A DNA stretch of 64,000 nt from the human T2T-CHM13v2.0 reference genome, Homo sapiens: assembly GCF_009914755.1 (NCBI RefSeq), contig NC_060929.1; one strand, 5' to 3'. Shown here in pieces: positions 1 through 64,000 of the stretch (positions are counted from its first letter, which is position 1; every line of letters begins with the position of its first letter). Below the pieces are notes generated by a model. It had not been told where the DNA came from and did not search any database. It saw nothing but the letters and a program-made list of their open reading frames with translations. The translations under genes and the position numbers were made by a program.

Positions 1-230
1 TCTGTTGATAGTTTCTTTTGCTCTGCAGAAGCTCTTTAGTTTAATCAGATACTATTTGTCAATTTTTGCTTTTGTTGGAATTGCTTCTGGCATCTTCGTG
101 ATGAAATCTTTGCCTGTTTCTTTGTCCAGAATGTTATTGCCTAGGTTATCTTCCAGGGATTTTTTTTTTTTAAGTTTTGGGTTTTACTTTTGAGTCTTTA
201 ATTCATCTTGAGTTTATTTTTGTACATGCA
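1..230 (-). mobile_element. Old L1 ORF2 3' fragment (runs off window start)
   Basis: CAGAAGCTCTTTAGTTTAAT...CTAGGTT is homologous to the minus-strand L1 at 15497-15620, but diverged. Confidence 0.85.
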
Positions 231-344
231 AAACAGCACTTCCTAATGATTTTTACTACATATTACTATTATCTATGTTGTTGAGGTTATTTATATTTGC
301 CTTTTCATAGGATGGAAATCCTATGTGATGATGGGCTCTGTGCA

Positions 345-495
345 TCTCTTCCCAACTCTGTGTTCCATGATGTCACGTTGGTAGCTTGAAATCAGCCACG
401 GTACAAGTATTTACATCATGGAAATCAACAAATGCTGCAAATCATGACACATTTTCCTCAGACCTGGTTCTTATGTGCTTACCAGGACACCACTG
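345..495. mobile_element. MER63-like hAT-Blackjack DNA transposon fragment
   Basis: TTGGTAGCTTGAAATCAGCCA...TATTTACA...ACACCACTG terminus; related to 45752-45907. Confidence 0.6.
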
Positions 496-1406
496 CCTCC
501 CATTCTCTTCTTTCTACTAGGTAGACCCAGAACCCAGCCCATCAATGACACTTCTCTTTCAGAGATAAGGAAATTGATGTTCTATGAAGTTAAATCTCAT
601 AGCGGGGAAACTGGCCAACCCAAGGCTTCAAAAATCTAACTAGTGCTCTTTTTTTGCTAGTGAATGAGGACACCTCTGACCCTGAAAAGTATCTTGAATT
701 TTAGGGTGAATTTTCCAGCTTCATAATGGCCCTGGAGAAAGTTCTGTTCTGAGGTCTGCCAGGAGATCAGAGATCTCAATTCCTGAAACAGAAATCCTTA
801 ACATAAAAAAATTCTTTTATGGCCTCAGCTGAAAGTCCCAAATTGTTGTCTCACCAGAAACCTGAAGTATTTTAGTGAGGTTTGTGTGTGCATCGTAATT
901 TGGGGGATGGATGGGAAGGGGAGGGGGGACACAAAGGAAGAGAATCACCAGGAATCTGATAAGGGGAAGCTCTGTTATTCAACCTTCCAGGCCTGTTGCC
1001 TCCTCCTAAATTTACTGCCTCTACTCCCACACACCACTTACAAATGCATGGCACACATGATGAAGGTGGAAACATAAAATCTATGGAACATAAAAATTCA
1101 GTTGTAAACAATTGAAACTGTAGGCCTTCCAAGTAAGACTTCAGTCCATATCCATTTGCAAGATATTATCTCTGTGACATTTGAAATATTGTATTTATAA
1201 GGTAGAACCAATCTAAGCACATTTATATTAAAGCAGAGGAATTTTTACAGGCTTCCCCACGAATAATGATTATAATTTCCTAAATGGAATGAAGAATTCA
1301 GCATCAGCTTCCACTTTGGAAATCATTTGTGTTAACTATATAAACTTTCAGAGATCAGCTGCTATCTTTTAAAATCTCCTATAGAGCAGTATTTTAATAT
1401 ACTTAA

Positions 1407-1760
<354 letters not shown>

Positions 1761-2076
1761 CAATAAATTAATGTCTTATCTCATTTTTTTCAGGATATTA
1801 TTTGCATGGCCCAGCTACTGCCCTCAAAACACTAGTGTTTTCTCTCTTCCTCCCTATTGGCTGAACATGCTCAGTGTCTCCCTAGGCATTACCACTGTGG
1901 TTCCAGAATGGTATTTCTGACTCAACACAGATTCTATTTCACACCCAACCTTCTGTCACCTAAAGTTTATCTTCTTTTCTATCTTAGGACCTCAGTCAGG
2001 CACACTGTAAATGTTTCCCTTGACAACCACAACATACGGTGTTAATTACAGAGTGTCTAGATGCAATGTTACACTA

Positions 2077-2460
<384 letters not shown>

Positions 2461-5179
2461 TTAAAGTATGAATGATGCTTTCTGATACACAAATAAAGGA
2501 TTGGGAATAGACAATAAAGAGAAAATGAGAGCAAGCAGGACTTCAGTGGTCCTCTCGAGAGCTGGAAGGTGGTTTAGAAGTTCACATGACTGTCCACTAG
2601 ATTATCATTACATCCAAACAGGATACTGGGCATTGTAGCGAGCTTACATTGTTTAGTTTAGCACAGATCTTGCAATGAAGAAAAGAGAAGCTCTATGTAG
2701 GTTGTCTAGACATATTTTATTATATATTATTGTGCTCATATATCATGTAGAACATACAGAGTCCAGGCATGTCCTAGCTCCATCGAAAGCCACTCTCTAA
2801 TTCCTTCACTACATTTGGTGAGGAGGATTTGTGATGCAACTTGGACTTCTCACCCTTTGCTTGAAAAGCCCATGGTAACTCAGCTGCACTGGTAGGTCCC
2901 CAAGGGCTTCATTCTTTAAATCCCTTTCGAGTATGTGCAGGAGACATTCCTGCAGCCTACTTAGGAAACTATTTCTTGAGGTACAGTCATCACATTTCTG
3001 AAAAATTATGGTGGCAGCTGATCCAAAATCTTGGCCTTGAACTCCAGCCAATGTTTTCTTGACTCCAAAGTGTCCTGCCAAAACAAAGTAATTGCACAGC
3101 TGACAGAACCTCTCTTGTTACCTCTTAGGAATGCCATAATTTACAGCATGCAATGCCAATGGGGGTCTCCCAGTGAACATACAGCTACTCGGGGTGCATT
3201 TCAGCGAATCATCGCAGGGCTAACTGACCTTCTCATATTCACTTTCTGTGGAAAACATGGAATTCCTTATTTGAGGAGAATGAACACCACCAACAAGGAG
3301 CTCTGTTTTTATTGTAACCATGTGCTCCTTTCCCCCTGCACTCCCCATCCGGGTACCTACTAGTTTCCTGACTTTACAGCTTGGTGCCGCTTCCTAAGAC
3401 CTCCAATTCTCCTCCCAGGTACTGGTCCCAGACTTGAAGTAGCCATGATGAAAGCTGTCACCATAGAGATTTGTTAAAGGAAAGACATCATATTTGGCTT
3501 TTAAAAATGGCAAACTTCTTCCTTCTAAAAGGAGGAACTGCTTCATTTTTGAAAGAACACTCAGAGCTTGACTGTTCTCTTTAAGGCAAGGTAGGTTCTG
3601 GGCTAGGGGTCTCCCAGACTATAGAGTCTAGAATCCATTAGTCTTGGAATGGGGCATGCAGGGAGAGTAGAAGATGTATTTGTAGCCTTTGTGAACCTAG
3701 GTGAGTAGAGGAGTAGCCGAAGACCTGTAGGTGACTAAATGCTGCTAAGGCTTGAGGACCCCAAGATTCTCCAGGATCTGTCACTGGAGTCAAGTTACTT
3801 AACCTCCTCTTTCTGATAAGGAGAAATGTATGCAGAGAAGCACTGAAGTAAATTTATCTTGTTATTCCTCAGGACCAGCCAATGGGAAGAAAGATCTGGG
3901 ACTGGTTCTGATGGGGAGGCTGAGAGTCACCCAGGATCACCCAAGAGAGATACTTAGTCGTGGCAAATTTTCCATGAAGCATTTATTCTCTGTTCCTGCA
4001 AGGCCGTTAAAGCCCAAGTATTGATTTATGCAAACTGGTCACCTCCCCACTCACTTAGTACCTGGAACAATGGCCCTTTGGCTCCTGCTCTTACTATGCT
4101 GGTGTTCATTTAGTTCCTTCTGCATTTCAGACCCCTGGAGCTTTCCCTTAATTTTTTTGTGAGCTCAGCTATGCATTTAAAAGAATGTTCGTTATATTCA
4201 TCTAGTATTTCTAGCTGTTCTGTAGTGAGCAGTTTCCAGGTAATCATGTCCTCCATGCTGCCAGAGATGAAATTTTTGTGATCTGACGTAATCTGAACAA
4301 GATCCACAGCGGATGCCCTTTCTTCATTAGTAGGAAGTGTCAGGTGTTGCCACAGTCCTGCATCAGGGTGTGTGAGTGCAGTGAGTTTTTGCATAGGGTG
4401 GTCTGAGGTACTCTTGGGAGGAGCTGTCTGATGGGGGCAGTAGGTGACGTTTTGCTGCAGGGCTCCTGGGTCTGCTGCCGGGATCACCTATCTGAGTCCT
4501 GAAACCTCTGTTGGTCACACTTCCCACCTGGGCTCTGATTCATGCCAAGAGTCCACGCTATTGATCTCCATTTCTGAGGCTCAGACCCACTGACTCACCT
4601 TGTATTCAGTTCATTGCTGTCATGCGGTTTCTCACTGCCTGATTGTTTTGAACTGTCGCCTTGCTCCAACCTGAAGAACCATGCATATCCATCTTTAGAC
4701 CCAGGTTTCCCCCTGCCCCAGGTCCAATCCACTCTTGTGTTTTAGCTCCTGGAGTGTAACACTTTCTCTTATTTATCTCCCCAAAATGGACAGGACAAAT
4801 CATATGAAGATCCTGCCATGAAAGTTCAGGTAGTATATATTCTAAGGAGGAGAGAGTAAGTCTGTGTTGTCAAAAGATGTGGATCTGCCAAGATATTCAG
4901 AATTGAGGAGACTTGAAATTAGCAGAAAGGAGGACTTGTACAACTCATTCAGTCGCTCTGATACCCTGAGATTATCACTTTAGCTCTATCTTCAGTAACA
5001 CACTGAAGCCCCTGTAGCTCTTAAGCTACTGGGAGAGAGAACCTTGACCCCTTAAAACTTTGTATTCCTTCTCCCACCCATTTTTCTGTTGTTTGTGAGG
5101 AAGTCCCCCACCCTTTCTCTCTTGATGTGAATTGTCAACAAAAGCATTGGCATTGCTTTTCTTTCTCTCTCTCTCTGCT

Positions 5180-5905
5180 ATATTATGGTAATAGATACAT
5201 AACATAAAATTTACCATCTTAACCATTTTTCACTGTACAGTTTAGTAGTGTCAAGTATATTTGCATTGTTGTGAAACAAATCTCCAGAATTTTTTGTTTT
5301 GCAAATCTGGAATTCTATACCCATTCAACAAATCTCCTTTTTCTTCTCCATCTAGCCCCTGGTAACCACTATTCTACTTTCTGTTTCTATGAATTTGACT
5401 GCTTTAGATACTTCATATAAGTGGAATCATAACATGTTTGTCCTTTTGTGTCTGGCTTATTTCATTTAGTATAATGTCCTTAGGATTTATCCATGTTGCA
5501 GCATGCAAAAGTATATCCTTCCTTTTTAAGGCTGAATAATATTCCACTGTATGTATATACCACATTTTGTTTATTGATTTATCTGTCAATAGATACTTGG
5601 GTTGCTTTCACCTCAGTTATTGTGGATAGTGCTGCTATGAACATAGGCGTGCAAACAATTCTTGGATACCCTACTTTTAATTCTTTTTGATATCTATCCA
5701 GAAATGGGAGTCCTAGGTCATATGATAGTTGTATTTTTAATGTTTTCAGGAAGCTTTGTACTGTTTTCCATAGCACTTGCACCATTTTATGATCTTACTG
5801 ATAGCACACAAGGGTTCCAATTTCTTCACATCCTTGCCAACACTTATTATTTTCTGTTATTATTATTATTTTGTTAGTAGCCATCGTAATGGGTATCAGA
5901 TGGCA
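5180..5905 (-). mobile_element. L1MB-type 3' end fragment
   Basis: ACATAACATAAAATTTACCATCTTAACC 3' UTR signature; ORF 5579-5785 translates to degenerate ORF2 C-terminus (MFIAALSTI). Confidence 0.85.
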
Positions 5906-6915
5906 ATGTCTTTCTTATACTTCTTTATAAGATTCCTGGAATTATGGATGTTTTGAAAATATTTGATCAGTTAACTTTAGATCACTTAGTTCAACTTTCA
6001 AACGCAGATGGAGATTCAAATGATCTTCAAAATGCAAAGCAGTTTTGACAAATTAAGCATTTCCTGATCAAGATTGGAAAACATCCAGAACATTCATGTT
6101 TGGTTTTCATCCAAAATTGTCACTTGGTTAACATTCACCACCAAATTCCACCTGATTTCATTACATAAACTTTATAGAGCTCTCCTTACAAGTCTTCTGT
6201 GTATTTTGCTAATTATGGAAAGACCATTTCATTTTGGCTTCTGCTTTTCTTCTGTGAGCTCATCATAGGGTCATTGTGTCACAGCTTTTATACTCTTGGA
6301 TTAGACTAGAGCTACATGAGTCTACTCCCTCCTCATCCTAATTTTGGTCTTTCCTTAAGCTGAAACAGCTGGCTTCTTTTTGAGGTCACAAATGTTACTT
6401 TGGCTACCTTTAAGGAATTACCACAAACAACATATTGTTTTCACCCCAAATTACTTTTTTGTTCATCAGATTTTATTTGCAGTTGATATTGAATCAGAAC
6501 CTGCAGTATTTAGCTTAGCAACCTTGTGCTTCTGTCAACATCATACCATTCCCAAGGAGGGAAAGAGAGACACACCATTGAATATCTCATATTGCCTTTC
6601 TATCCAGAGTGACTCTCCTCTAATACATGGCACTAAAATTTTAAAAATCATACTTCTTATATTTCCTTTTATTTCATGATCTCAAGTTAAAGCCCTGCAT
6701 GCATTCAACACAGCAAAGTACATAGCAAGGAGAGAATGTATGACTCATAATTAGTGAATATTTTATTTTGTTGGGAGATAGCCCAAAGGCAACATGGTGT
6801 GCCAATGTATGCTTGACCAAACACAATTAAACATTTTAGTCCAACACAGCTGAATATTTCTGACCTTGCAGCTCATTGGCTGCTGGTGCTTTGTGAATAA
6901 GTTGGTATGAGATCA

Positions 6916-7265
6916 TCATATGGTTGGCTGTGTCCCCATCCAACTCTCAACTTGAATTTTATCTCCCAGAATTCCCACATATTGTGGGAGGAACCCAGGG
7001 GGACGTAATTGAATCATGGGGGCCGTTCTCCGTGCTATTCTCATGATCCTGAATAAGTCTCACAAGATCTGATGGGTTTATCAGGGGTTTCTGCTTTTGC
7101 TTCTTCCTCATTTTCTCTTGCTACCACCATGTAAGAAGTGCCTTTCACCTCCCTCTACGATTTTGAGGCCTCCCCAGCCATGTGGAACTCTAAGTCCAAT
7201 TAAACCTCTTTTTCTTCCCAGCCCTGGGTATATCTTTATCAGCTGCATGAAAACAGACTAATGGA
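6916..7265 (+). mobile_element. THE1A LTR (ERVL-MaLR)
   Basis: T(C)ATATGGTTGGCTGTGTCCCC start; GGGTTTATCAGGGGTTTCTGCTTTTGCTTCTTCC is THE1A-type; ends AAACAGACTAAT. Confidence 0.9.
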
Positions 7266-8432
7266 GTAAATTGGTACCAGTGGAGTGGGGCATTGCTGAA
7301 AAGATAACCAAAAATGTGGAAGCAACTTTGGAACTGGGTAACAGGTAGAGATTGGAACAGTTAGAATGGCTTAGAAGAAGACATGAAAATGTGGGAAAGT
7401 TTGGAACTTCCTAGAGACTTGTTGAATGGCTTTGCCCAAAATGCTGATAGCAATATGGACAATAAAATCCAGGCTGAGGTGGTCTCAGATGGAGACAAAG
7501 AACTTGTTGGGAACTGGAGCAAAGGTGACTCTTGTTATGTTTTAGCAAAGAGACTGGTGGCATTTTGCCCCTGCCATACAGATTTGTGGAACTTTGAACT
7601 TGAGAGAGATGATTTGGGGTATCTGGTGGAAAAAAATTTCTAAGCAGCAAAGCATTTAAGAGGTGACTTGGGTGCTGTTAAAGCCATTCAGTTTTATAAG
7701 GGAAGCAGAGCATAAAAGTTTGGAAAATTTGCAGCCTAACTATGCGATAGAAAAGAAAAAACCCATTTTCTGGGGAGAAATTCAAGCCTGCTGCAGAAAT
7801 TTGCATAAGTAGCAAGGAGCCTAATGTTAATCCCCAAGACTATGGGGAAAATATCTCCAGGCCATGTCATAGACCTTCATGGCAGTGCCCCCAACACAGG
7901 CCCAGAGGCCTAGGAGGAAAAAGTGGTTTTGTGGGCCAGGCCCAGTGTCTTTGTGCTGTGTGCAGCCTAGGGACTTGGTGCCCTGTGTCCCAGCTGCTCC
8001 AGCTGTGGCTGAAAGGGGCCAATGTACAGCTCAGGCTGTGACTTCAGAGGGTGCAAGCCCAAGCCTTGGCAGCTTCCATGTGGTGTTGGGCCTGCAAATG
8101 CACAGAAGTCAAGAATTGAGGTTTGGAACCTCTGTCTAGATTTCAGAAGTTATGTGGAAATGCCTGAATGCCCAGGCAAAAGTTTGCTGCAGGGGCAGGG
8201 CCCTCATGAAGAACCTCTGCTAGGGCAGTGCGGAAGGGAAATGTGGTGTTGGGGCTCCTTCAGAAAGTCACTGGGGCACTGCCTAGTGGAGCTTTGAGAA
8301 GAGGGCCACCATCCTCCAGACCCTGGAATGGTAGATAAACTGACAGCTTGCACCATGTGCCTGGGAAAGCTGCAGACAATGCCAGCCCGTGAAAGCAGCC
8401 AGGAGGGAGGCTGTACCCCGCAAAGCCACAGG
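7266..8432 (+). mobile_element. THE1A internal region, 3'-truncated, no 3' LTR
   Basis: GTAAATTGGTACCAG start; ORF MWESLELPRDLLNGF is typical of MaLR-int; homology stops at GCAAAGCCACAGG. Confidence 0.9.
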
Positions 8433-8539
8433 CTCACACTTGACAATGCTTTGCAAAAACACCTTCACTATAATGATGGGACAAAATAAGGGCACTTTGG
8501 TAACAGTTTAGTGAGGGACTGATATGGAAAGAAAATGTT

Positions 8540-8760
8540 TCCTTCATTACTACAACCATGGTGAGCACAAACCAGAAATCTTTAAACAAAATTCAATGAC
8601 AATAAGAAAGAAGGAAGGAAACTGGGCTTTTGGAGATGTGGATGATCCATCTGGAGCCACCATTTTCAAGGACAACTTGTTAAGTGACATCACTGTTATT
8701 GAAACCAGTTGAGTGGGTGATTCTATTATTTGCAGCAAAAAAAAAAAAAAAAAAAAAATT
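8540..8760 (+). mobile_element. MLT1J/K-like LTR 3' part with expanded A tract
   Basis: AGAAGGAAGGAAACTGGG...GTTGAGTGGGTGATTCTATTATTTGCAGCAAAA resembles an old MLT1 3' end. Confidence 0.5.
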
Positions 8761-8779
8761 CAAAACCATGCAGCCCATG

Positions 8780-9250
8780 TGTGGAGTTTAGCCTTTAACA
8801 AAAAATGGAGAGCTGCTAAAGTGTTTTAGAAAAAGTATAACATGGTCAGATGTGGGTTAAAAAATCATGCTCCAGGGTGTGGAGATTGGGTTGCAGGGAT
8901 TTAAGGACTGGACGGAGGAGTAGGGAGAAATTTATTAAAGAGGACCAGGTATGAAGGGGCAGATTATGAGGTAGATCTTGGATGTGTTAAGTGTAAGCTG
9001 CTTTTAAGTTTTATTAGTGGAGAGGACAAGAAGTCAGTGAAATATATGGGTCTAGAACTTAGAAGTGAAATCTAGGCTGGAGAGAGATTATGTGTCATGA
9101 GAGAGACAGAGAGAGAGAGAGAGAGTTATTGAAGTCATGGATGTGGGTAGATGGGCCTGTGGTTAATCCTTGAGGAGCTTTCCCGCTTAATGGCAGGGTA
9201 GAAGAAAGTGTGTCTCCAAAGGAAACAGAATGAAAGGCAATGTAGAGAAT
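8780..9250 (-). mobile_element. L2 fragment
   Basis: Purine-rich CATGGTCAGATGTG...GTCTAGAACTTAGAAGTGAAATCTAGGCTGGAG, typical of antisense L2. Confidence 0.6.
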
Positions 9251-9740
9251 CTGAACACACATAGACCTAAAGCAAGTCCATGCATTTCCACTTTAGAACC
9301 CATGGGAGAGAGAACTGGACTTGATTTCTCAGCATTCTCCTAATTCTGAGATCCTTGCTTCTAAGATAATTCTAATTGCTCCATATTGTGATATCAATAA
9401 TAAAACCATTGAATAGTTTTTTGACTCATGCCAATCGCAAATAATCCCTTTCGCCTTTGAACTCATATTGCATATTATCTACATTCGTCTTATGGCATAT
9501 TCTACCTTGTAATGTGCTGATGGGCAAATATGTCTCATTTATCCTACTAGGTTAGGTGTTCTTAGAGGCCAGGAATTATGTCTTATTTATTTCTCTACTT
9601 CTCTTCCCGGACTACTCTCCTTAATTGGCAAAGTGTTTTTGTATACTGTTGGAAATCAATACATTCTTTGGTGAATGAGTGCTTGATAAGTAAGTAAAAA
9701 TACTTAATGAAATGGCTAAAAACTTTCTTTTGTTGAATTC

Positions 9741-10031
9741 TTTTTTTTTTTTTTTTGAGACAGAGTCTTGCTGTGTCACCCAGGCTGGAGTGCAATGGCA
9801 AAACCTTGCCTCACTGCAACCTCACAGGCAGAGGAATTCTCCCTGGGTCAGCCTCCCGAGTAGCTGGGATTACAGGCGCCTGCCACCACACCCAGCTAAT
9901 TTTTGTATTTTTAGTAGGGATGGGATTTCGCCATGTTGGCCAAGCTGGTCTGAAATCCTGACCTTAGGTGATCCACCCACCTTGGCCTCCCAAAGTGCTG
10001 GGATTACAGGTGTGAGCCACTGTGCCTGGCC
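9741..10031 (-). mobile_element. AluSx-like with rearranged internal patch
   Basis: Reverse Alu; TSD TTTTGTTGAATTCTT on both sides; 9824-9847 departs from consensus. Confidence 0.93.
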
Positions 10032-10315
10032 TTTTGTTGAATTCTTGAATGTGAACTAGAACATCTGATTGAACTCCAAGGTAAATAAAAAGCCTACCCT
10101 GAAGAGATCTAAAGGTCACAGAACATGCCTCTGAAGTCCTCCACCTGGTGAATGTCCAGCTGTCTGTTTCAGGTTGTAAGGTTACTACCAATCACTAACT
10201 TCCAGATTTCTGATTAAATCTAATGATTAAAGCACACAGAAGACAAAATAGTCCTTATTTAAATCAGGCATTCTTATGTCTCCCAGAGTTGATCATTTTC
10301 CTATCTCCTGTAGCA

Positions 10316-10642
10316 CAGATGTCCCTGGTTGACAATGGTTTGACTTAATGATTTTTTAAGAATGAGACACATTCAGTAGAAACTGTATTTTGAGTACCCA
10401 TACAGCCATTCGGTTTTTCACTTTCATACAGTGTTCAATTAATCACATGAGATAGTCAACATTTTATTATAAAATAGCCTTTACATTAGATGATTTTGTC
10501 CAACTGTAGGTTAATGTAATTGTTCTGAGAGTGTTTAAAGTAGGCTAGGCTAAACTATGATTAGGATAAATATATTAAATGCACATTCATCTTCTGATAC
10601 TTTCAATTTATGATGGGCTTATTGGGAATTGAGGAGCGTCTG
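10316..10642 (-). mobile_element. MER47A (TcMar-Tigger MITE)
   Basis: CAGATGTCCC...GAGGAGCGTCTG termini; TAGGCTAGGCTAA and GAGTACCCATACA internal signatures. Confidence 0.8.
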
Positions 10643-12411
10643 TACTCCCAGATTGCATTCTTCTTTGGCTGAGGAATAAAGCAATGTTGCAGTTGGCCAA
10701 AGCAGGCTCCAAAAATGAATTTGACATCACAGATTCGTATAATCTTTAAGATAGCAAATATTATGAGCTTGGTCTTACTATAGTCCAGTTTTGTGACTGT
10801 TTTTAACTGATATCCATCCAAAACAACACATTCAACATTCAGCTAAATTAATTACAAAATCAAGGAGTTGGCAAATAATTGGTCCACTATTCCTTTGGGC
10901 CAAATGAATAAAGTACCAAGTGGAAGATAAAGCTTAAATTTATTGAAACCTTCTATTTGCTGGACTTTTTAACATAGCTATTTTTTTGATAAGAGAAATA
11001 AAGATATACGTACACATGTTTTTTGGTTTTACCTATATATCTCTAAGTAATTAGAATTTGAATGTTATTTGACTATTTATAGTCATTAATTTAAGATTAT
11101 AAAAAAATTAAATTAAATGATTTCAAATCCCAGATTTTTAAGAAATCTAGATTGGCTCTTCTATTTTTACATATCCAACAGTCCCTCAAAATTCCCTCTT
11201 TCTTAAGCCAGCAACCATTAAGTTACTCTTAAACCCACACTAAGTACTATTTAACACAGGGGACAGACAGCCAGATAGGTCTGGTTTTTAGTATCAGTAG
11301 TGTCTTTGTTGTGGAAAGATGTCAGTTCCCAAATTCTCACTACACTATACAGACCTGTGTACCTCAGGCAACTTTATAGCTCAAACCCCATTCCTTGGGG
11401 ACTTATAGCAACTTGTAAATCCATGAGGAATTTTTCAGCAAAGTTCTATTTCTTAGTTTATTCATGGATTAGGCTTGTAAGAGTAGATTCATTCTAAGGC
11501 TCTAATGAGCAGGGTTTTTTTTTTTTCACACTGGAAAGAACACTTGCGTCTCTTTTTCCAGCATTCAGCTTATGATGGTTTTAGAATTTATGTTCTCAGT
11601 TATATCCCCCATTGACTTTGAAATCTTAGAAAATACTCACCATGGTTCTTTCCAGAATCCAGCACCATTCAAAGCTTTTCTTTATATTGCATTAGAAAAC
11701 GGAGACCTCAAAATGATTTCGCATGAGTTTGTTGCTATGCTTTACCTCTAAGATCATTGGTTCTGCTCTTCCAACTATCCAGAGGTCAAGACAGCAGTTG
11801 AATAACTGAGCAATGTCTATTATTAGGGGTGGTGAAGATAAGAGAATTTTCATGCTAAGTTTCTCATATTAGGCTTTTTAAAGATTTTTTTTATTTTAAA
11901 AAAACTAATAGATGCCTTCAGAATAATGTCCATAAGAACAAGCTGGGATGTGCTGAAGGCCCCATTGCCCACTTGGCTGAATATGCCAGCATCATGTCTC
12001 TGGCTGGTCTGGTCATTTCATTTCATTGACTTCTATGGGGCTATCAGTTTTTGGGCTCTTTTTACTGTATACTCAAAGTTGATTTTTTCTTGTCTTCAAT
12101 ACTTGCTAATTTCTATTCCACTATTTCCGAGCTTCATTCCTTTCTCTTTCACCTCAGTTCAAATGAATTTCAAGGATATCTCCTTTTTGGACCACGGGAC
12201 ATAAACTCTCTTAGCTGAAAGGTCTCTTAGACTTCCCCAAGTACAATGTTCTCATTTTACAGATGAGAAAATGTAGGCACAGAGAAGGGAAGGGAATTGT
12301 CTTAGTTCCTAGGTCTTTGGAGTATGGATTCCATCACCTGCAAAAAGGGGCAATACAATCTGAAGCAGGGATCAGAAAAAAGGCACATGTCTGATCACTT
12401 TTTCCCATCAC

Positions 12412-12965
12412 TGGATGAGTTTTCTATGCTATGTAACAAATCATCACAAACATAGCCTGCAAAAACAACATATGTTTACTATCCCACAATTTCTGTGGGT
12501 CAGCAGTCTGATCAAGGCTTAGGTGGAGTCTCTGAATTCAGGCTGCAATAATCAAAGTATCAGCCAGGCTGTGTCCTCATCTGGAGGCCTGACTGGAGAA
12601 GTTTACACTTCCAAGTTCCTTCAGGTTGTGGCAGCATTTATTTCCTTGTGGCTGTAAAACTGCAAGCCGCAGTTTCCTTCTGGCCACAGACCAGAGGCTG
12701 TTTTCAGCTCCTAGAGGTATCCTCACCTGCTTGCCATCTGTACCTCCTAATGTTCCCACTTCTTCAAAGCCTGCAAGAGTGAAACTCTCTATCTAGCAAG
12801 ATGGAGTCTTATATATCTTAATATAATCATGGGGAAAACATTGCATCACCTTTGCCATATTTTATCAGTTAGAAGCAAGTTACAAGTAGCACCCAAACTC
12901 AAGGAGAAGAGATTATATGGGAACATAAATACTAGAACATGAGGATCTTAGGATCTCTGCACCAT
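12412..12965 (-). mobile_element. MLT1E/F-like solo LTR
   Basis: TGTAACAAATCATCACAAAC...TTTCTGTGGGTCAG...GTTAGAAGCAAGT. Confidence 0.75.
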
Positions 12966-13974
12966 GACCCCAAACCAGTGATTTACTTGGGCTAACAGGA
13001 ATAAATTTCAGGCAAACAGAATTTTCACTGTGAATTACTGTTAGTTTGCAAATAAGTTTCTAGTCATGTTTCTCAGGGCTCTATCCCCTATGTCATTAAT
13101 TAATTTTCTCCGTTTTATCAGTGACTCCATGAAGATACAAAAGACAAGTTTTTCAAATTTATGGATGAATCAGAAAGTTAGCAAATAATTTGGATGACAC
13201 AATTAGGTTCCAATTTTTATTTCCTTGCTAATGTAATGGGGATGCTATTTTTGATGTTTATTAAAATGATTTTTGCATTTGAACTTCCCTGTATGTAACC
13301 TTCTTTTCAGCTAGAGGCATCCATTTGCTTTGGGGGAAACTGGAATTATAGCAGTAGAAATGCAAAGAAAAGGCAAAGCCCAGCTTTTAAATTTCAAAAT
13401 AGAAGTTTTGAGCTCACAGACAGTATTTTGAAAGACAAACTATGGTGAGAAAGGATAGATTTTCTCAACTTTAGCTCTCACCAACATTTTTGATCATTGA
13501 GTTTCAATTTAAGTAACAGGGAAGAGGGAATTTAGGTATGATGTCACAGAAGCCTCTGCCATTAAGGAATGAAGGCAAGTTTACCCCTTGGGAACCCAGT
13601 GGACTGTGGGAAGAAATAAATGAGATAGAGAGGGTATGGGGGTCAGATGCTAGGGACCTCAGAAACCTTATTCAAGGTCAAAAGTCCAAGGGCTACAGAA
13701 ATATCCAGATAGGTATATGGAAACCATCATACTGGGGATGATTGGCCTTTGTTCTTAGGTGTAGCCTGAAGAAACTTGCAAACTTCTGGAATTGGCCTTG
13801 CAATTGGCTGGGCAGCCATAATTTCCAACATGATGTATCAGGCAGGTAGAGAGATAGACCTGAGATACCACTCCCAGCCTCCTATGATCTGTCTGTGTCA
13901 TTCTTGGAATCCAGAATTCTCATGTGACCCAGGGAGGGCATGAGGTTCTGAGAGAGTTTGGAGTCAAAACAAAG

Positions 13975-14465
13975 GTTCATAGAAGAAACATTGAACCTTA
14001 CCTAAGCCCTGTGATCATGGAAAACGATCGGAGATTAAGAAACCCCCTCAAACTTTGGCGTTCTGGCAAAGGGCTTACTGCAAAGAACCACCCTTCCGTT
14101 TAGGACACAGATAAGACTCATGGCTGCCCTCTACTTACCTGTGACATGACTACCCACAGACCCTCCAAATTCCCGTTCTTTGTCTCATAAATGATTAGCC
14201 AAATTGCCTGTATTCCACTGATGAACTGGAGCAAGATACTTGTTAATCACACTTTGACTAGGATTCTCTTCTTCCCCCAGGCCTCTGAACTTTGTCCCAG
14301 GCTCAACTTGAAGCAGCATGCAGCCCCTCCTAAGAGTAGGCTGCCCTGAGGTAAAATCTTAACTTCTGATCGATCACACCGCCCTTTCATCCCACTTGCC
14401 TATGGTTCATTTTAGCCTTGTTTACACCTCTGTAGAAAAGAAAACCCCCTTTTTGCCTAACTCTT
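13975..14465 (+). mobile_element. ERV1 solo LTR (MER67/MER31-like), 5' part, interrupted by L1HS
   Basis: CTTACCTAAGCCCTGTG...CCCTCCAAATTCCCGTTCTTTGTCTCATAAATGATTAGC; continues at 19982. Confidence 0.65.
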
Positions 14466-14727
14466 TTTTTTTTCTTTTTTATTTTTTTTAATTTTTTTTT
14501 AATTTTTTTTTTTATTTTTTTTATTATACTCTAAGTTTTAGGGTACATGTGCACATTGTGCAGGTTAGTTACATATGTATACATGTGCCATGCTGGTGCG
14601 CTGCACCCACTAACGTGTCATCTAGCATTAGGTATATCTCCCAATGCTATCCCTCCCCCCTCCCCCGACCCCACCACAGTCCCCAGAGTGTGATATTCCC
14701 CTTCCTGTGTCCATGTGATCTCATTGT

Positions 14728-16929
<2,202 letters not shown>

Positions 16930-17946
16930 ATGGGGAAAAAACAGAACAGAAAAACTGGAAACTCTAAAACGCAGAGCGCCTCTCCTCCTCCAAAGGAACG
17001 CAGTTCCTCACCAGCAACAGAACAAAGCTGGATGGAGAATGATTTTGACGAGCTGAGAGAAGAAGGCTTCAGACGATCAAATTACTCTGAGCTACGGGAG
17101 GACATTCAAACCAAAGGCAAAAAAGTTGAAAACTTTGAAAAAAATTTAGAAGAATGTATAACTAGAATAACCAATACAGAGAAGTGCTTAAAGGAGCTGA
17201 TGGAGCTGAAAACCAAGGCTCGAGAACTACGTGAAGAATGCAGAAGCCTCAGGAGCCGATGCGATCAACTGGAAGAAAGGGTATCAGCAATGGAAGATGA
17301 AATGAATGAAATGAAGCGAGAAGGGAAGTTTAGAGAAAAAAGAATAAAAAGAAATGAGCAAAGCCTCCAAGAAATATGGGACTATGTGAAAAGACCAAAT
17401 CTACGTCTGATTGGTGTACCTGAAAGTGATGTGGAGAATGGAACCAAGTTGGAAAACACTCTGCAGGATATTATCCAGGAGAACTTCCCCAATCTAGCAA
17501 GGCAGGCCAACGTTCAGATTCAAGAAATACAGAGAACGCCACAAAGATACTCCTCGAGAAGAGCAACTCCAAGACACATAATTGTCAGATTCACCAAAGT
17601 TGAAATGAAGGAAAAAATGTTAAGGGCAGCCAGAGAGAAAGGTCGGGTTACCCTCAAAGGAAAGCCCATCAGACTAACAGCGGATCTCTCGGCAGAAACC
17701 CTACAAGCCAGAAGAGAGTGGGGGCCAATATTCAACATTCTTAAAGAAAAGAATTTTCAACCCAGAATTTCATATCCAGCCAAACTAAGCTTCATAAGTG
17801 AAGGAGAAATAAAATACTTTATAGACAAGCAAATGCTGAGAGATTTTGTCACCACCAGGCCTGCCCTAAAAGAGCTCCTGAAGGAAGAGCTAAACATGGA
17901 AAGGAACAACCGGTACCAGCCGCTGCAAAATCATGCCAAAATGTAA
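16930..17946 (+). CDS. ORF1: L1 ORF1p, full length 338 aa (RNA-binding chaperone)
   Basis: MGKKQNRKTGNSK...REKG...ARREW...YPAKLS...NHAKM; no stops; 63-bp spacer to ORF2. Confidence 0.97.
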   Translation: MGKKQNRKTGNSKTQSASPPPKERSSSPATEQSWMENDFDELREEGFRRSNYSELREDIQTKGKKVENFEKNLEECITRITNTEKCLKELMELKTKARELREECRSLRSRCDQLEERVSAMEDEMNEMKREGKFREKRIKRNEQSLQEIWDYVKRPNLRLIGVPESDVENGTKLENTLQDIIQENFPNLARQANVQIQEIQRTPQRYSSRRATPRHIIVRFTKVEMKEKMLRAAREKGRVTLKGKPIRLTADLSAETLQARREWGPIFNILKEKNFQPRISYPAKLSFISEGEIKYFIDKQMLRDFVTTRPALKELLKEELNMERNNRYQPLQNHAKM

Positions 17947-17985
17947 AGACCATCGAGACTAGGAAGAAACTGCATCAACTAATGA

Positions 17986-19981
<1,996 letters not shown>

Positions 19982-19983
<2 letters not shown>

Positions 19984-20127
19984 GATACTTGTAGAATGTG
20001 TGATCACAGTGCTCTCCCTGTTACCATAGGACACCTTCCCTATTGCAATAGTGCCTTTACTCCTTTTGCAATAATTATTTTGAATGAAGTCTCTTCTTAC
20101 TAACTCTGGATTTGCTTTTATTTGACA
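19982..20127 (+). mobile_element. ERV1 solo LTR (MER67/MER31-like), 3' part
   Basis: CCCTATTGCAATAG...TGAATGAAGTCTC...TTTATTTGACA terminal CA. Confidence 0.65.
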
Positions 20128-20472
20128 ATAGCATATGGTGAGTTTGTGACCAGAGGCAAACGGCCAAGGCCAATGACTCCAGCTGTGAATGCCAGTAGGA
20201 TGCCCCAAGGCCCAGATGGGGCCCTCTGCACCCCAGGGACAAGACCAGACAAATTGCTCCATGGTATGTAGGCCAGTGGGGATCAGAGGATGATGGTTAG
20301 ATTTGGAGCTCCTTTGCCACAGATAAGGGGTCTCATCATGCCCTCCTTCAGCCAGTTGATATTTTGGAGAACTGGGGCTGCAGTGCTCCCAAGGACTGAC
20401 AACTCAGAAGAAATAAACTGTTTCTTCCAGCTTAAAAGTCTTTTTTGAATGTAATATTGTTACAGAAAAGTA

Positions 20473-20499
20473 TGTGTGTGTGTGTGTGTGTGTGTGTGT
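20473..20499. repeat. (TG)n microsatellite
   Basis: About 13 TG units. Confidence 0.95.
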
Positions 20500-20770
20500 C
20501 TGTTACCAGCAAGGACTTATGAAGCTTATGAGGGTGACTAACTCTGTTAAAAAAAAATAGACAAAAGCCACATTTTCTTAGTGCAGTTGACAGTAGTGTG
20601 TGCAAATTTGCCACCAGCTATACTAGAATTACGAATCAAAGAAAACAAGATGATATTTCACAGCAATAAATGTGAAATCTTGCCTTTGGGTTCAAAAACA
20701 TGTAAGTACAGGATGCGAATATTTGGTTTAGGAACAGCACGGCAATACTCAGGAAGAAAAAATTAGTGGT

Positions 20771-21230
20771 TGTATTAGTCAGGAATTTTTTGGTTGCCAC
20801 TTACAAAAATCCAACTGGGATTAGGCAAAAGGGCAAAAAGGGAATTTATTGACTCTCAGAATCCAAGAACAACCAGACTGAGGGAAGGGCAGGGAAGGCT
20901 GCTAGGTTTCAGGGATAAATGGGCTAGGGACACAAAAGCCCTGGGTTCTCTCCGTTTCTTGACTGGGCTGGCCTCTCTTTGGGTGGCATTCTCTCTTCTG
21001 TGTTTTATTCTCTCTTGCTACAGTCTATCTTTCTGCACAGGGCAGGATTATGGCCCTTAAACGCTTCTGAAGATCATCCCTTCTAACTTTTGCTAGTGGA
21101 CTTGGAAGAGGCTGGCTCTTTCAGATGCAGCCAGACAAGACCTGAGGAAGAATTCTGATGGGAAACCTGGTAAGGGCTCTCTTTGCAGCCGGGGAGACAG
21201 AATCATGTCAAAAAGTGGCAGTTCTCAAGA
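20771..21230 (-). mobile_element. Old MLT1 (K/L-like) LTR
   Basis: TGTATTAGTCAGGA...GGTTGC...AAAAATCCAACT...GGGAATTTATTG terminus. Confidence 0.6.
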
Positions 21231-21727
21231 TAGCCATTTAAACATGCTTACAGGGAGGGAGGAAGAGAGAGGGTTGTTTGAAATTTTCAAGAAGTAAAAG
21301 GAATTTCTGGATAAATAACTCCATAAGCTCCAAGTATGAGTGGGTAGTCATTGTTAATATGAAGGCAGATGCAGGCTGTGTTTTGCAGAGACACTGGTAC
21401 AGTGGAGGATACATCCGTGTACATAAAGATTAGGGTGCATCAGGTAGTACACCTGGGGTTGGGCTTTTGTTTTGGGGGTCATGTTTAGAGGAGATGATAG
21501 ACCAAATGGAGGTTGTTGTGAGGAAAGCAACTAGACTGGTGGGATAATTCAAACCATTCTATATTATTGCTAATGCTGCTATCTTGGGGAAATCCTCAAA
21601 GAACCAGGGACATTTAGACTGGAGAGGAGAAGGTCTGGGGACATAGTAGCTGTCATCAGCAGCTTGTATTCTTTATGAATTTATGAATTAGCATATAGGA
21701 GCCTCAGAGCCACAGAATTTTTTATTA

Positions 21728-21906
21728 GGGAAACCGCTAATAAAACCATCAGATCTCATGAAACTTATTCACTACCATGAGAACAGTATGGGGGAAACCG
21801 CCCCCATGATTAAATTATCTCCCACTGGGTCCCTCCCACAGCTCGTGGGAATTATGGGCTACAACTCAAGATGAGATTTGTGTGGGGACACAGCCAAACC
21901 ATATTA
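21728..21906 (-). mobile_element. THE1 (C/D-like) LTR, 5' half only
   Basis: AAAACCATCAGATCTCATGA...GGGGACACAGCCAAACCATAT. Confidence 0.88.
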
Positions 21907-22587
21907 GGATGGTGCTGTTGGAAGGGCTGGCAGAGCTGGGACCTTCTTAGGAAAACGTGATCAAGGTGGAGAAGAAGGGGAAGAGCCTTCCCTGAGTGAG
22001 GGAGTGCAGTAAAGGGGAAGAGGTGGCCCAGGTACAGCCTCCTGCTCCTGGTTGCAGCCCTGCAGACCTCACTGTGCTCTGGTGGTGTCCCTTCCATTTC
22101 CATGCTTTGATTTCCATTCCTGCCCCAGATATGTGCAGGATTGGAGAGGGCAGCAAGGGACCCCTGGGGGGACTGAGGATGCCTTCAGCCTGGGTTCTCC
22201 CCACCTATGTATGGGGACGGGGCAAAGCCCCAGAATCACTGAGGCAACCTATCCTCTTCCTCAGGAACCCTTTACTTGCTCCTGCCTCAGAGCTTCCTGT
22301 TCTCATTTCCAGCCCTTCCCTCATCCAACCTGACTTTCTTTCTTTACTGTATATGAGGTGATATTTGTGATGTGAGGTGCAATGTGATCTCCTCCACTTC
22401 ATAGAGGTATAAATGATGGGCCAGGTGTAATCTGTTACTCATTCAGGGTTCACTTACATTTTAATAAAAGATAACTTTTTTTAACCACAGCAAAGACATC
22501 CTCAATGGTAAATTTTAGCCATCTTCAATAAAAAAGGGAGGACTTAGAGAATTTGTGAGAAGGATTCACTTCTGTATCCCCCACCCT

Positions 22588-22852
22588 CAAGAGTGTTTTT
22601 CACATGGTGAGTTGTGTCTTAAGAAATCAATTTTGTGTTTCACAACTAGCATTTTTTAAATAACAAAATACAATTGAATGGAATGAAATAGAACAGACAA
22701 AAATATTGAGTTTACAACATATAGCAAGAGTAAGTTATGTTTCATAAAACGTATTTCAGGTAAACATGTGTGTGTGCAACATCATACATGTCATGTTGTA
22801 AAATATATTTTTACTGTCAGTTGTAGCCCAAACAAAAGTTTGAAAAATATTG
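22588..22852. mobile_element. MER112-like hAT-Charlie element
   Basis: GAAATCAATTTTGTG...AGCATTTTTTAAA...TGTAAAATATATTTTTACTGT...AAGTTTGAAAAATATTG. Confidence 0.55.
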
Positions 22853-25800
22853 TCTTAAGTTTACCCTCTGGAAAAGTACAATTTGACTTTGATCTGAATG
22901 AGTTGGTCTTATTAAAGAATCAAGATGGTGTTGGCTAGACTAGCTTTTGCCTTGTGGTGGGTTCTAAGAATATTTTTATTTTTTCTATGTCCCATATCAG
23001 ATGAGTGGGAGTCTCTCAGTTTTTCAAGTCCTCTCAGGAAGCAAAACAAAATGAAGTAATAACAATTGCTTCCTACTTACCTAAGCAAATGCTTTTTGCT
23101 TGTGATTTCCCCAGGACTGTTACAGGAGATGAAGACTTGATCAGTGTTTCTAAGTACCTTTGAGGATTAGAGTAATCAGTAATGCATATCTGTCATCCAT
23201 AAAAGCAAATGTGTACTTCCTACTGGACTTTTCCATTTGCTGAAGTCAGGAGAACCAACATGGCTTGTTTGAATTAAATAAGGTCACTGTTCGAAGAATC
23301 AATCTTGAGGAAGAGAAGTAAGAGCCAGTAGTAGTATTGCAAAGCATAACCCTGTTCCCAAAGACACGCTGAGCCCTGGAGACTAGGGCATGAGGCAAAG
23401 GAGCTGAAGAACGCTCAAAACTGTTCTCAATGATTATTCCATTTTGGGGCAAATGTACATGAAAATGGTAGTACCAGAGAAACAGCTATATGCCAGAAAG
23501 CCTGAGCTCTGAAGAGAGGCATGGAGAACTCAATTTCACCAAGTCCAGAGGATGACTAAAAATGCCAAGATAGGCTCAAGGTGAAATAGATCCCACTGGA
23601 AGTTCAGAAGGACAGTTTTGAGGGTTTCTACCCCAGGGAAACCACTTAGAATTGTAAACTGGATGTTTACATGATGAAATTGGCCTTGAGCCTGTGCCAC
23701 CCAGATGCCAAAACAAAACAAAATGAAACAAAAACACCCCAAAACTCAAAACAATTCTTTGGCCAAACTGATAATGAGTAATGATTAACAAAATGTTCTT
23801 TTCCTTGGCGAGATGCCTGGAAGAAAGACTCTGTATCTCCTAGGTGGCTTAAAGAAGCCTGTGTGTTCTCATATCCTGGGGAGGTGAAGGCAGAGCTAAC
23901 GCCTCTCCTACTGGTGAAGTTCCCTGGCTTAGGTGGTTGTTATGGCTCAGGCTGCCTCCTAATCACATTCTGATTATTTTAAAAGTGAAACTTCAGGAAG
24001 CAGTGGGCCAGTGAGCAATTCCTCCCATTTCTCAGAGCCCTCAGACTCTGCCAGTCAGCGGCTACCTTCGTGATATAATATTCCCAGAGCTTCAGAACAT
24101 ATCCTTGATGATACACCCCCGAATTCCACATTATTTATCCCCAACTAGAATACAGCACACTGGAAGAAGCCACTTCTAAGCCTTATCCATTCTCTAAATT
24201 TTAGTATGGAGGAGTCAAGGGGGAAGGCTGGGAATACCAAATGTTATCAACATTTCTCTCGCACTTGGCCCCAGGCAATTCAAGCTGACTTGTTCATAGT
24301 TTAACACATAAATAAGGCTCTATAAAGAAGCAGTGAAATTAAAAGTGGCAAGCAGGGTCCCAGTGGCTGCTATTTTAGGAAGATTCCGACCACCCTGATT
24401 ATCGGGAGGAGGAAGGGTGACGCCGTTGGCGTTGACGACATTGACAGAGAAATGGCAAGCATAACCTTTTAAACAGAGACCTTTGCTTAGAAATGAATGG
24501 CCTGTCTCAGATTCTCACAGAGTTACAGGAATTACACCAAATAGGATCCAAGTTTCACTGGAAACGGTTTATGGATCAGAGAAGTATATTTGGGTAGACA
24601 GTTGAAGAAAATTCAGTAAAAGCTATAAAATGTAAACGAAGCTTAAGAGGCTGGAGCCTTCCATGAATGCCTGTAAGGAGTCTTTCCTAAGTAGAATTCT
24701 TTTGGAAAGGTAATTTTGGATTTCATTTTTCACCGTTTGCAGCCCACTGTGTGCATCTCTCGTGTGCGGGGGTTGAGCGTGCATATTCTAACATCTCTCT
24801 TGAAGTTCCATGCTGCTTAGCGGAATGCATGAGTTTCTCAGAAAAAATGTCTGAAGGAAGAAAGGAAAATCTAAAGAGAAAGAAAAGGAAAGGATACAAG
24901 GGGGAAAATGGAAGAAAGTAAAAGAAAGAAAAAGAATCAATTCCAAAGAAATTGCCTAGACAACAGAATGCAGACAGAAATAGAGACAGGCTTCATTTAT
25001 TCTGCTTCATAGCCTGGCTGCAGCCAGGATGCATGTCTGCTTTCTTGTTCTGGAAGCAGGGTAGACCTCGTCTGTCTGGGCCCCGGGGTTATGACCAGGA
25101 GTGAGATTCTAGAATGAGCAGTGCACAGAGGGGACTGGCCAGGTGTAGTGATCTTAGAGAGCTAAAAGAAGGAACAAATGAAGAGCGAAAGAGGGAGCCC
25201 AGAAAGCATTCTGTGGGAAAGAATCAGGTAAGTGAGTTTATTTCCTATACACACAGCACTGTGCTTTGCAGGTTGTGCAAACTAATAGTAGATAATGAGG
25301 TTGGCCTTGGTCCAGGGTAGGCCCTCAATACATACTTGCTGGATGAGTTCAGTTCTGATAAAGGAGTCTAAGGGTGGCAGAGAAGTAGGTGCTAAAAGAC
25401 TTAAGGGAATAAATGATTTTCAAGCATATTGGAACCATTTAGGTTTCAAGTTGATTTGCCAATTATAAATCATTTTATTTGTTTAGTGAAGTGGATTCCT
25501 AAGGATCTTGTTCATAACATGTTTTTTGTTCTTCTGTGATCACCGTATGGACCACTTACTAATTCTAAACTCTTAAATGTTTTCTTCTTGTGACTTGTGA
25601 CTTGGAGGCCAAGCCAGAGGCGTAACTCCCTGCTGGCAATTGGTTGCTTCTGTAAGGGACCACCCTTTCCCCCTCCTGTTTCCTCACTCCCCACTGCCAC
25701 CACCCTTGTCACTCAGGAAGGACTGGGACTACCATGGAAAATGTGAATAACTGCTACTGCTTGCTTATTTCACTGAAGACATAGACTTCTATCACTGCCA

Positions 25801-27261
25801 TCACCCAAAATGTGCTTGTAGAAGTCCCTTTCTGGAGTCCCTATCTCACTGTCAGAAGGTCTGCTGACCACAGAAGGAACAGAAGGAAATGAAGGGGAGA
25901 CCCAGCAACCACATCCTCTAGTTCTGAGTTGGAACTTGGACTGTTTTTATTTCAAAAACATAGTTGCAATTGGTGATGAGATTTCATGGTACTATTGAGT
26001 AGTACTCTACTTCAGGCACAAAATGAGTTAAGGAGGCATCTGGGGGTTGGCTTGGAATCTAACCACAATGTTTCTATGGCAAATTGGCTGCTAATTTGCC
26101 AATAATCAACTTAGAAAAGACTATCAGAGTCAAGACATATTCACTTAGAACTAACGAAATTGAATGTGGTCTAAAATTTCATATTTCAGATTCTGCAAAA
26201 AACTCAGACGGCTCTAACTTGTCTGAATTAGGACCTTCAAATAAAGTCTATTGAATACATCCTATTCAAGCAGCCTTTCCCTCATCACAGGCAGTTTTGC
26301 CCATAGGGAATGAGGCAATAAAGTTTAATATTCTGGTGGTACCAACACCTTCATGGTGTTTGTAGAAGGAGCAACCTTGCGCCAAGTGAACAAGAAAAGA
26401 GGAAGTTCTCGAACCACTTCCAAAGGTTTGAGGCTGAAGAGCAGATGTCTATGGGCTGCCCAAAAGTCTGCCACATGACCCAATAGTTCTACCACTGCCG
26501 AAACCCCAAGTCTACAACTCAGGGTGGTCTGGAAGTGAAGGATTGTTTTCTTGAGAGTGGTTTCAAGAATGTAGCTCCTCACCTAATAAAAGGAATGTGC
26601 AATGATTAACTGGGTCTAATATTAGTATCTGCAAAATAAAGAGCAATTGGGCCTGGTATGAAAGAGAACAAACCTTGCACGCACCCATTGCCAGGTAAAA
26701 TCTGTTCTTTTTCAGTCATAAATCTTTCTTGGATGCCAGAGAAGAATTTCACTTCCGTCAGAAACACCGAGTGAACCAAAGAGAAAGAACATGTTGTTTT
26801 GGAGATGAAAGCATATTGAGTTGAGAGCTTTTTCGTTTTTTCTGTCTGTTTCTCTGGCTTCTTTCGAATGATGTCCTTGACTTGGCCATGCCTTACATTG
26901 TTTTGCACAAGATAGAGCAGTACTGAGGAAAGGTTGAGATGGGCCATTTGCTTCAAACTTTAGCTTTAGCTAGAGAACTTGCATCTGATGTTGAATCTCA
27001 CTGTTCTCCAGTGTTGACCATTGGTTAAACATCTTTGGACACCAAACTCTTGACAATTGTGAAGAATAATTAGATTTTAGGGGATGAAGAATAATAGATT
27101 TTAGGGTATTCCTCAAGAACACCACTAATCAAGATGCAGAAGTTCAATAGATTTGTTAATCAAATAAGGTTTTCACTCTTGCTGAACCAGAGTTTCAAAT
27201 TGGTAGAAGCCACTTTACTTATATAATCTAGTTTGTCTTCATGAAACCATTTGATATAGGG

Positions 27262-27420
27262 CAGTGGTTCTCAAAGTGTGGTCCTCACAACATCAGCATC
27301 ACCTAAGAACTTACCAGAAATGTATGTCCTTGGGTCTTACCCTGACGTACTGGGCCAGCAATCTGTGTTTTAGTAAGCCCCCAAAATGATTCCAATGCTC
27401 ACTAAAGTTTGGAAACCACA
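27262..27420. mobile_element. MER5A
   Basis: CAGTGGTTCTCAAAGTGTGG...AGCAATCTGTGTTTT...AAGTTTGGAAACCAC. Confidence 0.8.
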
Positions 27421-27584
27421 GGTGTAGGCAGTATTATCACCATATAATTTATTATATGCCATCATGTCATTGATCTTTCCATCATGTCATGGATCTTTCA
27501 AGTCTCTTACAGCTAAAGCTTTCAATGGTAAATTCCAGATTTCCAAGGGTCTTCAGTACCACGCATGCAGTAGGCAATCGGTAA

Positions 27585-27899
<315 letters not shown>

Positions 27900-28029
27900 G
27901 GTAAATATTTCTCATAAAAGCTGTTTCTCTGATGTAGTAGACATCTCCTTCCCTCTGTCCTTCCCTCCCCACTTCCCTCCCTCCATTCCTCTATTTCTCT
28001 CTTCTTTCCTCCCTTCCTTTACCTGCCTT

Positions 28030-28490
28030 ATGTCACTTTAGGGAATATCCTCTTCCCTGTTCCACGTGTTTTAGATGGGGCTGACAATCAAGTGAATCTT
28101 ATCTCACCTGCCACTTGGTAGCCACTTAATGCAGGCTGACCAATCAAATTGTCCCACTCCCTGGATACAGTGATTGGTCCAAAAATTCTAGCAGGGTTGC
28201 TGAAAATATTTGGAGTTGGAGAAGAGTGAGATGAACTCTATGAAGAAGAGACTCTCCCTATTCCCGACTTTGTGAGCATCAAGAAACCAGGTGAACTTGG
28301 AGCTTCAGAAGGCACACTGACTTCCACGTGGAGACAGTCTGCCTGGGAATGAAGCCAACATGGAGAAAAGCAAAGTCAAGTGTAGGAGGGAGAGAGGAGC
28401 AGGGAGCTGATGTCATCTTTCCAACCCATGGAGTCACCATGCCTTGAAGCCAGAGTCAGCTCTGTGCTTGGACTTCGTATTCAATTCAAC
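28030..28490 (+). mobile_element. Old MLT1 (K/L-like) LTR
   Basis: GACCAATCA...AGTGATTGGTCC...GAATGAAGCCAACA...TGAAGCCAG. Confidence 0.6.
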
Positions 28491-29784
28491 GTTCCCTATG
28501 AATACCTTAACCTCGGATCTTTGGGGACATCCACATTAATTACTTTATTTTTCCTGATTGCAAAAGTAAGAAATACACATATAAAGTTGAACTTAGTAGA
28601 ATTACATCATGTAGAAAATCAAAGTCCCTTGTGATCTCTCTCACTTCCTTGAAAATGACTGCATAAACTTGTATATATATTTCTTCAGTTTTTTTCTACC
28701 AATATGCTAAGAAATGGGATGTTAATTGAGATTTTTCTTGATGTCTCAGTTTTTTAGAGGCCCATAAAGCCAAGAACAAAATAAGAGATGCCAATATCTA
28801 CTTTACAGAGTGGAGTTAACAGACCATTTATGCAGAATTTGCAAAATTACTGATCTAGAACTGGGATTGGCCTTATTAGCTCACACAAGAGGCTCTATTA
28901 GAAAAGCCTATGAATTCACAAGGAGGTTAACAAGGTCAGTAGAAGCACATCTCTGGAGAACATTTTCAGCATGGTGGGAATAATCCCCATCCTGGGGGTA
29001 TGGGGACAAGGAGTACTTATCTCTTACCTTAAGCCAAGTAGGGGAGAAGGCTTCACAAAAAATCACTCAGAGGCCCTCATATGCATCTACTGGAATTTGG
29101 GAAGTGCAGTGCTTGGTATCTCATTGATTCCTAAAGTCAGCTGCTGTCACCCGCAGAGCAGCAGAAGGAAGAGATGAGACTGAACTCATAATTTGATTTG
29201 ATTTGACATGATTTCCCTTTTGACTGACTGTCTACCAACTGTTTCCAACTTGGAACCATTGCAAACTATGAAATCATCTGCCCATAGTGCATCTATCTGG
29301 TTTGGTTGACATATGGGAAACCTTCCTCTATCACATCCCATCATGCATTTCTCCTCTAAACCCATGAACTCTGTCTTACACTATCCTGAGTCATCGTTCC
29401 CCTCCTGTGCCACCTCCTTACAACAAACTCGGGCACAGCACAGACGAGGATGTGATTATTGTGTGAAGTGAATCTGTAAGATGAGCTATGTGTCCAATGA
29501 CTTCAGTGACAAGTCCACAGACAACGGAAGCAATTTCACAGCAATTTTTAGGTCTATGTTGCAGTTAACATCAGAGCTTTCTGGAACTACAGCTCTTTTT
29601 CTGGACACTATAACTATTTTTTCACAAAATAGTTTCTTCTCTTTGTGCCCAAATGAATTCCACTGTGTAAAATTCTTGAGTTCTGCCTATGACATCTTCC
29701 CCCACAGAGTCTCCTCTTTCCTGAGCATTGATTTAGCCCCCAGGTTCTACTCTCTTACAAATATTGTAAGAACATTACTTATAA

Positions 29785-29960
29785 CAACCATTTATTAACT
29801 TTAATTGGGTGTATTTTTACCACATTATCTCATTTACTACTCATGACATCCCCGTGAGATATTATTGTCTCTATTTTGAAGATGAGGAAATGGAGGCTCA
29901 GAGGAGTAGAATGATCTGCTCAGCAAGTTGGAAGTGGAGCCAGGATAAAAATTCAGATTT
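29785..29960 (-). mobile_element. MIR
   Basis: ATTTTGAAGATGAGGAAATGGAGGCTCAGAG core. Confidence 0.7.
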
Positions 29961-31324
29961 TCCTGATTTGCAAAGTCTACATCCTTTTCCTTACAACCTC
30001 GCCTCCTCAGCTCCCTGCTCTCGGTAGTCACAGAATTACATTCAGTTCCATTAGCTTTAACAATTCCTCTGTTCTGTACTCCACTGCTTCTCTTCAAACT
30101 CCTTGGAGTTTATTCAAACTCTTTCAGAAGTTTCTAGCAGTAGAGTTATATTTCAAGTACTTTGACCCCCTGACCCTGGTCAGACGGAGTGCTGCCAGTC
30201 TACAAAGGAATTTTGAGGAACAAATTTCTTTAGCTGATCAATTCAACTTAAATATGAGACTTCTGTTCAATTGACTTTTCCACAGAAGTGTTTTCTTTTT
30301 TTCTTTTTTTTGTAAAGAAAAAAAATTCCCTCTAAACAGAAAAGAGTCTGAAGTTCCCATATGTGGGACTGGGGAGCTTTCTAAACACAAGACTTTCTTT
30401 TTCCACAGCACTTCAGAAAATGTCAAAAAAATGTTGGTAAATTACTCTTAAAAATCATTGTTTCATTATCACTCTGTATGTCTATAATGTATTTATTTTT
30501 TCTCTGCCCATATTATTCTTAGCTACTACCAATTTTAATATAGTATTTGTTCTATCTAATTGTTTTGGTAGCGTTTCAGTTAAAAAACAATGATCTTTAA
30601 TGATATTACTTGCTTTTGGTGTATCCATATCATTTTTTAAAAGTTGACATCACATAATCATGGAAATAAAGAATAAATGTAACATGCATAAAGAGCTATT
30701 TTTACTTGTATGTGATTGTCAGAACAGATGCAAGGTGATTTTTTTTTTACATGTGATTTCAAAATTTAAATCTTTCTTAAAAAATGCCCCTTCAAATATA
30801 TTAGTTTTTAATCTTAATCTGTTTAAATATTAGACTTCCTGGTTTATATATTCACTGAAAGTGGCTTGGATTAACAACATTTATTCTTGGTTTTTGGAAA
30901 TAAAGACATAATTTCTTAATTTTGTATATCCAAAAACATGAGATGGGAAACAGCATTTATAGTAAATGTTTACGTGCATAACCTTGCTTGACCTTCAAAA
31001 CAACCCATTGAAATATTATCATTATTTACAGGTTGAGAAGCTGAAGGTCAGAAGGCTCTCATTCTGCAAATATTGATTAATATTTACAGGGCCTATGGGA
31101 AGAGGTGTTCAATGGGGCTGTTTGGTCCAACCTGCAGGCTTAAGAGGGATGTTCATTTTGGCTGCTATTCAGTGGAGATTTTGTTCACGGAAACAGGGTC
31201 TGTCCTTGTTTCTGATGCCAGCTTCAACCTAGAATTACTCTTCTATCTTTCTCAAAAAGCCACATTGCTGTCATTTCAGAAACTGCGACAGTAACTCAGA
31301 GTTACTGTGAGATGGCAAGCTGCA

Positions 31325-31501
31325 AGGGTTGCCAGATAAAATATAGGACACACAGTTAAATTTGAAACAATGAATCATTTTACAAGTATGTTCCATTCCA
31401 TATTGGGACATACTTATATTTTAAAAAATTACTTGCTTTTTATCTGAAATTCAATTTTAACCAGGTAGCCTGTATTTTTATTTGCTAAATCTGGCAACCC
31501 T
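31325..31501. mobile_element. MER53 hAT MITE
   Basis: Terminal inverted repeats AGGGTTGCCAGA / TCTGGCAACCCT. Confidence 0.85.
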
Positions 31502-31609
31502 ACAAGTCGGCTTCCCAGGCAAGAAGCAGTTGGTGGCCTTGCCCAAGCTTTAAGGATAGTGAATCCACTAATAACACCATCGGAGGCAGAAAACTGGAGA
31601 GGCTAAAGC

Positions 31610-31790
31610 TGGACTTAGTTGCTTGGAGTTCATATCCTGGTTCTGCTACTCACTAGATTCCTGCATCTTTCGGAGCTTCAGTTCCCCTCTCTGTAAAATG
31701 GAGGCCCACAACAGTCCCTGTTTCCTTAGGATTGTTGTGAGAATTAATGCAATAATCCAGAATGCCTATCACATAGTAAATGCTCAAAAA
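31610..31790 (+). mobile_element. MIR
   Basis: CTTCAGTTCCCCTCTCTGTAAAATGG...GATTGTTGTGAGAATTAA. Confidence 0.75.
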
Positions 31791-32705
31791 ACTGTTTTTA
31801 ATGTTGGTATGTTTATATACTGCCAGAGAACATAGTAATGATAATCCTTTGAATTATCCACAATCTATTTATATATATACCTGTATCTGTATCTATAGAT
31901 ATATACACTCTGTCTACATCCATATATATGATTTATGTCAGGGGTTATTTAACTGGACAGGACATGTTTACCTAGTAACTGCATTGTCTGGTGAATCTCT
32001 TAAAAATATGTTTCTCTATTTGTAGACAGTTTTGTATTGAGTTGTCTATATTATTGTTATTAGTTTTAACTCTGGTTCATGAAAAAGGAAAGTATATTGC
32101 ATTCAGTTAAAAATTTTAAAAATATAGTATGTTTAACTTCAGCATGGTTTGGTTATTTCATATTTGCAGACTTTTAATGTATAATGTATTATATACTTTT
32201 AATATGTGTATTTGCTGAGTTAGAAACTATTGTTCCAAAACACCCCAAATTTCCTGGATTTCAGTGTTAATTAGGAAATGAAAAGCTGAATAAGACCTAG
32301 GGGTTTTACAATTTATTTCAGGGTGGAAGGATGGGGAATAAAACATGCATATAAGCAACCGTGGTACAAAACAGCAAATGATAAAGGCCTTACAATGACT
32401 ACTGATAAGACATGCCATAGGACTAGAGGTGTTTGGCCAGTTATGATGACAAGTTCTACAATGACAACTGCCACATTGAGCAGTGATAACTTTAAGGTAA
32501 GATACTTCCCCATTGAAGTTTAATTTTTCATTTTCTTTTCTTTTCTCTTCTCCTCTCCTTCCCTCCTCTCTCCTTTTTTGATGAATATGGATAGTTACCT
32601 TAAGATCAACCCAAAAGGCGACATTTTGAACTAGTGTCACATGATATCACTAAAAAGCATACTTTAATGTTTTAAAAACTTGATGTTTTTAAAAACTGTA
32701 AAAAT

Positions 32706-32831
32706 AGCTGGGCATGGTGGTGTGCCCCTGTAGTCCCAGCTACTCTGAAGGCTGAGGCAAGAGGATGGCTTGAGGCCAGGAGTTAGAGACAAGCCTCTGC
32801 AACATAGTGAGACACTTTCTCTTTAAAAAAA
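32706..32831 (+). mobile_element. FLAM (free left Alu monomer)
   Basis: Single ~125-bp monomer ending CAACATAGTGAGAC...AAAAAA. Confidence 0.8.
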
Positions 32832-32841
32832 TTTCAAAATA

Positions 32842-33177
<336 letters not shown>

Positions 33178-33198
33178 TTAAACCAAATTCAAATTGGA

Positions 33199-33490
33199 TT
33201 TTTTTTTTTTTTTGAGACAGGGTCTCACTCTGTCACCCAGGCTGGAGTGCTGGCGTGATCTCAGCTCACTGCAAGCTCCGCCTCCCAGGTTCATGCCATT
33301 CGCCTGTGTCAGCCTCCGAGTAGCTGGGACTACAGGCGCCCGCCACCATGCCTGGCTAATTTTTTGTATTTTTAGTAGAGACGGGGTTTCACCGTGTCAG
33401 CCAGGATGGTCTCGATCTCCTGACCTCTGATCCGCCTGCCTCGGCCCCCTAAAATGCTCGGATAACAGGTGTGAGCCACCTCGCCTGGCC
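33199..33490 (-). mobile_element. AluY
   Basis: GCAAGCTCCGCCTCC, TTCATGCCATTC and CCAGGATGGTCTCGATC diagnostics. Confidence 0.92.
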
Positions 33491-33869
33491 TAAAATGGAA
33501 TTTTTTTATGTTAAATTTTTTTCCCATAAGTGAACAAAACTATTTACCAGCACATAATACTATCCAGTGCCTAAGCAGATGTAGTAAACCCATCCTGTTG
33601 GGATTTGTTGGTGGCACTGAAAGTCACCACATGCTTTAGCAAAGTAATCTGTCAGTATGCATCAACAGCCCCAACGATGTTCGTGTCTTTGTCTCAATAA
33701 TCCTGCATCTGAGCAACTAGTCTAAGAAAACAATAAGGGAAGAGCCAGTTACACACAAATGTAAATGCATGTGAGCATGTGTCCACCTGTTAATCTACAG
33801 CTACGTGTTTGGTGGGGAAAACTCTTGTAGTTTTTATGCTCACACAATATTTCCTGTATTAGAAGAGAC

Positions 33870-34730
<861 letters not shown>

Positions 34731-37700
34731 GAAGAAAAATGCTAGTAGGTGAAATTAGAGGCCTTGGGATTCTAATACAGCTTTACTAAGAAGTTATTCT
34801 AGATAAAATGGCACAAAGGCAAACTCATCCCCTAAGCTGCAGGAATCTAGTCAGGAAGGGAGAGAACGTACTCAAAGCCCATGCACTTCCCGTAGGCAGA
34901 GCTTATGGCTTTTCCCACACTAGTAAGACAGGATCTTCAACTCTTGGCCTCAAGAATTATTGTCCTTCTAGGGTGTGTGTGTGTTGGGGGGGTGCAGGGT
35001 GGATGTGGGTGTTGGTGTAGAAGGGAGGTGTGGCAGTCAGTGCTTCCTGAGTCACTTTCTGCGATATTTCTTGTGGCTTTCTTCTTTGTTTCCTTTTAAA
35101 TTCTGTTTAAAGAAATCCTCCTATTATTTGTACTAGAGTTTCTGTGTGTGAAGACTAGTTTTTTCAAAGAAAAAAAAAATGAAGGTAGGTTCAGCAATCC
35201 AGGCAGACCTATCAATCTTGTCTGTAATTGGGTCTGCCATTGGTAAGTAGCCACTTGGGAGGAAACTGCTCACCCAGGTGGAGTGAATGAACTGTTTCAG
35301 GGCCCCGGGCCTCCACAGAGGGCTGCACGGTGGCCTCTTGCCAGACAGTATCCTCGTGGTGCGTCTCAGCTGCAGACTCAGGTTCAGATCAGAGAGCAGT
35401 TTGTTCCTCTGGTCATGCAGATAAGCATCTGTTTGCTCTCTCTCTTCCTGCCGTCAGCAGGGTTGGGGTCCCTTTAGAGAGGCATTGCCATTGAAAGGCA
35501 TGAAGACTTTTGGTGACAGGAATAGGGAAACTGAGTCACCAAGGGCTTTGAGTGCCTTTGTTTGGTGGAGGGAAGAGCAAGTAATAGTAGTTTCATGACA
35601 TCAAGGTGAAAGCTGATGAGGCAATTCCTCCTTCCAGTCAATTAATCTCTGGACCATTCGAAGCCAACTGTTTATAAAGAAGTGCCAGCTCCATTGGCAG
35701 CTTCCCCATAATTGTTCTAAAGAATTGGCATTACTTTTCTTTCCTCTAACATATTCCAAATAATGCTTCGCTACCCATCCAAATCAACAATGTGAGATCG
35801 CCTCTTTTATCCATCAGAGGCATTGGAGATAAATAAACTGATAAGGAAGTGGAATTCCTGTATTTATGGTTTTAGATGATTTAACTGAAAGAACATTAAG
35901 CTGCCACTTCTTCCTGTTTTTTTAAGAACCCTCTGTTTAAGAGACCAATGACTGGGTTCACATCTTTAGTATTCTGCATACAATTCTTCAGGAGGAAGCC
36001 ATATTCCTCTTGAATGAATCTCATGGCAAAAAATAGTAGCTCGTAGCTACTATTTGGATGGAATGGCTTGGAATTTTGAAGAAATTTCCCGATGATCTTT
36101 ATGATATGGGAACTATAGTATGGCTATAATAGAATAAATAATTGATAGCATTATGTAAAACATACTTAGACTTTCTAGGCCGATCAATTAGAAAGAATAG
36201 AGAATAATGCCTTCTTCGGGAAAGAACTAAGCTAAAGGAGAGATATTTCTATTTGAGCATAGTAAAGAGTCTAAGAAGGCAAACTCACTAAGATGAAGCC
36301 ATAATTTAGTTGAGGACAGGTTTGTTGAAAATGTTTTAAAAGCACTCTGTTCCAAATCTCTTAGCAATAATCATCCTGGATTATGGTTTTGTGTTGACTT
36401 GTTGATCTGTCCCCTTTGCTTAAGGCCTCTAAGCTTAGTATCTGGAACAGATATAATCCTTTAAGGCTTAGTGAATGAAAGAATGAATGAAAGGACTCAT
36501 TTCTGTATGTTGTGAGGTATAGAATGAGGAGGGGTGGTCAGGGTGTGGTGATACCCCGAGCAAAGCCCTTGATGTGTTCTTAAAGCTTCTGCCTCAAGCC
36601 AAGATGAAAACATTATAGGAGAAAAATGTTTCCTGAAGGGAAGGCTATATTGGCAACACCCAAAATGTCTTAAGCAACATTAAACAACTTACAGCTCCTG
36701 ATAGATGAGCTAGGAATTTGGAACATATATTCCCTTGGGAAATCAGTCAAAAACGCTGCGTGGCTATAGATTTTAAATCTATAGCAACAGCTCAGACAAA
36801 TTGAGCCTTTTCTCAACTCTGACCTTCACAGGGCTCCTCCCTGGCCAAAGCTGCTTTTCCCTCCCCTGGTGTTCTCATTTTACTCCCTGGAAGAGAGCAA
36901 AATGTTCTGCGTGCAATTTTATCTTTAACTTTCTGTGGCCAATGAAGACAGGCCAAAGGCCCCCCATCCAGGAAAATGGAAGGATCCAGGTGTGTAGCGT
37001 CTTCTTTTTCACAGTATCATGTATTTAACACTTCAATCATCTAAATTGAGCAAACTGAAATTGGAGCCTTTGTCTAACTTGGGAAAAATCATGTTTTAAA
37101 AAATAAATTCGGTGTGGTTCAAACATAATTAAGCCTGTTAACCAGAATGAAAATTCTGAACGGCTGTCTAAATACACTTGTGAGAAGACGTGGTTGGCTG
37201 GAGTGATGCTTGTCCCCAGGCCAACCTGAGGGATGTTCCTGACACACCAGGAACATTTATCAAAGAACAAAATTCATGTCAGGTGTGAACATGTTCAGCT
37301 GTCACCTTCAACACTGTAATTAATTTCATCATAGCTCCGGACTGTGTTTTGACACCTGGTTTACTCAGTTTGACAGTTGCTACTGAAGGATCCTAACAGC
37401 CTTCTGATTCTTCAGAGGCAGATTAAACTGTCTTATTCCAGTTCATGCATCATGTAGAGAAGAGTATCACTTCTTGGGCTTGACTAATGTAGTGGGGGAA
37501 CAAAAGGATGAGACTCAGGAGTCCTTTCCTTCTGAGCATCTTAAGTGGGGCTGATTAATACCCATGAAATTGAACAGAATGAAATTATGGCTCCTCCAGA
37601 ATGGTCAATTCCTCTGAGCTTCCGCTAGTCTGCATGCGGTCTCAACCCACATCTATCCCTCTAGGGCTGAAACTAGATGTATCTCTGGAGGTGGGACAGT

Positions 37701-38289
37701 TAGTGAACAGATAACTTCGCAATGGATATCCTTCAAAGTAGAGAAGACAGAGCTAAGAAAAAGGCAGAAAGCTGCATGTGCTCATAGTATGCATATGATC
37801 CAGATGGTGAGAACTTGAAGCCCCCTTCCCTAATCAGGGCATTCTCTGTCACTGCAAACCCTCTGAAGGAAGTCTGTGTCCTGGAGGGGGGCTTTCTTTC
37901 CTTTCCCAGTAGCTTCCCTTTGCCTAAAGTCTAAAGTTCCAGTTCTTTGACACAGCCTTCAAAGTCTCCTTGCAATAATCTTGCTTACTTTTCCAGCTTA
38001 ATTTCTTGTCTTTCAGTCTCAAACTTTATGCAACAGCAATTCTTCTTTGAGATGCATCATGCCATGGTCAGCCTCTGCCTTTGTTCATAATGCCCATGAT
38101 TCCTTTGCATGCCACACCTCCTTTGTCTGGCAAATTTCTTCTTTGGCCGTTAAGATTCAAGTCAAGCATCACCTTGTTCAGGAAGTTTCTTTAAGACTTC
38201 CAAGACTGGATTAAGTTTTCTTTCTGGGCATCTATAATACATTGCGTTCATCCCCATGGCTGATCTGATGGTATTTTTGTATAATTATC

Positions 38290-38720
38290 TGTTTCTCCTC
38301 CTTCCCCTACATTGAGGGATACTGATTCCCCTCAGAGATGAAGAATATATTCCCTCAGATGCTGGAAGTGCCACTAGAGAGCTATCAGCTCTCAGCCCCT
38401 TCAAGGGATTGCCTTTGTTGGAAAGAGCCTTGTGAGCCAAGTCACATCCCCTTTCTGGGGTGGTCAGAATCCAATGATTCATCAACACAGAGGTGAAAAA
38501 TTTTAGCCCTTAAACCCAGGTAAATTCAGGTCTGAAACCTCATCTAAGCTTCAGAACTCTCTGCAGTGTTGGCTGAGGCATTCATTTAGAGTATATCACA
38601 TCTCAGCTTCTCCTTGTGGCTAGCGCTGTTTCCTTTCTGCCATTCCATGGGTGTTGATTCTAAGAGCTCCCTAAGAAAACTCCTGATATTGATGTTCATC
38701 TCAAAATCAGCTTCCCAGTG
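38290..38720 (+). mobile_element. LTR16-like ERVL LTR nested in an L2 fragment
   Basis: CAGCTCTCAGCCCCTTCAAGGGATTGCC...CATCTCAAAATCAGCTTCCCAG; L2 3' end resumes about 38760-38870. Confidence 0.65.
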
Positions 38721-39044
38721 TCCTGATGTGGGTCACCCACCTTGGTCTAATCTGACCAACTTGAGAATAGAGACTGTGTCCCATTCATCTTTGTATTTTC
38801 ACACCCAGCAGACTGCCTAGCTCAGAGCATGCTCTCAATAAACGTTGGTGGTCAGGTTGAATAAATGATAGTCAGAGTGAGAGACGTGTTTATTATTGTT
38901 AAAAAAAATGAAGGGGGCAATCAGGTTTCCTCTAGAAGGTGTATAGCTTTATCATCTGATAGCCTCAGCTATTAAACAGAGGAAGAGGCCTGGGCATGGA
39001 GTTAACAGATATGGTTCAAGCCCCGCTCTTCCCTCATTAAGTGT

Positions 39045-39545
39045 GTGTATTGCTGGATCCTAGCAGGAAATAGATGGTACACTCAAATCAGGTGATTTGA
39101 AGAGAGTGTAATAAAGGGGCTATTTACAAACTGAAGGCTAGGTTCAGGGAAACCAAGAAGTCATAGTGCAACATTTGGGACTATTGTTGACATTTCTTCC
39201 TCTTTTTCTTTCACACTTTGGTTGCCATCTCCAGGCCCAAAGGGGCAAATGGAAGGAGGCCAAGTCTGGGACTCTGAGGGGCTGCCAGAAAGGAACTGTT
39301 GTATGCCTAGAGGACTTAAGACGTAGTAGGAAGAGAAGAAAGGAAAAAAATGCCCAGTGTTGACTCTCCACTGCCCTCCTTCTCCCACCAGTGTCTCTCA
39401 TTGATGAGTCTAGTGAGAAACCAGAAGCCCAGGGAATCCTTGCTGCAATGGGATCAACTTTCTAGGCACAAAGGAGCACAGAAAAAGGGAGAGGGAGAAG
39501 GGAGGAGAATGGAGCTTGGGTGGCAAATGGAAGTTACACAGCTCA
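39045..39545 (-). mobile_element. Old ERVL LTR (LTR67/LTR16 group)
   Basis: AGCAGGAAATAGATGGTACACTCAAA...TAATAAAGGGGCTATTTACAAA...GGGTGGCAAATGGA. Confidence 0.55.
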
Positions 39546-40349
39546 GGGACCATGAAAAGCTTGAGTGTAAGTGATTTGCCTCCTACCTGGGGAAGGGAGT
39601 TCCACCTTGCCTACTGGATATGCTAAATATGTGAAATGTATTGTAAACTGCAAACTGAAATATATGCATTGCATATGGTTTCATTGAAAATATTCACTTC
39701 TTATTTCTGAGGATGGGTTTTCATACAACTCAACCCCTTTCCAAATATGGGAAGAGTTGTAGCGAAAAATGTTATTGAGTTAGGAACAGGACATCGCCTC
39801 CATGCCTGCCGGCTACACTGCATTTGGATTCACAGGGACCAGGGGTGAAAAGGCCAGCTTTCTTGGTCCTGAACTCGTTCCCTCAAATTTTAGTTGTTCA
39901 GTTCATACATAAGCCAGTGACGCATTTTCTTCCCTGAGGGGTTTCAGAATTATGGGCCACTAAATGCTGCTGATACAAACAGTTCAGCATTACTTGAAAG
40001 AATGGAGTTACTGGATTTAATTGCTCAATACCCATTTAAAATATAATCTATCTCATAGCTTCTTTAACTCCCACCTTAGCTTCTTACCCATCCAGTGGAC
40101 CTTGGCAGGATTTCAAATATTCTGGAATAAAGAAAATGTGCCCAGATTCAATATCATTTGGGGAAAATGAACATATAAAAGTAAAATTTATGGTTTTCTA
40201 AAACTAACACTTTTTTCAATTAATTTCATTACTTTTAATTTTTGTTCTATTATTTGTATGTATGTGTGTAGATATATGAGACCAAAAAACCTGGAGAGTT
40301 TTAATTTCCTGTCTTTCTTTCTCTCTCTCACTTTACTTGTCTTTCCTGA

Positions 40350-40487
40350 CTCATTTCCTTCCTTCTTTCCATCTTTTCTTCCTTCCTTCTATCCTTCCTT
40401 CCTTCCTTCCTCCCTCCCTCCCTCCTTCCCCCCTTCCCCCCTTCCTTCCTTCCTTCCTTTCATGCTTCCTTCCTTTCCATCTTCCTT
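40350..40487. repeat. (TTCC)n/(TCCC)n polypyrimidine tract
   Basis: Direct inspection; abuts an L2 3' end at about 40500-40760. Confidence 0.9.
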
Positions 40488-40989
40488 TCACACATTGGTG
40501 CATGCATTCCATTAATACATATTTACTGAACACCTTCCACACACCAGACATTCTTCTAGGCAGTAGATACACAGTAGTGAACAAACTGAGAAAAGTTGCT
40601 CTTATATTCTCATGGGAAGAAATATACAATAAACAAGATACATGAGTAAAATATATATTATGTTAGATTTTGGCAGTTCCTAGGGAGAAAACTAAACTAA
40701 GAAAGAGAAACGGAGAGTAGGATGGCAATTTTTCAAAGGGCGATCAAGGAATGCCTGTATGTAACAATATGGATCTCAGCCAATGTAAAATGAAGTTATG
40801 CTAGGAATTACAAACAGGAACAATTTGGGGTTTGAATCCCTTAACTGCATAGACATTTTGGGTAATTGCAGTGAGGTTCTTTGCATCTTGCATTTCTCAT
40901 CCCTTAAGTAAGAGTGGTGAGGTCGGGGTGGAGGAGGTAGAGTGCTCTTACTAGTGAAACAATCTGTTGTAACATGCACACATAATACT

Positions 40990-41780
40990 CAAGATCATTC
41001 TTGCCTCCCCCTGTTCTTTCCCAGCCTGTCAGCAAATTCTCTTGGCTCTACCATCAACACATTCAGAATCAGACCCCTGCTCCTGCCTCCCCTGTCACTA
41101 TTTTGGTCTGAGCCACCATGATGTCTCCTCTAGATCATTGCAATAAATACTTACTGATCTCTCAGCTCCTTGCCCTACACAAGTCAGTTAGAGCCAGGCT
41201 TCAGGAAGTCAGATTGTGTCACTCCTTTGTTCAAACCCTGCAATGGCTCCCAGTGATGCAGGGGACCCACCAAGTCCTCCTTGGAGTGGCTTTGGAGGTC
41301 ACTCTGTCTTTGTCTACAGCTCCTGCTTTCCCTCCCTCCTCTCCCACTTCTTCATTCTTTCTTGAGTGTCATTGCATTTTCCTGCCTCTCATGCCTTTGT
41401 TTTATCTTCCCCCTGTCTGCAATGCTTTCTCTGGCTCATCCACCTCACTACCTCCCTCAAGTCTTGGCTCAGCTCTCTGCTTCTTATGAAGCCCGTATTA
41501 ATTCCCCTAACTGAGCTTCTCAACCTCCTCCCTGCACCATCCCTACCCCTGGCCTCCATAGCATGCTCTACTTTCTTCTTATTTCCATAGTGCTTATCCC
41601 TTGTACACATCTGATAAAATTTACTACCTAATTTACTCACTGTGTTCATGTTTGTCTCTGCCTGCTGGAAGGTGAACTTCATGAGGTTAGGAGCCTTGTC
41701 TGTTTTGTTCACTGATGTGTCCCTGTGCCTGGAACAGTGCCTGGACCACAGTAGGTGCTCAATTAATATTTGTTCAGAAA
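40990..41780 (+). mobile_element. L2 (L2a-like) 3' region
   Basis: GGAACAGTGCCTGGACCACAGTAGGTGCTCAATTAATATTTGTT 3' end. Confidence 0.8.
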
Positions 41781-41925
41781 TAATGTCCTCTCATGTGCAT
41801 GTGCATACTCTACACACACACACACACGCACACCTATGCATATACACTTTTCTTACCTCTTCATTTTCTTTCATGCTGTGTTAGGTCCACAATGCTTTCC
41901 TTCACACTCTTTAGTCATATCCTCC

Positions 41926-42328
41926 TGTTAAGGGATGAATGTTTGTGTCCCCCACAAATACATATGTTGAAGCCCTAAGCCCCTGTGTGGCTGTATTTGG
42001 AGATGGGGCTTCCAAGGAAGTAATTAAGGTTAAATGTGGTCATAACGGTGGGGCCCTGATCTGATAAGATTAGTGTCCTTATAAGAAGAGACACCAGAGA
42101 GCTTGCTCTATCTTTCTTTCTGTGTGCAGGCACCAAGGAAAAACCAAGAGAACACAGAGAAAGAAGGTAGCCTTCTGTGAGCCAGGAAGAGAGCCCTCAC
42201 CAGGAACCAAAATGACCAGCAGCACCTTGATCTGGGACTTCCAGCATCCCAAACCGTGAGAAGTTAAATTCCTGTTGTTTAAGCCACATAGTCTGTGGTG
42301 TTTTGTTACAGCAGCCTGAGCTAACACA
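41926..42328 (+). mobile_element. MLT1A-family solo LTR
   Basis: TG...GAATGTTTGTGTCCCC...GTCCTTATAAGAAGAGAC...GTTTAAGCCAC...CA. Confidence 0.88.
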
Positions 42329-42909
42329 TGAACCCATGCTCTTAGACTTACCTTGAATCTCTCTTCCTCTATTAGGTCATTGCCAACTATGCTAGTCCAC
42401 AGGGACACCGATTATCCAACTTTCTACCAAACTTTTAGATTCCCCACAATTTTTAGAAGCATTGACTTGCCCTCTATTTTGCGTGCGTGTACCTAGTCAC
42501 CCCAATAAAATATAAGCTGCTGTATGCAGACAGAGGCTGAGACAAATACAAGTCGATGGTGCTAGGTTCCCCTTGGAGAAAGTAACTGCATCTTCTTCTC
42601 AGAGTGTTATAGAATTATTTTGTCGCCCAAGGTCACACAAATGGTGTTGAAATAGAATTGGGCTCTATTCTCATAAATCCTAGTCTAGGAGAATAAATAG
42701 CAAAAAGGAGAAGAGGAATATTTATTGGGTAACAGCAAGAGGAAGCCAAGAAAGTTAGAGAAAGAGTGACCTTGTGTTAGACAGAGAGGGCACTTGATGG
42801 GGAACTAGAGAAGCATGAAAAAGGGGAGAAGATTGGGTGTGTGGATCATTCAGTGAAAGCTGATGAGATGGTTTTGTTTGTTTTGCCTATTTTAAGGTAT
42901 TTAATCACT

Positions 42910-43035
42910 ATACTTCAGTCTGTTTTATCTAATTTGTACAAATTTATGGAGTACATGTGCATTTTCTGGGGTACATGTGCATTTTTGTTACATGCATTGA
43001 TTGCATCGTGGTCAAGTCAGGGATTTTTGGTATTT
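42910..43035 (-). mobile_element. L1MA 3' tip with internal 20-bp tandem duplication
   Basis: TTTGTACAAATTTATGG; TGG(A/G)GTACATGTGCATTTT(C/T) twice at 42947-42986. Confidence 0.65.
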
Positions 43036-45751
43036 GTCAGGATGTTTTTGAAGTCCAGCTGAATCTGGGTTTGCATATGGCTCTGGAAGCTTGAAAAAAT
43101 TACCCTTTACCTTCTATCTTAATTTCCTCATCTAAAAAATAAGGACAGCCTTTGCCTCATCAAATGGGCATGAAGATTACATGAGAGAATGTAGCTGAGG
43201 CTGAGAGTAGGGGAGTGCATAAGTAAGAGCCTGTGCTACTGCTGCTGTGGGCCAGTGCGGCAGGAGGGTGAGGGTGAGGCCGCAGTAAGAGGGACAGGGA
43301 TTGGCAGGTTGCTGTCTGCAACGCACTGAAGCAGGAAGGTGAGATGGGAGAGAGCGTGGAGTAAAGCTATCATAATAGGGGAGGAGAAGCATGGGCATGG
43401 GTGGGCTATTCCTGTATTAAATTCTTGCAGTGGAGGGAATTAAAGCATAATGGAATGTATTATTCTGTGCTCTGTTCTGTGGCAGAATTTAGCAGAGCCT
43501 CAATTCTTTTTTTTTTTTTTAATTGATAAAGTACCATTGTATCTCTGGGTCTTTATCTGTAAGCACTATTGAGTTGTGAATGTTAAAAAGAAATTAGGGT
43601 TACAGCCCCAGGGCACCATCTCTGAAGACCTTTGTGCTGTCGAGGAACAACAGGAGCATTGCTCTATAAAGCTCTGTATCTATTTATCATCTCCCCAGGG
43701 GCTGTTGTAGCCAAGTCACAGCGAAGACCTTTTAACATCTTCCCTAAAAGCTTTGTGCCCAGTTTGACTAATTCACAGCCCCGCTCTCCCAGCATAGCTT
43801 TTTCATCTCTCTTCTCTTTTACTACAGAGGTTCTCAATTAGGCTTTTGCGGAAAGGCTATCAGGAATAGCAGAGATTTTTCAAAGTACACATGCCAGCAG
43901 CCTGTCTGAACAGGCTTCAGTCATGGGTTCCTCATTGAGACAGTTGATCACATGCAGGCCTAAACTTTCCTTTTACACCTTGTAGTCACATCTCTGAATC
44001 AGTCACCTGTTATTTTATACCTGAGCTTGTGGAAACCTCCTCTTTGAGTCCTCATCGTCAGATCATGTCTCGTCGGTCCTTCATCTAAATTCCTTAATTA
44101 ATCTCAGGGATTCAGCTGCATTCCATGAAGAATGGGCTTATAGTTTAGCCCTTATATTTTCAAGAGGTAATTGTAAATAACTTTGCAACTATTTTAAAAC
44201 TTCATTGAAAAAGAACTGCAGATCCACTAGATGACAGGATTCAATCTTCCAACTTTCTGCAGAGGCTAAAATTTATGGGAAAGAACAGGGAATTCGCTTG
44301 TGACTCAGCAGTGTGACCAGCACTACTCCCTGGGAAGGGAAGAAGAAATCAATGGACAAGGGACCTGAAGGGACTTGTCAGACCCCAGGACACTCTACCT
44401 AGGAGGATAGAGTCATGACCATTTTCCCACTCCCTTTTAGGGAGGTCCCACAGTCCAAGGCATGGCCTAGATATATTGTTTCCAAGGCAAGAAGAACCCT
44501 CTGGGGGTATTGAAGAGAATATTCTAAGAATCTTTTAAATCAACAGCTTAGCCTCTTGACCATGAGGAATGTGCCCTCCCCAGGGATGCCTGGAGAAGAC
44601 GGAATGTGCACCAGCCGCGGAGCCTTACCTCATCCTCCTCCCGTCTCTGCTGGCCTCTGCTCTGTAACGTGATAGCAGGACCTTTGTGCTCTCTGTATCT
44701 GCTCTCTGGGAGAAACTGTGAGCTGGACTAACTTGCCTTTCGTTTCATCCATTTCCACCTCCAGTGACACTCTACACCCTTATGCTGCCCCCTAGTTGCT
44801 CGAAGAGTATTTTGGGGATAGGCAGTATATCAAAGTTTGCAAACTGATAGACCACTTACAGATGTTTCATCTCGAGTCTTTTTTATTTTTAATTATAGGT
44901 ACCAACATTTGTAATTCAGGAGATAAAATTCCACATTTCCAGGTTCTCTTGAAAAACAACTCCAAGTTCTAGCCTCAACAGACCACATTTCCTCAGGTCA
45001 CAAAGCTATCCCTTTTAGTTGGGTCTGGGCTCTTCAGTTTGCATTTGCTACAATCCTTACTCCTCCCTTTTACTTTAAATGGATCTGTTTTACTAGATCA
45101 TTATGACTATTTTTACCCATGTGCCCATAGATCATTTTCGACCTCCAGTGTAGAGATATGATTAAGCACACAGACATTCATCAGATTTGAACCTCAGCCT
45201 TAGTGATGGAGAGAACATTACTTAACACCAGACATCATATTTTTCTCATCTGTGAAATGGGGATAATAATACCTACCTCATAAGTTGTTATGGAATTAGA
45301 TAATTTCTGCACAGCACCTAAGAATAGTATCTGGCTCATAGAAAACTTCCCATTAAGGACGGCTCTTTCTAATACACCTAATAGGGCACTCCTCTCAAAA
45401 GCTGTTCCAGGTGTCATGCACCTTTCCTAACCCCTTCCCTCACTTCTCATCTTCTCTCTGGTTGTTCCCAACTCATAAAAACAATCAATCAAAAATTTTA
45501 GTCACTCACTCAAAAATTTGGAATAGAATATCAACTAAGTGCCAGTCAATGTGTTAGGTACGGGGGAAAATAGTGCAGGGGAGATACATCTCTATGAGTA
45601 ACACAAAGTCTCATGTCTCAAGGAGTTCATGACCTATGGTATAATAATGTTATATGTGATCAGAACTATAATTGAGCTATACATTAGGCCATGGATCACT
45701 AAGGAGGGCACAGCAATGAAAACAGTTGTTATAATCACTTGTATTTGTAAG

Positions 45752-45907
45752 TAGTGTGCTCCTAAACCAGCTCTCCTCCAAAAAAAAACAAAACAAAACA
45801 ACTCTCTGTCACATTTGTCAATTTCTATAGTGTAAATACTTCTACTATGGCCAGTTTCAAGCTACCAATGGCTCAACGATTGACTCTTGTGGCTCCAGCA
45901 CACACTG
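45752..45907. mobile_element. MER63A-like
   Basis: AGTGTGCT...TTTCAAGCTACCAA...CCAGCACACACTG. Confidence 0.65.
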
Positions 45908-46149
45908 TTTGTACATACCTTTTTTATACAAAGCCCCTTTACAAGCACTCTCCTAGCCATAGCTCTGAGCAGGCACAGCTTGGATTATTGTCTATTTCAG
46001 AAAGAGAAACTGAGGCTCAGAGAGTTTTGTGACTGTCCCAAGATCACAGAGATGGTGAATACAGTACCAAAGAACAAGGCTTCTCACTTGACTGCAGCCC
46101 TGCCCTGTACAGTGCTCCTTCAACTTTTTGGGACACTGGAGAATTAAAA

Positions 46150-46714
46150 AAATTTACTACCTATGCACCTTTTGTACAAAGCTACAAGAAGACATGTTTC
46201 ACTAAAATGTGGGAGTAACTAAGAAAGAGGAAGAATGTGATGCAGGCAATAGGCATCCTGCACAAGAGAAAAGTGCAGGGAATTTCAAGGATGTCATTGG
46301 TTTTTTACTAAAAAGTCATCTTATGGGGACAGCCTTGCAATAGGTCTAACGTTCAACAGATTCAGACTGAAGTATGTCAGAGGCCCGGAGGAGAATTTTT
46401 TCAAGAAGAAAAATTAAATAAAAGGTTGCAGATGTATTCAGAGGAAATGTACCAAACTGGGAAGAGTTTGGTGGTGAATAACAAGTAGATGCAAAAATAA
46501 GCAAATGAAAAGACAGAATAATGATTAACTCTAGGAAAAATCAAAGCAGGACAAATAAGGTAACATCATTGTAGCATAATATAGATCTCAGATTTCAGTA
46601 GCATTTACATAGTTAGAATAATGTAAACATTAAATATTGATTTAACCAATATGATGATGTAACCATATTTAGGAGAAGAGGAAGTAAGGGTTTATTCAGG
46701 TGGTGGGAGTTGAG

Positions 46715-46747
<33 letters not shown>

Positions 46748-46790
46748 CAGTTAAATATTATCACATCTAAAACTAAAAATGAAAAATCAA
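46150..46790 (+). mobile_element. HAL1-like / ancient L1 fragment containing (GT)n at 46718-46745
   Basis: TTACTACCTATGCACCTTTT...AAGAAAGAGGAAGAATGTG, A-rich strand bias. Confidence 0.5.
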
Positions 46791-46954
46791 GGGATAGAAT
46801 TATGAGCTTACATTTGACTAAATCAAAATGAAAATACTTATATATCAAAAATTTATTGTAGGTAAAGTCAAAGGGCAAGATTGGGAGATAATATGTACAA
46901 CACATTTAGCAGATAAATAATTTGTTTCTAGATATATAAAGAATTTTACATGTA

Positions 46955-47128
46955 GCTCACGGATGAGTAGAATCAATATTGTGAAAATGACCATACTGCC
47001 AAAAACAATCAACAAATTTAATGCAGTTCCCATCAAAATACCACCATCATTCTTCACAGAACTAGAAAAAACAATTCTAAAATTTATATAGAAACAAAAG
47101 AGAGCCCATATAGCCAAAGCAAGACTAA
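46955..47128 (+). mobile_element. L1PB-like ORF2 internal fragment
   Basis: Translates [12 protein letters not shown]...[13 protein letters not shown]; ends AAAGCAAGACTAAG. Confidence 0.85.
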
Positions 47129-47449
47129 GGCCTTTATTTCATTCCTTTGTGTGTTTAGGTGTGTTGCTGTGCTGACTAGAAATTACAGCATAATGTTAGA
47201 GAAATTGTACTAGCAATTAAAATGTCAATTTATGTGAATTTGAAAAAATGCATAAAAATCCTACATGTAAACAAGAAAAAAATACAACTCAAAGAAAAAT
47301 AAGCAAAAGCTCTGGACAGGAAATACAGAGAAGAGTCACATATGGTCAATACATATATAAAAAGATATTTAGCTTCATTAATGATCAGAGAACTAAAGAA
47401 ACAATACAATTTTACATTTGTCAGATTGGTAACAATCTAAAAACTTTTT

Positions 47450-50400
47450 TCATTGTCAATTTTGTACAATTGTAAAAAACACGTAACACACAATTTACTA
47501 TCTTAAACATTTTGAAGTGTGCAGTTTAGTACTTTAAGTATGTTTTCGTTATTGTGAGCAAATACCCACAACGTTTTCGTCTTGCAGATCTGAAACTCTA
47601 TACCCATTAAACAAAACCTTCGCTTTACACGCCCCCTGCCCCCGCAATCTGTCCGTGGTAACCGCCATTCTGTTTTCTGTTTCTATGAATTTGACTACTT
47701 TAGATTCCTGATATAAAAGGAATCATGCAATATTTGTCCTTTTGTGCTGGCTTATTTCAGTTATCATAATGCCTTCAAGTTTCATCCATTTGTAGCATGT
47801 AACAGGATAGCCTTCTTTGGAAGACTGAATAATATCCTAATATATATATTATATAACATAATATATTATATAACATATAACATAATATATTATATAACAT
47901 ATAACATAATATATTATATAACATATAACATAATATATTATATAACATATAACATAATATATTATATAACATATAACATAATATATTATATAACATATAA
48001 CATAATATATTATATAACATATAATATAATATATTATATAACATATAATATAATATATAACATAATATATTATATGACATATAATATATTATATAACATA
48101 ATATATTATATGACATATAATATATTATATAACATAATATATAACATATAATATATTATACAACATATAATATATTATATAACATAATATATTATATAAC
48201 AAATATACTATATTATATAACATAATATATTATATAACAAATATACTATATTATATAACATAATATATTATATAACAAATATACTATATTATATAACATA
48301 ATATATTATATAACAAATATACTATATTATATAACATAATATATTATATAACAAATATACTATATTATATAACATAATATATTATATAACATAATATAAT
48401 ATATTATATAACATAATATATTATATAACATAATATAATATATTATATAACATAATATATTATATAACATAATATATAACATAACATAATATACTATATA
48501 ACATAATATATAACATAATATATTATATAACATAATATATTATATAACATAATATATTATATAACAATATATTATATAACATAATATATTATATAACAAT
48601 ATATTATATAACATAGAATATAATATATTATATAACAGAATATAATATATTATATAACATAGAATATATTATATTATATAACATAGAATACATTATATAA
48701 CAATATATTATATAACATAGAATATATTATATAAGAGAATATATTATATAACATAGAATATATTATATAACAGAATATATTATATAACAGAATATATTAT
48801 ATAACATAGAATATATTATATAACATATAATATATTATATAACAGAATACATTATATAACATAGAATATATTATATAACATAGAATATATAACAGAATAT
48901 ATTATATAACAGAATATATTATGTAACATAGAATATATTATATAACATAGAATATATTATATAACATAGAATATTATATGACATGTATGTATTCTCATAT
49001 ATAACATATATGTATGTAGCTCTCTATTGTATTTGTATATGTATACACATACACGTATGTGTGTGTTTGTGTGTATACATATACACATATGTATATGTGT
49101 ATGTGTGTATATATATTGATAATGTATATAATATATTATATTATATGTTATATATTATATTATGTTATATATTATATTATATGTTATGCAATATATTATA
49201 TTATTTATATAATATAATTATAATATAATTATAATACATAACATATATAATATAATATATAACATATAATATATTATATTACATAACATATATAATATAT
49301 TACATAACATATAATATATTACACAACATATAATATATTATATTACACAACATATAATATATTATATTACACAACATATAACATATTATATTATATAACA
49401 TATAATATATTATATTATATAACATATATATATAACATATAATATATTATATTATATAACATATAATATATTATATTATATAACATATAATATATTATAT
49501 TATATAACATAATATATTATATTATATAACATATAATATATATATTATATGTTATATATATTATATATATATATAACATATAATATATATTATATATATA
49601 TATATATATAATAAATCCAGGTAAATATTTCCTGGATATTTACCCAGAAATAGAATTGCTGGATCATGTGGTAGTTCTACTATTACGAACACCTCTATGC
49701 ACACAAACTATAAATTAAATTTTTTAAGGACTTTCCATATTGTTCTCCATACTGGTTGCGCCTTTTTGCAACCCCATTAATAGTGCACAAGGGTTCTAAT
49801 TTACTCCATGTTCTTGTAAACAATTGTTATTTTTTGATTTTTTTATACTAAGCATCTTAAAGAGTGTGAGGTAATATCTCATTATGGTTTTGATTTACAT
49901 TTCTCTGATGGTTTGTGATGTTAAGAATCACTTTAGTCTTTAATGGTCATTTGTATATCTTCTTTAGAGAAATGTCTAAGTCTTGTGCTTATTTTTTAAT
50001 CAGGTTATTTGATTTTTTTGTTGTTGAGTTGTAGAAGTTCTTTATATATTCTGGATACTAACCCTTATCAAGTATATAGTTTGTAAATATTTTTTTCCAT
50101 TTCATAGGTTGCTTTTTAACCTACTGATTATGTCTTTTGATGCACAAAAGTTGTTAAATGATATTATTTCATTAGTTTATTTTTGCTTTTGTTGCCTGTG
50201 TTTTGGTGTCATAGCCAATAAATCACTGCCAACCAAGTCCAATGCCATGTAGTTTTTTCTCTATGTTTTCTTTTAGTAGTTTTATAGTTGTAGGTCTTAT
50301 GTTTAGGTCTTTAATCCATTAAGAATTAATATTTTTATGTGGTATAAAATAAAGTTCAACTTTATTATTTTTTAATGTTGATATAAGTTTTTGCGGTACC

Positions 50401-51350
50401 ATTTATTAAAGAGAATGTCCTTTCCCCATCGTCGAGTAGTTTTGGCACTCTTGTTGAAGACCCTTGGACCATATACATGATGATTTATTTCTGCGCTCTC
50501 TATTGCATTTCACTGGTCTATTTTTCTGCCTTTATACCGGTACCACACTGCTCTGATTACTGTAGCATTGGAATATATTTTGAAATCAAGAAGTGTGGGT
50601 CATATAACTTTGGGTTTTATTTTTTCAAAATTATTGTCTATTTGGGGTCCCTTAAGCTTCCATCTGAATTTCAGGACAAATTTTTCTATTTCTGAAAAAA
50701 AAGGCCACTGGATATTGATAGGAAATGTGCTGGATATGTAGATTGCTTTAGATAGTATGGACATTTTAATATTAAGTCTTTCAATCCATGAACGTGGGAT
50801 GTCTTTCCATTTATTTGTGACTTCTTCAATTTCTTTCACCAGTGTTTTATGGTTTTCAGTGTACAGATTTTCCACCTATTTGGTTAAGTTTATTCCCAGG
50901 CATTTTATTATTTTGACACCGTTGTAAATAGGATTTTTCAAAATTTCCTTTTTAGTTTGGTCATTATTTGTGTATAAATATTACTGATTTTTGTATGTTG
51001 ATTTTGTATGCTGAAACTTTACTGAATTATTTATTATATCAAATGTGTGTGTTTAATCCTTGGGTTTTTTTTTTTTTTTACTCATAGGATCATGTCACCT
51101 GCAAACAGAGAAAATTTTACTTCTTCTGTTCCAATTTGGGTGTCTTTAATTTCTTTTTCTTGCCTAATTGCTCTGGCTAAGACTTCCAATGCTATGTTGA
51201 ATAGGAGTGGTGGCAGTGGGCACCCTTGTCTTGTCCTCATTTTAAAGAAAAACTGTCAGTCTTTTACCATTGAGTATAATGTTAGCTGTGAGCTTTTCAT
51301 AAATGACCTTTATTATGTTGGGTTAGTGTCCTTTTATTCCTTGTTTGTTA
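47450..51350 (-). mobile_element. L1MB-type element interrupted by AT-rich array; inserted in an older plus-strand L1ME-like fragment
   Basis: 3' UTR at 47450-47838 homologous to 5180-5545; resumes about 49630; degenerate ORF2 (NKWKDIPRSWI) at 50600-50875. Confidence 0.85.
47839..49613. repeat. AT-rich composite minisatellite (~1.8 kb)
   Basis: About 8 copies of a 24-bp unit, 5 exact 38-bp units (48171-48360), 17-19-bp AGAA-containing units, (TA/TG)n, and a second 24-bp array. Confidence 0.95.
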
Positions 51351-51614
51351 AAGATGTTAAATAATGTCATATGATGTCAAAGATGAGGTGAGATTCATTT
51401 TTGAAAAGCCTTTCTGGAGAGCAGTTTTGTAGCATCTATTGAAACTGAAAATGTGTATACTTTGTGCCCCAGAAGTTTAACTTGTTGGCATCTACTCTAG
51501 TACACACTAGCACTAATGTGCAAGGAAATAAACATGAAAGGTTCATTGAATTATTGTTGTAATAGCAGAAATATTGGCAGCCACAGCAATGGCCATCTGT
51601 TTCATTTTATTTTT

Positions 51615-54600
51615 TAAGTTTAAAAAATAATTTCAACTTTTATTTTAGATTTGGAGGTACATGTGTAGATTTGTTACTTGGGTACGTTGTGTGATGCTGA
51701 GGTTTGGAGTATGATTGATCTTGTCACCCAGGTCCTGAGCATAGTAGTTTTTTAACATTTGCCCCCCTCCTTCCTCCTTCTAGTAGTCCTCAGTGTCTGT
51801 TGTTGCCATCTTTATGTCCATGAGTACCCATCCTTTGGCTCCCACTTATAAGTGAGTAATTTGGTTTTCTGCCTTAATTTGCTTAGGATAATCGCCTCCA
51901 GCTGCATGCATGTTGCTGCAAAGGACATGATTTCATTCTTTTTTACAGCTGCATAGTATTCCATGGTGTATATATACCACACTAAAAAAAAATCCAAACC
52001 ACCATTAATGGGTACCTAGGCTGATTCCATGTCTTTGCTACTGTGAATAGTGCTACAATGAACATACAAGTTCATGTGCCCATTTGGTAGAAAGATTTAT
52101 TTTTCTTGGGGTACATACCCAGTAATGGATTTGTTGGGTCAAGTGGTAGTTGTGCTTTAACTTCTTTGAAATCTTGAAACTGCTGTCCACAGAAGCTGAA
52201 CTAATTTACATTTCCACCAATAGTGTAAAGTGTTCCTTTTTTTTCCTGCTGCCTCACCAGCATCTGCTGTTTTTTGTATTTTTAATAATAGCCATTCTGA
52301 CTGGTGTGAGATGGTATCTCATTGTGGCTATTTGATTTACATTCCTTTGATGATTAATGATGTTGAGTATTTTTTCATATGTTTGTTGGTCATTTGTGGT
52401 TTTTTTTGAGAAGTGTCTGTTCATGTCTTTTGCCCATTTTTAATGGTTTTTTTTTTGCTTGTTCAATTATTTGAGTTCCTTATAGATTCTGGATATTAGA
52501 CTTTTGTGGGGCATAGTTTACAAATATTTTCTCCCATTTTGTAGGTTGTCTGTGTACTCTGTGAATAGTTTCTTTTGCTGTGCAGGAAGTCTTTAGTTTA
52601 AATAGGTCCCATCTGTCAATTCTTGTTTTTCTTGCTTTTTTTTTTGAGTGCTTAGTCATAAAGTATTTCCCAAGGCTGATGTTCAGAATGATGTTTCTTA
52701 GGTTTTCTTCTAGGATTCTTATAGTTTGAGGTCTTGCATTTAAATCTTTAAGCCACCTTGAGTTAATTTTTGTAGGTGCCCACTTTTATTCTTCTGCATA
52801 TGAATAGCCAGCTATCCCAGCACCATTTATTGAATAGGGAGTCCTTTCCCCATTGTGTACTTTCACTGACTTTATCAAAGATCAGATGACTGTAGATGTG
52901 TGGCTTTATTTTTGGGTTCTCTATCCTGTTCCATTCATCTATATATCTGTTTTTGTACCAATATCATGCTGTTTTGGTTACTGTAGCCTCAGCGTATAGT
53001 TTGAAGCTGTGTAACGTGAGGCCCCCAGCTTTGTTCTTTTTGCTTAGGATTGCTTTGGCTATTTGGGCTCTTTTATGGTTCTATATAAATTTTGAAATAG
53101 TTTTTTCTAGTTCTGTGAAAAATGATGTTTGTAAGTTGATAGGAATACTGTTGAATCTGTAGATCACTTTGGGCAGTAGGGCCATTTTAACAATATTAAT
53201 TCTTCCAATCCATCAGCATAGAATATTTTTCCATTTGTTTGTGTCATCTCTGATTTCTTTCAGCTGTTTTTTGTAGTTCTTCTTGTAGAGATCTTTCATC
53301 TCCTTAGTTAGAGGTATTCCTAGGTGTTTCATTTGTGTGTGTGTGTGTGTGTGTATGTGTGTAGCTATTGTAAATGGGATTGTGTTCTTAATTTGGCTCT
53401 CAGCTTGAATGTTATTGGTGAATAGAAACAATAATAATTTTTTATACATTGATTTTGTATCCTAAAACTTTACTGAAGTTATTGAATAGTTCCAGACTCC
53501 ATGGAGTCTTTAGGGGTTTCCAGGTACAGAATCTTATTGGCAGCAAAGAGAGATAATTTGACTTCTTCTTTTCCTATTTAGATGGCTTTTATTTCTCTCC
53601 CTTGCTTGATGGCTGTGGCAAGGATTTCAAGTACTATATTAATAGGAATGATGAGAGTTGGTATACTCATCTTGTTCCAGTTCTCAAGGGGGAATGCTTC
53701 CAGCTTTTGCCTGTTCACTATGATATTTACTGTGGGTTTGTCATAGATGGTTCTTATTATTTTGAGGTATATTCCTTCAATGTCTAGTTTTTTTGAGGGC
53801 TTTTATTATGCAGAGATGTTGGGTTTTATCAAAAGTTTTTTCCATGTTTAGTGAGATGATCTTATGTTTTTTTTTTAATTCTGTTTATGTGGCAAATCAC
53901 ATTTATTGATTTGCACATGTTAAAAGAACCTTGCATCCCAGGAATGAAGCCTACTTCAACATGGTGAATTAACTTTTTGATATGATGCTGGATTCAGTTC
54001 ACTTTTATTTTGTTAAGGATTTTCACATCTCTATTCATCAGGGATATTAGCCTGTAGTTTTCTTTTTTCATTGTGCTTTGCCAGGTTTTGGTATCAGGGT
54101 GTTGCTGTCTTTGTAGAATAAGTTAGGGAGGAGTCTTTTCTCCTTGATTATTTGGAATAGTTTTAGTAGGACTGGAACCAGCTGTTTTTTGTACATCTGG
54201 CAGAATTCAGCTGTGAATCCATCTGGTCTGGGCTGGGTTTTTTGTTGTTGTTGTTGCTGGTAGGTTTTTTTAATAACTGATTCAATTTTGGAACTCGATA
54301 TTGGTTTGTTTAGGGTTTTAATTTATTCCTGATTTGATCTTGAGAGTTTGCATGTTTCCAGGAAGTTATCCATTTTTTCTAGATTTTATAGTTTGTGTGC
54401 ATAGAGGTGTTCGTAATAGTCTCTGAGGATCTTTTGTTATTTCTGTGGGATCAGTTGTAACTTCACCTTTGTCATTCTGATTGTGCTTATTTTGATCTTC
54501 TCTCTTTTTCTTAGTTAATCTAGCTAGTGGTTTATAGATCTTTCTTTGTGTGGATTTTTGGGTGTCAATTTCACTCAGTTCTTCTCTGATTTTAGTTATT

Positions 54601-55410
54601 CCTTTGTGTCTGCTAGCTTTGGTGTTAGTTTGTTCTTGTTTTCTAGTTTGTCTAGGTGTAATGTGAGATTGTTAATATGAGATCTTTCTTTCTGAAGTAG
54701 GTGTTTAGCACCATAAACTTTCCTCTTAGGTCTGCCTCTGTTTTCTGTCTGAGATTTTGGTATATTGTGTTTCTGTTTTCATTTATTTCAAACAATTTTT
54801 TGATTTCTACCTTAATTTCACTGTTTACCCAAAAGTCATTCAGGAGCAAGTTGCCTAATTTCCATGTAATTGTGTGGTTTTCAGAGAACTTCACGTTGGT
54901 TTCTGTTTTTATTCCACTGTGGTCTGACAGTATGGTTGGTATGATTTCAACTTTTTTGAATTTATTGAGACTTGCTTTATGGTTGAGCACATGGTAAATC
55001 TTGGAGTATGTTCTGTGTGCATATGAGAAGAATGAATATTCTATGGGTTGTGGGTGGAGTGTTCTGTTAGGTCCAATTGGTCAAGTGTTGAATTTAAGTT
55101 TATAATGTTTTTGTTAGTTTTCTGCCTTGATGATCTGTCTAACGCTGTCTGTGGGATGTTGAAGTTCCTCACTATTATTGTGTATCTGTCTAAGTCTTTT
55201 CATAGGTCTAGAAGCACTTGTTTTATGAATCTTGATGCTCCAATATTGGGTGCATATATATTTAGGATAGTTATGTCTTCTTGTTAAATTGAACCCTATA
55301 TCATTATGTAATGCCTTTCATTGTCCTTTTTTACTGTTGTTGCTTTAACATCTGTTTTATCTGATATAAGAACAGTGACACCTGCTCTTTTTTGTATTCT
55401 GTTTGCATAA
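51615..55410 (-). mobile_element. L1PA15/16-like, 5'-truncated, ~3.8 kb, degenerate
   Basis: AACTTTTATTTTAGATT...GTGATGCTGAGGTTTGG 3' end; fragmentary ORF2 translations (SDHSGIK, LLNDFWV, ISDKTDVK). Confidence 0.9.
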
Positions 55411-55788
55411 TACCTACTATGAAATATTGTAAGGCTCTTTAAAAGGCAGGAGGCCACTCTCTTTGTTCTAACATACATAGAGCTCTAAGACATTTGTCTG
55501 AGTGAAAAAGTTACACTGCTCAAAACCAATGTACATAGTGACAAAATTCACATGTAGGTATAGCTGAGCCTCAGCTTCAACCAAGGTAGCCCATATTATC
55601 CATGCATTTTTCCCCATCTAACTCTCTTAATAGTTGTGTGGGGTAAAAAATATTATCCTTACTTATTTACAATGAGAAACTGAGCTGAGAGAGGTTAAGT
55701 AGCTTAAGTTTACACAACTAGTCAGAGATGACAACTTCAGTTTCACTGCAAAGCCTATACCCCTAACCATTATGATATGTTGACTTTA

Positions 55789-56246
<458 letters not shown>

Positions 56247-56396
56247 TTAACATATTTTTTTCATTGCCTTGTTAAAAATGTGACTCTTTCTAGGTTAAAT
56301 AATATTTGGGCATTGGGAGCCAACTTAGCACAGTTTTATTTTGGCATTGATATGTGAGATAAGCAGAGGTTAGAATTTTCCTGAAAGATGCAATTA

Positions 56397-56592
56397 CAGT
56401 AAGTCTTCACTTAATATCATCCATAGGTTCTTGCCAAACTGTGACTTTAAGTGAAACAACTTAGAACAAACCAATTTCATTTTTCTCTTCTACATGGAAT
56501 AAAACAAGCTTATTTGAGGATCCTTTTTAGGTCATTTACTTGAAGTTGCAGTTTCCAAGAGCCTATGAATGAGGTTAAATGTGGACTTACTG
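56397..56592. mobile_element. MER82-like Tigger MITE, internally deleted
   Basis: TA|CAGTAAGTC...GACTTACTG|TA with long imperfect inverted arms. Confidence 0.8.
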
Positions 56593-59500
56593 TAGATGTA
56601 GAAGAGAACAGAGCCTGAGGACCAGCATTTGGAATCTGAATCCTTCCCAAAGTAGGGCAATTCTGTTTCTTATTGGTATTAAAATCTCCCTAAGAGATGT
56701 GGAGAATATTGAAATAAAAAGCAATTTTGAAAATACTGTATATGCCCCAGAGAAAAGAAATGCATTGGATGCCAATAGCTGAAGGTAGAAGAGAGTGGTA
56801 GAAGCATATTTTATTGAATGATTAAAGAGTTTGACTCATACTATAGGATAATTTATTGACGATACTGATAGAGGAATCGATCACAAAATGTGATATTAAT
56901 AATCTTTCTTTGTATTTTTAAAATTTACTGATCTGGAATTTTGAAATGTAAAAGAATGGACAGATGTAAAAAACTAATTTCTTTGTGATTTCTGTTAACC
57001 ATTCACTTAGACTTCCAAATGGAACAAAAATGTAAACATACTATTGAACATTTGTGAAGTTCTTACATCTCTTTACCGATCTGCATAAACTTTTCAGAAA
57101 AGAAAACTACAATTTCTGTTTTGCCCATGAGAAAATATATTAGACCAACTAAAACAAAATATTACATAGTGATTCATAAATATTGAAGAAAAATTTCTAA
57201 TCTTAGGAATTACAGAAATGATAATTGGGGGGTATAATCCAGTTAATACATTTGATTAATATATAATTACTGAATAGTAATATTAATTTAGAGACATTCC
57301 CTAGGAATAATATAGAAATTTATGTTAGTGTTCTTGTGATTTCCCTACTTTTCTCTCATTCATATAAATCTAAATTTTGAATTTTAAGGATGAATAATCA
57401 TAACACATATGTTTCTGGTATTCACCCATTTCATTTAGTCATTTATTCACTCATTCATTTAATCCACACCCAAGAGACTAATCCAGCACAGATAATGTGC
57501 CAGGCACTGTTCTAGATGTTGAGGATACAGTGGCAAAAAGGTAGAAGAGGACTCTGACCTCACCTAGCTCAGAGTTGATGACACTGGACAATTAAATCAT
57601 AATGAGCAAAGGTTGTGATGGGACCAGTCTGTGAAACATACAAGTGTGTCATAGAGCTTATTAGAAATACTTGTGAAGAAGACTTAACTTTTGAAATCAC
57701 ACAGGAAGAGGGTTTATACTGTTGCTGGTCATTTATAGGGCGGCCATTTCTCCTGAAGCTAGAACTTGGAAACATCCATAATATTTATATTAGAAGGAAA
57801 ATTAATCATTTCCCCTAATTCAGGTTGTCTTTTATTTTAAAGGAAGAGAGTTGAGATGGCTGCAGACTTGTGCCATGCTGGCCCAAACTTGTGACACTAA
57901 CCCAAAATCGAAGAATTTAACATGCTGAAATTAAAATATCCCTGCCCAACACCAAGACTAAAATATCCCTGCCCAATATATGAATTGTTACGTGTGTTTA
58001 ACACCAGTCAATTGGCATTTAAAAATGAGTTATAAAGGAATCTGGAAAATCCTGTTAAAATTTAACTATCAGTTATGTATCTTTTTTTAAAAAGCTTGTG
58101 ACTTTACAATTATATTTAACTTGGAGCAAATAGACTCCTTACTTTCTCATCTTAAAAGAAGATAAATGTCTTAACTCTTTTGTGACCAAGTGCAGTGACA
58201 AAATACCACATAAATAACTACTGGCTGTCAAAAAAATCAAGTTATACCAATTGCAAAATACTGATAAATAGAAATTGGGTAATGATGAAGGGTTCATTGA
58301 TTTAATCCTCCAAACTAATTTTGCATAAAATTTAGAACTTCTTTAAATTCAAAATTGGGGAAGAAAACATTAAGACATGGAAAACCATGCAAAGATAAAG
58401 ATTGTTATACCCTTTCCTTTAAACATGATTATTCTTTTTTATACATGTGTTGGAAATAAATCAGTGTTGTATCTAGGCAGAAGAAAGTAAGACATTGCAG
58501 TATTTATGTTCTTCATGTTTTTATCCTCCTATAATAGTCACATTAATCCAAATTTAAAAGATGCCAATAGCTGGGCTTAAGAGACATCATCACACTGAAA
58601 AGGTGGACTCTGTTGTAACCACTTATTAAAAACAAACCAAGCCAAACTTGTGGTTTAAAAATTGAGAACAGATGATGCTTAATAAGCATGAAATGCTTTT
58701 GGTGTTGCAAACGAGAACCAGGTGTGGAGATAAGCAGCTTGGAGCTGAGCACGGCCACCTACAAGCAGGACTCATCCTCCTCCCAGGGGGTGATGGTTGG
58801 TCATCAACTATGTAGCTCATTAACTACACAGCTCGGCCACCGTGTTGTCTTCCTGGGGTGAGATGTACAACCGCAAAGGAAAATAAAACACTGAAAAGTA
58901 GAGAATGTGAAGGCTGTCTTTCAAAAAATACATATGTGTTCTGAAATCAAACTACCTAAGAGAAGACAGCGAGGAAATGTATGAATTGCTCAATGGCAAA
59001 GCAATTAATAGAACTTCTGGACAAGTGGCTGCTTCTCCCTTATCCAATACCTAACTGCTTTGTCATGACAGAAGTCAAATTATCAGCAAGGTGATTCTGA
59101 CTTTTACCTTAATAAACCTCCTTGGTGAATCCTGGGGGGAAACTGGGTGACCTCAGGCAAGTAAGTTCATCTCTATGGGTCTCAGTTTTCTCATTTATAA
59201 AATGCTGGAGTGGAAACTTATTATGTAAGGTCACTCTCAGCAATAGGACTCTATGGCATTATCTCCGAAATGTGTATATGCAGGGAAACAATTAAAATAT
59301 TTTTCTATTTCACTCAGATGTTCAGCTTTAGCCAGCAAAACATTCTACATTACTGGCTCTGACTTCAAAGGAGCAAGATAAACAAATATGTTGCCCAAGA
59401 AAAAAACCAGTCCTGCTCCTTTCCCCTCTATTCATATAAACTCATTAAAGAAGAGTTCTCTGAGCATGACTATTTCCCAGTTGTTCCACAATGGGTCAAT

Positions 59501-59599
59501 ATTAAATTGTCTACACCTGGTTGAGAAACAGTAGAAGGTAGACAGTCTGTGGAGACATGGACTCTGCTCTCAAGGGGCGACAATGCCATGGCCTAGTTG

Positions 59600-59782
59600 T
59601 TGCCAGTTTTCACCAGATGCCAGAGTCATCAGAAGGGCTTATTCAAACATAGATAACTGGGAACCACCTTTAGAGTTTCTAATTCATTGAGTCTGGGGTG
59701 GGGACCAGGGATTTGCATTTCTAACAAGTTCCCAGGTGATGCTGATGCTGCTGGTCCAGGACTCTCACTTTAAGAATCATTG
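59600..59782. mobile_element. MER5A
   Basis: ATTTGCATTTCTAACAAGTTCCCAGGTGATGCTGATGCTGCTGGTCC. Confidence 0.85.
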
Positions 59783-60074
59783 CACACTGAATCTAAAGAA
59801 TCCAGTAATCCAGGTGAACAAACATGACATCGTTATCTCAGCATCATCATCATCATTATTATTTTTTTGTGGCTTAGAACATAGTATTCTGTCAGGCACA
59901 ATGGAATACGAACAACTTCAAATATGGAGATATCTTTTAAACTATATCCCTACTGTTTTTCTGCATTTGAATAGGACTAAAGGCATTCTGAAGAGGAGCC
60001 TATTGACAAGTGATAGTGTTGACATTAAAGATGTATCAGCTGCCACCACCAACTCTGTTCTCAGAATGGACTAC

Positions 60075-60196
60075 ACAAGTGGTGGGGCTCCTTGACTACA
60101 ATCATTAAGAATTTCAAGACAGTAACAATAGAGCATCAAACCAAACATAGGGCCCTGTGTGACTATCTAGGTCACATGTCCCTTAAACTGACCTGA
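60075..60196 (-). mobile_element. MER45A fragment
   Basis: ATTAAGAATTTCAAGACAGTAACAATAGAGCATCAAACC...GGGCCCTGTGTGACT. Confidence 0.7.
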
Positions 60197-61617
60197 CATG
60201 TTCTTATCCTATAATTCTAAGGACAAGAGTATAGTTCTGTAAGAACCAGCTGCTAGGAGTCAGAGAGTGGCTTTGAAGGACAGCAGAGAAGACAGGGACA
60301 AGCGCGGCTTCCACCTGGGAGTAACTGAGAACATTTGTCATCAATAGCAACAATGAAGTACCTACTGAATTCAGTCCATTGTATCATTCAAAGAGAGTTA
60401 ATATGCAGCTCTTACCCTATAGGAATTCTTAATTTGTTTAAAAAATATAATATATATTTAAGGAATAATATATTTTAAGCCTCATGAGAACAAGGAAATA
60501 TCAGTTTTATTTACCATTTTATTCCTAGGATCTAGCATGATGCTTAAACAAAGTTGATGTTCATTATTAAGTAAAGGAGAGAATTTATCTCTAGTGGCTA
60601 TCCTCTGTCAACGGGCAGGGTATCCAGTTGAAGAATGAGAATTCTCAATACCTAGAATGAGAATGTTTACTGATCCAGGACAGAAAGCAGTGAGTTCCTG
60701 TAACATTTTCAGTACTTAACAAATATTTGCTGAATTAAGTTGGATTGAATTGCAGAAGACAACAGCACAGACCAGTGAAGAAAGAACTCATCATCAAAAT
60801 AAAGAATACAGTCTGAAGCCATAAGACCTGGATTTGAATACCAGTTCTATCAACCTCCATTTGTAAAAGTTAATACCACTGGCCACTTTCCTGGAATCTC
60901 ACTTTCAATCTTTTGACCTAAAGAAATGAGAAAAGTGAGAGAGTATAATGGTAGCATACCCCAATTTCCTGGACACTTAGTTAATCCTGTTGTTCTACAG
61001 AAATACAAAGAGGTGAGGAGAGTCAATTTCAGGCTTTGGTAGTTGGTGAATTCTTCCTGGTATGAGAAGGGCAAAATTAGAGATGCAGAATTTAGCTATG
61101 GAGCTGTGAGAGAGTGGAAAAAGATGGAGAATATGGCTCTCGAATTCAAATACTTATACAAGGGCCACTGAAAGTCACATTAACTATTTGGAGCTGTGGC
61201 TTGAACAGTACAAGCCCCATCTATAAGTGGTAGTCAGTTGTCACTGAGGGTCCACCATGGCCCAAATCCATACATTTACATGAAATCTCCCAATTTTTAA
61301 ATGCTGGCAACTAACTTGAAATTAGAAAAACACTATGGTGTTGAGAAAAATGGTGATTGTAGGCAATATCTAGACTCTGGGCTGCCATTTAACCATCTCT
61401 GGCTTAGAAGTAGGGATAAGCTTGCAGTGGTTGGGCTAAGATGAAGCCGGGGCAGGGGTGTGGCCAGAGCAGTGAAGAAGAGTCAGAATCCTTGAGTGGC
61501 AGGCTCTGTTGGACATCAGAGATCAAAGACAATTTTTTGACACATATTCCACTCATATATTCATTCATTTATTTGACAAAGATATAGGAGTGTTAAGCAA
61601 TGTGTACATATAATGAG

Positions 61618-61942
61618 TGTCTTAGTTGTCTTGGGCTACCACAACAACAGAAATTTATTTCTTAGGGTGCCAGTATGGTCAGGTTCTCAGGAGGGCTCTT
61701 TTTCTGGCTTTGTGCTCACTTTACCTTTTCTTTGTGTATGCTGAGAAGAGAGATAAAGAAAGAGGAGAAAGATCTCTGGTGTCTCTTCTTATAAGGGCAC
61801 TAATCTCATCTGAGGGCCTCATCCTGATGACCTCATCCAACCCTAATTATCTCCCAAAGGTCCCAATTCAAAATACCATCACATTGCACGTTAGTGTTTC
61901 AACATGGATGTAACTGGGGGCACAAACATTCAGTCCACTGCA
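61618..61942 (-). mobile_element. MLT1A0-like solo LTR
   Basis: CTTATAAGGGCACTAATC...CCCTAATTATCTCCCAAAGG...CACAAACATTCAGTCC. Confidence 0.85.
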
Positions 61943-62049
61943 ATGGGTAAGATGTGACCCTACTCTAAGGCAATGTTTAGTCTAGATAGGAAGATTATAT
62001 TATATTTTTATTTGTTTTTGAATCTTTGGTAGAACATGCTATACAAAGC

Positions 62050-63220
62050 TACAGATAAACCATTGAGAATCCAGGTAAATAATTTCTCTGATGTACTGGG
62101 CTAGGAGAAGAAGATATCTGAAAAATCTTTAAGGAGAAGGTGGTTTTTATGACATGTTTCAAGTCTTTAAATTTGAACACAAAGAGATGGGTGGGGATTC
62201 TAGACAAGGGGACAATATGAATAAAGACATAAATGTTGAAGGGAAATACTTAATAGGAAACACTGGGAAGTTACATTTGGCTGAACGCAGGATGGCCATT
62301 GGCCAGATCCTGGAGTGATTTTAATTTTAGGCTAAAGTGTTTGGATTTTATTGTATGGGTAGTGGGGCCATTGATTTTTGGGTGAGGAGTAATATAATAA
62401 AAACCATGTTGTGGGATGATTCATCTGAGTGTAATGCATTGGATGGTGTGGAAGAAAGGGTAAAGAGAGCCATGAAATTCTTAGAGATCCTAGTAATATT
62501 CTTGGTGAGAATAATAGATGCTTGACCGGTGTAGTGTCAGAGGTAATGGAGAAGGAAAAAATTACACCAGACATTTAGGTTTCCAGCTGGATTCACTAAC
62601 AGTCTTATGAAGGGGCAAGGAGAAAAAATAAAGACGACTCTGGGGTTTTGAGACTGGGTAATTAGATGATGCTGGTGACCTAAACACAAACTAGGAATGT
62701 AAGATCATGAACAGGCCTGGAAGGGGGCCTGGGGGAGAGTAAGGGTCACATGTGGAATTCTACTGTGTGCATGCTGAGTTTGAGGTACCAGTATGACGGT
62801 TAGATTGAACAGAGAAAGAGATAATATTAGATAGGAGAGGCAGGGCCACTGATGTACATTTTGGAGTCATTTACATAGTGGCAATCTATGATATCCTGGT
62901 AGGGAATAGAGTGTCCCAAGTGAGACTGGAGGAAGAAGAGAAGATGGCTGATGACCCGATCATACTGATGGGGGAATTCAGTCATTTAGGGACCAAAAGA
63001 GGTTGAAGACCAGCAAAAGGGTGGTAGTCAGGGAGATCAGAAAGAATCACGGTGGTGCAGGGTCTCATATGCTTTTGCAAAGAAAGAGTTTCCAGAAAGA
63101 GCGCAGGTGATCAATGGTATTGAGTGTTACCAGGACGTCAAGGAGCTTGAGGACTGAGAATTGGCCACTGGGTTTGGCAATGAGAAACTCACTGGTGACT
63201 TTTGAGAATAGCATCAGAAG
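62050..63220 (-). mobile_element. L2 fragment
   Basis: GCTAAAGTGTTTGGATTTTATT...ATGCTGAGTTTGAGGT...GAGGACTGAGAATTGGCCACTGGGTTTGG. Confidence 0.75.
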
Positions 63221-64000
63221 CAGCTGAGTTGCAACATTTTCCCTAAGCTATAAAGAGGTCCTGCTTTGACCGCCTTTCACCCTCACAGGTATGTATATGT
63301 GCATTTACATAACAAATCCAATGCACACACACACAATAAATTCAACTCAGTGCAGAAGGAGAATAGACATTCACAAATGCTTTATACAATTTTTCTTGTC
63401 ATCTTAGGCACAAGGGGCACAAAATGCTCTTGTATTCAGTCTAAAAACTGAATGCTTATATTTAAAACTAGCCAATAAATAGTTAAAAAATTCTTTCAGT
63501 TCCATTCCAATTCAGAAGATCTATGCATCTCAAAGGACACAAACTACAGGGCCGAAGCTGCCCTGTAAGTAGGACCCCCTGATTGAACAATCGCTCAGTG
63601 AGGAGCCTCTTTTCTGTGAGCTATCTGGCAGCCAGACATGTTTATGAGCTTTTTAAAAAGCCCTGCAAAGGCCTAAAGGCTGAAGGCATACAGAGAAGAC
63701 ATGTATTTACCTTGTAATGCCAATATGGAGATCTCACTCACATCCCAGGCCTTACTTCTATGGGACAGGAAAATTGCAACTGATGATGGTTGCAAATGCC
63801 AACAATTGCTGGGATTTTCTGCACCAGGTTTTGTTTTCAAATAGTGCTGAAAGTGTTAATGTACCCAAAAGCTGCCAATTGCAGCCTCAACCTGGATGAA
63901 CCCTGTGCTGGGAGAGAGGCATTGGAGAGCCTTTTATTCATTTGGTAATTATACAGCAATGGATATTTCACGCATTTTTAGAAATGGAGAGTGGAATGAG

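What the first reader, a model, noticed from the sequence alone, without database searches (positions are those of the whole stretch)
49679..49714. 36-bp templated insertion copied exactly, inverted, from 4.7 kb away
Seen: ACTATTACGAACACCTCTATGCACACAAACTATAAA interrupts the minus-strand L1MB between GTAGTTCT and TTAAATTTTT. It is the perfect reverse complement of 54385-54420 inside the neighbouring L1PA15/16 copy. It retains a CpG and reads ACTATAAA where L1 normally reads ACTAGAAA (compare 19275-19282). Both host elements are heavily diverged, so 36/36 identity points to a much more recent local copy event. Inference: this is a break-repair scar (polymerase theta-type templated insertion or template switch), about 65 bp from the AT-rich array.
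Basis: partly seen in the sequence, partly recalled or inferred. Interest (0 to 1): 0.72.

Follow-up and report, generated by a model that had tools for sequence, protein, structure and literature searches.

The report
Short local DNA-repair copy in LINE-1
A 36-base stretch inside an old human LINE-1 repeat is an exact back-to-front copy of DNA 4.7 kb away, most likely a scar left when a chromosome break was patched; this is a known, ordinary kind of event and is probably harmless.

Summary
Observation confirmed. 49679-49714 is the exact reverse complement of 54385-54420. These are the only 2 exact copies in the 3.1-Gb genome; 1 other site has one mismatch and 42 have two. It is a true insertion: 33 of 35 relatives of the host L1 span the site and hold 0-4 bases where the host holds 36. 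The donor differs from 28 relatives at 22% of sites, with 0 of 50,582 36-bp windows identical, so the copy is local and later than the donor: likely within the last fifth to half of its age (medians 4-18 My by model). It need not be human-specific. It fits the repair-mediated duplications of Pace et al. 2009 (824 with donors within 5 kb) but is below their 50-bp cut-off. The polymerase theta label is not supported as stated: published theta insertions copy flanks within about 30 bp in tracts rarely over 10 bp, and the junctions here have 1 and 0 bp of microhomology, at chance level. A possible second scar, a fold-back palindrome, sits 40-65 bp away at the edge of the AT-rich array. New member of a known kind; low interest.

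The parts
49679..49714 (+). Inserted copy (acceptor): 36-bp exact match to the donor; 33-35 bp newly added, first 1-3 bases shared with the host
54385..54420 (-). Donor tract inside a minus-strand L1 (L1PA15/16-like by recall), 4,670 bp from the insert
47450..51377 (-). Host: older minus-strand L1 3' part (L1MB-like by recall), collinear with relatives on both sides of the AT array; does not contain the region homologous to the donor tract; ends approximate
   Evidence: host 49625-51377 aligns to donor element 52099-53819 only, 30.5% mismatch
51600..55800 (-). Donor L1 element, ends approximate (read by eye and from alignments); 22% mean mismatch to 28 relatives
47844..49611 (.). AT-rich minisatellite-like array (period 12/17/24) standing in place of about 120 bp of host L1; 67 bp from the insert
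49615..49637 (.). Quasi-palindrome (11 pairs, one bulge) at the array's right edge; left arm is not host L1 sequence; possible fold-back scar

Best explanation
The 36-mer is an exact inverted copy of a unique local donor, inserted into an older L1, and it is likely a germline repair-mediated duplication left at a DNA break. Shown: insertion, local donor, inverted orientation, net +33 bp, 1-bp (at most 3-bp) overlap at the left junction and none at the right, no target-site duplication or poly(A). Inferred: a break or broken fork in the host L1; one 3' end primed on the donor 4.7 kb away with little microhomology, copied 33-35 nt, let go, and was end-joined to the other end with loss of 0-2 bp. 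The orientation is what would result if the right-hand end folded back on its own strand after long resection (inferred from geometry only). The polymerase is not identifiable from the sequence. The scar is likely neutral.
For: Only 2 exact genome-wide sites, both local. None of 43 non-local sites within 2 mismatches has both rare states, CpG and T33. 33 of 35 host relatives span the site: 29 hold 3 bases under the 36 columns, the others 0-4. 0 of 50,582 donor-versus-relative 36-bp windows are identical. The chance of identity if the copy were as old as the donor is 4e-7 to 3e-4. Flanks are unrelated. Pace et al. 2009 (PMC2671141, parts 1-4 of 8 read): 824 of 1,136 insertions in TEs had donors within 5 kb, with microhomology, small deletions or filler and no poly(A). 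[quoted passage not shown]
Against: In-register microhomology (1,0) is no more than chance (P=0.55). 4.7 kb is in the tail of Pace's distances (71 of 1,136 at 3-5 kb), and 36 bp is below their 50-bp limit. No empty orthologous site was seen: the pre-insertion state is inferred from paralogues. A break is not directly evidenced, and a replication template switch would leave the same sequence.
Confidence: 0.68

Rival explanations
1. Replication template switch without a frank double-strand break (FoSTeS/MMBIR-type): a fork stalled near the AT-rich array switched to the opposite strand 4.7 kb ahead, copied about 35 nt and returned.
For: Inverted, local template, as in MMB-TI signatures (PMC8421209, passages). 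1.77-kb AT array 67 bp away and a fold-back palindrome at its edge. Off-register 3- and 4-nt matches at the two junctions (P=0.04, post hoc).
Against: MMB-TI as searched in that paper have templates within 100 bp and are flanked by microhomology; here in-register microhomology is 1 and 0 bp. No copy-number change accompanies the event.
Confidence: 0.17
2. Canonical polymerase theta templated insertion (TMEJ scar).
For: Short templated insert with a 0-2-bp loss in AT-rich DNA; theta makes inverted-repeat insertions and favours AT-rich flanks. The neighbouring palindrome 49615-49637 does look like a theta-type fold-back.
Against: In PMC7165422 templates are typically within 30 bp, first tracts rarely exceed 10 bp, and distal templates are under 0.1% of repair. 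Here there is one 33-35-nt tract from 4.7 kb away, with chance-level microhomology.
Confidence: 0.08
3. Capture of an L1 RNA/cDNA fragment from the active family (non-classical, endonuclease-independent L1 insertion); identity to the neighbour is coincidence or dates from the neighbour's own insertion.
For: The insert is internal L1 sequence without poly(A) or target-site duplication; NCLI fragments run from 34 bp and mostly come with target deletions (PMC1920257, passages).
Against: No other genomic site is identical and only 1 is within one mismatch. The shared T33 and CpG are rare in the family. CpGs of this age survive at about 2.5-3%. Identity at the donor's age has P of 3e-4 or less. RNA transcribed from this very donor copy cannot be excluded, but no gene is annotated here.
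Confidence: 0.04
4. Assembly error or a change private to the CHM13 cell line.
For: Perfect identity is compatible with zero age; only one assembly was available to me.
Against: A 36-bp inverted piece placed with a net 2-3-bp loss 4.7 kb away is not a usual assembler error (own knowledge). No reads were available.
Confidence: 0.03

Closest known systems
Repair-mediated duplications (RDs), Pace, Sen, Batzer, Feschotte 2009, PMC2671141
   Same: Insertion interrupting a TE, one donor elsewhere in the genome, donor within 5 kb on the same chromosome, small deletion and microhomology, no poly(A); an inverted example is described (ACSBG2 exon).
   Different: 36 bp against their 50-bp minimum (mean 162 bp); distance in the 3-5-kb tail; microhomology 1 bp against their 2-9 nt; no orthologous empty site checked. 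A search of their Table S1 for numbers beginning 328/329/330 gave no chr5 row (the hg18 position is my estimate).
Doublets (Thomas et al. 2004); paper not held, known from its mention in PMC2671141 and from recall
   Same: Short exact pair at kb distance, one copy an insertion; Pace et al. link the class to imperfect break repair.
   Different: By recall, doublets are mostly on the same strand and about 1 kb apart; this one is inverted and 4.7 kb apart.
Polymerase theta templated insertions (TINS), Carvajal-Garcia et al. 2020, PMC7165422
   Same: Short templated insert, may be inverted, AT-rich context.
   Different: Template 4.7 kb away rather than within about 30 bp; one 33-35-nt tract rather than tracts rarely over 10 nt.
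Class 2 TSIPs (Onozawa and Aplan 2016, PMC5110952) and MMB-TIs (PMC8421209)
   Same: Germline templated patch without TSD or poly(A); MMB-TIs are inverted copies.
   Different: TSIP donors are distant regions; MMB-TI templates lie within 100 bp; polymorphism here is unknown.
Non-classical L1 insertions (PMC1920257)
   Same: Short internal L1 fragment, no poly(A), no TSD.
   Different: The source is an old, mutated local genomic copy, not an active family member.

Membership tests
Repair-mediated duplication (Pace 2009) | Insertion interrupts a TE whose two halves are collinear | tested here: met
   33 of 35 host relatives span the site with 0-4 bases under the 36 columns
Repair-mediated duplication (Pace 2009) | [quoted passage not shown] | tested here: met
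   2 exact sites in 3.1 Gb; L1 relatives exist at 1-3 mismatches
Repair-mediated duplication (Pace 2009) | Donor 50 bp to 5 kb away on the same chromosome | tested here: met
   4,670 bp between the copies
Repair-mediated duplication (Pace 2009) | No poly(A/T) tail; breakpoints with deletion, filler or microhomology | tested here: met
   No tail, no TSD; either a 2-bp loss with 1-bp overlap (20 of 33 relatives read ATT) or a 3-bp overlap with no loss (2 of 33 read ACT)
Repair-mediated duplication (Pace 2009) | At least 50 bp (stated by the authors as a limit of their BLAST pipeline, not of the mechanism) | tested here: not met
   36 bp; it falls outside their catalogue and inside the doublet size range
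Repair-mediated duplication (Pace 2009) | Empty orthologous site in another primate | not testable with these tools
   No other primate or human assembly is held (no relatives)
Polymerase theta TINS | Template in flanking DNA, typically within 30 bp | tested here: not met
   Template 4.7 kb away
Polymerase theta TINS | Single synthesis tracts rarely over 10 bp; longer inserts are multi-round | tested here: not met
   One unbroken 33-35-nt tract
Polymerase theta TINS | Microhomology at the junctions above chance | tested here: inconclusive
   In register 1 and 0 bp, P=0.55; off register 3 and 4 nt, P=0.04 post hoc
Polymerase theta TINS | Genetic dependence on POLQ | not testable with these tools
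   Historical germline event
Non-classical L1 insertion | Sequence derives from a then-active L1 family | tested here: not met
   Matches one old local copy, including rare states; no other exact site
Ectopic gene conversion between L1 copies | Donor and acceptor at homologous positions with homologous flanks | tested here: not met
   Flanks do not align; the host lacks the homologous region

The most novel reading that the evidence does not exclude
The long AT-rich array is a germline breakage site that has left a cluster of scars in its host L1: loss of about 120 bp, a fold-back palindrome at its edge, and a kb-range inverted patch 67 bp away, the last recording at least 4.7 kb of resection with fold-back. 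If the insert is also polymorphic in people, the locus would be a datable natural example linking AT-array fragility to short local duplications.
Probability: 0.12. Interest if true: 0.42.

Novelty: new member of a known kind. Interest (0 to 1): 0.17.

Why it matters
Little by itself. It is one more short repair-mediated duplication in intergenic repeat DNA with no annotated gene or element in the window; Pace et al. counted 824 longer ones in human TEs. It shows that the class extends below the 50-bp catalogue limit and can be traced to a donor by rare repeat variants. It would matter more if such inserts prove to be enriched beside long AT arrays genome-wide.

Tried and rejected
Non-local donor: rejected. 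Gene conversion between homologous L1 positions: rejected. Twin-priming inversion at the host's own insertion: rejected, since the insert matches a much less diverged neighbour, not the host. Target-site duplication: none seen. Microhomology as evidence: not above chance in register. A second, older inverted copy from the same donor (L1 fragment about 46946-47129, 79-81% identical to 53043-53230): rejected; it shares 5 departures from the majority with the donor, against 1-11 with 17 family relatives. Missing 120 bp of host hidden in the array: no alignment above shuffles in 8 of 8 relatives tested. Local source for the mid-array piece 48975-49130: only simple-repeat matches of 14 bp or less. 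Other doublet-like pairs: in 270,161 bases (window plus 63 loci), 38 exact pairs of 20 bp or more; 34 had aligning flanks; of the other 4, this was the only one in the window. A family-wide count of the CpG and T33 states was not obtained, so frequencies come from listed hits only. Loci for an unbiased donor-relative set could not be cut, so the 28 relatives used were chosen by closeness to the 36-mer, and that 36-mer plus 36 bp on each side was masked in the statistics. Thomas et al. 2004 is not held. A search for AT-rich + TA repeats + double-strand breaks + templated insertions found 0 papers. Earlier scan findings were not open.

Full report
Observation. Window 49679-49714 is the exact reverse complement of 54385-54420, and the match ends sharply on both sides. 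Apart from one 41-bp Alu-type pair it is the longest exact pair outside the AT array. The window's own genome (3.12 Gb) holds 2 exact copies, the two local ones; 1 further site at one mismatch and 42 at two; 227 sites in all within three.

It is an insertion. I took 35 relatives of the host L1 (6, 29); 33 span the site. Under the 36 insert columns, 29 hold 3 bases and the other four hold 0, 1, 2 or 4. Between fixed anchors the host has 56 bases and the commonest relative length is 23 (22 of 33). The net gain is about 33 bp. Twenty of 33 relatives read ATT there and 2 read ACT, so the event was either 35 new bases with a 1-bp overlap and a 2-bp loss, or 33 new bases with a 3-bp overlap and no loss. 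The right junction is blunt. There is no target-site duplication or poly(A).

The donor is the local copy. The donor element differs from 28 relatives at 22% of aligned sites; with the 36-mer and 36 bp on either side masked, 0 of 50,582 36-bp windows are identical and the longest exact run is 35. These relatives were picked by closeness to the 36-mer; an unbiased set could not be fetched, but the best hits of a 1-kb donor query were also 74-81% identical over long matches. Insert and donor share two uncommon states. T at position 33 occurs in 3, and the CpG in 10, of the 98 non-local sites listed, never together. CpG-origin sites elsewhere in the donor survive at 1 of 33 (2.5% in relatives). 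Donor and insert flanks do not align, and the host aligns only to 52099-53819 of the donor element (30.5% mismatch), so this is not gene conversion between homologous positions.

Age. The donor departs from the family majority at 222 of 2,089 non-CpG columns. Identity over 36 bp would have probability 4e-7 (with CpG decay) or 3e-4 (without) if the copy were as old as the donor. The 95% upper bound is 0.20-0.50 of the donor's age by model. In years, with clocks of 2.2e-9 (from Pace et al.) or 1.3e-9 (my choice) and a flat or Pace-rate prior (the rate before 30 My was assumed by me), medians are 4-18 My, 95% bounds are 18-43 My, and P(under 6 My) is 0.24-0.63. So it is younger than its hosts but may well be shared with apes.

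Junctions. In-register microhomology is 1 and 0 bp; 55% of random donor positions do as well. Slightly off register there are 3- and 4-nt matches (P=0.04 for both, chosen after the fact). This is weak. On geometry, the inverted orientation is what would follow if the right-hand 3' end (minus strand) primed on its own strand 4.7 kb away after long resection, or if the left end invaded the opposite strand. This is inference.

Surroundings. The host L1 continues on the far side of the AT-rich array 47844-49611. In 17 of the 26 relatives whose computed gap lay between -50 and 600 bp, 105-130 bp of L1 lies where the array stands, and that stretch is not detectable within the array (8 of 8 relatives tested). 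At the array's right edge, 49615-49637 forms a near-perfect palindrome of 11 pairs whose left arm is not host sequence. Five separate sites of 11 or more pairs occur in 62 kb outside the array, about 1 per 12 kb, so one within 20 bp of this junction has a chance of about 0.3% (post hoc). It looks like a fold-back scar, and it fits the theta signature better than the 36-mer does. Whether it shares an origin with the insert is unknown.

Comparison with what is known. Pace et al. 2009 (PMC2671141; parts 1-4 of 8, passages, and two searches of Table S1 read) found 1,136 TE-interrupting insertions with a single donor. In 824 the donor lay within 5 kb (753 within 3 kb), with microhomology, small deletions or filler and no poly(A); they ascribed these to SDSA-like break repair and tied them to the shorter doublets of Thomas et al. 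(not held; recalled). This locus meets each of their criteria that I could test except the 50-bp minimum, which they describe as a limit of their BLAST step. No chr5 row with numbers beginning 328, 329 or 330 is in their table (the hg18 position is my estimate). Carvajal-Garcia et al. 2020 (PMC7165422; passages and part 1 of section 7) place theta templates typically within 30 bp, first tracts rarely over 10 bp and distal templates under 0.1% of repair, so the theta label fails two tested features. The Min et al. preprint (passages) reports templated insertions made by invasion or annealing and then end joining, 59% with one blunt and one microhomology end, like the junctions here. MMB-TIs (PMC8421209, passages) are inverted but were searched within 100 bp. 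Class 2 TSIPs (PMC5110952, part 1 of 4) have distant donors. NCLIs (PMC1920257, passages) start at 34 bp and were ascribed mainly to L1 RNA capture.

Verdict. Real, well spotted and traceable to a local donor, but a small member of a described class of repair scars, in intergenic repeat DNA with no annotated gene or element (hub annotation). The mechanism class is likely; the enzyme, the date and any polymorphism are open. Interest 0.17.

Noticed in passing
window 49610-49644: Filler at the right edge of the AT array made of inverted copies of the adjacent host bases (7-bp arms 49615-49621/49631-49637; 9-bp arms 49620-49628/49636-49644); looks like a fold-back or iterative local synthesis scar.
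   Followed up: partly
window 47844-49611: The 1.77-kb AT array replaces about 120 bp of its host L1. It has internal switches of unit orientation (about 49125-49200 and 49540-49560) and a TG/CA-rich middle piece (48975-49130) with no local source found.
   Followed up: partly
window about 46946-47129: About 185-bp plus-strand internal L1 fragment without an obvious poly(A), 79-81% identical to 53043-53230; not specifically derived from that neighbour.
   Followed up: yes
window 14455-19977: The younger L1 matches the minus-strand donor L1 directly at 14855-16369 and in inverted orientation at 19026-19924: an internally inverted L1, as from twin priming.
   Followed up: no
window 57932-57949 and 57959-57976; 27060-27106; 27459-27499; 42943-42985: Short near-tandem or tandem duplications of 18-24 bp.
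   Followed up: no
window 33978-34007, 36031-36055, 36763-36785: Three further short palindromes of 11-13 pairs, two of them 730 bp apart.
   Followed up: no
L033 2774-2865 and 2945-3036: 92-bp exact direct repeat at 171-bp spacing, cut by the end of the locus; probably a recent tandem duplication.
   Followed up: no
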